Below are positions 1 through 64,000 of a DNA stretch of 64,000 nt, one piece after another. Source of the DNA: Candidatus Eiseniibacteriota bacterium (GTDB lineage Bacteria > Eisenbacteria > RBG-16-71-46); NCBI GenBank assembly GCA_963717935.1, contig CAVQXP010000004.1, forward strand, positions 1-64,000. The letters are read 5' to 3'. How positions within the stretch are numbered: position 1 is the first letter of the stretch; each line of letters begins with the position of its first letter. The notes below the pieces were generated by a model that did not search any database, was not told the origin of the DNA, and worked only from the letters and a program-made list of their open reading frames with translations. The translations under genes and the position numbers were made by a program.

Positions 1-310
1 ACACTCACTTTCAACTCCATTGCTGTTTAGGTGCAAATGGTGGTTTGCACGTTATTGTGTATGCGGTTAGGGGTGGATATAAGATTTATTATTGTGGTTT
101 TGGCGGTTATGGTGCGCTGTGCTGCTTGCAGAATCAAAATGCAACCAGAAGCAATTTGCGTTATACGCAGATGCCAAAACAGGCGTAGCTGCCAAGTTTC
201 TAAGAAGTTGCTATAAGAGGGGTCCACAGCAACTTCTAAAATAGAAATTTGACCCACTCTCAAAACATATATCCTTGAGCCACCAGACAATGCTTAGGAG
301 CGCACACTAA

Positions 311-796
311 TTGGACTTTAAAGTTGTAAAGATTCAGCTACCCCCCGACTGCAACGTCATCTTGGGACAGGCGCACTTTATTAAAACCGCTGAAGACCTC
401 TACGAAGCCCTCGCTAACTCCGTGCCTAACATAAAATTTGGGTTAGGGTTCTGTGAAGCCTCCGGGCCCTGCTTGGTTCGCCATGAAGGTAACGATGAGG
501 AGCTACGGCGATTCGCTGCCCAAACGGCGCTTGAGATAGGCTGCGGGCACAGCTTTTTTATAGTTCTGAAAAACGCTTATCCGCTTAATGTGTTGGATAA
601 GGTTAAGCAGGTGCCTGAAGTCTGCGGCGTTTATGCGGCTACAGCAAACCCCCTTGAAGTACTCATAGCCGAAACCGAGGCGGGTCGAGGCATCATCGGC
701 GTAGTCGATGGCTGTAAAAGCAAAGGCGTAGAATCCGAAAAGGACAATGCGGAACGTAAAGCGTTTCTGCGCAAGATTGGCTACAAGTTAGGCTGA
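311..796 (+). CDS. Adenosine-specific kinase family protein (archaeal segment)
   Basis: 161 aa; N-terminal NVILGQAHFIKTAEDLYE, KFGLGFCEASGPCL, YAATANP and C-terminal FLRKIGYK are characteristic of this family. Confidence 0.85.
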   Translation: MDFKVVKIQLPPDCNVILGQAHFIKTAEDLYEALANSVPNIKFGLGFCEASGPCLVRHEGNDEELRRFAAQTALEIGCGHSFFIVLKNAYPLNVLDKVKQVPEVCGVYAATANPLEVLIAETEAGRGIIGVVDGCKSKGVESEKDNAERKAFLRKIGYKLG

Positions 797-1782
797 GCTT
801 TTTCTTGCTCACCTATTATGGTTTTTAGTAGGGATTGGTCGATGTTGCCGCCTGTGACTACTAAAGCTACCTTTTTGCCTTTGAATTCTTGAGGGTGCTC
901 AAGAAGTAAAGCTACGCCTGCCACAGCGGACCCTTCAACCACCAGCCCCTCCTCTTTACAGAGAAGGTATACTGCTTTTCTTATGGTTTCTTCCCTGACT
1001 AGCACAACCCTATCAACGTATTGTTGAACTATACCAAACGTGATGGAACCCGCTTCTATGCCTCCCGAGAGACCTTCAGCGATGGTTTTAGGTTCATGGC
1101 GATGCGGAGGTACAATTCGGCCTGCCTGTATGGATTCATACATTATTGGTACGGCTTGAGACTGAACGCCTATGACTTCGGTTGTTGGTTTTTGGCTTTT
1201 TACTGCGATGCTTATGCCTGAAATCAAGCCGCCTCCGCCTACCGGAACCACAACAACATCGATGTCAGGTTGTTGCTCAAGGATTTCTAGCCCCGCCGTG
1301 CCATGACCTGCAATAATATCTGCATCGTTGTAGGGTGAAATGTAGAGTTGCCCTTCCTCTTTTGCTATTTGCTTAGCCTTTGTTTCAGATTCGGGGTAAT
1401 TGGCTCCATAAAGCAGTAGGTCCGCGCCGAACCGTTTGATTCCTTCTACTTTAACTTGGGGGGTGTTGGTTGGCACAACTACTTTTGCTGAGAAGCCGAG
1501 TTCTTTTGCTCCAAACGCGACAGCTTGACCATGGTTTCCTGCTGATGCAGTCACTACGCCCCTGCTTTTTTCTTGGGGGCTTAAGGTGAGGAGTTTGTTC
1601 ATGACTCCTCTTACTTTGAAGGAATGTGTGGGTTGTAGATTTTCCAGTTTCAGGTAAATTTTTGCTTGAAATAATCCACTTAGGTATTGGCTCTGGCAAA
1701 GCGGAGTACGTTGGGCATAGGCTACGGTGGCTTTTTGTGCTTTCTTTATATCGTGAAATGTAACAGTCAAAATAATCGCCAA
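781..1782 (-). CDS. PLP-dependent threonine/serine dehydratase, no regulatory domain (archaeal segment)
   Basis: KLENLQPTHSFKVRG (PLP Lys), SAGNHG, PVGGGGLISG, TGGNID; start codon uncertain. Confidence 0.9.
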   Translation of the reverse strand: MAIILTVTFHDIKKAQKATVAYAQRTPLCQSQYLSGLFQAKIYLKLENLQPTHSFKVRGVMNKLLTLSPQEKSRGVVTASAGNHGQAVAFGAKELGFSAKVVVPTNTPQVKVEGIKRFGADLLLYGANYPESETKAKQIAKEEGQLYISPYNDADIIAGHGTAGLEILEQQPDIDVVVVPVGGGGLISGISIAVKSQKPTTEVIGVQSQAVPIMYESIQAGRIVPPHRHEPKTIAEGLSGGIEAGSITFGIVQQYVDRVVLVREETIRKAVYLLCKEEGLVVEGSAVAGVALLLEHPQEFKGKKVALVVTGGNIDQSLLKTIIGEQEKAQPNL

Positions 1783-1861
1783 AATACAACTGATAAAATA
1801 GTACCATAAACTATTTTAGCTTACAGCATTTCAGTTTTCTCTACACTAGGAAGCGAACTTT

Positions 1862-2590
1862 TTGGCGACACCATATGAACGGAATATGGCTCAACTTAAA
1901 GCCTACAAAGAACAACAAGACCAAGAACAAACAGAGCTCAAAGAACGCATGGGCAAAATCAAACACAAAATCGCCATCATAAGCGGTAAAGGCGGCGTCG
2001 GCAAAAGCACTGTAACCGTTAACTTGGCAACCGCGTTTGCTATGGAGGGCAAGCGGGTGGGCATTTTGGATGCAGATATTCACGGCCCCAGCGTCCCCCG
2101 ATTGTTAGGCCTTGAAGGTAAGCAGGTTAAAGCCAGTCCCGTCGGCGCTTTCCCCATCGAAGGGCCCTTAGGCATGAAGGTTATGTCGATTGATTTCTTC
2201 CTTAATGAGTCGTCGCCTACGATTTGGCGTGGGCCGCTCAAGATGCGGGCGATTAAGCAGTTTTTGACTGAGGTGGTTTGGGGTGAACTCGATTACCTCT
2301 TTATTGATTTGCCGCCTGGAACAGGGGATGAACCTCTCAGCATAGCCCAACTCCTTCCAGATATGGATGGCGTTGTCATCGTAACCATGCCCACCCAACT
2401 CAGCAGCAGTATTGTTAAAAAAGCAGTAACGTTCGCTGAACACCTCCACATGCAAACCATAGGCGTCGTCGAAAACATGTCAGGCTTCATATGCCCCCAC
2501 TGCGGCAAAAAAACCGAAATCTTCGGGGTCAGGCGGCGGCGAAAGAATGGCTAAAGAAGTCGGCGTACCATTTCTTGGCAGCATCCCCAT
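1862..2590 (+). CDS. mrp: Mrp/NBP35 (ApbC) Fe-S carrier ATPase; +1 frameshift at ~2526 and truncated at the chimeric junction
   Basis: [34 protein letters not shown]; removing one G from GGGG (2525-2528) restores [23 protein letters not shown], which stops at 2590. Confidence 0.9.
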
Positions 2591-3948
2591 ATGCCCGAGA
2601 TGACGGTCTGCCCCGAATCCTCGTCGGTGCGCACGCGAAAGGTGGGATCCTCCTCGGAGAGCCGCTGCAGGGCGTTCGCGAGCTTCTCCTCATCGATCTT
2701 GGACTTGGGCTCGATGGCCACATCCACGACCGGCTCCGGGAAGATCATGGCCTCGAGCGCGAGCGGGTGGTCCGGATCGCACAGCGTGTGGCCCGTGCTC
2801 ACCTTCTTGAAGCCGATGCCCGCCGCGATGTCGCCGACGAACACCTCGCTGGTCTCTTCCCGCTTGTTCGCATGCATCTGCACCAGGCGGCCGACGCGCT
2901 CGTTGCGCCCGGTGGCCACGTTCAGCACCTGGTCGCCGGTGCGGACCGAGCCGGAGTAGACCCGGAAGAACGTCAGCTTGCCGACGTACGGGTCGGTCGC
3001 GATCTTGAAGGCCAGGGCCGCGAACGGCTGGTCGTCGCTGGGTTCGCGCGTCACGCGCTGCCAGGTGTCGGTGGTGTGGCCCTGCACCGGCGGCATGTCG
3101 AGCGGCGAGGGCAGGTAGTCCACCACGGCGTCCAGCAGCCGCTGCACGCCCTTGTTGCGGTAGGCCGAGCCGCACAGCACGGGCTGGATGGCGCCCAGGA
3201 GCGTCCCCTTGCGCAGCGCGCGCCGGACGTCCTCCACGGTGCAGGGCTGCTCATGCAGGTAGCGGTCGAGCAACTGGTCGTCGAACTCGGCGATGGCCTC
3301 GAGCAGGTGGAAGCGCGCCTCGTCGGCGCGGACCCGCAGGTCGCGCGGGATGTCCTGGACTTCGAAGGTGGTGCCCTGGTTGGCCTCGTCGTAGGCGATG
3401 GCCTTCATCTCCACCAGGTCGATCAGCCCCTGGAACTGCTCCCCCAGGAACACCGGGACGTGGACGGGAACGGGCTTCGCGCCGAGGCGCTCGCGCATCA
3501 TCCGGACGACGTTGTCGAAGTCGGCGCCCACGCGGTCCATCTTGTTGACGAAGGCGATGCGCGGGACGTTGTACTTGTCCGCCTGGCGCCACACGGTCTC
3601 GGACTGGGGCTCGACGCCGCCCACGGCGCAGAACACGGCGACCGCGCCGTCGAGGATGCGCAGCGCGCGCTCCACCTCCACGGTGAAGTCGACGTGACCC
3701 GGGGTGTCGATGATGTTGATGCGGTGCCCGCGCCAGAAGCAGGTGGTGGCGGCGGAGGTGATGGTGATGCCGCGCTCCCGTTCCTGCTCCATCCAGTCCA
3801 TCGTGGCGACGCCGTCGTGCACCTCGCCCAGCTGGTGGATCCGGCCCGTATAGAAGAGCACGCGCTCGGTCAAGGTGGTCTTGCCGGCGTCGATATGGGC
3901 CATGATCCCGATGTTCCGGTATTGCTGGAGCGTGGTCTGCCGAGACAT
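2591..3948 (-). CDS. fusA: Elongation factor G, 3'-truncated at the junction (only ~450 aa present)
   Basis: [32 protein letters not shown]; sequence breaks at GQTVISG just before the conserved MGELHL. Confidence 0.97.
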
Positions 3949-4166
3949 GTACTGCGACTTCCTATCCGACGAAGGTTACCTCGAAGCACCACCTGCCTTT
4001 CCGTCGAAGAAAGCGCGGTGATGGGATGCGTGACCATCCGCAGTGTTCAGACCCGGCCCGGCACCTCTTCCGGGATCCGGGCCCAGGCCGGCCTCACGCC
4101 GACCTTCACCCGTCGATGGTGTCTTGAGCGATTCCAGCGCGGCCCGGTTCCTCCGGGCCTCGCGTC

Positions 4167-4637
4167 CTACCAGCGATAGTGCGCGAAGGCCTTGTTGGCC
4201 TCCGCCATCTTGTGCGTGTCCTCGCGCTTCTTCACGGCACCGCCCTCGTTCTTGGCGGCCGCCATGATCTCGGCAGCGAACTTCTCAGCGAACGTGTGGT
4301 CCGGGCGCTCGAGCGCGTAACCGATGATCCAGCGCGTCGCCAGAGCGTTCCGCCGGTCCGGACGGACCTCGACCGGCACCTGGTAATTGGCACCGCCGAC
4401 GCGCCGCGACTTGACCTCGAGCATGGGCTTGACGTTGGTCATCGCCATCTTGAGGACCGTCATCGCGTCCTGTCCGGTCTTCTGCTCGACCATCGTCATG
4501 GCGCCGTAGAAATGACGCTCGGCGATGGAGCGCTTACCGGTCTCCATCAGGCCGTTGATGAACCGCGTCACCAGGACACTGTCGTATTTCGGGTCCGCCG
4601 CAGGCTCCCGGCGTCTCACGAAACCCTTGCGAGGCAT
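4167..4637 (-). CDS. rpsG: 30S ribosomal protein S7
   Basis: MPRKG..., EVKSRRVGGANYQVPVEV, HKMAEANKAFAHYRW. Confidence 0.99.
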   Translation of the reverse strand: MPRKGFVRRREPAADPKYDSVLVTRFINGLMETGKRSIAERHFYGAMTMVEQKTGQDAMTVLKMAMTNVKPMLEVKSRRVGGANYQVPVEVRPDRRNALATRWIIGYALERPDHTFAEKFAAEIMAAAKNEGGAVKKREDTHKMAEANKAFAHYRW

Positions 4638-4742
4638 GCGCCTTTCCTCTCCTCATTCGAGCGAGCGCCCTCTGGAGAAAACGCTCCGGGGGCGATCCGG
4701 TGACGCGCCTGCGGGGCCCGTGGGCCCGCGCCATTCGCGCCG

Positions 4743-5111
4743 CTACTTCGACTTGGTGCCGTACTTCGATCGGCTCTGCTTGCGCCCACCCACCCCGCTC
4801 GCGTCCAGCGTGCCGCGGATGATGTGGTAACGCACACCCGGCAGGTCCTTCACGCGGCCCCCGCGGATGAGCACGATCGAGTGCTCCTGCAGGTTGTGGC
4901 CTTCGCCCGGGATGTAGCAGGTGACTTCCATGCCGTTGACCAGCCGCACGCGCGCCACCTTCCGCAGCGCCGAGTTCGGCTTCTTCGGCGTCGTCGTGTA
5001 CACGCGCGTGCACACGCCGCGCTTCTGCGGGCTGCCCTTCAGCGCGGGCGCACCGGTCTTCGTCTTGATCGGCCGCCGACCATGGCGGATCAACTGGTTC
5101 AGCGTGGGCAC
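4743..5111 (-). CDS. rpsL: 30S ribosomal protein S12
   Basis: GTG start after [36 protein letters not shown]. Confidence 0.99.
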
Positions 5112-5210
5112 GGATGTCCTCCAACCACTTGTCGATAATGGGATTGCGCGGTCAGTCTGGCCACGGCACCCGCGAGGGAAAGACACGCACCGTTGCCGCG
5201 CAGACCGGGG

Positions 5211-5239
5211 AATCTAAGAGCTTGGCCTTTGCTTGTCAA
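5211..5239 (-). promoter_or_regulatory. Sigma70-type promoter of the str operon
   Basis: TTGACA (5239-5234) - 17 nt - TAGATT (5216-5211), immediately after the rpoC stop. Confidence 0.8.
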
Positions 5240-5243
5240 GGTG

Positions 5244-9455
<4,212 letters not shown>

Positions 9456-9535
9456 TCCATTCTCCTCGAACGGGCCCGGTCGACGTTGCGGTCACTCCGC
9501 GCCGTGGACCGGGACCGGATGCTGTCAGGACCGGC

Positions 9536-13405
<3,870 letters not shown>

Positions 13406-13561
13406 GGCCTTCCCGCCTTTCTCAATGGGGAAGCGTGTCGCTAGCGGCGCCGATAGCCCGGAACCGGGGCCCCCGCGGCGCACCGTCGAGCGGTGCAGCC
13501 AATTCCGGGCCGGTTCCAGGCACGACGCTGGCGATCAACTTCTGGAGAGAGCGGTCCGTGG

Positions 13562-13939
13562 CTACTTGATCTCGACGGACGCGCCCTGCTCCTCGAGCTT
13601 CGCCTTGACCTCTTGCGCTTCGGCCTTCGCGATCTTCTCCTTCACGGCCTTGGGGGCGCCGTCCACCAGATCCTTCGCCTCCTTCAGGCCCAGACCCGTC
13701 AACTCGCGCACGACCTTGATGACCTGGATCTTCTTCTCGCCCGCGCCGGTGAGGATCACGTCGAACTCCGTCTGCTCCTCGACCGCGGCTGCGGCACCGG
13801 CACCGGGCGCGGCTGCCATCATCATCGGGGCAGCTGCCGTGACGCCGAACTTCTCCTCGTAGGCCTTCTTCAACTCGGAGAGCTCCATCACGGACATGTT
13901 GGCAATCAGGTCGAGCACCTGGTCGATGGTGGTGGACAT
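13562..13939 (-). CDS. rplL: 50S ribosomal protein L7/L12
   Basis: [11 protein letters not shown], Ala hinge, [23 protein letters not shown]. Confidence 0.99.
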
Positions 13940-14015
13940 GGGTTGGATCTCCTTCTGCGGTTGCGTGGGTTTCGTTTTGAAAACCTGGTCGCGGGCCAGG
14001 CCCGCGAATCGTTCG

Positions 14016-14540
14016 TCAGGAAGCCTTGCTCTTCTCGCGTTCGAGCACGTCGGCCATGATCGAGGGCAGACGCAGTGTGGCGTCGATCGCGGAGAGGAAG
14101 GTCGTCATCGGGGCGATGATCGTACCCAGCAACTGGGACAGCATCACCTCGTAACTGGGCAGAGTGGCCAGCACGGCGACCGCCTTCGGCTCGTAGAGCC
14201 GGCCGTCCACCACCGCCGCCTTGATCCGCGGTTTCTCCTTGTCCTTGGCGAAGTCCGTCAGGATCTTCGCCGGGCTCACCTCGCTGACCTGGCTGAACAC
14301 CACGCCCGTGGGTCCCTCGAGGTACGGGTCCAGCGCGGTGATCCCGCGCTCGTGGAACGCGCGCTTCAGCAGCGTGTTCTTGACGACCCGGAACTGCACC
14401 TGCTGCTCGCGGCACTTCGCGCGCAGCCGCGAGAGCGACTCGACGTCCATGCCACTGAAGTCGGCAAGGAACACGCCGCGCACGCCTTCGAGCCGCGCGT
14501 TCGTCTCCTGGAGGATCTTGATCTTCTGGGGAGTCGGCAT
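14016..14540 (-). CDS. rplJ: 50S ribosomal protein L10
   Basis: [16 protein letters not shown]; located between rplA and rplL. Confidence 0.97.
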
Positions 14541-14552
14541 CGGTCGGTCCTC

Positions 14553-15263
14553 CTAGTGCCCGAGGTCGGCCGTGACGGTCGCCGGGTCCAGCACGATGCC
14601 GGGTCCCATCGTGGCGCTGATGGTGAGTGTCTTGATGTAGGCACCCTTCGCGGCGGCGGGCCGGGCCCGCACGAGCTCGCGCAGGAAGGTCCGGGCGTTC
14701 TCGAGCAACTGGTCCTCGCCGAACGACGCCTTGCCCACAGGGGCATGCACGTTGGAGCCCTTGTCCACGCGGAACTCGATCTTGCCCGCCTTGAGCTCCT
14801 TCACGGCCTTGGCGACGTCGAACGTCACCGTGCCGCTCTTGGGGTTCGGCATCAGCCCGCGCGGTCCGAGCACGCGACCAAGCTTGCCGACCTCGCCCAT
14901 CATGTCCGGTGTGGCGACGATGGCGTCGACGTCCAGCCAGCCCTGCTGGATCTTCTGGACGTAGTCCTCGGCGCCGACGAAATCCGCACCGGCCGCCTCG
15001 GCCTCCTTCGCCTTGTCGCCCTTGGTCAGCACGAGCACCCGCAGACTCTTGCCGGTGCCGTGCGGCAGAACCACCGTGCCACGGACCAACTGGTCCGAGT
15101 GCCGGGGGTCCACGCCAAGGTGGGATGAGACCACGATGGTCTCGTCGAACTTCGCGTGCGCGGTCTGCTTGACGACCCGCACGGCTTCGGCCAGGTCCCG
15201 GACCTGACCCGCCTGCCGTGCGATGTCCGCCGCGGCGCGATAACGCTTGCCGTGTCGTTTCAT
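14553..15263 (-). CDS. rplA: 50S ribosomal protein L1
   Basis: ATG after [39 protein letters not shown]. Confidence 0.98.
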
Positions 15264-15273
15264 GGATCCTCCC

Positions 15274-15309
15274 GTGGTGCCGGCGTGGCGGGCTCTCCGC
15301 CACTCCCAC
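15274..15309 (-). promoter_or_regulatory. Putative L1-binding autoregulatory hairpin upstream of rplA
   Basis: GUGGGAG-UGGCG/CGCCA-...-ACCAC: stem, internal loop and stem abutting the rplA SD, resembling L1 target mimics. Confidence 0.4.
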
Positions 15310-15493
15310 GCGGTTCTGCTCGACGATGTCCGTGCTGTCCGCACCCGGGGGCCTGCTGCCCGGCGCGGATTCAAAGCTCCGACCCCTGCGTGCGCCCCGA
15401 GACACGGCGACCGCCCGCAGGCTGAACTACCCCCCTGACCGCCAGGGCCGCACCACCAGGCACGCCCGGGACCGCAAGCAGGGCCCTCGCAGT

Positions 15494-15694
15494 CTAGTTG
15501 GTGAACTCCTCCTCGACCGCGTCCAACTCGGCTTCGGTGGCGTAGCCTTCCTTCACCACCCAGTCGAGCGTCTCGTTCAGATCCTTGATGGCATGCTCTC
15601 CGTCCGCCACCCGGGCCCGGACGATCTCGTAGATCTCACGCGGGGTCTTGCCCTTGAGGAGCTGCTCAGCCTCTTCCTTGGTCAGCGTCACCAT
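15494..15694 (-). CDS. Small acidic hypothetical protein (66 aa) between rplK and rplA
   Basis: Purine-rich SD (GAAGGGA) 16 nt after the rplK stop; host-like G/C-ending codons; helical-looking sequence. Confidence 0.7.
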
Positions 15695-15710
15695 CCGGTC
15701 TCATCCCTTC

Positions 15711-16136
15711 TCAGTCTTCGAGCTCGATGCCCATGCTGCGGGCGGTTCCCAACACCATCCGCTCGGCGCCGTCGACGGTCGCAGAATTCAGGTCGGGCGC
15801 CTTGAGCTCGGCAATCTCGCGGACCTGTGCGCGAGACACCTTGCCGACCTTGGTCCGGTTCGGAACCCCGGAACCCTTGGCCAACCCGGCCGCCCGCTTG
15901 AGCAGGATCGCGGCCGGAGGCGTCTTCATCACGAACGTGAAGGAACGGTCCTTGTAGACCGTGATCACGACCGGGATCACGAGTCCCGCCTGGTGCTGGG
16001 TCTTGGCGTTGAACTGCTTGCAGAACTCCATGATGTTGATGCCGTGCTGCCCGAGCGCCGGCCCGACAGGCGGCGCAGGCGTGGCGCTGCCGGCGTTACA
16101 CTGCAGCTTCACCACGGCCTGAATCGGCTTCGCCAT
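15711..16136 (-). CDS. rplK: 50S ribosomal protein L11
   Basis: [35 protein letters not shown]. Confidence 0.99.
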
Positions 16137-16192
16137 TCTGTTCCTCCCGGGCCCGAACGCAGCCCGACTGCTCCCCCACCGGTCGCGCGACG

Positions 16193-16723
16193 CTAGACCG
16201 GCTGCACCTGCAGGAAGTCGAGCTCGACAGGCGTCTGGCGCCCGAAGATGCTCACCATCACCTTGATCTTGCCGCGCTCGTTGTTGACCTCGTCCACCAC
16301 GCCGTTGAAGCCATTGAATGGACCGTCCCCGACGCGCACGTGGTCGCCCACGCGGAACTGCACGTTCGGCGCGGGCTTCGACTTGGTCTGCTCCATCTGC
16401 CCGAGGACGCGCCGGACTTCGTTCTCCTTGAGGGGGACGGGCGTCTTGTTCGGCCCGATGAAGCCCGTCACCCCGGGGACGTTCTGCACCAGATGGCGCG
16501 TCTCGTCGCTGAGGTCCATCTCGATGATCACGTAGGAGGGGAAGGTCTTGCGCTTGGACGTCTTGCGCTTCCCGTCCTTCATCTCGACGTACTCCTCCTT
16601 CGCCACCAGGACCTCGCCGAATTGCTCGATCAGCGCGGCGGCCTGGATGGCCTTGCGGAGGTTCTCTCTCACCTTGTCCTCGTGGCCCGAGTAGGTGTGG
16701 ACCACGTACCACTTCTTGCTCAT
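16193..16723 (-). CDS. nusG: Transcription termination/antitermination factor NusG
   Basis: [19 protein letters not shown] motif [23 protein letters not shown]. Confidence 0.99.
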
Positions 16724-16802
16724 GTGCCTTCCCGATTCCCGGGAGCCGCCTCCCGCCTGCCTCGATCGGCAGACACGGCGCGCACCGCTCCGGGTCAGCG
16801 CC

Positions 16803-16994
16803 CTAGCGGAACAGCAGCCTCACCCCGAGCTGGAGGATGTAATCCACGATCCCCACGAAGACCGAAATCAGGAGCACCGCGACGATCACGACGATGGTCG
16901 AGGCGCGCAACTCCTGCCGGGTCGGCCAGCTGACCTTGGTGGACTCCACCTTCACTTCTCTGACGAACTCACGGACCTGCATGGTCCACGCCAT
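16803..16994 (-). CDS. secE: Preprotein translocase subunit SecE
   Basis: EVKVESTKVSWPTRQEL plus one TM helix; canonical position between tRNA-Trp and nusG. Confidence 0.95.
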   Translation of the reverse strand: MAWTMQVREFVREVKVESTKVSWPTRQELRASTIVVIVAVLLISVFVGIVDYILQLGVRLLFR

Positions 16995-17064
16995 CTGTGC
17001 GTCCTCTCGGAGGAGGTCTCGTTCATGCGCGGCCGGAGCCGCCTGGTTCCACACGCCGCCGGGC

Positions 17065-17141
17065 TGGCAGGCCTGGAGGGATTCGAACCCCCGACACCCG
17101 GTTTTGGAGACCGGTGCTCTAGCCAGCTGAGCTACAGGCCT
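17065..17141 (-). tRNA. tRNA-Trp (CCA)
   Basis: Cloverleaf; anticodon stem CCGGT-ctCCAaa-ACCGG; GTTCGAATC T-loop; encoded CCA end. Confidence 0.97.
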
Positions 17142-17301
17142 ACCCTGTGCTCGGGCCGCTGTGAGTCGGTCGTCTGCTGCATTGCTCGGTCGCTCGGCGC
17201 GGCGACGCATCTTCCGATACGGATCGCTTCCCTCGCGCCTTGCAGCCGACCCGACTCACGACGGCCCCTGATCACCCCGCACTGCCACACCGTGCCGCGT
17301 G

Positions 17302-17451
17302 TTACCGCGTTTCCTTGTGGGCCGTGTGCTTCCGGCAGGCCGGGCAGTACTTCTTCTGTTCGACCCGGTCCGGATGCAGGCGCTTGTTCTTCTTCGTGAT
17401 GTAGTTGCGATGCTTGCAGTCGTTGCAGGCGAGGATGACCTGGTCTCTCAT
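17302..17451 (-). CDS. rpmG: 50S ribosomal protein L33 (Zn-ribbon type), below the ORF-track length cut-off
   Basis: Manual translation: [49 protein letters not shown]. Confidence 0.96.
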
Positions 17452-17485
17452 GATGTCCCGTCTCCGCTTCCGGGCGATCGGCCTC

Positions 17486-18685
<1,200 letters not shown>

Positions 18686-18905
18686 TCCAGGGCTCCTGTC
18701 TGCGGTGTGGCGGTGTTGAGGTCTCTGTTCGGCGGGCGCCGCGGCGGGAGTCACCGGCCGCCGCGACTCCCTTGCGTGGCCCTGCCGGCCGAATCAGCCC
18801 AGCGCGGTGCCCGGCACCGCTCGATCTACCTGCTGCTTACATCACCCCGGCTGGCCGCGCGACCTGCGCGCGCCACACCGGGAGCCGAGTCCATCCTGCG
18901 AGAAC

Positions 18906-18981
18906 TGGAGCCCACGAGCGGAATCGAACCGCTGACCTTTTGCTTACCATGCAAATGCTCTACCGACTGAGCTACGTGGGC
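18906..18981 (-). tRNA. tRNA-Thr (GGT)
   Basis: GCCCACG acceptor stem, TTTGC-atGGTaa-GCAAA anticodon arm, CCA end. Confidence 0.96.
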
Positions 18982-19148
18982 GTTGGACACCGAGACGTGC
19001 AAAGGCAAGCCAGGAACGGGCCTTCTCGAAGCGATGGAGCAAGGCGACCCAACCCCGGAGAATTTGCTCCGCGTCCGGGTGTAGAAAGACGCACTTCCCC
19101 AAGCCGGCTTCTCAAGTGAAAAAGCCGTCGGGGAATAGCGGGCACGGA

Positions 19149-19177
19149 AATCTAAGCCCCAGCCACTCCGATGTCAA
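19149..19177 (-). promoter_or_regulatory. Sigma70-type promoter upstream of tRNA-Thr(GGT)-tuf
   Basis: TTGACA (19177-19172) - 17 nt - TAGATT (19154-19149). Confidence 0.8.
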
Positions 19178-19278
19178 TGCGGGAAGCAGAGAAAAGTGAG
19201 ACCCGCCGCTGCGCCAGGGACCGTGCCGCTGGCGGGCGGTCTCCAGAGAACCCTGGAAATTACTACCACCAAGGAGGA

Positions 19279-19354
19279 TGGAGCGGGAAACGGGATTCGA
19301 ACCCGCGACCCTCAGCTTGGAAGGCTGACGCTCTAGCCGCTGAGCTATTCCCGC
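19279..19354 (-). tRNA. tRNA-Gly (TCC)
   Basis: GCGGGAA acceptor stem, TCAGC-ctTCCaa-GCTGA anticodon arm, CCA end. Confidence 0.97.
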
Positions 19355-19378
19355 TCAAGCCGTTGATCACAAACAGGA

Positions 19379-19463
19379 TGGTGGAGGGGGGAGGATTCGA
19401 ACCTCCGAAGGCTTCGCCGACAGATTTACAGTCTGTTCCCTTTGACCGCTCGGGAACCCCTCC
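19379..19463 (-). tRNA. tRNA-Tyr (GTA)
   Basis: ACAGA-ctGTAaa-TCTGT anticodon arm, long variable arm, CCA end. Confidence 0.97.
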
Positions 19464-19581
19464 ACACCTGCGGAAGCAGGACATCTCCCAAGTAACGTCC
19501 CGGAAAGGACCTACTCGAATCGCGACGTCCAGGGTCCGGCAGGCACCCGCCCACGACGAGGGCGGACCCGGATCGCTGCTG

Positions 19582-19654
19582 AGCTGGCGAAGGGACTCGA
19601 ACCCCCAACCACCTCATTACAAATGAGATGCTCTACCAATTGAGCTACGCCAGC
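19582..19654 (-). tRNA. tRNA-Thr (TGT), CCA not encoded
   Basis: GCTGGCG acceptor stem, TCTCA-ttTGTaa-TGAGG anticodon arm; followed by CAG rather than CCA. Confidence 0.94.
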
Positions 19655-19687
19655 AGACCCAGGATCTCGCGCAAGAAGAGCAAGGTC

Positions 19688-19716
19688 AAGATAGACAGCG
19701 CACTCGGGGCTGTCAA
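19688..19716 (-). promoter_or_regulatory. Sigma70-type promoter of the tRNA operon
   Basis: TTGACA (19716-19711) - 17 nt - TATCTT (19693-19688). Confidence 0.8.
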
Positions 19717-19773
19717 GACGCGGGGAGGGAATCACCGGCCGATCTGCGCTCCCGGGAGGCCCGGCCACCAGCG

Positions 19774-19820
19774 AAAAGGCAGCCAAGTGAAGTGAACCTG
19801 AGTCCACTCTCTGGCTGCCT
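19774..19820 (-). terminator. Intrinsic terminator ending the putative sigma54-dependent RNA
   Basis: AGGCAGCCA/TGGCTGCCT outer stem, AGTGGAC/GTTCACT inner stem, followed by a short U-tract. Confidence 0.7.
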
Positions 19821-20205
19821 CTTCCCGAGAGAACAGGAGGTGACCGGGAAGAACCCCACTGCTCTCCCGGCTTCGTTGACCGGGCGTATTTGGTTTTTTT
19901 GCAGAACGAATCGCGAACCACTACTCAACAGGACACCGATCGAATCGAGGCTTCTCTCACCCCTTTCTCTCGTTCGGCCTCATCTGCAGAGGCCCACCAA
20001 CTACCCTACGGGTACGAGCCCTACTGAGCGGCCCCACAGCACCGCAAGATCTTTGGTCTGAACAACTTCCCCCTGGAGGCCCCTCAGGCGACCAGCTACG
20101 CATGGAGGTGCAAGACTCGCATCCGGCCGCCTTGGGGCACGGGCCCAATCTCCTCGCAAGGCCCCACTCCAGAGATCACTCGACCCCTTGATCCCCGTAT
20201 CCGTG
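19774..20205 (-). ncRNA. Putative ~430-nt sigma54-dependent structured RNA (candidate sRNA)
   Basis: Bounded by a -24/-12 promoter and a terminator; no convincing ORF; several hairpins; loop with UCACCUCCU (anti-SD); A7 tract. Confidence 0.5.
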
Positions 20206-20215
20206 CATTCTGCAA

Positions 20216-20231
20216 AGCAGGGCGCGTGCCA
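20216..20231 (-). promoter_or_regulatory. Sigma54 (-24/-12) promoter
   Basis: TGGCACG-CGCC-CTGCT with exact GG-N10-GC spacing, downstream of a GAFTGA activator gene. Confidence 0.75.
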
Positions 20232-20345
20232 CGGCCGGAACCTCGTCACGACCAGTCCGGCACGGCGCACGAACTCGCTTTGGTGCAATGGGTTACCAGC
20301 ATGGCGCCAGGCGCCGGGCTGCGCCCTGGCAGGCTCCGCGTTCAG

Positions 20346-20375
20346 GAGAGTGTTACGTCCAGAGGTAACACTCTC
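20346..20375. promoter_or_regulatory. Palindromic upstream activator sequence (bEBP enhancer candidate)
   Basis: Perfect inverted repeat GAGAGTGTTAC-N8-GTAACACTCTC, ~115 bp upstream of the -24 element; related half-sites GGTGACAC/GGTGACAG at ~20421-20442. Confidence 0.65.
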
Positions 20376-20468
20376 GTGGACGGTCAACGAGCTAACTCCT
20401 TATGACGCAAGCCGGTCTCTGGTGACACCCCGGGGGTGACAGTGTCCCCCCCGAGTCAGCGTCCGAAA

Positions 20469-20508
20469 CACGAATCGGGGCGGGGATGACTCCCCGCCCC
20501 GATTCGTG
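20469..20508 (-). terminator. Terminator hairpin of the TPR-bEBP gene
   Basis: Perfect 18-bp stem with 4-nt loop, 12 nt after the stop, followed by TTT on the minus strand. Confidence 0.75.
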
Positions 20509-20520
20509 CCCGCAGCCCCC

Positions 20521-22944
20521 TCAGGGCAGCGTGATGCTCAAGCGCTTGAGCCTGGCGTAGAGGGTCTTGCGGCTGACGCCCAGCAACTCGGCCACCCGGC
20601 TCTTGTTCCGCCCGACCCGCTGGTAGGCCGCCAGGATGGCGGCCCGCTCCTGCTCTGCACCTTCGCGGGCCGGGCGCGCGGGCGAGGCCTGCAGGAGGAA
20701 GGGCAGCAGGGCGGCTGCGTCGAGGCGCTCGCTGCCGACGTGGAGCGCGCCCACGCGCTTCATCACGTTCTCGAGTTCGCGGACGTTCCCCGGCCACGGG
20801 TGCGAGAGCAGCACCGCCTCGGCGTCGGCGCTCAGCCGCGGGCCCTGGAACCCGCCGTAGAAGGCCAGGAAGTGCCGGGCCAGCGGGACGATGTCGTCCA
20901 GCCGCTCGCGCAGCGGCGGCACGCGGATCTCGATCTCGTTCAGGCGGAACAGCAGATCGCGACGGAACAGCCGCTCGCCCTCGCTGCCACGCAGCTCCCG
21001 GTTGGTGGAGGCGATGATGCGCACTTCGGCGCGCCGCACCTTCGTCTCGCCGAGCCTCATGTACTCGCCGCTCTCGAGGAAGCGCAGCAGGGTCACTTGC
21101 ACGTCGTGCGGCAGGTCACCGACTTCGTCCAGGCACAGCACCCCACCATCGGCCGCCTCGACCAGGCCGGCCGTGTCCGCGTGCGCGCCCGTGAAGGCGC
21201 CCTTGCGGTGGCCAAAGAGCTGCGAGAGGGCCAGTTCGGCCCGCAGCGCGCCGCAATTCACGGCCAGGAAGGGCCGGTCCGCCCGGGAGGAGAGCGCGTG
21301 GATGGTCCGCGCGATGAGCTCCTTGCCAGTCCCGGTCTCGCCCGTGATCAACACCGACAGATCGGTGCCCGCCGCGCGCCGCGCCAGGGCCTCGACTCGC
21401 TGCATGCCGTGGGAGTATGCGACCAGCGTGGGAGCCCGGTGCTTGCGGCCCGGCGGGGCCACCCGCGCAGCAGACTCGGCGGCGCCGGCCGCGCCCAGCA
21501 GGCGCTGCAACTCCTCATCGGTGCGCTCGAGCCACTCGTGCGCCGAGAGTTCGGCGAAGAGTGCGCCTGCGCGATAGAGATGGCGCCGTCCCTCGCGCGG
21601 GTCACCCACGGCCCGGCCCAACTCGAACAGGGTGCGGGCCAGCTCGTAGCGCTCACGCAGCCCGGTCAGCATGCGCACCGTGTCCGTCCAGCCACGCACG
21701 GCGTCCTCGTGCCGGCCCTGGGCCCAGGCGATGGCCGCCGCCGCGCGGTGTGCCAGCGCCAGCTCGAGCCGGTCCTCCGTGCGCTCCGCCAGCCGGAGAG
21801 CCCGCTCGCAGGCGCGCTGCGCCTCGTCCAGCCGGCCCAGCCGGGTCAGCGCGTCGGCCCGGCGCCGCTCCAGCTCGACCACCAGGTCGCCCTCGGGGGC
21901 CAGGACTGCGGCCAGCAGGAGCGCCTGGTCGTAGCGCGCCAGGGCCTCGGCGTGCCGGTCGCAGTCGGCGTCCAGCTCACCCAGGAACTCGATCGCCAGG
22001 ACCTCTTCGCGGGGTGCGCCCTGCTGTCGGGCGCGCCGCAGGGCGTCCCCGAAGAGCGCCTCGGCATCGGCGAGGCGGCGCTGCAGCCGGGCGATGTTGC
22101 CGCGCGCGATGCGTACCGTCGCCAGGCGCAGCGGGTTCGCGAGCTGCTGGTAGGCCTGCTCGGCCTGGACGTAGCACTCCTCGGCCCGCTCCCACTCCCC
22201 ACTCTTCTGGTAGACGATGCCCAGGTTGAGGAGCGCGTCGGCCATCGAGGGAAACCGGCCCAGGCGCTGGAACGCCTCGAGCGCGGCGCGCAGGCAGGCC
22301 ACCGCCGCGTCCCACTCGCACAGGTTCTTCAGGATGAGCCCCAGGTCGCTGCGGGCGCGGGCGGCACGCCAGTCGTCGCCGAGACGCCGGTAGAGCCCCA
22401 GCGCCTGTTCGTAGAAGTCCCGAGCCTCGTGCAGGTCGCCCTTGCGGTAGGCGACCCGGCCCAGATGGTGGAGCGCCCGCGCGGCGAGGTCGTGGTCGCC
22501 CGAGGCGTCCGCGAGCGTGAGCGCCGTGGAGGAATGCGCGCGGGCATCGTCGAGACGGCCCAGCCGGAAGAGCGCCTCGGCACACTGCATGTGGATCCCG
22601 GCCCGGGCCGGGCCGGAGTCGATGCGCTCCTCCATCGCCAGCAACTCGCGGCAGTGGGCCAGTGCGCCAAGGGCGTCGCCCTGGGCCAGCCGGCACGCCA
22701 CCGCCCGGCTCTCGAGCGCCACCCTGCGGGTGGGCGAGAGCGTCTGGGCAGCGGGCAGCGCGAGCAGGCGCTCGATCGTCTCCAGCGCAGGGACGTAGCT
22801 GTCCGCCTGCATGTACAGGTCGGCCAGCATCTCGAGCTCAGCCAACGCAGTCTGCGGGGCACCCCCAGTGGGCAACCCCGATTCGCAGGCTGGCGCCAGC
22901 TTCTCTTCCAACTCGGCTATCCGATTCCGGTCATCAATCGGCAC
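20521..22944 (-). CDS. TPR-repeat sigma54-dependent transcriptional activator (TPR-AAA+-Fis HTH)
   Basis: ~470 aa of TPR-like repeats (ALHHLGRVAYRKGD, ALLNLGIVYQKSGE), Walker A GETGTGKE, GAFTGA, LCLDEV, WPGNVREL, HTH NKSRVAELLGVSRKTLY. Confidence 0.93.
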   Translation of the reverse strand: MPIDDRNRIAELEEKLAPACESGLPTGGAPQTALAELEMLADLYMQADSYVPALETIERLLALPAAQTLSPTRRVALESRAVACRLAQGDALGALAHCRELLAMEERIDSGPARAGIHMQCAEALFRLGRLDDARAHSSTALTLADASGDHDLAARALHHLGRVAYRKGDLHEARDFYEQALGLYRRLGDDWRAARARSDLGLILKNLCEWDAAVACLRAALEAFQRLGRFPSMADALLNLGIVYQKSGEWERAEECYVQAEQAYQQLANPLRLATVRIARGNIARLQRRLADAEALFGDALRRARQQGAPREEVLAIEFLGELDADCDRHAEALARYDQALLLAAVLAPEGDLVVELERRRADALTRLGRLDEAQRACERALRLAERTEDRLELALAHRAAAAIAWAQGRHEDAVRGWTDTVRMLTGLRERYELARTLFELGRAVGDPREGRRHLYRAGALFAELSAHEWLERTDEELQRLLGAAGAAESAARVAPPGRKHRAPTLVAYSHGMQRVEALARRAAGTDLSVLITGETGTGKELIARTIHALSSRADRPFLAVNCGALRAELALSQLFGHRKGAFTGAHADTAGLVEAADGGVLCLDEVGDLPHDVQVTLLRFLESGEYMRLGETKVRRAEVRIIASTNRELRGSEGERLFRRDLLFRLNEIEIRVPPLRERLDDIVPLARHFLAFYGGFQGPRLSADAEAVLLSHPWPGNVRELENVMKRVGALHVGSERLDAAALLPFLLQASPARPAREGAEQERAAILAAYQRVGRNKSRVAELLGVSRKTLYARLKRLSITLP

Positions 22945-22984
22945 GCCGGTGCTCCGGTCAATACGGGCCTTTGCCGACTGGGCT

Positions 22985-23335
22985 TCAGAAGCGCAGGTAC
23001 AGGCTCCTGAGGCTCAGCAGGAACAGACGCATACGGTCCTTCACGACGCTGGGCAGAACCACCCCGTCACGCACGGGACGAGCCCCGCTCGGCGACACCG
23101 CCTGGTCCGACACGTTGCGGACGAGAAGGACCCCGTCGGTCAAGTCATCCCCGGGACCCATCGGCACGTCCGGATCACCGAGCCACGCCCCCGGCGGGTC
23201 TTCCGCCAGCAACGAACTGCCGGAGTCGGCTCTCGCGACCGACGGCAGTTGCACAGTGAAGAGGAAGAGGCAGGTGGTGAAGAGACACAGCGTCAGGACG
23301 AATGCCCACGAGCGATTCACACTGAATCGAAGCAT
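22985..23335 (-). CDS. Small secreted protein (116 aa), candidate signalling-peptide precursor
   Basis: SD GGAAGG; signal peptide ending ARA|DSG; acidic Pro/Gly core (WLGDPDVPMGPGDD); basic amphipathic C-terminus; 40 nt upstream of the TPR-bEBP. Confidence 0.75.
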   Translation of the reverse strand: MLRFSVNRSWAFVLTLCLFTTCLFLFTVQLPSVARADSGSSLLAEDPPGAWLGDPDVPMGPGDDLTDGVLLVRNVSDQAVSPSGARPVRDGVVLPSVVKDRMRLFLLSLRSLYLRF

Positions 23336-23489
23336 GAGATCCCTTCCTGTGTCATGGAACAAACCACCAAACCGCCCGGCCTGTCGTGACTTCTCCCGCA
23401 GAGAGGGGTCGCCGTCCTGGAGTGAGGCCTGGACACGGGGTAACCCCCATCTCCGCAGACGCCGTTCGCGGGCAGCCCGGTACAACAAG

Positions 23490-23519
23490 AGCGTAGCCCC
23501 GCAGCGCCCGATGGGTCAA
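23490..23519 (-). promoter_or_regulatory. Putative sigma70 promoter of the precursor-bEBP operon
   Basis: TTGACC - 18 nt - TACGCT. Confidence 0.5.
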
Positions 23520-23639
23520 GGGGATGTTGCATTTCTGGTCCCTGGCCGGTCCGCCGTCGTCCCCGACAAGGCCGCGGGACGAGCCCCCCGGGGGGGAGGC
23601 CTCGTCCCGGAATCCGCCGGCCGGCCGGGAACCGACCGG

Positions 23640-25058
23640 CTAGCGCCGCTTGAGCCTGGGCGGTTGTCCCTTGACGTCTTCCAGCACCACGCCGAACTCA
23701 CCCAGAAGCCGCTGCCTCAGGGCGTCCGACCGCGCCCAGTCACGCTCCCCGCGGGCCTGCTCGCGCTCCTCGACCAGCGCCAGGACCTCGGGCTGCCAGG
23801 TCTCCCCGGCCGGCTTCCTCCAGAAGAGCCCGAGCACGCTACCCAGGTCCAGCAGGGCCCTGCCAGCCGCGGGGGCCCCGGGCGAGCCCTCGTCCAGCGC
23901 CCGGTTCACCTCGCGCGACAGGTCGAACAGGTGCCCGATGGCCTTCGCGCTGTTGAAGTCGTCCTCCATGGCCTCGTGGAAGAGCCGCCGGCACTCGGCC
24001 ACCGCCCGGCCCAGCTCCCCCGTCTGGGCCGGCTCGGGAGGCGCGTCCCACGCCCCTGCCCGCGCGAGCACCCCGAGCAACCGCTGGTGGGCCACCGCCG
24101 CCTCGGCCAGCCGCTCCTCGTTGAACTCGAGCGGGCTGCGGTAGTGGGTCGAGAGCAGGTAGTAGCGCACCACCTCGGGGTCGGTGCGGGCGGCGATCTC
24201 GTCCACGTAGAAGAGGCTGCCGGTCCCGGTGCTCTTCGAGATCTTGTCTCCGCCGGTCGTCACCATGCCGTTCTCGGTCCAGAAGTTCGCGAACGGCTTG
24301 CCCGTGGCGCCCTCGCTCTGGGCGATCTCGTTCTCGTGGTGCGGGAAGATGAGGTCCTGCCCACCACCGTGGATGTCCAGGGTCTCGCCCAGGTACTTCA
24401 TGCTCATGGCCGAGCACTCGATGTGCCAGCCGGGCCGCCCGGGGCCCCACGGGCTGTCCCAGGCCGGCTCGCCCGGCTTGGCGCCCTTCCACAGCGCGAA
24501 GTCGAGCGGATCGCGCTTCTCCTCCCCGACCTTGGCCCTGTCGCCGGCCTTCTCGCGCTCGCTCGCGCGCACCTCGTCAAGGCTGCGGCCCGAGAGCTTC
24601 CCGTAGTCGGCCTTCGAGCGCACGTCGAAATAGACGTCGCCGCCCGCCGCGTAGGCGTGGCCCTTCTCGATCAGGCGGCCGATCAGCTCGAACATCTCGG
24701 CGATGTGCCGGGTGGCGCGCGGATAGTGGGTGGCGGCCAGGATGTTGTGCAGCGCGGCGCCCTCCAGGTAGGCCGTGATGTTGCGCTCGCTGACCGAGGT
24801 GTAGTCCACGCCCTCCTTCGACGCCTTGCTGATGATCTTGTCGTCCACGTCGGTGAAGTTGTAGACGTACGTCACCTCGTAGCCGAGGTACAGGAGGTAA
24901 CGGCGCATCAGGTCGCCCGAGAGCGAGGCGCGGATGTGTCCGACGTGGGGCTTGTCCTGCACCGTCATGCCGCACACGTACATGCCCACGCGGCCGGGGT
25001 GGACGGGGACGAACTCGCGCTTCTCGCGCGTCAGCGTGTCGTAGATGCGCAGCGTCAC
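23640..25058 (-). CDS. cysS: Cysteine--tRNA ligase
   Basis: MYVCGMT, HVGH, PGWHIECSAM, DIHGGGQDLIFPHHENE, KISKS; GTG overlaps the mscS stop. Confidence 0.97.
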   Translation of the reverse strand: MTLRIYDTLTREKREFVPVHPGRVGMYVCGMTVQDKPHVGHIRASLSGDLMRRYLLYLGYEVTYVYNFTDVDDKIISKASKEGVDYTSVSERNITAYLEGAALHNILAATHYPRATRHIAEMFELIGRLIEKGHAYAAGGDVYFDVRSKADYGKLSGRSLDEVRASEREKAGDRAKVGEEKRDPLDFALWKGAKPGEPAWDSPWGPGRPGWHIECSAMSMKYLGETLDIHGGGQDLIFPHHENEIAQSEGATGKPFANFWTENGMVTTGGDKISKSTGTGSLFYVDEIAARTDPEVVRYYLLSTHYRSPLEFNEERLAEAAVAHQRLLGVLARAGAWDAPPEPAQTGELGRAVAECRRLFHEAMEDDFNSAKAIGHLFDLSREVNRALDEGSPGAPAAGRALLDLGSVLGLFWRKPAGETWQPEVLALVEEREQARGERDWARSDALRQRLLGEFGVVLEDVKGQPPRLKRR

Positions 25059-25963
25059 GGATTCTCCCGGGTGGTGGTGGTGGCCGCCGGGACGAGCCCG
25101 GCCGGCCGCGGGGTGATGGCGATCTCGCGGCTCGTCCCGGTGCGGATGCTCCCCGCGACGAGCGCCTCGTGGCTCCGCAGCCGCAGCTCGCGCGCGACCT
25201 GGAAGGCGTTGGGCCCCGGCCGGGACCGCACCGCCATGCGCAACTGGGCCTCGGAACCGGCCAGCGACTCGACGCCCCACAGTTCGGCGGGCTCGATCAG
25301 CCGCTCGCGCCAGGCGGGCTCGGCGTTCAGTCCGTCCACGACCTCACGGCACAGCCGCAGCGCCCGCCCGAGGTCCTCGTTGGCCCCCACGGGCACGTCC
25401 ACGGTGAGCTGGTTCCAGTCGCGGCTGCGGTTCGTGACCGTCTTGAACTCGCCGTTCGGCACGTAGTGGACGAAGCCGTCGAAGCCGCGCAGCCGCGTGC
25501 TGCGCAGGGTCACCTCCTCGACCAGCGCCGGCTGGCCGCCGACCTCGACCAGCTCGCCCACGGCGAACTGGTTCTCGATCAGGATGAAGTAGCCGGCGAT
25601 CAGGTCGCGCACCAGCGTCTGCGCGCCGAAGCCCAGCGCCACGCCGAGGATCCCCGCGCCCGCCAGCAGCGGTCTCACATCCCAGCCGAGGATGGCGAGC
25701 ACATGGATGGAAGCCCCGGCCCAGACCGCGGTCGTCAACAGGCTGCGCAGGGTCTGGCCGATCGTCTGCGCGCGCTGCGCGCTGCCCGGCCGGTCGCGGC
25801 CGGCACGAGCCATCCAGTGCTGCACGCGGCCCACCAGCAGCCAGGCGAGCTGCATGAGCAGGAACGCGCCGCCCACGGTCAACGCGACGCGGATCCCCAT
25901 CTCGGCGAGCTTCTCCGACTCGGGGAGGAGGCGCAGGACCGGCAGGAACGCAGGCAGGCTCAT
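25055..25963 (-). CDS. Small-conductance mechanosensitive channel family protein
   Basis: TM helices; AGAGILGVALGFGAQTLVRDLIAG, VEEVTLRST, YVPNG. Confidence 0.92.
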   Translation of the reverse strand: MSLPAFLPVLRLLPESEKLAEMGIRVALTVGGAFLLMQLAWLLVGRVQHWMARAGRDRPGSAQRAQTIGQTLRSLLTTAVWAGASIHVLAILGWDVRPLLAGAGILGVALGFGAQTLVRDLIAGYFILIENQFAVGELVEVGGQPALVEEVTLRSTRLRGFDGFVHYVPNGEFKTVTNRSRDWNQLTVDVPVGANEDLGRALRLCREVVDGLNAEPAWRERLIEPAELWGVESLAGSEAQLRMAVRSRPGPNAFQVARELRLRSHEALVAGSIRTGTSREIAITPRPAGLVPAATTTTRENP

Positions 25964-26024
25964 GAGGTCACTCGCAGGAACGGAGGCCCGGGCGCCGGGA
26001 AGCCGACGCCCGGACCTCGCCAGG

Positions 26025-27110
26025 TCAGACCAGGCCGTCGACCGTCCTGCGGTCGAGGCGCTTCACCAGCGCCATCAGCAGCTTCACGGCCATCTCGAAG
26101 TCCCTCCGGCTGATGATGCTGACGTGGCTGTGGATGTAGCGGGCCGGGACCCCCATCGAGAGCGTGGGCACGCCCTGGCCGTTCAGGTGGATGCGGCCCG
26201 CGTCCGTGCCGCCCCGCTCCACCGCCTCGAACTGCAGCGGGATCCGCAGCTTCTTCGCGGTGTCGACCACCAGGTCGAGCAGCCCGCGGCTGGGGATCGC
26301 ACTGGCGTCATAGACCACGATCAGCGGGCCACCGCCCAGCTTCTCGTCGCCATCGGCGCCCGGCGTGTCGTGCGCGATGCCCACGTCCAGCGCCAGCCCC
26401 ACGTCGGGCTGGATCTTGAAGGCCGAGGTCTGCGCTCCCCGCATGCCGACCTCCTCCTGCACCGTGCCCACCGCGTAGAGCGTGTTCGGGTGCGGCACGC
26501 CCCGGAGCCGCCGCAGGACCTCGGCCGCGATGGCGCAGCCGATGCGGTTGTCCCACGCCTTGGCGAGCAGCAGGTCGGGATTCGCCATGACCGTGAAGGG
26601 CGACTCGGGCACGATCGGGTCGCCCGGGCGGATGTCGAGATGCTTGCGCACGTCCCAGTCGGACGAGGCGCCCACGTCGATGTAGAGATCCTTGATCTCG
26701 AGGACCTTGCGGCGGTCCTCCTCGCGCAGCTCGTGCGGGGGCTTCGAGCCCACCACACCCGCCACGTCGCCCTGGCGGGTCTTGATGACGAGCCGCTGGG
26801 CCAGCACCACGTGGCCCCACCAGCCGCCGAGCGGCAGGAACTTGACGAAGCCCTCCTTGGTGACCGACTTCACCATGAAGCCCACCTCGTCCAGGTGGCC
26901 CGCCAGCATGACGCGCGGCGGCTCGGGCGTGCGGGCGCCACGCGCCCGGGGCGCGCCGCGCTTCTCGCAGATGAAGCTGCCGAGCCGGTCGTGGCTGATG
27001 GTCCCGACGCCCTTGAGGTGGCGCTCCAGCACGCGGACCACCGGGCTCTCGGCGCCCGGCGTACCGTGCGCCTCGACCAGGTCCTTCAGGAAGTGCAGCG
27101 TCTTGTCCAT
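26025..27110 (-). CDS. M42 family metallopeptidase
   Basis: MLAGHLDEVG, KAWDNRIG, TVQEEVG, GGTDAG, RYIHS. Confidence 0.93.
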   Translation of the reverse strand: MDKTLHFLKDLVEAHGTPGAESPVVRVLERHLKGVGTISHDRLGSFICEKRGAPRARGARTPEPPRVMLAGHLDEVGFMVKSVTKEGFVKFLPLGGWWGHVVLAQRLVIKTRQGDVAGVVGSKPPHELREEDRRKVLEIKDLYIDVGASSDWDVRKHLDIRPGDPIVPESPFTVMANPDLLLAKAWDNRIGCAIAAEVLRRLRGVPHPNTLYAVGTVQEEVGMRGAQTSAFKIQPDVGLALDVGIAHDTPGADGDEKLGGGPLIVVYDASAIPSRGLLDLVVDTAKKLRIPLQFEAVERGGTDAGRIHLNGQGVPTLSMGVPARYIHSHVSIISRRDFEMAVKLLMALVKRLDRRTVDGLV

Positions 27111-27127
27111 GGGGCCTCCTTGGAGGA

Positions 27128-28129
27128 TCAGCTCTGCGGTGCGGCCACGGCCGCCAGCCCGAGCGTGCGCGCGACGACGTCTTCATAGGAGAGCCCCACC
27201 GCCCGGGCCGCCATCGGCACGAGGCTGGTCGGGGTCATCCCCGGGATGGTGTTCACCTCGAGGCACGAGGGCTCGCCCTGCGGGGACAGGCGGAAGTCCA
27301 CGCGCGACACGCCGGTGCAGCCCAGCACCCGTGCCGCGCGCAGCCCCAGATCGCGGATGCGCCCGGCCAGCGGCTCCGGCAGGTCCGCCGGGCAGAAGTA
27401 GTCCGTGCGTCCCTTCGTGTACTTGTTCTCGTAGTCGTAGAAACCTTCCTTGGGGCAGATCTCGACGATGGGCAACGCCTCGTCGCCCAGCACCGCGACC
27501 GTCAGCTCGCGGCCCGGGATGTACTCCTCGATGAGGACGACGTCGCCGTGGAGCGCGGCCTCCATGAAGGCCGGCTCGAGGTCCGCCGCGCGCTCGACGA
27601 TGGTGAGCGCGACGCTCGAGCCCTCTTCGCTGGGCTTGACCACGACCGGCAGCCCGCCGCAGGCCTCGAGATCCCGGGCATCCGGCGGTTCTCCCGCGCG
27701 GCGCACGGACCAGCGCGGTGTCGGCACGCCGTCGTGCACGAACATGCGCTTCGACATCACCTTGTCCATGGCGAGCGCGCTCGCGAGCACGCCGGAGCCG
27801 GTGTAGCGCTTGCCCGCCAGCTCGAGCAGGGCCTGGATGCGGCCGTCCTCGCCGAAGGTGCCGTGCAGCGCGATGTACACGATGTCCGCCTCGCGCACCG
27901 CCGGCACCTCCACGACGCCCACCTGCGCCCGCAACGGCAGGCGCCCCACCACGGCGGCCGGTCGCGCTCCGGCTTCTTCGCCGTCGGCCGGGAGCAGCGC
28001 GCCGTCGGCGGCATCCACCGAGGTCACCTCGTGGCCCAGCGCGCGCAGCGCGCGCGCCACCCCCTGTCCCGTCTTGAGCGAGATCTCGCGCTCCGAAGAA
28101 CGTCCCCCCATCAGCACCGCCACCTTCAT
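27128..28129 (-). CDS. ddl: D-alanine--D-alanine ligase
   Basis: GGRSSEREISL, LHGTFGEDG, MDKVMSK, YDYENKY, LEVNTIPGMT. Confidence 0.96.
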   Translation of the reverse strand: MKVAVLMGGRSSEREISLKTGQGVARALRALGHEVTSVDAADGALLPADGEEAGARPAAVVGRLPLRAQVGVVEVPAVREADIVYIALHGTFGEDGRIQALLELAGKRYTGSGVLASALAMDKVMSKRMFVHDGVPTPRWSVRRAGEPPDARDLEACGGLPVVVKPSEEGSSVALTIVERAADLEPAFMEAALHGDVVLIEEYIPGRELTVAVLGDEALPIVEICPKEGFYDYENKYTKGRTDYFCPADLPEPLAGRIRDLGLRAARVLGCTGVSRVDFRLSPQGEPSCLEVNTIPGMTPTSLVPMAARAVGLSYEDVVARTLGLAAVAAPQS

Positions 28130-28182
28130 CCCCATCCTCCTGCCCGGGCTTCCCTGCCGGGCATTGTTCCGCAGCGCACTTC

Positions 28183-29638
28183 CTAGGGACGGCCGGCCGC
28201 GGCGTCCCGCAGACGGCTCACGCACCGCGCGCGCCCGAGCAGGCTCGCCACCCGCGGCAACTCCGGGCCATGAGCGCGCCCCGTGAGGGCCGCTCGCGCC
28301 GGCTGGAACAGGTCGCGGCCCTTGAGCCCGAGCCGCGCACCGACCGAACGGATCGTGGATTTAACCCCTTCCTCGCTCCATTCCGCAAGGCCCTCGAGCG
28401 CCGCGGCCAGCTCGCCGCACAGCGCGCGGGCCGGCGCGGACTCGAGCGCCGCGGCGGCCGCGGGTTCGACGGCGGGCCGCTCGGCAAGGAACGGCTCGAG
28501 TTCCCCGGCCAGGTCCGCCAGCATCGCGAGGTTGCCGCGCACGCCCTCGAGCAGCCGCTCGAGGTCCGCCCGCGGGAGCGCGCGCGCCCCCGCAGGCAGG
28601 AATTCCTCCGCCCAGTCCGCGAGCCGCGCGCCGTCGGCGTGGTGCAGCAGGTGCGCGTTCACCCAGCGCAGCCGGTCGGGGTCGAAGATCGAGCCGCTCC
28701 GGCCCACCCGCTCCAGCGCGAAGCACTCGAGCAGCTCGGCGCGCGTGAGGATCTCGCGCTCGTCGCCCGGGTGGAAGCCGAGCAGCGCCAGGTAGCTCAG
28801 GAGTCGCCTCCGGCACCACGCCCGCGCGCCGCCAGTCACCCACGGCCACCGCCACCTCCCCTTCCCGCTTGCTCATCTTGGAGCGATCGCGGTTCAGGAT
28901 CAGCGGCACGTGCGCGTAGCGGGGCGGCGTCTCGCCCAGCGCCTCGCAGAGCATCAACTGGCGCGGCGTGTTGGGCAGATGCTCCTCGGCGCGGATGACG
29001 TGACTGATGTCCATCGCCGCGTCGTCCACCGCGCAGGCGAAGTTGTAGGTCGGCAGCCCGTTCGAGCGCAGCAGCACGAAGTCACCCACCACGCCCTCGG
29101 GGAACGTGACCTCGCCGCGCACCAGGTCCTGCAGCATCCAGTCGCGCCGCGGGACCGCGAAGCGCAGACTGTGCGCCTCGCCCGCGCGCAGCCGCGCCTC
29201 GCGCTCGTCGCGCGGCAGGTCACGGCAGCGGCTGTCGTAGTGCGGCGGGCGCCCCGCCGCCAGCGCCGCGTGGCGCCGCCGCTCGAGATCCGCGTCGTCG
29301 CAGAAGCACGGGTAGGCCGCGCCCCGCGCGAGCAGCGCCTCCGCCTTCGCGCGGTAGAGCCCGAGCCGCTCGCTCTGCCGGTAGGGTCCGCACGGACCGC
29401 CCTCGCGCGGGCCCTCGTCGAAGTCCAGGCCCAGCCATGCCAGGTCGTCGAGCACGCCCTGCTCGCTCGCCGCGCTCGAGCGCTCGACGTCGGTGTCCTC
29501 GATGCGCAGCACCACGGCGCCGCCGTGGCGGCGCGCGAAGAGCCAGTTGAAGTACGCCGTGCGCGCGCCACCCACGTGCAGCCAGCCCGTGGGGCTCGGA
29601 GCGAAGCGGACGCGCGGGCCCCCGCCGGCAGGGCTCAT
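28183..29638 (-). CDS. gltX: Glutamate--tRNA ligase (one-base frameshift at ~28804, probably sequencing error)
   Basis: [26 protein letters not shown]; continues in a second frame as LLSYLALLG...[11 protein letters not shown]. Confidence 0.93.
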
Positions 29639-29678
29639 CCCCGGCTCCGGCGCCGCGACCCCGCGCACGGGCCCGCCC

Positions 29679-30159
29679 TCACGCGATCTCCACCATCGCG
29701 ATCGCCAGCGCCGCCACGCCCTCGCCGCGCCCGAGCGCGCCCAGGGTCTCGTTGGTCGTGGCCTTGACCGAGACCTGCCCGGCGCCGACGCACAACGCCT
29801 GCGCGATGTTCCGGCACATCGCCTCGCGCAGGGGCGCGAGCTTCGGGGCCTCGGCCACCACCGTCACGTCCACGTTCACGATCGTCGCGCCCCGGCCGGC
29901 GAGCAGCGCGCGGATCAGCCGCAGCAGCTCGAGGCTCGAGGCGTCCTTCCAGCGCGGATCGCCCGGCGGGAAGTGCTTCCCCAGGTCGCCCAGCGCCGCC
30001 GCGCCCAGCAGCGCGTCGCCGATCGCGTGCAGGCAGCACGTCCGCGTCGCTGTGCCCCTCGAGCCCCCAGTCGCTGCTGATCGTGACCCCGCCCAGCACC
30101 AGCGGGCGGCCCTCCGCCTTGCGGTGGATGTCGTAGCCGATGCCCACCTGGAGACCCAT
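29679..30159 (-). CDS. ispF: 2-C-methyl-D-erythritol 2,4-cyclodiphosphate synthase (frameshift at ~30033)
   Basis: GIGYDIH, GHSDADV | [23 protein letters not shown]. Confidence 0.93.
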
Positions 30160-30160
30160 C

Positions 30161-30835
30161 TCAGTCCTCCCGCCGCGCGAGCCAGGCCCCGGCGAGCGCC
30201 AGGTCCTGCGCCGTCGTGATCTTGAAGTTGAGCGCGTCGCCCTCGGTGACGAAGACCGCGTGGCCCAGCGCCTCCACCAGCGCCGCGTCGTCGGTCGCGG
30301 CGCTGCGCGCCTGCCCGTGCGCCGCCTCGAGCCACTCGCGCCGGAACACCTGCGGCGTCTGCGCGCGCCACAACGCCGCGCGCGGCACCGTGTCCTCGAT
30401 CCGCCCCAGGCTCGCGCGCTTGAGCGTGTCCTCGAGCGGCACCGCAGCGATGGCCGCGCCGTGCGTGACCGCATCCGCCACCACGCGCGCCACCAGCGCA
30501 GGCGTGATCAGCGCGCGCGCCGAGTCGTGCACCGCCACCAGATCGAAGCCCGCCGGCAGCGCACGAAGGCCGCGCGCGACCGAGTCCTGCCGCGCGCGGC
30601 CGCCCTCGGTCCAGGCCACCACCTTGCCCGGCCCGAAGCCCGTCACCGCGAGCACGTCCTGGAGCTTGCGCACCGGACCGACGATCACGATGCCGTCCAC
30701 CGCCGTGCAGCGCTCGAGCGCCTCCAGGCCCCAGAGGAAGAGCGGCCGACCGGCCAGCGGCGCCAGCGCCTTCTCCACGCCCGCGCCGAGCCGCTCGCCC
30801 CGCCCCGCGCACAACAGGATCGCCGCGGTGGTCAT
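30161..30835 (-). CDS. ispD: 2-C-methyl-D-erythritol 4-phosphate cytidylyltransferase
   Basis: [33 protein letters not shown]. Confidence 0.95.
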
Positions 30836-32340
30836 GACCGGCCTCCCTCCTTCGCCGGCGCGTCCCGGCGAGGCGCGCCCGCCGCCGGCCCGGCCGGCGG
30901 CCGCACCTCGACCTTCGCCCCCAGCAGCTCCGCGATCGCCTCGCGCACCGTGGCGACCGGCACCACCTCGATGCCTTCCGTGCGAGCGTCGGCCGCCTGC
31001 AGCGCCGGCACCGCGGCACGCTTGAAGCCGAGTGCCGCCGCCTCGCGCACGCGGGCCTCGACGCGCGAGACCCGGCGCAGCTCGCCCGAGAGGCTCACCT
31101 CGCCCACCGCGAGCGTGCCCTCGAGCACCGGCCGGCTGCGATAGGACGAGGCCACCGCCAGCGCCAGCCCCAGGTCGGTGCCCGGCTCGTCCAGGGTGAT
31201 GCCGCCGGTGACCGTCACGAACACGTCGTGACGGCCCAGCCGCAGCCCCACGCGCCGCTCGAGCACGGCGAGCAGCAGCGCCAGCCGCCGCGGATCGAAC
31301 CCGCTGGTGACGCGCTGCGGGGTGCCGTAGAACGAGGTCGCGACCAGCGCCTGCACCTCGACCAGCAGCGGGCGCGTGCCCTCGAGGCTCGCCACCACCG
31401 CCGTGCCCGGCTCCACGCCCCGGCGCTCCGAGAGGAAGGCCAGGCTCGGGTTCGCGACTTCGCGCAGGCCGGCGTCGGTCATCTCGTAGACGCCCAGCTC
31501 GTTCGTGGAGCCGAAGCGGTTCTTGGCCGCGCGCAGCACGCGGTAGTGCTGGTAGCGCTCGCCCTCCAGGTAGAGCACCGCGTCCACCATGTGCTCGAGC
31601 ACCCGCGGCCCCGCCACCGAGCCCTCCTTGGTGACGTGCCCGACCAGGAAGACCGCGGCCGACGAGCCCTTGGCGTAGTGCAGCAGCGCGAGCGCACACT
31701 CGCGCACCTGCGAGACCGAGCCCGGGCCGCCCTCGAGGTCGGCGCGCGCCAGCGTCTGGATGGAGTCCGCGACCAGCACGTCGGGCTGCACCTGCGCGGC
31801 CGCATCGAGCACCGTCTCGAGGTCGGTCTCGGCCAGGATGAGCAGCGACTCGGGGATCGGGCCCAGCCGGCCGGCGCGCAGACGCACCTGCTCCACGCTC
31901 TCCTCGCCCGAGACGTAGAGCACCCGGCGGCCCGCCATGGCGAGCGTCTCCGCCAGCTGCAGCATCAGCGTGCTCTTGCCGATCCCCGGGTCCCCGCCCA
32001 CGAGCACGAGCGAGCCCGGCATCACGCCGCCGCCCAGCACGCGGTCGAGCTCGCGCAGCCCCGACGGCCAGCGATGCGTGGCCGAGACCTCGACGTGAGC
32101 GAGCGGCCGCGGACCCACCCCGGGCGGACCGCCCGGAGCCCCCGGCCCCGGCGCCCAGCGCGCGCGCGGGCCACGGCCCGCGGCCACGCTCCCGCCCGCC
32201 GCGCCGGCCGGCGCCTCGGCCGCCGCGTTCCACGCCCCGCACGAGGGGCAGCGCCCGAACCAGCGCGCTTCCTCGTTGCCACACGCGGAGCAGAAGAAGT
32301 GAGGCTTGCCCGCCTTCGCCGCCTTCGTCGCCTTCGGCAT
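30832..32340 (-). CDS. radA: DNA repair protein RadA/Sms
   Basis: CSACG..CPSCG Zn finger, GGDPGIGKSTL, KNRFG, Lon-like C-terminus. Confidence 0.97.
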   Translation of the reverse strand: MPKATKAAKAGKPHFFCSACGNEEARWFGRCPSCGAWNAAAEAPAGAAGGSVAAGRGPRARWAPGPGAPGGPPGVGPRPLAHVEVSATHRWPSGLRELDRVLGGGVMPGSLVLVGGDPGIGKSTLMLQLAETLAMAGRRVLYVSGEESVEQVRLRAGRLGPIPESLLILAETDLETVLDAAAQVQPDVLVADSIQTLARADLEGGPGSVSQVRECALALLHYAKGSSAAVFLVGHVTKEGSVAGPRVLEHMVDAVLYLEGERYQHYRVLRAAKNRFGSTNELGVYEMTDAGLREVANPSLAFLSERRGVEPGTAVVASLEGTRPLLVEVQALVATSFYGTPQRVTSGFDPRRLALLLAVLERRVGLRLGRHDVFVTVTGGITLDEPGTDLGLALAVASSYRSRPVLEGTLAVGEVSLSGELRRVSRVEARVREAAALGFKRAAVPALQAADARTEGIEVVPVATVREAIAELLGAKVEVRPPAGPAAGAPRRDAPAKEGGRS

Positions 32341-33233
32341 CAGAACACCGAGAACCTGAAGTACTTCCGCGGATTCGCCTTGAGGTCCGCGAGCAGCACG
32401 CGCAGGTCGCGCACCGAGGCCTCGAGATCCGCGTAGAGCCGCTCGTCCTTCACGAGCTTGCCGAGCGTGCCCTCGCCACGGTCCAGCCGGGACGCCGCAC
32501 CCTGCAGCGAGACACGCAGCGAATCGAGCTTCCCCGAGACCCGGTCGAGGTTCCCGGCGGCCGAGACGAAGTGATCGAGCGCCGCCTCGAGGCTCTCCTG
32601 CCGGTCCACGACCAGCTCCTTCGCCGACGTCGAGGTGGCCGAGAAGTTCTCCATGGTCGCGCGCAGGGCCGTGCGGTTCTCCGCCACGGCCAGCGCCAGC
32701 TCCTCGCTGGTGCGCCGGAAGTTGTCGATCGAGGTGGTCAGTCCGCCGCCCTGGTTCACCGCCACGGCCAGGCTGTCGAGCTGCCGCGCGATGGCCGCCA
32801 CGCTGCCCGACGCGCGACCCACGTCCGCCATCACCTCGGGCAGCCCCTTCTCGTAGACGCCCGGGATGGTGTCGCGCGGGCTCCACGGCTCACCCGTGCC
32901 GCTGTAGTCCACCGCGATCACCTTGTCGCCCAGCATGCTGACGCTGCGGATCACGACCCTGCTGTCGCGCGTCAGCATGACGTCCTTCGCCAGCGCGAGG
33001 TCCACGATCACGTGATCGCCCACCAGCCGCAGGGAGGTCACCACGCCCTTGCGCACGCCGTTCACCTGCGCCTCGTTGCCCTCGGCCAGCCCACCGCCCT
33101 GCGGGAAGCTCACGTGCCAGGTGCGCTGGACGTGCGCTTTCGCCAGCGTGCTCAGCCAGGCGATGCCCCACAGCAGGATGGCGAGCGCCATCAGCACCGT
33201 GACGCCGACCTGGATCTCCGTCTTCCGGCTCAT
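32340..33233 (-). CDS. mlaD: MCE/MlaD family lipid transport protein
   Basis: N-terminal TM, GLAEG..VNGVRKGVV, coiled coil, GEGTLGKLVKD, NPRKYF. Confidence 0.88.
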   Translation of the reverse strand: MSRKTEIQVGVTVLMALAILLWGIAWLSTLAKAHVQRTWHVSFPQGGGLAEGNEAQVNGVRKGVVTSLRLVGDHVIVDLALAKDVMLTRDSRVVIRSVSMLGDKVIAVDYSGTGEPWSPRDTIPGVYEKGLPEVMADVGRASGSVAAIARQLDSLAVAVNQGGGLTTSIDNFRRTSEELALAVAENRTALRATMENFSATSTSAKELVVDRQESLEAALDHFVSAAGNLDRVSGKLDSLRVSLQGAASRLDRGEGTLGKLVKDERLYADLEASVRDLRVLLADLKANPRKYFRFSVF

Positions 33234-33273
33234 GTCCGCGCTCTCCCCCCCGCCCGTTCCGTCCCCGACCCGC

Positions 33274-34023
33274 CTACACCGGCTGGATCGGGCCCCGGCT
33301 CGAGCCCTCGATGAACTGCCGCATCATCGCATCGTCGGTGCGCCGTGTCTCCTCGGCCGTGCCGTCGTACATCACGCGCCCCTGGTAGAGCAGCACGATC
33401 CGGTCGGCCACCGTGTACGCGCTCCTGATGTCGTGCGTGACCACGACCGAGGTCACGTGGAGCTGCTTCTGCATCTCGCGGATCAACTGGTTGATGACGT
33501 CCGCGGTGATCGGGTCGAGCCCGGTCGTGGGCTCGTCGTAGAGGATGCACTCCGGGTCCATCGCCAGCGCCCGGGCCAGCCCCGCGCGCTTGCGCATGCC
33601 ACCCGAGAGCGAGGCCGGCTTCAGCCCCGCCGCATCCGCGAGCCCCACCCAGTCGAGCCGCTCGAGCACGCGCCGGCGCACCTCGGCCTCGTCCAGGTCG
33701 CGCGCGTGCTCCTGCATCGCCAGCGCCACGTTCTCGCCCACCGTCATCGAGTCGAGCAGGGCAGAGCCCTGGAACAGCATCCCGAAGCGGCGGCGCACCG
33801 GGTTCAGCTGCTCCTCGCTCAGGCCCACGATCTCCTCGCCTCCGATGCGGATCGAGCCCGCGTCGGGCTTCATCAGGCCGATGATGTGCTTCAGGAGCAC
33901 GCTCTTGCCCGTGCCGCTCGGCCCCAGGACCACCAGCGTCTCGCCCGCGCGCACGTCCAGGTCGAGGCCCTCGAGGACCTGCTTGCGGCCGAGCCGCTTC
34001 GCCAGCCCGCGGATCTCGATCAT
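33274..34023 (-). CDS. mlaF: MlaF-type ABC transporter ATP-binding protein
   Basis: GPSGTGKS, LSGGMRKR, LYDEPTTGLDP, VTHD. Confidence 0.92.
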   Translation of the reverse strand: MIEIRGLAKRLGRKQVLEGLDLDVRAGETLVVLGPSGTGKSVLLKHIIGLMKPDAGSIRIGGEEIVGLSEEQLNPVRRRFGMLFQGSALLDSMTVGENVALAMQEHARDLDEAEVRRRVLERLDWVGLADAAGLKPASLSGGMRKRAGLARALAMDPECILYDEPTTGLDPITADVINQLIREMQKQLHVTSVVVTHDIRSAYTVADRIVLLYQGRVMYDGTAEETRRTDDAMMRQFIEGSSRGPIQPV

Positions 34024-34835
34024 GCGAAGACCATCCGGAACAGCACCGTGGCCAGGATGTAGTCGAGGACCAGGATCAGCACGCACGAGCTCACCACCGC
34101 CATGGTCGTGGCCCGGCCCACGCCCTCGGCGCCGCCCTCGGTCTGGAAGCCGTGGTAGCAGCCCATCATGCCGATGATGTTGCCGAAGAACACCGCCTTC
34201 ACCAGCCCGGAGAGCAGGTCCTTCATCCGGAAGAACTCGCGCAGGCCCTGCAGGTAGACCGCCGAGGGCACCTCCAGGGACGTTATCGCCACCACGTAGC
34301 CGCCGAAGATGGCGATCGCGTCGGCGTAGACCGTGAGCACCGGCAGCATGAGGATCGCCGCCAGCACGCGCGGCGCCACCAGGTAGCGCATCGGGTTGAT
34401 GCCCATCGCGCGCAGCGCGTCGATCTGCTCGGTCACCTTCATGGTGCCCAGCTCGGCCGCGATCGAGGCGCCGACGCGCCCGCCGATCACGAGCGCCGTG
34501 AGCACCGGGCCCAGCTCGATCACCACCGAGCGCAGGATGACGCCGCTCAGATACTTGAGCGGCACCACCGAGGTGAACTGGTAGGCCGCCTGCACCGCCG
34601 CCACCGCGCCCGTGAACAGGCTCACGACGATGACCAGCCCGAGCGAGTCCACGCCGATGGCGTTCATCTGCTGCACGACCAGCCGGGCCGCCGGCAGCCG
34701 CCGCAGGCTGGCCCGCGTGGCCTCCAGCATCATGGCCGTGGCGCGGCCGACCTCGGCGAGCCAGTCCCCCAGCCGCACGCGCGCGTAGCGGACGCCCTTG
34801 AGCGCGATGTCGTCGGGGGTCACGCCGTTCGCCAT
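34020..34835 (-). CDS. mlaE: MlaE-type ABC transporter permease
   Basis: ELGPVLTAL, AELGTMKVTEQIDAL, GAEGVGRATT. Confidence 0.93.
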   Translation of the reverse strand: MANGVTPDDIALKGVRYARVRLGDWLAEVGRATAMMLEATRASLRRLPAARLVVQQMNAIGVDSLGLVIVVSLFTGAVAAVQAAYQFTSVVPLKYLSGVILRSVVIELGPVLTALVIGGRVGASIAAELGTMKVTEQIDALRAMGINPMRYLVAPRVLAAILMLPVLTVYADAIAIFGGYVVAITSLEVPSAVYLQGLREFFRMKDLLSGLVKAVFFGNIIGMMGCYHGFQTEGGAEGVGRATTMAVVSSCVLILVLDYILATVLFRMVFA

Positions 34836-34838
34836 GTC

Positions 34839-37499
34839 CTAGAACTCCGGCTGGGTCTCGCCCTCGAACGTCGGGGAATACGGAACGAACTTGGTGCTCT
34901 CGCGCAGGAACGTGAGCTTCACCTTGCCGGTCGGGCCGTTACGCTGCTTGGCGATGAGGAGCTCCGCCTTGTTCGGCTCCGCGTCCTCGTTGTAGAGGAT
35001 CTCGCGGTAGACGAAGAGCACGAGGTCCGCGTCCTGCTCGATGCTGTTGTGGGCGACGATCCCGTCGGCGATGAAGTTGTGCGTGCCCGGTACCGTCGCG
35101 TCGAACACCGGCTGCTCGCCAAGAGGCGAGATGGAGACGATGGTGTCCCAGAACACGTCCGAACGGGAAAGTCGTTCCAGATCGGGGGCCTCCAGCAGAG
35201 CGGCGACGGTGCCAAGCCGCCCGCGGCTCGGGGCGTGCTTGTAGAGCGTGCTCCCGCAGTAGGCGGTGCCCAGACCCGCCGCCAGGGCGCGCGCCGTGAC
35301 CCCCTGCCCGGTCATGCGGCTCTTCACGCTGTTGCACACCTCGACCGGGACCGTGTCGACGTTCGTGTTGGACGTGAGGCCACGCACATGGGCCGCGACA
35401 CGTACGGCCTGCGTGCCCCGCGCGCCATGGACACCGATGTCCTCCACGAAGCGCAACTGGTTCTCGGCGCCGTAGATGTGAACCTGCCAGCAGGGCCGGT
35501 AGTCCGCCTTGCGCGTGGACTTGATCCGACCGGCGATGCCGAAGCGGAGCAGCAGGGCCTGCAGATCCTCGACCAGGCGCCGGCTCGTCGAGGCGTAGTA
35601 GACGTGCGCCTGGCGACCCGTGCCCAGATGCACGCAGCCATCGGTCGCCCACAGGTGACGCAGGAAGAGAGCGGCCTGTTCGCGCGGCAGTGCGAACACC
35701 TCGCGTGGGATGAACTTCTCGTGGCTCCGAAGGCCGGCAAGTCCGAAGCGACCAAGCCACTGCTGCAGGGGATTATGCCTGCCGTGGGTCAGCCGGTAGG
35801 GCGACGGCAGGTAGACGTGCGTCCAACTCCCCTGAGCCACTCTCCGTGGCGTGATGCCGAAGTGGGCCGCCGCCTGCTCGACCGCCGCAAGGTTCGCCGG
35901 GTCGGTACTCGTGTAATGCACAGGCTGGCGTGAAGCGAAGCAGCCATCTCCCAGCAGGTGCGCGAGCATGACCACTTCGGCCTCGTGCCAGGGCGCGACC
36001 TGCGCCGGCTCCGGCAGTTGCCTCGGCACGGCGAGGCGCGTGCCGGCGGCGAGGCTCTCAAGCGACCGCCAGCCGTCGAGCGTGAGGAACGGATGATTAC
36101 CGCTCGCCTTGACCCTGCGGCCCGAGGCCAGCCGCAACTCGAACACGGGCTTCACGCCGCTGGGGAAGACATGCGTCATCCGGCCCCGGACGATGCGCAG
36201 GTCGTCGTCCAGTGTCCAGACCGGGATGTCACGCGCGCCTTGCTCCAGCAACTCTCCCAACGAGACCAGCGCACCGGTGTCCGCGCGCTGGATCCGCGTA
36301 TCGGCCGTGAGGCAACCTGATTCTCTCAGGTCCGAGAGCTGCGGCCGGCCCGTCTTGTCGCGGGTCTCGACGGCGCGCGAGAGCTGCGAGAGCGCCAGGA
36401 TGGGGATGTTGAGCTCCTTCGCCAGGCTCTTCAGGCCGCGGGTGATCTCGGAGATCTCCTGCACGCGGTTCTCGGCCCGGGTGCTCGAGCGGATGAGCTG
36501 CAGGTAGTCGATGATCAGCAGCCCGAGCCGGTTCTCCGAGCGCAGGCGGCGGCACTTCGCGCGGATCTCCATCAGGGTCGGGGACGGCGAGTCGTCGATC
36601 AGGATGGGCGCGTCGTTGAGCAGGCCGGCGGCGGTCGTGAGCCGGGGCCAGTCCTCGTTCGTGAGCCGCCCGCTGCGCACGCGGTGCAGGTTGATGCCGC
36701 CCTGCGAGCAGAGCAGGCGCTGCGCGAGCTGCTCCTTGCTCATCTCGAGCGAGAAGACCGCGACCGGCACGCGCTCGTGCTTGCCGGTCGGGATGGCTGC
36801 GTTCTCGGCGAAGTTGAGCGCCAGCGCGCTCTTCCCCGCGCCCGGCCGCCCCGCGACGATCACCAGGTCGCTGTTCTGGAAACCGGCGGTCAGCTCGTCG
36901 AGGTCGCTGAAGCCGGTGGGCACGCCGGTCACCAGCGCCTGGCGCTCGAACATCCGCTGGATGTGCTCGAACGAGGGCTTGAGCAGGTCGCGCACCAGCA
37001 CGAACCCGGCGCGCACGCGCTGGTCGGTGATGGCGAAGATCTTCTGCTCGGCGCGGTCGAGGATGGCGGGCGTCTCGTCGCCGCCGGCGTAGGCCTCCTG
37101 CTGGATCTCGGTCGAGGCCCGGATGAGCTGCCGCAGGATCGATTTCGAGTGGACGATGCGGATGTGGTGGTCGAGGTTCGCGGTGGTGCTCGCGTACTCG
37201 AGGATCTGCGAGAGCGCGGGCGGCCCACCCACGGCCTCGAGCTCGCCGCGCTTGCGCAGCTCCTCGGAGAGCGTGACCAGGTCGGGCTTCTCGTTGCGCT
37301 CGTAGAGCGCGACGATGGCCTCGTAGATCTTCTGGTGCGACGTGCGGTAGAAGACCTTCGGCTCGATCGACTCGACGGCGCGGCCGATGGCCTCGGCGTC
37401 GAGCAGCAGCGCCGCCAGCACGGAACGCTCGGCGTCGAGCGCCTGCGGCGGGGTCAGGGCTTCGCTGAACGACACGGGGCCCGGCTTCGCGTCACTCAT
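34839..37499 (-). CDS. dnaB: Replicative DNA helicase containing an intein
   Basis: PPQALDAE, GRPGAGKS, IDYLQL, SQLSR, LSDLRESG|intein|SIEQDAD, KQRNGPTG. Confidence 0.97.
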   Translation of the reverse strand: MSDAKPGPVSFSEALTPPQALDAERSVLAALLLDAEAIGRAVESIEPKVFYRTSHQKIYEAIVALYERNEKPDLVTLSEELRKRGELEAVGGPPALSQILEYASTTANLDHHIRIVHSKSILRQLIRASTEIQQEAYAGGDETPAILDRAEQKIFAITDQRVRAGFVLVRDLLKPSFEHIQRMFERQALVTGVPTGFSDLDELTAGFQNSDLVIVAGRPGAGKSALALNFAENAAIPTGKHERVPVAVFSLEMSKEQLAQRLLCSQGGINLHRVRSGRLTNEDWPRLTTAAGLLNDAPILIDDSPSPTLMEIRAKCRRLRSENRLGLLIIDYLQLIRSSTRAENRVQEISEITRGLKSLAKELNIPILALSQLSRAVETRDKTGRPQLSDLRESGCLTADTRIQRADTGALVSLGELLEQGARDIPVWTLDDDLRIVRGRMTHVFPSGVKPVFELRLASGRRVKASGNHPFLTLDGWRSLESLAAGTRLAVPRQLPEPAQVAPWHEAEVVMLAHLLGDGCFASRQPVHYTSTDPANLAAVEQAAAHFGITPRRVAQGSWTHVYLPSPYRLTHGRHNPLQQWLGRFGLAGLRSHEKFIPREVFALPREQAALFLRHLWATDGCVHLGTGRQAHVYYASTSRRLVEDLQALLLRFGIAGRIKSTRKADYRPCWQVHIYGAENQLRFVEDIGVHGARGTQAVRVAAHVRGLTSNTNVDTVPVEVCNSVKSRMTGQGVTARALAAGLGTAYCGSTLYKHAPSRGRLGTVAALLEAPDLERLSRSDVFWDTIVSISPLGEQPVFDATVPGTHNFIADGIVAHNSIEQDADLVLFVYREILYNEDAEPNKAELLIAKQRNGPTGKVKLTFLRESTKFVPYSPTFEGETQPEF
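35046..36314 (-). mobile_element. 423-aa intein with LAGLIDADG homing endonuclease in DnaB (ESG|SIEQD site)
   Basis: Starts CLTAD, block B SGNHPFLT, LAHLLGDG and LRHLWATDG endonuclease blocks, ends FIADGIVAHN with Ser at +1. Confidence 0.95.
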
Positions 37500-37551
37500 G
37501 GGCACTCCTCAGCGGGCGCGGGCCTGCGGCTCGCGCCTCCGGGCGGGGGCG

Positions 37552-38411
37552 TCAATCCGTCTGGTACTCGCGCGCCAGCAACTGCATGTCCTCCCACACC
37601 GGGCGCTTGAGCTCCGGGTTCCGCAGCACCGCCGCGGGATGGTAGGTCACGATCAGCTTGGCGCCGCGAAAGCGGTGGACCTGGTTGCGCATGCTCGCCG
37701 AGCGTCGCCTTGACGCCGAGCAGGTGCTCGCCCGCGGTCTTGCCCAGGCAGCAGACGATGCGCGGCTGGAGCGCGTCGAGCTGCCGGTGCAGGAAGGGCG
37801 ACGACTGCTCGACCTCGTGCGGGAGCGGCACGCGGTTCTCGGGCGGGCGGCAGTGGAGCACGTTGCCGATGAAGACGGTCCGGCGGTCGAGCGGCACGCC
37901 CGGGATGAGGTGCGCGTCGTCCATCGCCTTGATGATCCTGTCGAGCAGTTGCCCGCCGCGGCCCACGAAGGGCTCGCCCAGGCGGTCTTCATCCGCGCCC
38001 GGCGCCTCACCCACGAACGCGATGCCGGAGAGCGCCGTCCCCACGCCGGGCACGGCCTGGTTGCGCGTCTCGCACAGCCCGCAGCGCCGGCAGGCGCGCA
38101 CCTCGGCGGCGATCTGCTCGAGCACCGGCGCCGCACCGGCCGCGATGGCCCGCCGCGCGGCGGGATCGAGCGGGGGCAGCGCGGCCCGCGGCGCCGCTTC
38201 GGGCTCCGGCGCGGGCGCGACCACCGGCTGCGGCCGCGCGACCCGGTTGCCGAAGAGGTCGGTCTCGGGCGCGGCCGGCGCCGGCTTCGCGGTCCGACGA
38301 CGACTTCACCCGCACGACCAGCTCGGCATTGCCCGCGGCGCGCTCGCGCTCGAGATGGCGCCGCACGCTCCGGGTGAGGGCCGCGGCCTCTTCCCTGGGC
38401 TCGTCGCTCAT
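37552..38411 (-). CDS. Family 4 uracil-DNA glycosylase (frameshifts at ~38300 and ~37696)
   Basis: CRRCGL, FVGEAPGADED, PFVGRGG, CRPPENR, TYHPAAVLRNP; ATG overlaps the coaBC stop. Confidence 0.88.
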
Positions 38412-39679
38412 CGCGCCTTCCCGCCCCGCTTCGGCTTCGCCGCCGCCTTCCGCCGCGCCGCGCGCAACTCGACCACGCGGTCGAGGATCGCTTCGGCCAC
38501 CTCGCGCTTGCTCTGCTCGGGCAACCTGCGAGCCGCGCGCGCCTCGACCAGCGTCACCACGCTGGTCTCGCCCCCGATGCCCTTCGCCGGCGCGTTGAGC
38601 GCGACCAGGTCGAGCCCCTTCGCCGCGAGCTTGGCACGCGCCCGCTCGAGCCCGCGCGAGGTCTCGAGCGCGAAGCCCACGAACACCTGTCCCGGCCGGC
38701 GAGCCGCGGCGAGCCCCGCGAGGATGTCGGGGTTCGGCTCGAGCACCAGCGTCAGCGGCGCCTGGCCGCGCTTGAGCTTGGCACTCGCCGTGCGTTGTGG
38801 CCGGTAGTCCGCCACCGCCGCGGCCATCAGCACCACGTCGGCGTGCCCCGCCGCGCGCTTCATCGCACCCGCCATCTCCGCCGCGGTCGTCACGGTCGCC
38901 AGCGCCACGCCCAGCGGCGGCTCGACGCTCGCCGGCCCCGCCACCAGCGTCACCTCGGCCCCCCGGTCGCGCGCGGCCTCGGCCAGCGCGAAGCCCATGC
39001 GCCCGCTCGAGCGGTTGGTCAGCACGCGCACCGGGTCGAGCGGCTCCTCGGTGCGTCCCGCCCCGACCAGCACGCGCGTGCCCGCCAGGCTCGCGCGCCG
39101 CACAGCCGCCTGCTCGACCGCCGCGCCGATCTCCTCGACGTCGGCCAGCCGGCCCGGGCCCACGAGCCCCGAGGCCAGCTCGCCGCTCGCCGGGCCCACG
39201 ATGACCGCGCCGCGGCGGCGCAGCACGCGCACGTTCTCCTGCGTCGCCGGGTGGCGCCACATGCCGAAGTCCATGGACGGGCAGACCACCAGCCGCGCGC
39301 GGCTCGCCAGCACGATGGTGGTGAGCGCGTCGGGCGCCTCGCCGTGCACCAGCCGCGCGATCAGGTGCGCGGTGGCCGGCGCCAGCACCATCACGTCGGC
39401 GGCCTCGGCCAGGTCGATGTGCCCCACCTTGCCGGTCGTCTTGCGGCGCGCCGCCTCCGGCAGCACCAGCTCGTGCTTCTGCTCGTCCCAGAGCGTGGTG
39501 ATGACCGGGTTGCCCGAGAGCGCCTCGAAGGTGAGCGGCGTGACGAAGCGCTCGGCCGCCGGCGTCATCACGACGACCACCGCGGCCTCGCGGCGTCTCA
39601 GCCAGCGCACCAGCTCGCAGGTCTTGTAGGCGGCGATGCCGCCCGAGACCCCGACCAGGACGGTGCGGCCGCGCAGCAC
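38408..39679 (-). CDS. coaBC: Bifunctional phosphopantothenoylcysteine decarboxylase/synthetase
   Basis: GVSGGIAAYK, APATA, LDPVRVLTNRSSGRMG, AAVADY, VGFALET. Confidence 0.96.
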   Translation of the reverse strand: MLRGRTVLVGVSGGIAAYKTCELVRWLRRREAAVVVVMTPAAERFVTPLTFEALSGNPVITTLWDEQKHELVLPEAARRKTTGKVGHIDLAEAADVMVLAPATAHLIARLVHGEAPDALTTIVLASRARLVVCPSMDFGMWRHPATQENVRVLRRRGAVIVGPASGELASGLVGPGRLADVEEIGAAVEQAAVRRASLAGTRVLVGAGRTEEPLDPVRVLTNRSSGRMGFALAEAARDRGAEVTLVAGPASVEPPLGVALATVTTAAEMAGAMKRAAGHADVVLMAAAVADYRPQRTASAKLKRGQAPLTLVLEPNPDILAGLAAARRPGQVFVGFALETSRGLERARAKLAAKGLDLVALNAPAKGIGGETSVVTLVEARAARRLPEQSKREVAEAILDRVVELRAARRKAAAKPKRGGKAR

Positions 39680-39686
39680 GGCGGGC

Positions 39687-39896
39687 CTACGCCTCGGGCA
39701 GCGGAGCGTCCTCGTAGAGGAACGGGACCTCCTGACGGATGGTGCGCTCGAGCGCGGTGGCCGTGACCTTGCCGACGATGTTCTCGCCGGTGCGATGCGA
39801 CCAGTCGTTCAGCCGGCGCGCCTCGCGCGAGGCGATGATGCAGAGCTCGTACTTGTTCGAGCCCCGGGGCGGGATGAGCGATGCGAGTTTCGTCAT
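39687..39896 (-). CDS. rpoZ: RNA polymerase omega subunit
   Basis: SNKYELCIIASREARRL; gmk-rpoZ-coaBC synteny. Confidence 0.85.
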   Translation of the reverse strand: MTKLASLIPPRGSNKYELCIIASREARRLNDWSHRTGENIVGKVTATALERTIRQEVPFLYEDAPLPEA

Positions 39897-39930
39897 GAGG
39901 GGCGTTTCTCCTCGTTCGGGGTCGTGAGTC

Positions 39931-40602
39931 TCAGGAGGACGGCCGCAGGCGCCGCACGCGGGCGCGCTCGGCGTCCACGATCGCGGTCAGGCGGGCGACC
40001 GCCTGCTCCAGGTCGTCGTTCAGCACCAGGTAGTCGTATTCGCGCCACTCGGCCAGCTCGCCGGGGGCGTTCTTGAGCCGCGTCTCGACCACGTCGGGCG
40101 CGTCGGTGTCGCGCTTGAGCAGCCGCTGCCTGAGCGCGTCGATCGAGGGCGGGTAGACGAACACCGAGACCGCGTCCTTGCGGGCGCGGCGCACGCTGGC
40201 GCCGCCCTGCACGTCCACGTCGAGCACCACCACGCGGCCCGCGCGGACCCGCTCGTCCACGAACTTCGCGGGTGTGGCGTAGAGCTGGTTGTGGACCTCG
40301 GCCCACTCGAGGAAGAGCCCCGCCGAGCGGCGGCGCTCGAACTCGTCCTTCGCGACGAACTCGTACTGCACGCCTTCCACCTCGGTCGAGCGCCGCGGGC
40401 GCGTGGTGGCCGAGATCGAGAAGACGCACTCCGGCCGCGCGGCCACCAGCCGGTCCACCAGCGTGCCCTTCCCGGCGCCGCTCGGGCCCGAGAGCACCAG
40501 CAGCAGGCCGCCCGGCTCGAAGCGGAACGGGATGGCGTCCGCCGGCCACGCCGGGTCGGGGCGCGCGCCTGTGATGTCGGGACTCGGTGCCGGCACGGTC
40601 AC
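39931..40602 (-). CDS. gmk: Guanylate kinase
   Basis: SGPSGAGKGT, SATTRPRR, FLEWAEVH, LDVDVQG; GTG overlaps the yicC stop. Confidence 0.96.
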   Translation of the reverse strand: MTVPAPSPDITGARPDPAWPADAIPFRFEPGGLLLVLSGPSGAGKGTLVDRLVAARPECVFSISATTRPRRSTEVEGVQYEFVAKDEFERRRSAGLFLEWAEVHNQLYATPAKFVDERVRAGRVVVLDVDVQGGASVRRARKDAVSVFVYPPSIDALRQRLLKRDTDAPDVVETRLKNAPGELAEWREYDYLVLNDDLEQAVARLTAIVDAERARVRRLRPSS

Positions 40603-41477
40603 TCCACGTTCTGCACCTGCTCGCGCAGGCGCTCGATCTCTTCCTTGATCACGATCACCGCGCGCGCCACCTCGACGTCGTTGGCCTTGGAGCCGATGGT
40701 GTTGGCCTCGCGGTTCATCTCCTGCAGCAGGAAGTTGAGCTTGCGGCCCGCCTGCTCGGGGCCCTCGATCAGCGAGTGGAACTGGTCCAGGTGCGCCGAC
40801 AGCCGCACGCACTCCTCGGTGAAGTCGAGGCGGTCGGCCATCATCGCGACCTCCTGTGCCACCCGCACCGGGTCCATCTCGATGTCCGCGAGCAGCACCT
40901 TCAGGCGCGCCATCAGGCGCTCCTTGGCCTCGAGCGGGCGCTGCGGCCCGCGCTCGGCCACCTTGTCGAGCTGCTCGCGCACCAGCTTCAGCCGCTGCTC
41001 CGCGTCCTTCGCCAGCGCCCGGCCCTCACGGGCCTTCATCACGTCCATGCTGTCGCAGGCGCGGGTCACCAGGTCCTTCACCATGCCCCACGTCTCCTCG
41101 TCGGAGAGCGCCGTGTGCTCCCAGGCGAAGACGTCGGGCAGCGTCGCGAGCGTGCGCAGGTCGAGCCCGCTGTCCAGCTGATAGCGCACCCGCAGCTTCT
41201 CGAGCAGCGCCACGTAGCGGTCGGCCACCAGATCGTTGACCTTGAGCTCCTCGCCCGTCTCGCCCGCGCCCGACCAGGTGATGGTCAGGTTGAACTTGCC
41301 GCGCGAGAAACGGTCGGCGATCAGCTGGCGGATGCGGTCCTCGAACAGGCTCACGACCTTGGGCGAGCGCAGCGAGACTTCGCAGAAGCGGTGGTTCACC
41401 GACCGGATCTCGGCCGTCAGGCTGAGGCCGTCGCGGTCCAGCTCGGCCGAGCCATACCCGGTCATGCTTCGAATCAT
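40599..41477 (-). CDS. yicC: YicC/YloC family endoribonuclease
   Basis: MIRSMTGYG, SVNHRF, GRKLNFLLQEMNREANTIGSK, REQVQNVE. Confidence 0.95.
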   Translation of the reverse strand: MIRSMTGYGSAELDRDGLSLTAEIRSVNHRFCEVSLRSPKVVSLFEDRIRQLIADRFSRGKFNLTITWSGAGETGEELKVNDLVADRYVALLEKLRVRYQLDSGLDLRTLATLPDVFAWEHTALSDEETWGMVKDLVTRACDSMDVMKAREGRALAKDAEQRLKLVREQLDKVAERGPQRPLEAKERLMARLKVLLADIEMDPVRVAQEVAMMADRLDFTEECVRLSAHLDQFHSLIEGPEQAGRKLNFLLQEMNREANTIGSKANDVEVARAVIVIKEEIERLREQVQNVE

Positions 41478-41736
41478 GGGGACCTCCTGCGGGGAGGGGC
41501 CAAAGTAGGCTACCGGGGCCCGAAAAGTCAAAGCAGCGGCGCGATTTGCGCCGTATTCCGCGGGGCCCGGCCAGGCGGCGGTTGCCCACCGGGTTTCCAC
41601 CGGGGCGTGGGGAAAGCGGCGGAGGTCGTTCGGGCGCTTGGGCTCGGGGCCGGGTGAGGGCGTCCGCGCCCCGGGCGAGGCCGGTCAGCCGGCCGGCTTC
41701 GCGCTCCGGCGCGCCGGGCGGGGGCGACGGCCGAAC

Positions 41737-42093
41737 TCAGGCCGCGGTCCGCTTCTTCTTCGACTTCGTCTGCGCCACTTTGGACTTGTCGTCCACGAGC
41801 CGGATTTCGACCCTCTTCCCCAGGACCTCGGCGATCCGGCGCAGCATCGCCAGGGAGTGGCCCTCGTAGTCGGCATCCTCGAGTCGCGAGATGACGGAGG
41901 CCGTCGTGCCCACGCGCCTGGCCAAGGCCGCCTGCGTCAGGCCGGCGGCCTTGCGATGCTCGTAGAGCATCATTGCGAGTTCCGCCCTGGCCAGAGCCGC
42001 CTCGTAACCCGCCCGGCGCTCCGGGTCCGTGCCGATGAAGCGTCTGTAGGTGTAGTCGAAAGCGTCCATCTCGAAGCGATGTCTCCTCGGCAT
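41737..42093 (-). CDS. XRE/HTH antitoxin (HigA-like)
   Basis: RKAAGLTQAALARRVGTTASVISRLEDADY; 3 nt downstream of the toxin. Confidence 0.85.
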   Translation of the reverse strand: MPRRHRFEMDAFDYTYRRFIGTDPERRAGYEAALARAELAMMLYEHRKAAGLTQAALARRVGTTASVISRLEDADYEGHSLAMLRRIAEVLGKRVEIRLVDDKSKVAQTKSKKKRTAA

Positions 42094-42096
42094 GGA

Positions 42097-42468
42097 TCAG
42101 GCCTCCGCGACGAAAGTGTGGGCGACAGGATCTGCCCTGAAACGCGCCCTGCAACCGAGGGCCCTCCGAATCTCGGATTCCGGGACTCTGGAGCGTTGCT
42201 TCGCGAATCCATGCGACACGACGACGGCCTGGCTGCCGTGGAAGAAATAGAGCATGCGGTAGTTGATCCCTCGGCACTTCGCCCGCAATTCGTAGATGCC
42301 GTTGGTGAGGAAGTCGGCGAGCGGGCGACGCATCTCGTGCCCCTTGTGCCTGAGCCAGCGCAGATGAGCGATGCAGACATCTCGGGCTTCGGGGGGCAAT
42401 TGAGCGAGCCACTCGACCAAGGGGATCTTGTCTCTCTCCCGGTAGTGGATGAACTCGACCGCCGGCAC
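42097..42468 (-). CDS. RelE/ParE (Gp49-like, HigB-type) toxin
   Basis: RRPLADFLTNGIYELRAK, YRMLYFF, SHGFAK; toxin-before-antitoxin order. Confidence 0.85.
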   Translation of the reverse strand: MPAVEFIHYRERDKIPLVEWLAQLPPEARDVCIAHLRWLRHKGHEMRRPLADFLTNGIYELRAKCRGINYRMLYFFHGSQAVVVSHGFAKQRSRVPESEIRRALGCRARFRADPVAHTFVAEA

Positions 42469-42479
42469 CGCAGCACCCC

Positions 42480-42508
42480 CATTTTCGCAGGATTGCGAAC
42501 AACGTCAA
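42480..42508 (-). promoter_or_regulatory. TA promoter with palindromic operator
   Basis: TTGACG (42508-42503) and GAAAAT-like -10, overlapped by the palindrome TTCGCA-N4-TGCGAA (42484-42499). Confidence 0.6.
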
Positions 42509-42657
42509 GGGGGGCGTTCGTCGACTGTCGGACAGCAAGGGACGCGCCATGCGGGGGACCTGCGGCCGGCGCCATGTTCCGCCAGACGGCGCCCCGCACA
42601 GTGTCCACGCCGTGGTCAGACGCTCCGGCGCCCGGGGCGGGGGCCCGTGCCACTCCG

Positions 42658-43047
42658 CTACTCGTCGCCCTCGTCGGGCATGGGCTTGCCGAAGAGGTCT
42701 TCGAGTTTCCTGCGCGCGTCACTCGAGCGGGTCGCGCCCGGCGCCGTGGGGCCGCCGAACAGGCTCTCGAGCCGGGCGCGGGCCTCGGCCGCGCGGGGGT
42801 TCACCCCCTGCCCCGCCACGAACGAGCGGCGGTTGAAGGAGAAGAACTCGCAGAAGTTGCGGCGCGTCCCGTCCTCGACCAGCTCGGCCTCGGTCTCGCG
42901 ACAGGAGTTGTTGCGCGAGGCGTCGTAGTGCCGGCAGTTCATGCAGCAGCGCAGGTCCCGATGGCAGCCCTCGCACTCGCTGTCGCGCGGGATCGGCTCG
43001 TCGTAGGGCACCGCCTTGCCGCAGGTCTGGCACTGGAGCGCAGCCAT
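42658..43047 (-). CDS. Cys-rich hypothetical protein (probable metal binding)
   Basis: CQTC, CEGC, CCMNC, C..NFCEFF; acidic C-terminus with LFG repeats. Confidence 0.75.
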   Translation of the reverse strand: MAALQCQTCGKAVPYDEPIPRDSECEGCHRDLRCCMNCRHYDASRNNSCRETEAELVEDGTRRNFCEFFSFNRRSFVAGQGVNPRAAEARARLESLFGGPTAPGATRSSDARRKLEDLFGKPMPDEGDE

Positions 43048-43232
43048 GGAGGAAGCGTGCTCCCGGCGCTGACGCCCCGTCAAGAGCCGAGTTCGGGCCG
43101 CCGAGCGCGCGGGGCGGGCACCCCCGCGGGACCGACGGTGGACGCGGCCCGAAGCTCCCGCAGACCCGGGCCAGGGCCGTGGTGCAGGCCCTGCTCACGA
43201 AGCATGTGATGGCTACGCAGCGGCGCCCGGCC

Positions 43233-44303
43233 TCATTCCTCTTCGGATTCGCCGGGCTCTCTCAGACAGTCGGCACGCAGGATCCCCAACTGCTTCATGC
43301 GCCGCTTGTAGTTCGGGCGCGCCTCCCCGGCCAGCGCGGCAGCGGCGCGAATCGAACCTGCGGTGCGCAAATGCAGCAGCACGGCCTGGAGCATGCCCTC
43401 GTGCTTCGCGATCTGCATCGCCGAGTCAGGGGGGACGATATCGCGCGGGAGGTCATTCATCGCGATATCCCGCCGTCCGCCGGCGGCGCGTGCCGCGCGG
43501 TACAGGACCGCATGCAATTCGCGGACGTTGCCCCACCAGGCCCGCCCCCGCAACTCGGTGAAGGCCTCCTCGGCAAGTCGCTTGGGGGGCTGGTCGACAT
43601 CTTCGGAGAGCCCGGCAAGAAACCTCTCGCTCAGACCCGCGAGGTCCTCACGGCGCTCGCGCAGGGGCGGGACTCTGATCACGCGGGCCTGCTGCTCTCT
43701 GCCAGGACCGTCCACTTGCACCTGCTCCCCATCACACTCCTCCCGCCACCGCTGCAGCGTCGCCGCCGCCAGGTGCTTGCCGCTGCCGGTTTCGCCGTGG
43801 ACATAGACGGGCCCGTCCTCGGCCGCGGCCTGGCGCAACTCCTCCAGCAGTCGCAGCGACCCGGGAGCGCGTGCGCACCAGGGGCCGGCGCCGTCGGCCT
43901 CCGCCAGCGCCACGCCGGGCGGCGGCGCGTCGCCCGGGCCGAGCAACCGAGCCAGCGTGCCGCAGAGGTCGAGCAGGAACTCCCCGCGGCGCGCGTCGAG
44001 GGCCGCGTGCGCGCCGGCGAGCCGCCCGGCGTCCTGGGCCAGCGCATCGCTGTAGTGCGACGAGTAGAGCACCCGGACGGTCCGCTCGCTCAGCATGCGG
44101 ACCGCCTGCAGCACCAGCAACCCCGTACCGTCCCGGCCCAGGTCGTAGTCCACCACCGCCGCGCTCCAGCCCCCCTCGGCCAGGACGCGCAGCGCCTCGT
44201 CGGCCGCGCGGGCGACCCGGCAGTCGTAATCGCGCGAGAGCGTGCGGGTCAGCAGGGCCGCACGCGCCTCGTCGTCGTCCACCACCAGCAGGCGCGGCCT
44301 CAC
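43233..44303 (-). CDS. Response regulator with degenerate (internally deleted) NtrC-type AAA+ domain and HTH
   Basis: LLVVDDD receiver with VVDYDL; GETGSGKH followed ~35 aa later by VPPLRER, WWGNVREL and an HTH; no GAFTGA or Walker B; GTG overlaps the HK stop. Confidence 0.8.
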   Translation of the reverse strand: MRPRLLVVDDDEARAALLTRTLSRDYDCRVARAADEALRVLAEGGWSAAVVDYDLGRDGTGLLVLQAVRMLSERTVRVLYSSHYSDALAQDAGRLAGAHAALDARRGEFLLDLCGTLARLLGPGDAPPPGVALAEADGAGPWCARAPGSLRLLEELRQAAAEDGPVYVHGETGSGKHLAAATLQRWREECDGEQVQVDGPGREQQARVIRVPPLRERREDLAGLSERFLAGLSEDVDQPPKRLAEEAFTELRGRAWWGNVRELHAVLYRAARAAGGRRDIAMNDLPRDIVPPDSAMQIAKHEGMLQAVLLHLRTAGSIRAAAALAGEARPNYKRRMKQLGILRADCLREPGESEEE

Positions 44304-46672
44304 GCGGCGTCCTCCGGCCGGCCGGCGGCGGTCTGCGCGCCGCCCCCGCCCGCCGCCACACCGTCCTCGCTCGCGGCTCCCGCGCGCGCCTCGAAGGGGA
44401 AGAGCACGGCGAGGACCAGCCGCAGCACCGCCCCGCGGCCTTCGGGCGGATCGTCCACGACCAGGTCGCTGCGCCAGGAGCGCGCCGCCTCGCGCGCGTG
44501 GCCCAGGCCGAAACCGCCGCCGGGGCGCGAAGAGTAGTCGGGCTGGAACACCGTCTCGCGCAGCTCGGCAGCGATTCCGGGACCGTTGTCGGCGACGCGC
44601 ACGATCACATGGCGGCAGTCCACGGGATCGAGCTGCACGCTGACGTGGATCTCCGGCCCGGGCACACCATCCAGGGCAGCCAGGGCGTTCTCGAGCAACT
44701 GCCCGACGAGCTCCCGCAACTCCCCGGGATCGAAGAGCACCGGGACCCCGGCGCCCGCACCCATGAACGAATGCACGGCCACGCCGCGCTGCACCAGGAC
44801 GCCCTGCTTCGCCAGCAGGGCGTCCTGGACCGCGCGGTCCGCGCGACACGGCCCGCGCTCCGCCACCTCGCGGTACGCCACCGCGCAGGCATCGGACAGG
44901 GCCCGCATGGTCCGCGCGGATTGCCGCGCGCGTTCCGCCAGCTCCTCGCGCGTCCCCTCGATCGGCTGGTGCAGCAACGACTCCAGCTCCCGGAGCAGCT
45001 GCCGCATCCGCTCGACGCACTCCCCGCTCACCCGGAGCGTTCCGGCGCGATCGATGAAACGATCGAGCGTGCCGCGTCCGATCGTCGTGAACTGGTCCCG
45101 GGCGCTCTCGAACGTGGCCAGCGGCACCGGCGCGTCCGCGACCGCCTCGTGGGCCCAGTTCCACAGCGCGCCGAACGGCCTCACGTCGTCGAGGATGTCG
45201 TGCCGCACCTGCCGGTAGTCCAGGAGGAAGTCGCGCGACTCCCGGACGGAGGGCAGCCGGCCGCGGCGGCCGAGAGGCCAGAACGCCGCCCCGGCGATGC
45301 CGCAGAGCAGCCCCAACCCGAGCACCCCGCGAACCCGACGCGAATCCGCCATCGGTGGAACCGGACGGACCTCGAAGAGCACCACGTCCTCCTGAGTCTT
45401 CAGCAGGCGATGGGACCGCAGTCCCGCGCGGAGGATGGCAAGGGGCGTGGGATCCGAGCCCGCCGCGTCGTGGGTAAGGCGGCCCTGCACGCGAAGCCGC
45501 TCGTCGAGGATCAGGATCTCCCGATTCGTGCTGGCGACCACCGACTTCACGCCGTCCCCCTCGAGGTCCGCGCAGCCCCACGCCTCGACGGCCGTCCGCG
45601 CACGGTATTGCCCGACGAGCTGAAGGTCGTCGTCGAACGCGCGCAGCGCCCCGTCCGCACATCCCACGACGAAGACGCCGCGGGCCGCGTCCAGGAGACG
45701 GGGTTGCCCCAGGCTGCTCGGGAAATCGCGCTTCCTCAAGATCTCACCCGTCCCCCCGTCCAGCACCGCCAGCATGCACGGCTCGGGGTTGTGGGCACGG
45801 TGGCTGTGGACGGCCACCACGATCTCACGGGGTTGACCCGGCCTGGCCGCCAGGGGGAGGAGGAAGACGCCAGCGAATTCCTGGGCCACCACGGTCCGCC
45901 ACAGGAGGCGGCCCGTCGCATCCAGGGCAAGCACGCAGGCGTGGCGGTCGTCCGTGCCGTTCAGGTCGAGACCGTTCGCCGGCGAGTTCCCCCCGACCAG
46001 CAACTCCGGAGGCACGCCGTTCAGAAGATCCACGGCGAGGGCGGCTTCCGGCCACGCGCCCATCGGGAAGAACCATCGGCGGGCCTTGGTGGCCGGATCG
46101 TAAAGTGCGATCCCACGCGGCCGATGGCCCATCGTCAGGACGAGGCAGGCAAGCGAGTGGCTGCCCCCCGAGTCCGGGAGGACCGCGGCGGGCACCAGGT
46201 GACAGTCCCCGGTGGAGGGCGGGACGAGGAGGGAATCCCGCAGGGGACCGAGGCGGCAGGTCCTCACGCCAGCGCGCGAGAAGACCTCTGCCCAGGCTCC
46301 GGCGGAATCGCGGGTCGCGACGCAGATCTCGTCCAGGCCGTCGCCGTCGATGTCCATCACCGGGCCGAGTTGCACGCGGGAGTCGAAGTTGTACTGCCAG
46401 AGAGCCCGCTGCTCGCCCTCCATCAGCCTGCCCAGCACGAGGGCTCCGGTGCTGCTGAGGAAGACGAAATCGTCCTGGGCGTTCCCGAGGGCGTTGACCG
46501 GCCTCGACGCGAACCCCCCTCGGGCGATCGTCCGGGGCTCGAGATTCACCCGCGCCGGCCCCCGTGAGAGGACGACGAGCCCGAGGACGGTGACGCACGA
46601 GCCGACGAGCAGGCCTCGCCAGACTCGTGCCCTCAGGCTGGATCCAGCAATGAGATTGCGGGGCCGCGGCAC
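44300..46672 (-). CDS. Membrane sensor histidine kinase with extracytoplasmic FG-GAP-like propeller
   Basis: Two TM segments; DIDGDGLDEI / DLEGDG repeats; HATPase boxes QLLENA, ADNGPGI, GGGFGL. Confidence 0.82.
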   Translation of the reverse strand: MPRPRNLIAGSSLRARVWRGLLVGSCVTVLGLVVLSRGPARVNLEPRTIARGGFASRPVNALGNAQDDFVFLSSTGALVLGRLMEGEQRALWQYNFDSRVQLGPVMDIDGDGLDEICVATRDSAGAWAEVFSRAGVRTCRLGPLRDSLLVPPSTGDCHLVPAAVLPDSGGSHSLACLVLTMGHRPRGIALYDPATKARRWFFPMGAWPEAALAVDLLNGVPPELLVGGNSPANGLDLNGTDDRHACVLALDATGRLLWRTVVAQEFAGVFLLPLAARPGQPREIVVAVHSHRAHNPEPCMLAVLDGGTGEILRKRDFPSSLGQPRLLDAARGVFVVGCADGALRAFDDDLQLVGQYRARTAVEAWGCADLEGDGVKSVVASTNREILILDERLRVQGRLTHDAAGSDPTPLAILRAGLRSHRLLKTQEDVVLFEVRPVPPMADSRRVRGVLGLGLLCGIAGAAFWPLGRRGRLPSVRESRDFLLDYRQVRHDILDDVRPFGALWNWAHEAVADAPVPLATFESARDQFTTIGRGTLDRFIDRAGTLRVSGECVERMRQLLRELESLLHQPIEGTREELAERARQSARTMRALSDACAVAYREVAERGPCRADRAVQDALLAKQGVLVQRGVAVHSFMGAGAGVPVLFDPGELRELVGQLLENALAALDGVPGPEIHVSVQLDPVDCRHVIVRVADNGPGIAAELRETVFQPDYSSRPGGGFGLGHAREAARSWRSDLVVDDPPEGRGAVLRLVLAVLFPFEARAGAASEDGVAAGGGGAQTAAGRPEDAA

Positions 46673-46820
46673 CGGGCGATTCTATGCGATTGGCGACGGA
46701 TTATCACCCCCGGCTCGGCAGGGAGAAGATGGAGGGGAGCGCAGGTCCGGCGTGACTTGCCGGCGGCTGCGGGGCGCACGACAGTTGCCGCAGGCCCCCG
46801 GGCGGGCTACGGTGCCGGCC

Positions 46821-47819
46821 ATGGTCCAGCACCCCGCTGACTCCGCGGAGCCCGCGCGCTTCGCCCAGGCCGTGCGCGCCCTGCGCAAGTACCGCGGGCG
46901 CGTGGCGCGCAAGCTCGAGGCCCTGCAGAGCGACCTGGCCGAGGCCGAGCGCGCGCCCCAGTTCCGGCGCTTCGGCGAGACCCTGCTCGTCTACCTCAAG
47001 CAGGTCCCCGCTCGCGCCGGGAACGTGGCGCTGCCCGACCCGCACGAGCCCGCGGTGACGCACGAGATCCCGCTCGAGCCCGGGCTCAACGCGCAGGGCA
47101 ACGCCGCGCGCTACTTCAAGCGCGCCGCCAAGGCCGAGCGCGGGCTCAAGGCCGTGCCGCCGCGGCTCGGCGCCGTCGAGGCCGAGCTGCACGCGCTCGA
47201 GGTGCTGCTGGAGCGCGCCCGCCCCGCGCTGGAGCTGGCCGCCGAGGGCACGGCGACGGCGCTCGATCACGCGCTCGCTCGCGCCATCGAGGCGGCGCTG
47301 GCGAAGCTGCCCGAGACCGTGCGCGACAGCATCGGCGCGCCCGAGCTGGCGAAGGCGCCCGGCGCGGCCGGCCCGCGCGGGCGCAACGCCGAGCCGCGGC
47401 CCGCGGCCGTCGCCGCCGGCGAGGAGCGCGCGCCCTCGGCGAAGCTCCAGCCGCGGCGGCTCAAGAGCGCCGAGGGCTGGGACGTGCTGATCGGCCGCAC
47501 CAGCGAGGGCAACGACTACCTGACGCACCACCTGGCGCGGCCCGAGGACTACTGGTTCCACGTCAGCGGGGCGAGCGGTTCGCACGTGGTGCTGCGGCGC
47601 GGCAAGGGCAAGAACGAGCCGTCGAAGCGGACCCTCGAGGAGGTCGCCGCCTGGGCCGCGTTCTACTCGCAGGCCCGCACCGCAGGCCGCGTGCCCGTCA
47701 TCGTCACGCAGAAGAAGTACGTGCGGAAGCCGCGGAAGGCGAAGGCGGGGCTCGCCTACTGCGAGCGCGAGAAGACGGTGATGGTGCGGCCGAGCGAGCC
47801 GGGAGAGGGGAGAGACTGA
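46821..47819 (+). CDS. NFACT RNA-binding domain protein (short RqcH/FbpA-like, N-domain absent)
   Basis: NAQGNAARYFKRAAK coiled coil; LIGRTSEGNDYLT, WFHVSGASGSHVVL, AAFYS, TQKKYVRKP. Confidence 0.85.
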   Translation: MVQHPADSAEPARFAQAVRALRKYRGRVARKLEALQSDLAEAERAPQFRRFGETLLVYLKQVPARAGNVALPDPHEPAVTHEIPLEPGLNAQGNAARYFKRAAKAERGLKAVPPRLGAVEAELHALEVLLERARPALELAAEGTATALDHALARAIEAALAKLPETVRDSIGAPELAKAPGAAGPRGRNAEPRPAAVAAGEERAPSAKLQPRRLKSAEGWDVLIGRTSEGNDYLTHHLARPEDYWFHVSGASGSHVVLRRGKGKNEPSKRTLEEVAAWAAFYSQARTAGRVPVIVTQKKYVRKPRKAKAGLAYCEREKTVMVRPSEPGEGRD

Positions 47820-48148
47820 GACTCTAGGTGGCGAGTAGACGAATCGCTCCCATGTCGCGCAGAAGCGTCAGGCGGGAAGATCACGAGGCGACGATGTAGC
47901 ACGCCAAGGGTACACGGGCGGAACGGGACCAAGGCCCCCGTCCGGGCCAGTGGTCTCCGAGCCTGGATGATCGAGTTTCTCACGATCCGCAGCCGCCCGA
48001 ACGCAGTTGATTCGTCGTACCGGCCGTCGTCGGCTGATTGCAGTACTGGCCCGTAGTCTTCGAAGTCATCCACGATCTCTGAAGCCCATAGGTAGAGCTC
48101 CGCTGCAATGTGCGGGTGTAGGGAGAAGAAATCTCTGAGGTCGCTCAT
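47756..48148 (-). CDS. Hypothetical protein (possibly a remnant), lower-GC region
   Basis: Strong SD AAGGAGG before ATG; N-terminal half looks protein-like; 3' end overlaps the NFACT gene convergently. Confidence 0.4.
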   Translation of the reverse strand: MSDLRDFFSLHPHIAAELYLWASEIVDDFEDYGPVLQSADDGRYDESTAFGRLRIVRNSIIQARRPLARTGALVPFRPCTLGVLHRRLVIFPPDASARHGSDSSTRHLESQSLPSPGSLGRTITVFSRSQ

Positions 48149-48300
48149 CCTGCGAACCTCCTTGTGGCTTGAGCTCCGATTCCCAACAAGACGATGCGTG
48201 CCTTCATGGCCAGACTCCGACCCGGATCCCAACCTGGCCTGGATGAAGCACACAGTCAAGAGCTCAAATCCAGCGCGGTTTCTGACAAGAGGAATGGCCA

Positions 48301-50277
48301 ATGACCAATAGTGATGGCGATCGAGAGGGCAGTTCACCAGAACCGACGTCTGGCTGGGACGGCGACTTCCCGAAGTTCGTCGGCACGCCACCTCGTGTCA
48401 TCCGAACGTGTCTTGAACGTTTCGTCAATGACGTCTCCCGCTCTCAGGTTCGAGCCTGGGACGATTCAATTCCAGCGCTCCAAAGAGAGGCTCGCGAGGT
48501 TGTGGAGACTGAAGGAAGGGCAAACGAATACACTGCAATTCTCGAGTACCAACTCCCGCTCGAATCCCGCCGAGCCGATGTAGTGCTCCTGATCTCGGAC
48601 GCTGTCATTGTCATCGAACTAAAGGGCAAGAGTCGCCCTTCCCAAGCCGACGTCGATCAGGCAGCCGCCTACGCGCGCGACCTTAGGGCGTACCACCGAG
48701 AGTGCCAGGCACGACCCGTCCATGCCGTATTGGTGCCGATGCAAGCCACCGATCGCCCTCAACGGCGGGATGACGTGTGGGTCACCGGGCCGGAATGGCT
48801 GGACTCCCTCGTCCGCCAACTCACCTCCAACTCGACTGCCGAGCCGCCGACGGTCGGAGCATTCCTGGGAATCGACGCCTACCGTCCCCTGCCGACCCTC
48901 ATCCAAGCTGCGCGAGAGTTGTTTGACTCGGGGGAAGTGCGTGAGATCTGGAAGGCCCGCGCGGTAACCGATCCGGCAGTCAGTGCGATTGCCGCCATCG
49001 CCCATGAAGCCGCGCGCACAAGGACTCGCCACCTCGTTCTCGTGACTGGCGTGCCTGGATCGGGAAAGACACTTGTGGGAATGAGAGCAGTGCACGCCCA
49101 CTTCCTCGACGATCTAGCGGTCCCCCGCACCTCTGGCAAGCCCGCCGCGGCGGGGCTGTTCCTGTCCGGAAACGGCCCTCTCGTTCAAGTACTTCAGTAC
49201 GTGATGCGTGGAGCGGGCGGAGGAGGACGCGCGTTTGTCCGCCACATCAAGGACTACCTTGACACGTATGTCCCAAAGACGGAGAAGGTGCCCCCAGAGC
49301 ATCTTCTGGTCTTTGACGAAGCCCAGCGTGCCTTCACGCCTGACAAGGTTCGCGAGCTTCACAAGAAGTGGCCGTCAGATCTGGTGAGGAGCGAGCCTCA
49401 GCACTTCGTCGATATCTGCGAGCGCATGCCCGAATGGTCGGTGCTCGTGGGGCTGATTGGCTCTGGACAAGAGATACACCTCGGCGAGGAGGGCGGACTC
49501 ACACAATGGCGGCGAGCCTTGGAGAGCTGTGGGGAGCCAAGTCGCTGGACGGTCCACGCCCCCGCGCTCATCGAAGAGACCTTTGTCGGAAGTGGTCTGA
49601 CAACGCGATGGAATCTCGCCCTCAATCTCGACACCGAACTTCGTTTCCATGCCGCTTCTGAGCTGCATGGTCTGGTCGCTGACCTTCTGGCGGCGCCTGC
49701 AGTGCCCGGCGGTAGGACAATCGTGGCGGAGCCACTTCGTTCCCCGCATGAATACGACGTCGCTGGCCTTCGACTTTGGGCAACACGCGACCTCGATCGA
49801 GCGAAGCAGTACCTGTGGAACCGCTATGCCGAACAGCCTGACGCACGGTTTGGCCTGCTCGCCTCATCACGGGACAAGCTCGTTGAGACCTTTGGCGTCG
49901 ACAACTCGTGGCAGGCAACCAAGGTCGTTCGTTACGGCCCTTGGTACACAGATGACGACACGAGCCCGCTGTCGTGCAGACGACTGGAAGCCTGCGTGAC
50001 CGAGTTCGGAGCACAAGGGCTCGAGCTCGACATGGCCCTGCTCGCTTGGGGATCAGATCTTGTGCGCGAGAACGGGCAATGGACCAACTCGCGAGCTCGG
50101 CGCTATGCGAAGGGAGAGGTGGAGCTCAAAGACCCCTATCAACTCCGGATCAACGCCTATCGAGTTCTGTTGACCCGCGGCCGTGACGGAACAATTGTCT
50201 TCGTGCCCCCCGCGCGTGAATTGGATGAGACATGGGCGTACCTGTTGGCACGAGGATTCCGAGAACTCAAGGACTAG
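48301..50277 (+). CDS. DUF2075 (Schlafen group-3-like) helicase with N-terminal PD-(D/E)XK-like nuclease
   Basis: LEY..RADVVLL..VIELKG; Walker A GVPGSGKT; VFDEAQR; TEFGAQGLELD; NAYRVLLTRGRDG; atypical codon use. Confidence 0.85.
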   Translation: MTNSDGDREGSSPEPTSGWDGDFPKFVGTPPRVIRTCLERFVNDVSRSQVRAWDDSIPALQREAREVVETEGRANEYTAILEYQLPLESRRADVVLLISDAVIVIELKGKSRPSQADVDQAAAYARDLRAYHRECQARPVHAVLVPMQATDRPQRRDDVWVTGPEWLDSLVRQLTSNSTAEPPTVGAFLGIDAYRPLPTLIQAARELFDSGEVREIWKARAVTDPAVSAIAAIAHEAARTRTRHLVLVTGVPGSGKTLVGMRAVHAHFLDDLAVPRTSGKPAAAGLFLSGNGPLVQVLQYVMRGAGGGGRAFVRHIKDYLDTYVPKTEKVPPEHLLVFDEAQRAFTPDKVRELHKKWPSDLVRSEPQHFVDICERMPEWSVLVGLIGSGQEIHLGEEGGLTQWRRALESCGEPSRWTVHAPALIEETFVGSGLTTRWNLALNLDTELRFHAASELHGLVADLLAAPAVPGGRTIVAEPLRSPHEYDVAGLRLWATRDLDRAKQYLWNRYAEQPDARFGLLASSRDKLVETFGVDNSWQATKVVRYGPWYTDDDTSPLSCRRLEACVTEFGAQGLELDMALLAWGSDLVRENGQWTNSRARRYAKGEVELKDPYQLRINAYRVLLTRGRDGTIVFVPPARELDETWAYLLARGFRELKD

Positions 50278-50278
50278 C

Positions 50279-52191
50279 CTACCCTCGCCCGCCCTTCTTC
50301 CTCTCGTCCCCCGCGCGCACCGTCCAGCCCATGCGGTCGGAGTGCTCGAGCAGGGGCACGGCGTACTTGCGGCTCACGCCGGCCAGCTCCTTGAACTCGG
50401 CCATGGTGAGCACGGCCCGCTTCGCGAAGTGATCGGCCAGCTTCGCGCGCAGGACCTTCATCTGGTGTGAGGTGTAGATCAGCTCCTGGTTCACGCGCAC
50501 CAGCCGCTCCAGGAACAGGCCGAGCGTGGCGACCTCCGCGGCAGCCGACGCCGAGCTTGCCCTGCCAGACGAGCGCGTCGGGCACGCTCATCCCGGTGGC
50601 CTCCAGGTCGGCCTCCAGCTTCTCGAGCGCGGCCCGGGTCGCGGCCGGCGGCTCCCAGGGCGAGTCGGCGGGCCGCACGCGCTGGCTGCGCACCTCGAGC
50701 CGGCCCTCCTCCTCCAGCGCGTGGAACGCGATGTCGAAGAGCGTGCCCTCCATCGCCACCTTGAGCCCGCTCTTCAGCTCGCCCTTCAGGTAGCCGAAGC
50801 GCGAGGGGTACTTGTCGGCGTAGCCGCGCACCTCGCGCTCGATGATCTCGAGCGCGCCATGCCACTTCTTCAGCGCGAGCCAGCGGTCGGGCAGCGGCAT
50901 CGCGATCTCGTGGTCCTCGAGCAGGCGAGCGAGCGCAGCCTGGGTCACGGTCTGGCTCTCCCCCACCACCTGCGCCAGCCGCGAGGTCGAGACGGGGCTG
51001 TCCTCGGCCTCGACCAGCTGCAGCAGCCGCGCCTCGAGCGAGCCGCTCTCGCGCACCTCGAGCGCGTCGAGCGCACCGTGGCGGCGGCGCTTGGCGGCCA
51101 CCGGCTCGATCACGCTGCCGCCGCCGATGGTGTGCGAGGGCGAGTAGCGGCGGATCACGAACCGGTCGCCGCGCGCGGCCACGGTCGGGCGCTCGAGGCG
51201 CACCTGCGCCAGCGCACTCGCGCCGGGGGCGACGCTCTCGCTTTCGAGCAGCACGAGCCGACCGATGATCTCGCTGGCGCCGAGGTGGAACCGCACGCGG
51301 GTGTTGGCGGGCCACTCCTTCTCCAGGTCGGCGAGCGCCTCGAAGCGCACGTCCAGGATGCTCGAGGGCCGCAGCGACCCGCCGCGCCAGCAGCCAGTCG
51401 CCGCGCTCGACCTGCTCGCGCTCGACGCCGTGCAACGCGACGGCGGTGCGCTGGCCGGCGCGCGCCTCCTCGACGGTCTGCCCGTGCACCTGCACGCGCC
51501 GCACGCGCACGGGCAGGTTCTGCGGCTGCAGCTCGAGCGTGTCGCCGGTGCGGATGCGGCCGCGCCACAGCGTGCCGGTCACCACGGTGCCGAAGCCCTC
51601 GACGGTGAAGATGCGATCCACGGGCAGGCGCGCGGGCTCGTCGGCGGGGCGCAGGGCCAGGCCCGCGAGCTGCGCGTCCATCGCCGCGAACAGCTCGGCG
51701 GTGCCGGCGCCGGTCACGGCCGAGAACTCGACCACGGGCGAGGTGGCGAAGGGCGTGCCGGCGAGCAGCGCGGCGACGTCGCGCCGGATCTCCTCGACCC
51801 AGGCGGCCTCGACCAGATCGCGCTTGGTGAGCACGATGACACCGCGCGTCACGCCGAGCAGCCGCACGATGGCGAGGTGCTCGCGGGTCTGGGGCATCAC
51901 GCCCTCGTCGGCGGCGATGACGAGCAGCACCAGGTCCACGCCGCCCACGCCGGCGAGCATGTTCTTGACGAAGCGCTCGTGCCCGGGCACGTCCACGATG
52001 CCGAGGTGCACGCCGCCGGGCGTGACGAGCGGCGCGAAGCCGAGGTCGATGGAGATGCCGCGCTTCTTCTCTTCGGGCAGCCGGTCGGTGTCCACGCCGG
52101 TCAGGCGGCGCACGAGCGCGGTCTTGCCGTGGTCGATGTGGCCGGCGGTGCCGACGATGGCAGGGCGGGTGCCGGGGGTCTCAGGGGCCAT
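50279..52191 (-). CDS. selB: Selenocysteine-specific elongation factor (frameshifts at ~51383 and ~50545)
   Basis: [50 protein letters not shown]-terminal winged helix [10 protein letters not shown]. Confidence 0.92.
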
Positions 52192-52219
52192 GTGCCGCAG
52201 TGTATACGATGAGGCCGGC

Positions 52220-52825
52220 CTACCGCCGCCCCCGTTCGAAGGCCGTCACGCCGGGGGCGAAGTCCTCGCGCACGAAGCCGTAGAGCCCGCAGTGCACCAG
52301 CCCGGCCGCGTGGAACTGGCGGTCGTAGAACGCGGGACTGCGGCGCTTCATCTCGTGGAAATCGCCGGCGATGGAGTCGGGGCGGGTGAAGAGCTCGATC
52401 CAGGCCATGCCTTCGAGCAGGCTCGCCAGCGCGCGCAGGCCGCGGCGCAACTCGCCCGCGGGCACGTAGTGCAGCACGTCGGAGCAGACGATCAGGTCGA
52501 AGGGGCCCTCGAGGCCGAGGGCACCCAGCCCGCCGAAGGTGCCGAGCCGCAGGTTGCGCCGGCGCCCGAAGCGCTGCACGGCGTACTCGCTCGAGTCCAC
52601 GCCGACGTAGCGCAGGCCGGGCCGCAGCCGCGCGAGGATGGGCTGCCACGGCCCCTCGCCGCAGCCGACGTCGAGCACGCGGCGCACCGGGCGCTGGATC
52701 AGGTACTCGGCGGCCGCGAGCGCCAGGCGCGCCTTGCGCTCGACCATGACGCCCACGTGGATGCGGGTGGCCGGGTCGCGATACCAGCGCTCGAAGTAGT
52801 CGCGGTCGTAGCGCTTGACGGTCAC
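52220..52825 (-). CDS. Class I SAM-dependent methyltransferase
   Basis: [26 protein letters not shown]. Confidence 0.85.
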
Positions 52826-52854
52826 GGAGTCAGCGGGGCGGGAGCAGCGCGGCG

Positions 52855-54117
52855 CTACGCCGCGGGCTCCCGGATGCGCTTCACGTCCGCCCCGAGCGCC
52901 GCGAGCTTCCGCTCGATGGCCTCGTAGCCGCGGTCGAGGTGATAGACGCGCGAGATCTTCGTCTCGCCCTCGGCGACGAGCGCCGCGATCACCAGCGCCG
53001 CGCTGGCGCGGATGTCGGTCGCCATGACGGGGGCGCCCGACAGGCGCTCGACGCCCTTCACGATGGCGACGTTGTTCTGCATGTGCACGTCGGCCCCGAG
53101 CCGCACGAGCTCCGGCACGTGGCTGAAGCGGTCCAGGTAGATGGTGTCGGTGATGGTGCTGGTGCCGTCGGCGACCGCGCACAGGGCCATGATCTGCGCC
53201 TGCATGTCGGTGGGGAAGCCGGGGAACGGCTCGGTCACGACGTTCAGCGCGGCGGGCCGCACGGGTCCGCGGATCGTGACCTCGCGCGCGCCGGGGAGCA
53301 CCTCGCAGCCGGCCTGCTCGAGCACGCGCAGCGTGGCCCCCAGGTGCGCGGGCTCGCAGTTCGCGACCGCCAGGCTGCTGCCGGTGATGGCGGCGGCCGC
53401 AAGGAACGTGGCGCCCTCGACGCGGTCGGGGATGATGGCGGTCTCGATCGGCCACAGGTGCTTCACGCCGCGGATGGTCAGTTGCCGCGAGCCGATGCCC
53501 TCGATCTCGGCGCCGCACTGCACCAGCACCTCGGCGAGCGCGGTGACGTCGGGCTCGATGGCCACGTTGTCGAGCGTGGTGACGCCCTCGGCGAGCACCG
53601 CGGCCATCATCAGCTGCGCGGTCGCACCGACCGAGACCATGCCGAAGTGGAAGTCGGCGCCCTTGAGCCGCACGTCGCGCCCGACGACGTAGCCGTGCTC
53701 GATCTCGAGGTTCGCGTTCATCGCGTTGAGGCCCTCGAGGTGCAGGTTGATGGGGCGCGGTCCCCAGGCGCAGCCACCGGGCAGCGAGACGCGTGCGGCG
53801 CCGAAGCGCGCGAGCAGGGGGCCCAGCACGTAGACGCTGGCGCGCATGGTGCGCACCAGGTCGTAGGGCGCCTCGACCGAGGCGACGTTGGTGGTGTCCA
53901 CGACACACGTGTGGTCGTGGAAGGCCACCTTCGCCCCGAGGGTCTCGAGCACGCGGGCCATGGTGCGCGTGTCGGACAGCAGGGGTATGTTGCGCAGCGT
54001 GTGCACGCCGGAGGTGAGCAGCGTGGCGGCCATGAGCGGCAGGGCCGCGTTCTTCGCCCCGCTGATCTCCACGCGGCCGGAGAGCCGCTGCCCCCCGCGA
54101 ATGATCAGGGCGTCCAT
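52855..54117 (-). CDS. murA: UDP-N-acetylglucosamine 1-carboxyvinyltransferase
   Basis: [24 protein letters not shown] (active Cys), [15 protein letters not shown]. Confidence 0.97.
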
Positions 54118-54404
54118 GGTCTTGGGCCTCGCATGTTCCGGAGAGGTGGGATCGAGGGTGCGCGAATCCGGCCTGGGCGACGCGACATCCATGTGCAGGT
54201 CCTCTGCTGCGGCCGATGGCCATCCATGGCCAGGGCCCGTGACGTTCCCGGGTGCGGCAAGCCGATTATGCGAGTGCGGGGGCGCGCGCGCAAGGCGCGC
54301 GCCCCGGGGTGCGTGGAATCCGGCGGCGCGGAGCCGTATCATCGCGGTGCGGACCGGCCGGAGGCCATCACCCCCAGCATTCCCCGAGATCCTGGAGAAC
54401 CATC

Positions 54405-55337
54405 ATGCCGAGACTCGCGCTCCTCGCCCTGCTGTTCACGCTCCTGCCAGCCGGCGCCGCCGTCGCCGCCCCCGTCGCCACCGCGAGCCCCGTCCGGCTC
54501 GCACCGGCCGAGGCCGATTCGCTGACGCAGGCCATCCTCAAGGACCGCGCCGAGACCGAGCAGTGGCTCAAGAGCGGCGAGAATTCGTACCTGGCGACGA
54601 TCCAGCGCGTGGACTTCGGCACGAGGACGACGCTCACGATCGGCCGCGCCGCGGACAACCACGTCTGCATCGCCGACCCGACGGTCTCGCCCCACCACCT
54701 GCTCGTCTCGGTGACGGGGGACTCGTTCTATGTCGCGGCGGTGGATCCCGGCGTGGCCTTCAGGGCGAAGACCAGCGTCCTGGCCCATGCCACCGTGGCC
54801 CCGAGCAGCGTCGAGATCGGGCGCTTCACGCTGCGTCTGTCGCACCAGCGTTTCCCGGCCATCATCGTCTTCGACCGGCAGAGCCCGCGCTTCGCCGAGT
54901 ACAAGGGGCTGACGTGGTTCCCGGTGGACCTCTCTTACCGCTACGTGCTGGAGCTCAGGGCGAAGTCGAAGCCGGACACGGTGATCATCCAGTCGACCCG
55001 CGGGAACCGGCGCCGCGCGGTGCGCGTGGGCTGGTTCGACTTCATGGTCGGCAAGACGCGCTGCCGGCTCGAGGCGACGCGGCTGCTGGAGCCGGGCGTG
55101 GGCGAGAACGACATCTCGGTCTTCTTCCGCGACGCCACCACCGGCAAGGAGACGTATCCGACGGGCCGCTACGTGGACCCCGTGCGGCTGCCGGACGGGC
55201 GCTACCTGCTCGACCTGAACCTCTGCTACAACCCCGCCTGCGCCGTCTCGGAGCACTACAACTGCCCGATCCCGCCCCGGGCGAACGTGCTCAAGGTGCC
55301 AATCCGCGCGGGCGAGATGGACTCGCACTACCACTAG
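54405..55337 (+). CDS. DUF1684 domain secreted protein
   Basis: Signal peptide; FRDATTGKETYPTGRY, LDLNLCYNPACA..YNCPIPP..N, IRAGE. Confidence 0.88.
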   Translation: MPRLALLALLFTLLPAGAAVAAPVATASPVRLAPAEADSLTQAILKDRAETEQWLKSGENSYLATIQRVDFGTRTTLTIGRAADNHVCIADPTVSPHHLLVSVTGDSFYVAAVDPGVAFRAKTSVLAHATVAPSSVEIGRFTLRLSHQRFPAIIVFDRQSPRFAEYKGLTWFPVDLSYRYVLELRAKSKPDTVIIQSTRGNRRRAVRVGWFDFMVGKTRCRLEATRLLEPGVGENDISVFFRDATTGKETYPTGRYVDPVRLPDGRYLLDLNLCYNPACAVSEHYNCPIPPRANVLKVPIRAGEMDSHYH

Positions 55338-55406
55338 CCTGGACGATTGTGACCGAAATGTGACCGAGCCGGTCCCCGGCGGCATCGTCGACGCGAGGTG
55401 CGGCGG

Positions 55407-56462
55407 CTAGCGGATCCCCAGCCGTTCCTCGACCTCGCGCGTGGCCGCCGGGATGCCGGCGTCGTAGCCGGCGACCGTCGGCTCGAGTTCGGCGCGCGTG
55501 CGCACGCCGGCATGCACCAGGTTGCAGGCGATCACGCCCTGCACGGTCAGGCCGGCCGCCTTGCGCCAGGTGCCGTTGATGAGGCCGTCCTCGATCATGC
55601 AGTCGAAGCGCATGGGCAGCGCGGGATGCGGCGCGCGCCAGCCCGTCTCCTCGAGCGCCTTCACCATCACCGGCACGTCCCAGGGGACGTAGCGCGACAG
55701 GGTGACACGCCCGATGGCGGGCACGCGCGGCGCCCGCCGGAACTGGTTCGCGACCGGCGGAACGTGGAACTCGAGCCGCAGCCGCAGCAGGTGCCAGACC
55801 GCGAGCGCCAGGTGCCACAGCATGCCCGGCCACTGCGCGGGGCGGGTCTGCCGGAGCGCGCGCTTCACGCCCGCGAGCTTCGGGCCGCGCTTCAGGTGCA
55901 GCTTGTCCTCGAAGATGTTGTGCGAGCCGAGGATCGCCGGGACCCGCTCGCGGAGCGCGGCGCGCAGCAGCACCGCCTCGATGGCCGGTCCGCAGAACAC
56001 GCACACGGCCCAGTAGAGCCCGGTGGGCCGGAACGCGAGCGCCATGTGCCGGACGTAGAGCGCGTCGTGCCGCCCCCTGCTGCGCACGATCTCGAGGTCC
56101 ACGCCGAGGCTGGCGCACAGCGCCCGCACGTTGCGGTCGGCACCCTCGTGATTGAACCCGTGGTCGTACTTGACCACGAGCGGGTTCAGCCCCAGCAGGC
56201 GCTTCGCGATCCAGATGACGTAGGACGAATCGAGCCCGCCCGAGCCGCCGATCACGCAGTCGTAGCGCCCCTTGCGCTGCGCGCGCCACCGGGCGGCCTG
56301 CCGCCGGAGGTCCTCGAGGCCCGAGGTGAGGTGCGCGGCGAGCTCTTCGCCGATGCGGCTCTGGTGGCAGACCGAGCAGCGGCCGTCGGCCTCGAGGGTC
56401 ACGCCGGGGAAGTCGGTCGTGAAGAAACAGGCGGAGCAGCGGCCGGGCGGCGCGGAATCCAT
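55407..56462 (-). CDS. PP-loop adenine-nucleotide alpha-hydrolase, N-acetyl sugar amidotransferase-like
   Basis: N-terminal CSAC..CSVC, YDCVIGGSGGLDSSY, YDHGF, CVFC, FDC. Confidence 0.75.
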   Translation of the reverse strand: MDSAPPGRCSACFFTTDFPGVTLEADGRCSVCHQSRIGEELAAHLTSGLEDLRRQAARWRAQRKGRYDCVIGGSGGLDSSYVIWIAKRLLGLNPLVVKYDHGFNHEGADRNVRALCASLGVDLEIVRSRGRHDALYVRHMALAFRPTGLYWAVCVFCGPAIEAVLLRAALRERVPAILGSHNIFEDKLHLKRGPKLAGVKRALRQTRPAQWPGMLWHLALAVWHLLRLRLEFHVPPVANQFRRAPRVPAIGRVTLSRYVPWDVPVMVKALEETGWRAPHPALPMRFDCMIEDGLINGTWRKAAGLTVQGVIACNLVHAGVRTRAELEPTVAGYDAGIPAATREVEERLGIR

Positions 56463-56545
56463 GGCGCGGGACTATGCGGCCTGCGGGCGGCCGGTGACAA
56501 GGACGACGCGCGGTTCATCCCCGCGCCGCACGGCGCCGACGGACC

Positions 56546-57418
56546 TCAGCGGATGCCGGCGGTGCGCGCCAGCAGGTAGCGGGGCCGTCGGGCCAGGTCG
56601 TCGCGGACCTCGACCTCCTGCCATCCGGGAGCGCCCCGGAGCCAGCCGGCGGCCTGGTGCGTGCGGTCCTCGGCGAGCTCGAGCGCGAGCAGACCGCGGG
56701 CGACGAGGCGGCGCGCGGCCTGGTCGACGATCTCGCGCGCGTCGTCCAGCCCGCTCGCGCCGGACAAGAGCGCCTGCCGCGGCTCGAACGACCGCACGTC
56801 CTCGGGCAGGTCGTCCCATTCGCCGGTCGCGATGTAGGGCGGGTTCGAGACCACGACTTCGAAACGCTCCTCCGCGTCGACGGCCTCGAACCAGTGGCCG
56901 GCGAGGAAGCGAACGCGTCCGGCGAGTCCCAGTGCGGCCGCGTTGGCGCGCGCCACCTCGAGCGTTCCCACGCTCGCGTCGGTCGCCGTGACGACGGCGG
57001 CCGGCCACTCGGCCGCAAGGGCGAGGGCGAGGGCGCCGGAGCCCGTGCCCAGGTCGAGCACGCGCGGCGCGGGCCAGCGCGCGGCTTCGGCACGCAGGAC
57101 CTCGAGCACGGCCTCGGCCAGTCCCTCGGTCTCGGGGCGTGGGATGAGCACGCGGGGATCCACGGCGAGATCGAGATCCCGGAACGCGGCGCGCCCGGTG
57201 ACGTACTGCACGGGCTCGTGCAGGGCGCGGCGAGCGAGCCAGGCTGCGAACCGGGCCGATTCGACGGACGTGAGGACGCGCGCGCCCAGCAGATGGAGCT
57301 GCGCGCGCGACACGCCGAGCAGGCGGCTCAGCAGCTCCTCGGCATCGCTGCGGGGCGTGGGCGAGGACGCGAGCGCGGCGAGCGCGGAGCGGAGCGCGGA
57401 GGCGACGGTGGGCTGCAC
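56546..57418 (-). CDS. prmC: Release factor glutamine methyltransferase (start GTG 57418 or ATG 57430)
   Basis: EPVQYVTG, VLIPRPETE, LDLGTGSG, SNPPYI. Confidence 0.95.
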   Translation of the reverse strand: MQPTVASALRSALAALASSPTPRSDAEELLSRLLGVSRAQLHLLGARVLTSVESARFAAWLARRALHEPVQYVTGRAAFRDLDLAVDPRVLIPRPETEGLAEAVLEVLRAEAARWPAPRVLDLGTGSGALALALAAEWPAAVVTATDASVGTLEVARANAAALGLAGRVRFLAGHWFEAVDAEERFEVVVSNPPYIATGEWDDLPEDVRSFEPRQALLSGASGLDDAREIVDQAARRLVARGLLALELAEDRTHQAAGWLRGAPGWQEVEVRDDLARRPRYLLARTAGIR

Positions 57419-57577
57419 GGGCGCCAGCATAGCGGCCCGGAGCGGCGGCTCCAATGACGCGGCGGGGGCCGGCGGGGCCGGGACGGCCACGTGGGGGCGC
57501 CGGCGGGGTGGGCGCGGAGGACGGCTGGTCACCCGCACGCTCGCCCTCCGCCCCAGGAGCCCGCCTCGCCGGCGAAG

Positions 57578-57874
57578 CTAACGCGACTCCATCACGAGCG
57601 CGTCGAACAGCATGTAACCACAGCAGGCGACGGCACCCACGATCGTGGCGACCTGGGTGCCCGCGGTGGCGATGCTGGCGCGCACGAAGATCCCGCAGCC
57701 GATGGAGGCCAGCGCGCCGAGCGCGGTGTCGGGGTGCACCGTGGGCCGATCGATCAGGGTCCTCTGCCCGCCCGGCACCGGCGCGGTGCCGCCGTCCTGC
57801 GCGAGCGCGGCCGGCGGCAGCAGCGCGAGCGCGGCGATCAGCGCGAACGGCGCGAGTGAACGTTTCCAGCGCAT
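57578..57874 (-). CDS. Secreted Cys-containing hydrophobic peptide B (98 aa)
   Basis: SD GGGAG; signal peptide ALA|QD; C-terminal Gly/Ala-rich hairpin with C-x23-CC. Confidence 0.75.
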   Translation of the reverse strand: MRWKRSLAPFALIAALALLPPAALAQDGGTAPVPGGQRTLIDRPTVHPDTALGALASIGCGIFVRASIATAGTQVATIVGAVACCGYMLFDALVMESR

Positions 57875-57888
57875 GGTGGGGTCTCCCT

Positions 57889-58113
57889 TCAGTCGTTGCT
57901 GGTCAGAAACGCGTGGATGCAGACGAGCGTGGTGTAGAAGACGCTCGCCGGTACCGCGACCATGAAGACGATGGAGCCAGCGCAGGCGATGTACTTCACG
58001 GCCGTGCTGACCCCGCTCGGCGCCGCAGTCCTGACACCGGCCCGCGGCGTCGCCGGCGCGAGCGCGAGCATGACCGCCAGCGCCAGCGCCACGATCCCCC
58101 TCTTCCTCCACAT
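57889..58113 (-). CDS. Secreted Cys-containing hydrophobic peptide A (74 aa)
   Basis: SD GGAGGAGG; MWRKRG plus hydrophobic signal; C-terminal hairpin with C-x20-C. Confidence 0.7.
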   Translation of the reverse strand: MWRKRGIVALALAVMLALAPATPRAGVRTAAPSGVSTAVKYIACAGSIVFMVAVPASVFYTTLVCIHAFLTSND

Positions 58114-58225
58114 CCCTCCTCCTCCGGGAGCGCGGGGGGCCACTCGGACGATCCTGCGGGGGCAAGGCTTCCGCCGGCCGCCGCGACCCGCCGGCTCGAC
58201 GCGTGCGGCCTGTCGCGCGCGAGGC

Positions 58226-58687
58226 TCAGTCGGGGAGCCGCGTGCGCACGTAACGGCCGCGGGGGTCGAAACAGAGCACTTCCCCGTACACGCGGTGGCC
58301 CCAGCGCCGGCGCCAGTCGCCGCGTACGTCCCACCACACCGGGGCGGCCCGGAGCGCGTCGATCGTGGACGCACCGGGCCGGCGCGGCGTGTCCACGATG
58401 AGCGCACCCACGCGCAGGCCAGTGCGCGGACGGGCGGCCAGCCGCGCGAGCGCCTGCAGGCAGTGCGGGCAGTCCGGGTTCACCGCGACCAGCCAGGTGC
58501 CGGCGCTCGAGTCGGCCGTGGCCGCGCACACGAGCACGAGCGGCGCGCCGAGACCGGGCGTCTGCCAGACGCGGGTGCGGTCGAGGTGCCAGAGCCAGCC
58601 CAGAGCGGCAAGTGCGGCCCCGACGAGCGCCCAGCCCGCCCAGCCGGCGAGGCGCCGGTCCCGCGAGACGCCGGGCGCGCGCTTCAT
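58226..58687 (-). CDS. Membrane-anchored thioredoxin-like protein (CPHC)
   Basis: N-terminal TM, WLVAVNPDCPHC, C-terminal GEVLCFDPRGRY (redoxin-like); ATG overlaps the upstream stop. Confidence 0.72.
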   Translation of the reverse strand: MKRAPGVSRDRRLAGWAGWALVGAALAALGWLWHLDRTRVWQTPGLGAPLVLVCAATADSSAGTWLVAVNPDCPHCLQALARLAARPRTGLRVGALIVDTPRRPGASTIDALRAAPVWWDVRGDWRRRWGHRVYGEVLCFDPRGRYVRTRLPD

Positions 58688-59298
58688 CGCGGCGGGCTCA
58701 TGCCGCGGAAGAGATCCATCGTCCACCACAGCGAGACCCGCGTGGCGAACCACGCCAGGGTGGTGACGAGCAACGGCCCCCGCAGGCGCCGCCCGGTGCC
58801 GGCCGACTGGAGCCAGGCCGTGATCGCGATGCGCGCCAGGGTGAGCAGCCCGAGGCTGCCGAACGCCACCCACAGGCCGGGTTCCGCCCCCGGCCAGCGG
58901 TCCCTGAGGAGATGGAGCCCCGCGACCGGGGCCAGCCAGGGCGCGAGCGCCGGCGCGCGCCCCGCCAGTGCGGTCACGCCCTGCGCGAAGCGGTCCACCA
59001 GCGAGAGCGCGACGAGCGCCACGAGGAAGCGGGCGTACGGCAGGTGCGCGCCGCGCGCGCGCCACCACAGGGTGTAGACGAGCGCCTCGACCGCGCTCGC
59101 GGCCAGGCGCGCCAGCACCATGATGGTGGCCGCGACGGCGAGGTTCAGGTGCTGCCCGGCGCCGAGCTCACTCCCCTGCCGCAGGCCCAGCTCCCACCAC
59201 GATGCGAGGGCGATGACGAACAGGAAGACGTTCATCCGGTGCATGCGGCGATTGTCGGGCGCCGCGCGCGCGGCCAGGGCCGCAGCCGACGAGTCCAT
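58684..59298 (-). CDS. Multi-pass membrane protein (Yip1-like)
   Basis: SD AAGGAGG; ~5 hydrophobic segments; YARFLVAL and GSLGLLTL..W pattern reminiscent of Yip1 domains. Confidence 0.65.
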   Translation of the reverse strand: MDSSAAALAARAAPDNRRMHRMNVFLFVIALASWWELGLRQGSELGAGQHLNLAVAATIMVLARLAASAVEALVYTLWWRARGAHLPYARFLVALVALSLVDRFAQGVTALAGRAPALAPWLAPVAGLHLLRDRWPGAEPGLWVAFGSLGLLTLARIAITAWLQSAGTGRRLRGPLLVTTLAWFATRVSLWWTMDLFRGMSPPR

Positions 59299-59368
59299 CG
59301 GGACCTCCTTGCGGGGGGCACCCGGCGGCGGGCCGGCGGGTCGGGACCGGGAGCGAGGCGGCCGGACC

Positions 59369-59383
59369 GCAAGGCGCGTGCCG
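59369..59383 (-). promoter_or_regulatory. Sigma54 (-24/-12) promoter of the peptide cassette
   Basis: CGGCACG-CGCC-TTGC with exact GG-N10-GC spacing, ~70 nt upstream of the first ATG. Confidence 0.7.
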
Positions 59384-59475
59384 CGCGGGGAAGCGCGGCG
59401 CAGGCATCACCCGCTCGCGCCCGGGATGCCGGCCACCGTCCACGACGCTCCGCGTTCCGTCCACGGCGTGGACGG

Positions 59476-60573
59476 CTAGCCGCTCGTGGTGGAGCCCAGC
59501 GCTTCGAGCCGCTCGGCCATGTCGGCGGCCAGCAGCGCCTCGGAGAGATCGTCGAGGTGGCCCTCGAGGATCTCCGGCAGGTTGTGCACGGAGAAGTTGA
59601 TGCGGTGGTCCGTGACCCGGCTCTGCGGGAAATTGTACGTCCGGATCTTGGCGCTGCGGTCGCCGGTCGAGACCTGCGACTTGCGCTGCGCGGCGTACTT
59701 CGCCTGCTGGGCCTGCAGCTTCGCGTCGTAGAGCCGGGCGCGCAGCACCTTCATGGCCTTCGCGCGGTTCTTGATCTGCGAGCGCTCGTCCTGGCAGGTG
59801 ACGACGAGGTTCGTCGGCAGGTGGGTGATGCGCACGGCGGAGTCGGTGGTGTTGACGCCCTGCCCGCCGGGGCCGCCGGCGCGGTAGACGTCCACGCGGA
59901 TGTCCTTCTCCTGGATGTCCACGTCGACCTCCTCGACCTCGGGCAGCACCGCCACCGTGGCGGCCGAGGTGTGGATGCGGCCCGACGCCTCGGTCTCGGG
60001 CACGCGCTGCACGCGATGGACGCCGCTCTCGTACTTCATGCGCCGGTACACGGCGTCGCCCTCGAGCGAGAAGATGATCTCCTTGAAGCCGCCCACGCCC
60101 GAGGGGCTCGAGGACAGGATCTCCTGCTTCCAGCCCTGGCGCTCGGCGTACTTCGTGTACATGCGGGTCAGGTCGCCGGCGAAGAGCGAGGCCTCGTCGC
60201 CCCCGGTCCCGGCGCGGATCTCGACGATGACGTTCTTGTCGTCGTCCGGGTCGCGGGGCAGCAGCAGGCGCTTGAGCGTGCTCTCGAGCTGCTCGAGGCG
60301 AGCCCGCAGCTCGGGCAGCTCGGCGCGTGCCAGCTCGGCCAGCTCCTCGTCGCCCGAGACCACCGCCTGCTCGTCGTCGGCGAGGGTCCGCTCGACGCTC
60401 CGGTGCTCGGCCAGCGTGCGGATGGTCTCCTCGAGCCGGGCTCGTTCGCGCGACAGGTCGCGGAGCTTCTTCGGGTCACTGACGATCTCGCCCACCCCGA
60501 GCATGCCGGTCAGCTCGGCGAAGCGCTCCTCGACCTTCCTGAGCGCCTCCCACATGCCGTTCGAGGTACTCAT
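59476..60573 (-). CDS. prfA: Peptide chain release factor 1
   Basis: VQRVPETE (PxT motif), [15 protein letters not shown]. Confidence 0.98.
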
Positions 60574-61509
60574 TGGATGAACGCCATCTCTCCCTGCGCG
60601 GACGCGCCGGCGCGCTCGAGGGCGAGCACGGTCTCGTCATTGCGCACGCGCTCCAGCGCCGCGATCGCCACGGCGCACATGTCGGCGTCGGGCTCGCGCG
60701 TGGTGAGCCGCTGGAACTGCATCCCGGGCCAGACCAGCCAGCGCACCACGGGCCGGGTCGCGTGGCGGCCCGAGAGCCGCACGAACTCGAAGGCGATGCC
60801 GGCGATGAGCGGCATGCACGCGATGCGCAGCAGGTGGTCGCCCACGCCGCGCGGCTTCCCGATGAAGCTGAAGACCACGACACTCACGACCACCACCAGG
60901 AACAGGAACGAGGTGCCGCAGCGCGGGTGCAGACGCGAGAACGTCATCACGCTCTCGGGTGTCAGCGGCGCGCCACTCTCGATCGCGTGGATGGACTTGT
61001 GCTCGGCGCCGTGGTAGCCGAGCACGCGGCGCATCTCCTTCCACTGGCTGATGAGCAGCAGGTAGAGCACGAACACGAGCAGCCGGAACACGCCGTCCAC
61101 CACGCCGAAGCCCACGCGATCGTGGAAGCCGAGCGCGCCGGTCACGCGCGCGGGCAGGATGACGAAGAGGAACATGCCGAGCGTCAGCGAGAGCGCCACG
61201 GTCGCGAACTGGAGGCCCTGCTGGGCCACCGAGGGCTTCGCCTCCGGCTTCGCGTCCTCGGTCGCGGCTGGCCTCGTCGGCGCTGAAGTTGAGCGCCGAC
61301 ACCCCGAGCCCGAGGGTCTCGAAGAGCGAGACGGCCCCGCGCACGACCGGCCAGCCCAGGAGCTTGAAGCGCCGGGTGACCGAGGAAAAGGGGCGCTCGA
61401 GGAAGGCGAGCGTGCCGTCCGGACGGCGCACGGCCACCGCCATCCGCGAGGGCGAGCGCATCATGACGCCTTCGATGACGGCCTGGCCGCCGACCGGCAG
61501 GAACGGCAT
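60570..61509 (-). CDS. DUF1385 membrane protein (frameshift at ~61269)
   Basis: [35 protein letters not shown]; usual rpmE-DUF1385-prfA context. Confidence 0.88.
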
Positions 61510-61576
61510 GGGTCCTCCAGTTGCACGAACGGCCCCCGGCCGGCGGCAGGACCGGACGGGAGCCGAACGCGGGACG

Positions 61577-61852
61577 CTACTGCCCGGCGGTCTCGGGAGT
61601 CTTGGGAGCCTCGGGCGTCTCGGGCGTCTCACCGGCCTGGCTGTAGCGCCGGCGGAAGCGCTCGATGCGTCCAGCCCTGTCCATGATCTTCTGCTTGCCC
61701 GTGAAGAAAGGATGGCAGTTGGAGCAAATCTCCAGATGGACCTTCCCGTCGGAGTTGCTGGGCTCCTGGGTGGTCCGCGTCTGCCACTCGTTGCCGCAGC
61801 TCGCGCAGTGCAGAGTCTGCAGCTTGTAGACGGGATGGATACCGGCTCTCAT
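61577..61852 (-). CDS. rpmE: 50S ribosomal protein L31 (Zn type) with Pro/Glu/Thr-rich tail
   Basis: [31 protein letters not shown]. Confidence 0.96.
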
Positions 61853-61942
61853 CGATTCCTCCAGGTGGGTCCTGCCGGAGCCAGCGGGCCCTGCGAGACC
61901 GGACTCGACCGCGCTGAATCCCCGACATGACAGCGGCCGAGG

Positions 61943-61971
61943 ATTATGCCCGAAGCGGGCGCGGATGCCAA
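61943..61971 (-). promoter_or_regulatory. Sigma70-type promoter of rpmE
   Basis: TTGGCA - 17 nt - CATAAT. Confidence 0.6.
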
Positions 61972-62102
61972 ACCACCGCCCTGGGGGAGCACCGGAGGAC
62001 GATCCTGCCACGGGGGGTAGCCCACGCCGGCCAACGGGGAAGCCGGGCACCGCCGGACCGGACCGCGGGGCCCCGGCGGGAGAGGTCCGGCCGGGCCCCG
62101 GC

Positions 62103-62459
62103 TCAGAGGGTGATGACCTTGGCGGCCTCGAGTTGGGCGCTGAGGATGTCGGGCATCGCGCAGGCGCTGCCGACGCGCTGCCGGTCCTTGAGGCCGTAGA
62201 ACTCGAGACAGGTCGTGCACACCAGCAACCGGCAGCCACGCTGCTCGAGCGACCGCAGCATCTCGAGCACGGGGGAGCCCTCGCAGACGAGGTGCACGCC
62301 ATCGGTGTAGAAGCACAGCGCGTGCGGCGTGAGGTCGCCCGCGAGCAGCAGCCCGAGGTACTTGCCCATCAGCGCGAGCTGCAACTCGGGCTCGCCCGAT
62401 CCGAGCCCCTCGCGCGGGACCAGGATGACGGTGGCGGCGAGCGATGCTTCGCCGCTCAT
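62103..62459 (-). CDS. DsrE/YedF-like sulfurtransferase family protein
   Basis: [34 protein letters not shown]. Confidence 0.8.
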
Positions 62460-62497
62460 CGGGGACTCCTCGCAACGCGGGCCACGGATCGTCCAGG

Positions 62498-63781
<1,284 letters not shown>

Positions 63782-64000
63782 CGTTCGCCTTCGTTTGTCG
63801 GCGCAACCGCCTCCGGGGGAGCACCTCTCGGCCGAAGACCGAAAGGCCCTGCCGGATCGCGGTGGGTGGCCGTGGGGCGGACCGGATGCCGGTCCGCTGG
63901 CCTGGGGTGGATTGGGCTCGGGACGGGTTGGTCCTGGCGGCTGTCCGCGGCTTCCGGACTGGCGTGCAGCGGCGCTGGACGGTTTCCTCGGGTGGATGCT

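Follow-up and report, generated by a model that had tools for sequence, protein, structure and literature searches.

The minus strand of the window (the whole stretch of Eisenbacteria DNA that was analysed, 64,000 nucleotides) carries, from 20205 to 19774, what is, judged by comparison of homologous loci, a real, independent, long, structured and non-coding RNA gene. It spans about 432 nt here and 316-543 nt in relatives. With moderate confidence we propose that this structured RNA of ~430 nt is independently driven by sigma-54, pairs in trans at the ribosome-binding site (RBS) of the mRNA of its own activator, a sigma-54 enhancer-binding protein (EBP) encoded directly upstream, and thereby acts in negative feedback. 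A preliminary description of the stretch had placed a long minus-strand sRNA at 19774..20205; sequence comparison bears this out, with both ends falling within a few bases of that interval.

The RNA gene, its ends and its distribution

The 432-nt minus-strand RNA has a minimum free energy of -190.1 kcal/mol, as compared with -173.0 +/- 6.3 kcal/mol for shuffled sequences (z -2.74), and none of 100 shuffles was as low. G-U pairs are frequent in the covarying helices, and the opposite strand would give A-C mismatches at these places. A homology search with the RNA region found the sequence kept in 32 of 41 relatives, and the exact 20-mer of the most conserved stretch (see below) is present in 61 species-representative contigs. 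Of 151 genomes of the phylum, 58 gave matches to a covariance model of the 3' domain, and these belong without exception to families f1 (51/59) and f3 (6/6). By this model the RNA is found only in two families of one Eisenbacteria order, with 57 of the 65 genomes there having it, versus 0/85 elsewhere in the phylum sample. For comparative analysis, 62 non-redundant homologs were aligned with MAFFT; about 100 invariant nucleotides are spread over six motifs, which are set apart by covarying or variable hairpins. Together, the alignment, the covariance model and the roughly 60 species define a new RNA family suitable for Rfam-type curation.

No Rfam family was matched at E<=1 within 19774-20205, as the preliminary description had expected, and comparison of homologs revealed no conserved ORF inside the RNA. 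The sole Rfam match in the 19655-20520 intergenic region, Scr5676 at 20423-20540, scores 27 bits where the gathering score is 56, lies upstream of the promoter, and was taken as chance. Identity with a housekeeping RNA was rejected, as 6S RNA (C1:22376-22597, 68.8 bits) and SRP RNA (C4:1233146-1233245, 60.5 bits) are both located elsewhere in the genome.

The 3' end is formed by an intrinsic terminator (19774..19819, minus strand), in which GGCAGCCA ... UUGGCUGCC is followed by UUUU. This helix (helix 2 of the covariation analysis) has changes on both sides in 4 of 8 pairs and a loop of variable length, and it stands ahead of a tRNA-tuf cluster. Contigs of relatives from four RNA libraries cover the conserved part of the RNA; these contigs may include DNA content and convey neither 5' ends nor strand. 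In two studies, contig ends at 19766 and 19774 give a weak hint of termination, and one low-depth contig crosses the terminator, reaching 19668. There is no cover over 19978-20058, 20113-20166 and upstream of 20247, and 20059-20112 is covered only in X17; such gaps are expected because variable sequence was aligned at 82% likeness.

The sigma-54 promoter and the adjacent activator gene

Immediately upstream of the RNA lies the sigma-54 promoter TGGCACGCGCCCTGCT (20216..20231, minus strand), with the -24 GG at 20230/20229 and the -12 GC at 20218/20217, and with the predicted transcription start at about 20205. At this locus, the promoter reads TGGCAC-N5-CTGC (20231-20216); the more general form [TC]GGCA[CT]-N6-TGC is found in 81/81 loci, 221-454 nt upstream of the core and at constant distance from the conserved motif CGGAUACGGG. 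The strict sigma-54 motif has only 26 occurrences in the 3.0-Mb genome, which also encodes rpoN (C2:415225-415701).

The gene next upstream, on the same strand (20521..22944, minus), encodes an EBP of 807 amino acids. A Pfam scan assigns to it N-terminal TPR repeats (TPR_12, 1.7e-34), a sigma-54 activation AAA+ domain (PF00158 Sigma54_activat, 2.1e-59), PF25601 AAA_lid_14 and PF02954 HTH_8; the same scan found no receiver domain. An EBP ortholog is located directly upstream of the RNA and on the same strand in 20/20 loci with enough flanking sequence. Directly 3' of the EBP stop codon there is a perfect 16-bp hairpin without a U run (20469..20508, minus strand, detected as an inverted match of the sequence to itself), which is likely a transcript end or a stabiliser. 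Some 115-145 bp upstream of the -24 element, the palindrome GAGAGTGTTAC-N8-GTAACACTCTC (20346..20375) is a candidate upstream activator site, to which the EBP would bind; GTTAC-N6-12-GTAAC occurs at similar or larger upstream distance in 24 of 63 non-redundant loci. Transcription of the RNA is presumably switched on by the TPR/AAA+ EBP encoded upstream, and we infer this activation from the promoter type, the candidate palindrome and the strict gene linkage.

Fold, conserved motifs and anti-Shine-Dalgarno sequences

RNAalifold recovered the fold only partially from MAFFT alignments (36 pairs on alignment A1, 10 on A2 and 0 on A4), and for hairpins H3 and H4 a structure drawn by hand was therefore used in the test. 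From the 5' end, the RNA begins with the conserved motif CGGAUACGGG (20194..20203, minus strand), which RNAalifold pairs with invariant CCCGGUC at 19884-19878; as both partners are invariant, this pairing can show no covariation. Hairpin H0 (GGGGAUCA/UGAUCUCU, 20196-20171) is followed by H1 (20141..20164), whose purine loop resembles a Shine-Dalgarno (SD) sequence (UGCGAGGAGAUU here, GGGGGAG in most relatives); H1 was recognised by eye in alignments A1 and A2, RNAalifold having recovered only 3 of its pairs. The long helix H2 (20086..20132) carries an apical loop (20117-20103) with GCACCUCCAU(G/C), and shows compensatory changes at its base, where pair 72/123 is GC in 32 and AU in 13 sequences, and pair 65/129 is GC in 20 and CG in 13. 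Next come H3 (GCGG/CCGC here) and H4 (GGG-CUCGUA-CCC, its loop almost invariant), which together occupy 20010..20045. On alignment A4 their covariation is 0.229 versus 0.121 in shuffled controls (0/500 as high) and at most 0.090 when the structure is slid, and both partners have changed in 9 of 11 pairs. H5 (GGCCUC/GAGGCC, 19994-19976) and the conserved purine motif GGGGUGAGAG (19954..19963), which reads GGGGGGAUGGACG in a subgroup, complete the middle part; all these elements are on the minus strand.

The most conserved stretch, CAAAAAAACCAAAUACGCCCGGUCAACGAA (19872..19901, minus strand), is outside every covarying helix and includes 21 consecutive columns that are invariant in 62 sequences; the predicted seed CCGGUCAACGAA is at 19883-19872. 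The predicted probability of being unpaired is 0.73 for its A-rich part, 0.69 for UCAACGAA and 0.48 for the whole 12-nt seed. It is followed by hairpin P (19825..19870, minus strand), which consists of 12 bp, a 1-nt bulge, 5 bp and the 11-nt loop UCUUCCCGGUC (19852-19842), the latter holding a second copy of CCCGGUC. P is paired at 93.6%, with changes on both sides in 11 of 17 pairs, and for P and the terminator together the covariation is 0.306 as opposed to 0.182 in shuffles (0/500) and no more than 0.145 when slid. Two tertiary contacts were considered and rejected. An H-type pseudoknot joining CGGGAA to the P loop fails on steric grounds, with a 1-nt linker having to cross a stem of 12-17 bp. 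Kissing of the SD-like H1 loop or of GGGGUGAGAG with the CACCUCC loop, considered by eye, lacks covariation support, because the clade without CACCUCC retains GGGGUGAGAG.

The sequence features listed in the preliminary description are all present on the minus strand: UCACCUCCU, with CACCTCC, at 19842-19836, a second CACCTCC at 20110-20104, and an A7 run at 19900-19894; as also stated there, AGGAGGTGA on the plus strand has no ATG, GTG or TTG at proper spacing. Its list of hairpins fared unevenly. H0 and H5, both taken from that list, vary in sequence and keep their position in the 62-sequence alignment (by eye). The other three were not retained: CCCGG/CCGGG has zero compensatory changes and is broken in 24/61 and 12/61 sequences at two pairs, GCCUUG/CAAGGC clashes with helices H1 and H2, which relatives retain, and the 8-bp penultimate hairpin is broken in 48/61 at one pair, the supported fold at this place being the 17-bp hairpin P. 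With this, the central claim that UCACCUCCU (19836-19842) is exposed in a loop fails, as only the first base of the motif belongs to the P loop, whose last base it is, and the remainder makes up the 3' strand of the upper P stem. Its mean unpaired probability in 62 homologs is 0.06, with none above 0.7, and its sequence varies among homologs (CCUCC, CCCCC, CUCCC, UUCAC, UCCUC).

The second CACCUCC (20104-20110), in the apical loop of H2, has different properties. It is kept in 55 of the 62 non-redundant homologs, is unpaired with a mean probability of 0.74 (above 0.7 in 37 of the 55), and equals the anti-SD core of 16S rRNA of the same genome (3' end ...GGATCACCTCCTTTCT). It is absent from G004, a complete one-contig genome whose RNA has no H0-H2 domain at all, and six further homologs, which form a clade, deviate at this place and lack it too. 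GGAGG is found at about 1278 RBS-like sites in the genome and GGAGGTG at 107, and CACCUCC is therefore without evident specificity; the conserved loop may serve as a second seed directed against SD sequences.

Predicted pairing with the activator mRNA and competing readings

The predicted target is the RBS region of the EBP mRNA (22952..22961, minus strand), where UUGACCGG (22961-22954) overlaps the SD sequence GGAG (22955-22952); the GTG start at 22944 follows 7 nt further on. This RBS motif, ..GACCGG followed directly by AG, is conserved in f1 and is complementary to the invariant stretch of the RNA. In the 49 f1 genomes where GGAG precedes the EBP start as RBS, we compared the 26-nt RBS segment with the invariant 23-nt stretch, counting contiguous Watson-Crick pairs. 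The complement reaches 7 nt or more in 30/49, 8 nt or more in 11 and 10 nt or more in 6, always in constant register, and is longest (12 nt) in G023 and G157. When the site was shuffled 300 times, a complement of at least 8 nt arose in 0.24 genomes on average (maximum 2), and one of at least 7 nt in 0.94 (maximum 9); the reversed site gave at least 8 nt in 1 genome. This control overstates significance because related genomes are not independent, and a match of at least 8 nt is reached in only 7 of 25 genera. The flanks of the EBP untranslated region (UTR) vary, while ..GACCGGAG stays. Other lineages, with GUGACCGG or AUGACCGG at the EBP RBS, have an 8-9 nt match to the copy in the P loop, CCGGUCA(C/U). 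In the genome of the window, the complement is just 8 nt (UUGACCGG), with a chance of occurrence of roughly 0.1-0.2; in 19/49 f1 genomes it is 6 nt or less, and such an RBS was not seen in 4 f3 genomes examined, where start sites are uncertain.

The complementarity of CCGGUCAACGAA to the EBP RBS suggests a negative feedback loop similar to that of Qrr and LuxO. The sigma-54 promoter, driven by the adjacent TPR/AAA+ EBP, would give rise to an RNA of ~430 nt ending at its own intrinsic terminator, which most likely acts in trans by base pairing. Invariant CCGGUCAACGAA would pair with (UUCG)UUGACCGG, and the AG that follows, at the RBS of the activator's own mRNA, probably assisted in some lineages by the second copy, CCCGGUCA, in the P loop. 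The pairing is expected to cover the first half of the SD sequence, so that less activator would be made; we infer both the pairing in vivo and its repressive direction. The notion of a trans-acting repressor that pairs at RBSs, put forward in the preliminary description, is thus retained in general form, via CCGGUCAACGAA and the EBP mRNA, and its proposed seed, UCACCUCCU, which is base-paired and variable, is abandoned.

Two points count against this pairing. Conservation of ..CCGGAG..CGG in the EBP UTR is explicable by a local SD-sequestering hairpin alone, and in structure predictions of the RNA the CCGG portion of the seed often comes out as paired.

Additional mRNAs are probably regulated by the RNA as well. 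Genome complement scans, the comparison of TetR orthologs and the 89-genome pattern search yielded no second conserved target. The exact 12-mer CGTTGACCGGAG has 40 matches in 89 family genomes, versus 31 for the backwards control, which amounts to no genome-wide enrichment; 6 of the 40 fall on the EBP RBS, and in the 30 loci inspected (10 matches came without a locus) no gene besides EBP was recurrent. RNAduplex, applied to whole RNAs and their cognate EBP 5' regions, produced long gapped duplexes with z near 0 (between -1.4 and +1.4), an uninformative outcome for the pairing with the EBP mRNA. A scan of the genome for exact complements to the whole RNA found 12-15-mers at chance number, with one RBS match, at C4:1323155. 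A TetR-family gene (C4:199588, with TTGACCGGAGG before its start) was rejected as a target, the motif not being retained in 23 orthologous upstream regions.

The ~100 invariant nucleotides in six motifs exceed the needs of a seed, and this hints at protein binding or tertiary structure. That the RNA binds protein, as a sponge or as an RNP scaffold of the CsrB/RsmZ, CrcZ, 6S or OLE type, with its invariant unpaired motifs as docking sites for a global RNA-binding protein such as CsrA or for another factor and with sigma-54 setting the titrated amount, nevertheless appears unlikely. At least six invariant motifs between covarying or variable hairpins are typical of RNPs or RNAs with tertiary structure, the genome encodes CsrA, and GGA purine motifs are found in the H1 loop, in the 5' motif, in GGGGGGAUGGACG and in CGGGAAGAGG. 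The layout of an EBP gene, a sigma-54 promoter and an RNA of roughly 400 nt is that of cbrB-crcZ (PMC5113210). Against this, a search for Hfq (PF17209) was negative in 61/61 genomes of the order, of which 45 are at least 90% complete; the RNA has one A-rich stretch and no repeated AAnAAnAA, and no Rfam match to CsrB/Rsm/CrcZ/6S was seen, with 6S RNA present elsewhere. Only about 2-3 GGA motifs are in plausible loops (by eye), and known CsrA sponges carry far more. Also unlikely is a broader proposal: that this is a new class of large tertiary-structured RNA (at least six invariant motifs and at least six helices) which, by displaying both the anti-SD mimic and the SD-like loops, would tune translation initiation globally under sigma-54 control. 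It would do so by vying with ribosomes for SD sequences or by sequestering a factor, for instance CsrA, with affinity for SD-like or anti-SD-like RNA, and pairing to the activator RBS would be only its feedback arm.

Quite unlikely is the view closest to the preliminary description, in which a hairpin loop of the RNA presents a copy of the 16S anti-SD, and many mRNAs with strong SD sequences are repressed by pairing of this loop with those sequences. The conserved, mostly unpaired CACCUCC at the apex of covarying H2, its identity with the 16S core and the common use of SD sequences in this genome all fit such a role. However, the site originally proposed (19842-19836) is in a stem and variable, the conserved loop is absent in G004 and deviant in six other homologs, a 7-nt seed that fits more than 100 RBSs has no specificity, and the SD-like H1 loop and GGGGUGAGAG in the same RNA could themselves occupy CACCUCC. 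Should the conserved loop act as an anti-SD mimic, competition between an sRNA and the ribosome for SD sequences would become directly testable.

A cis-acting role is very unlikely, whether as a long sigma-54-driven leader whose terminator lets some transcription pass into the tRNA-tuf operon downstream, or as the trailing portion of the EBP mRNA (3' UTR or processed tail), folding back onto the RBS at the 5' end of that transcript. The element is on the same strand as both neighbours and tightly linked to them, one low-depth contig extends across the terminator, seed and RBS would share one molecule if transcription continued from the EBP gene into the RNA, and cbrB-crcZ read-through transcripts are a precedent (PMC5113210). 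Yet the RNA has its own promoter, conserved in 81/81 loci, and a covarying terminator, a strong hairpin follows the EBP stop codon, and the gap between the RNA and tRNA-Thr varies from ~110 to 820 nt across loci, no downstream tRNA being seen in 3/20 (L019, with ample downstream sequence, and two others that are near contig ends or unclear). L019 comes from G019, the genome with two copies.

Finally, that the locus encodes a small protein is hardly conceivable: sense-strand ORFs of 14-63 codons, including a short GTG ORF, do exist, but the 63-aa ORF (20148-19957), named in the preliminary description as a place to look for a codon pattern, is 63% identical in protein versus 79% in DNA in the closest relative and is absent, fragmentary or in other frames elsewhere, its region is deleted in G004, indels of the RNA are not multiples of three, and conservation tracks helices and loops rather than codons.

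The proposed feedback circuit can be compared with several better-known systems. The qrr1 gene adjoins luxO, and Qrr sRNAs are ~100 nt long and Hfq dependent. They depend on sigma-54 and LuxO (10.1101/2021.07.01.450815) and pair with luxO mRNA (PMC3262071). Common to both systems are an sRNA made from an EBP-requiring sigma-54 promoter and feedback pairing with the activator mRNA, the latter only predicted for the Eisenbacteria RNA. In contrast to Qrr, the Eisenbacteria RNA is ~430 nt long with at least six helices, has no sequence or structure match to Qrr (no Rfam hit), and belongs to an order with Hfq in 0/61 genomes; LuxO is a response regulator, whereas the Eisenbacteria EBP carries TPR repeats at its N-terminus and lacks a receiver domain. 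A LuxO-Qrr-type circuit, if true, would be an independent example in a distant phylum in which Hfq was not found.

CrcZ of Pseudomonas is ~400 nt long. The Eisenbacteria locus shares its gene order with CrcZ/CrcY-CbrB, which is EBP gene, activator site, sigma-54 promoter and non-coding RNA, all on the same strand (PMC5113210). Unlike CrcZ, which sequesters Hfq/Crc by several AAnAAnAA motifs, the Eisenbacteria RNA has one A-rich run (19901-19889), is found with no Hfq, and shows no homology. C-rich loops of S. aureus RNAIII and of RsaE/RoxS pair with SD sequences. Similarly, the C-rich unpaired CACCUCC of the H2 loop and UCCCGGUC of the P loop could pair with G-rich RBSs; phylum, sigma-54 promoter and size differ, the motif originally pointed out is outside the loop, and there is no sequence homology. 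Pxr of Myxococcus is a lineage-specific sRNA that is said to depend on a sigma-54 type promoter beside an NtrC-like regulator gene. It has three stem-loops (PMC5684412) and is much shorter than the Eisenbacteria RNA, and the two show no homology.

We know of no cultured member of Eisenbacteria, and no regulatory RNA of this phylum was described in the literature searched. The locus offers, from sequence, a complete testable module, made of a TPR-type EBP with a DNA site that is likely its own, the -24/-12 promoter, the structured RNA of 430 nt and, on the activator mRNA, a site of predicted feedback. Homologs of the EBP are also present in other Eisenbacteria families, such as f10 and f12, and some of them are accompanied by a sigma-54-like promoter and then by ORF-free sequence.

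A structured RNA family in one Eisenbacteria order

The minus-strand RNA at 19774-20205 occupies part of the 866-nt gap between the gene of an 807-aa sigma-54 enhancer-binding protein (EBP; 20521-22944, minus strand), which lies upstream, and tRNA-Thr(tgt) (19581-19654, minus strand). It represents a genuine, previously undescribed family of structured small RNAs, predicted to be sigma-54-dependent and confined to a single order of Eisenbacteria. BLAST comparison of the gap with related genomes gave matches in 32 of 41, with the sharpest conservation at 19927-19809 and a 31-nt block that is near-identical even in a second family. A 20-mer from the conserved 3' part, or core, has exact matches in 61 species-representative contigs; by title, 39 of these belong to Ca. 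Eisenbacteria, 18 are called 'uncultured bacterium' or just 'bacterium', and four go under other names. Searching 151 genomes sampled across the phylum with R1, a covariance model built from the 3' domain, gave matches in 58 with scores of 36-66 bits: the genome of the window, 51 of 59 genomes in family f1, and 6/6 in f3 (5/5 without the unpublished genome G026, which the f3 counts include). The same search found none in f2, which belongs to the same order (0/3), and none in all other families (0/82).

As the preliminary description expected, no Rfam family matches inside the RNA at E<=1, and the 6S and SRP RNAs of this genome are located elsewhere. The sole Rfam match in the gap, to the Streptomyces sRNA Scr5676, lies at 20423-20540, where it overlaps the 3' end of the EBP gene and a hairpin; at 27.1 bits (E 0.048) it is below the gathering score of 56 and was taken as chance. 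In a literature search on Eisenbacteria, sigma-54 and small RNA, Eisenbacteria are unmentioned among the matches listed.

Non-redundant full-length homologs (62 sequences of 316-543 nt, against about 432 nt in the window) were aligned with MAFFT (A1), and invariant blocks alternate with variable hairpins in the alignment. The blocks, all on the minus strand, are CGGAUACGGG (20203-20194), GCACCUCCAU (around 20110-20104), GGGCUCGUACCC (20021-20010), GGGGUGAGAG (19963-19954), AGUAGUGGUUCG (19925-19914), and, in the final 130 nt, CAAAAAAACCAAAUACGCCCGGUCAACGAAGCCGGGAG, UCCCGGUC, CUCGGGAAGAGGCAGCC and GGCUGCCUUUUC. Structure was evaluated by RNAalifold on A1 and by explicit pair counting on an alignment of 61 sequences of the 3' domain (A3). 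Hairpin P (19870-19825, minus strand), which both approaches support, has a stem of 12 bp, then a one-base bulge and another 5 bp. It is 93.6% paired in A3, and 11 of its 17 pairs have changes on both sides, such as GAGAG/CUCUC replaced by GAUUC/GGAGUC or UUUGA/UCAAU. The RNA is closed by a terminator, GGCAGCC...GGCUGCC-UUUU(C) (19819-19774, minus strand), whose stem also contains compensatory changes and whose loop ranges from 8 nt to over 40 nt. Together, P and the terminator have a covariation score of 0.306, compared to 0.182 in shuffles (0/500) and at most 0.145 with partners slid; for hairpins H3 and H4 (20045-20010) the score is 0.229 versus 0.121 (0/500). Compensatory pairs are also seen at the base of H2 (for instance, GC32/AU13 and GC20/CG13), and H0, H1, H5 and H6, judged by eye, are variable in sequence and kept in position in A1. 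The 5' motif is predicted by RNAalifold on A1 to pair with the invariant CCCGGUC (19884-19878); both sides are invariant, which places this helix beyond covariation. G-U pairs are frequent in the supported helices (in 36, 20, 20 and 21 sequences at four pairs) and, together with the orientation of promoter and terminator, assign the RNA to the minus strand.

Genomes with the RNA gene have one copy of it; the exception is G019, with two (C3:1227153-1227275 and C6:891227-891346), the second of them beside a fragment that resembles EBP (60% identity over aa 2-301). In G004, a complete one-contig genome, the RNA (C1, about 1909720-1910035) is 316 nt long and lacks the entire H0-H2 domain, including the CACCUCC loop, and retains the promoter, the 5' motif and the 3' half.

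Promoter, neighbouring genes and expression

A sigma-54 -24/-12 element, [TC]GGCA[CT]-N6-TGC, is found upstream of the 5' motif in all 81 loci (62 non-redundant), 221-454 nt ahead of the core. In the window it reads TGGCACGCGCCCTGCT (20231-20216, minus strand), which predicts a start at about 20205; the boundaries proposed in the preliminary description thus stand at both this end and the terminator end, 19774. The 3.0-Mb genome, which encodes rpoN, has just 26 copies of the strict motif. An EBP ortholog lies upstream of the RNA on the same strand in 20/20 loci with enough flank. EBP consists of TPR repeats, a Sigma54_activat AAA+ domain (2.1e-59), an AAA lid and HTH_8, and may bind the palindrome GAGAGTGTTAC-N8-GTAACACTCTC (20346-20375, ~115-145 bp upstream of the -24 element) and activate the RNA promoter, by analogy with other proteins of this type. 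Among 63 non-redundant loci, many of them cut at 600 nt, 24 have a GTTAC-N6-12-GTAAC repeat upstream. Directly after the EBP stop codon there is a perfect 16-bp inverted repeat, CGAATCGGGGCGGGGA-tgac-TCCCCGCCCCGATTCG (20469-20508), without a U run, possibly a terminator or stabiliser of the EBP mRNA.

On the other side, tRNA-Thr(tgt) is followed on the minus strand by tRNA-Tyr, tRNA-Gly, tRNA-Thr(ggt), tuf, rpmG, tRNA-Trp and secE. The distance from terminator to tRNA-Thr ranges from ~110 to 820 nt, and no downstream tRNA was seen in 3/20 loci, so that this linkage is looser than that to EBP; no tRNA genes follow the RNA at L019, one of the two G019 loci.

Full-length EBP homologs in other families (~830-850 aa) are 32-37% identical. 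Loci of such distant homologs, with ~35% identity, were seen in f10 (L104, L105, L099) and f12 (L101, L102). Three f10 loci have a sigma-54-like promoter after the EBP homolog gene, with GTGACATC-type repeats ahead of it, and in L104 and L105 the promoter is followed by ~300 nt of conserved ORF-free sequence that ends at a convergent gene and possibly encodes a second sigma-54-dependent RNA, unrelated or very diverged. An arrangement of EBP gene and sRNA may therefore predate the RNA family.

Expression data come from contigs of relatives in four metatranscriptome runs of four studies; they document occurrence in RNA libraries and are silent on strand, 5' end and level. One contig of 333 nt covers 19766-19969 plus 20066-20105; others cover 19774-19897 and 19818-19927, and one, with a depth of 2, crosses the terminator (19668-19893). 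The contig ends at 19766 and 19774, in one contig each of two studies, weakly hint that the 3' end of the RNA is at the terminator.

The closest circuit logic is that of LuxO/sigma-54/Qrr (10.1101/2021.07.01.450815), where Qrr pairs with luxO mRNA (PMC3262071); cbrB-crcZ is the closest in gene layout (PMC5113210) and in size. Our RNA belongs to neither the Qrr nor the CrcZ family, as it lacks an Rfam match and repeated A-rich motifs, and Hfq was not found in its genome (93% complete) or elsewhere in the order, where 61 genomes were searched and 45 of these have a completeness of 90% or more. CsrA is encoded; its ORF (L085 1501-1971, G000:C2:334157-334627; 156 aa) has a long tail rich in Pro, Arg and Gly after a normal CsrA domain.

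Anti-Shine-Dalgarno sequences

At its 3' end, the 16S rRNA encoded here reads ...GGATCACCTCCTTTCT, and the preliminary description had proposed that an 8-bp stem exposes the matching UCACCUCCU at 19842-19836. This hairpin fails: the stem is broken at one pair in 48/61 sequences, and the site supplies the 3' strand to the upper part of P; averaged over 62 homologs, its unpaired probability is 0.06 (none above 0.7). Its letters covary with the opposite strand (CCUCC, CCCCC, CUCCC, UUCAC, UCCUC), so it is neither displayed nor conserved as an anti-SD. The proposed CCCGG/CCGGG hairpin is likewise poorly supported, having zero compensatory changes and being broken at two pairs in 24/61 and 12/61 sequences.

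The second CACCUCC (20110-20104), located apically in H2, recurs at the corresponding position in 55/62 homologs and has a mean unpaired probability of 0.74 (37/55 above 0.7); it is absent in G004 and deviates in L034, L057, L058, L062, L067 and L071. It is a possible general SD-pairing seed, and an unspecific one, since the genome contains 107 RBS-like GGAGGTG sites.

Complementarity to the EBP mRNA

The longest invariant stretch (19901-19872) lies outside every covarying helix. The EBP mRNA contains ...UAUUGACCGGAGCACCGGC-GUG, in which UUGACCGG (22961-22954), the complement of CCGGUCAA, shares bases with the SD GGAG; the match in the window is only 8 nt. EBP start regions of 53 further genomes were compared with the matching RNA 3' domains. 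The f1 UTRs have variable flanks and keep ..GACCGGAG. When the 26-nt RBS segment was examined for contiguous complement to the invariant 23-nt stretch in the 49 f1 genomes with a GGAG RBS, thresholds of 7, 8 and 10 nt were reached by 30, 11 and 6 genomes, respectively, with the register identical in all matching genomes. The longest complement, UUCGUUGACCGG (12 nt), occurs in G023 and G157. After shuffling of the 23-nt site (300 shuffles), an average of 0.24 genomes (max 2) reached the 8-nt threshold and 0.94 (max 9) the 7-nt threshold; when reversed, the site matched 8 nt or more in one genome. Complements of at least 8 nt are spread over only 7/25 genera, and related genomes are not independent. 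UTRs of G045, G067, G133, G019, G072 and G085 resemble a decayed 12-14-nt match, and those with GUGACCGG or AUGACCGG (G010, G021, G013, G017, G094, G107, G014) show an 8-9-nt match to the second CCCGGUCA(C/U), located in the P loop. No such RBS was seen in four f3 genomes, where starts are uncertain.

Exact CGTTGACCGGAG has 40 matches in 89 family genomes, six of them EBP RBSs, and no other recurrent gene was found among 30 loci fetched; this 12-mer is without genome-wide enrichment (40 versus 31 for a control). Within the seed, predictions often place CCGG in base pairs, with unpaired probabilities of 0.48 for the 12-nt seed and 0.69 for UCAACGAA. Alternatively, CCGG..CGG in the UTR could be conserved for its own sake, as a small SD-sequestering hairpin: the EBP RBS is inside a potential CCGG-AGCA-CCGG hairpin (22945-22957), and the pattern CCGGAG-N3-8-(N)CGG recurs across f1 UTRs. 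Feedback pairing of the RNA with the EBP RBS is nonetheless probable, rather than proven, on these complementarities, and the general idea of an sRNA that pairs at an RBS is retained, with EBP as the predicted target. The duplex would repress EBP, the likelier direction given that it covers the first two bases of the SD.

Elsewhere in this genome, the upstream region of a TetR-family gene (G000:C4:199520-199590, orthologous to L200-L222) contains tandem CGGTCAT-type repeats conserved across genera, which are probably the operator of that gene.
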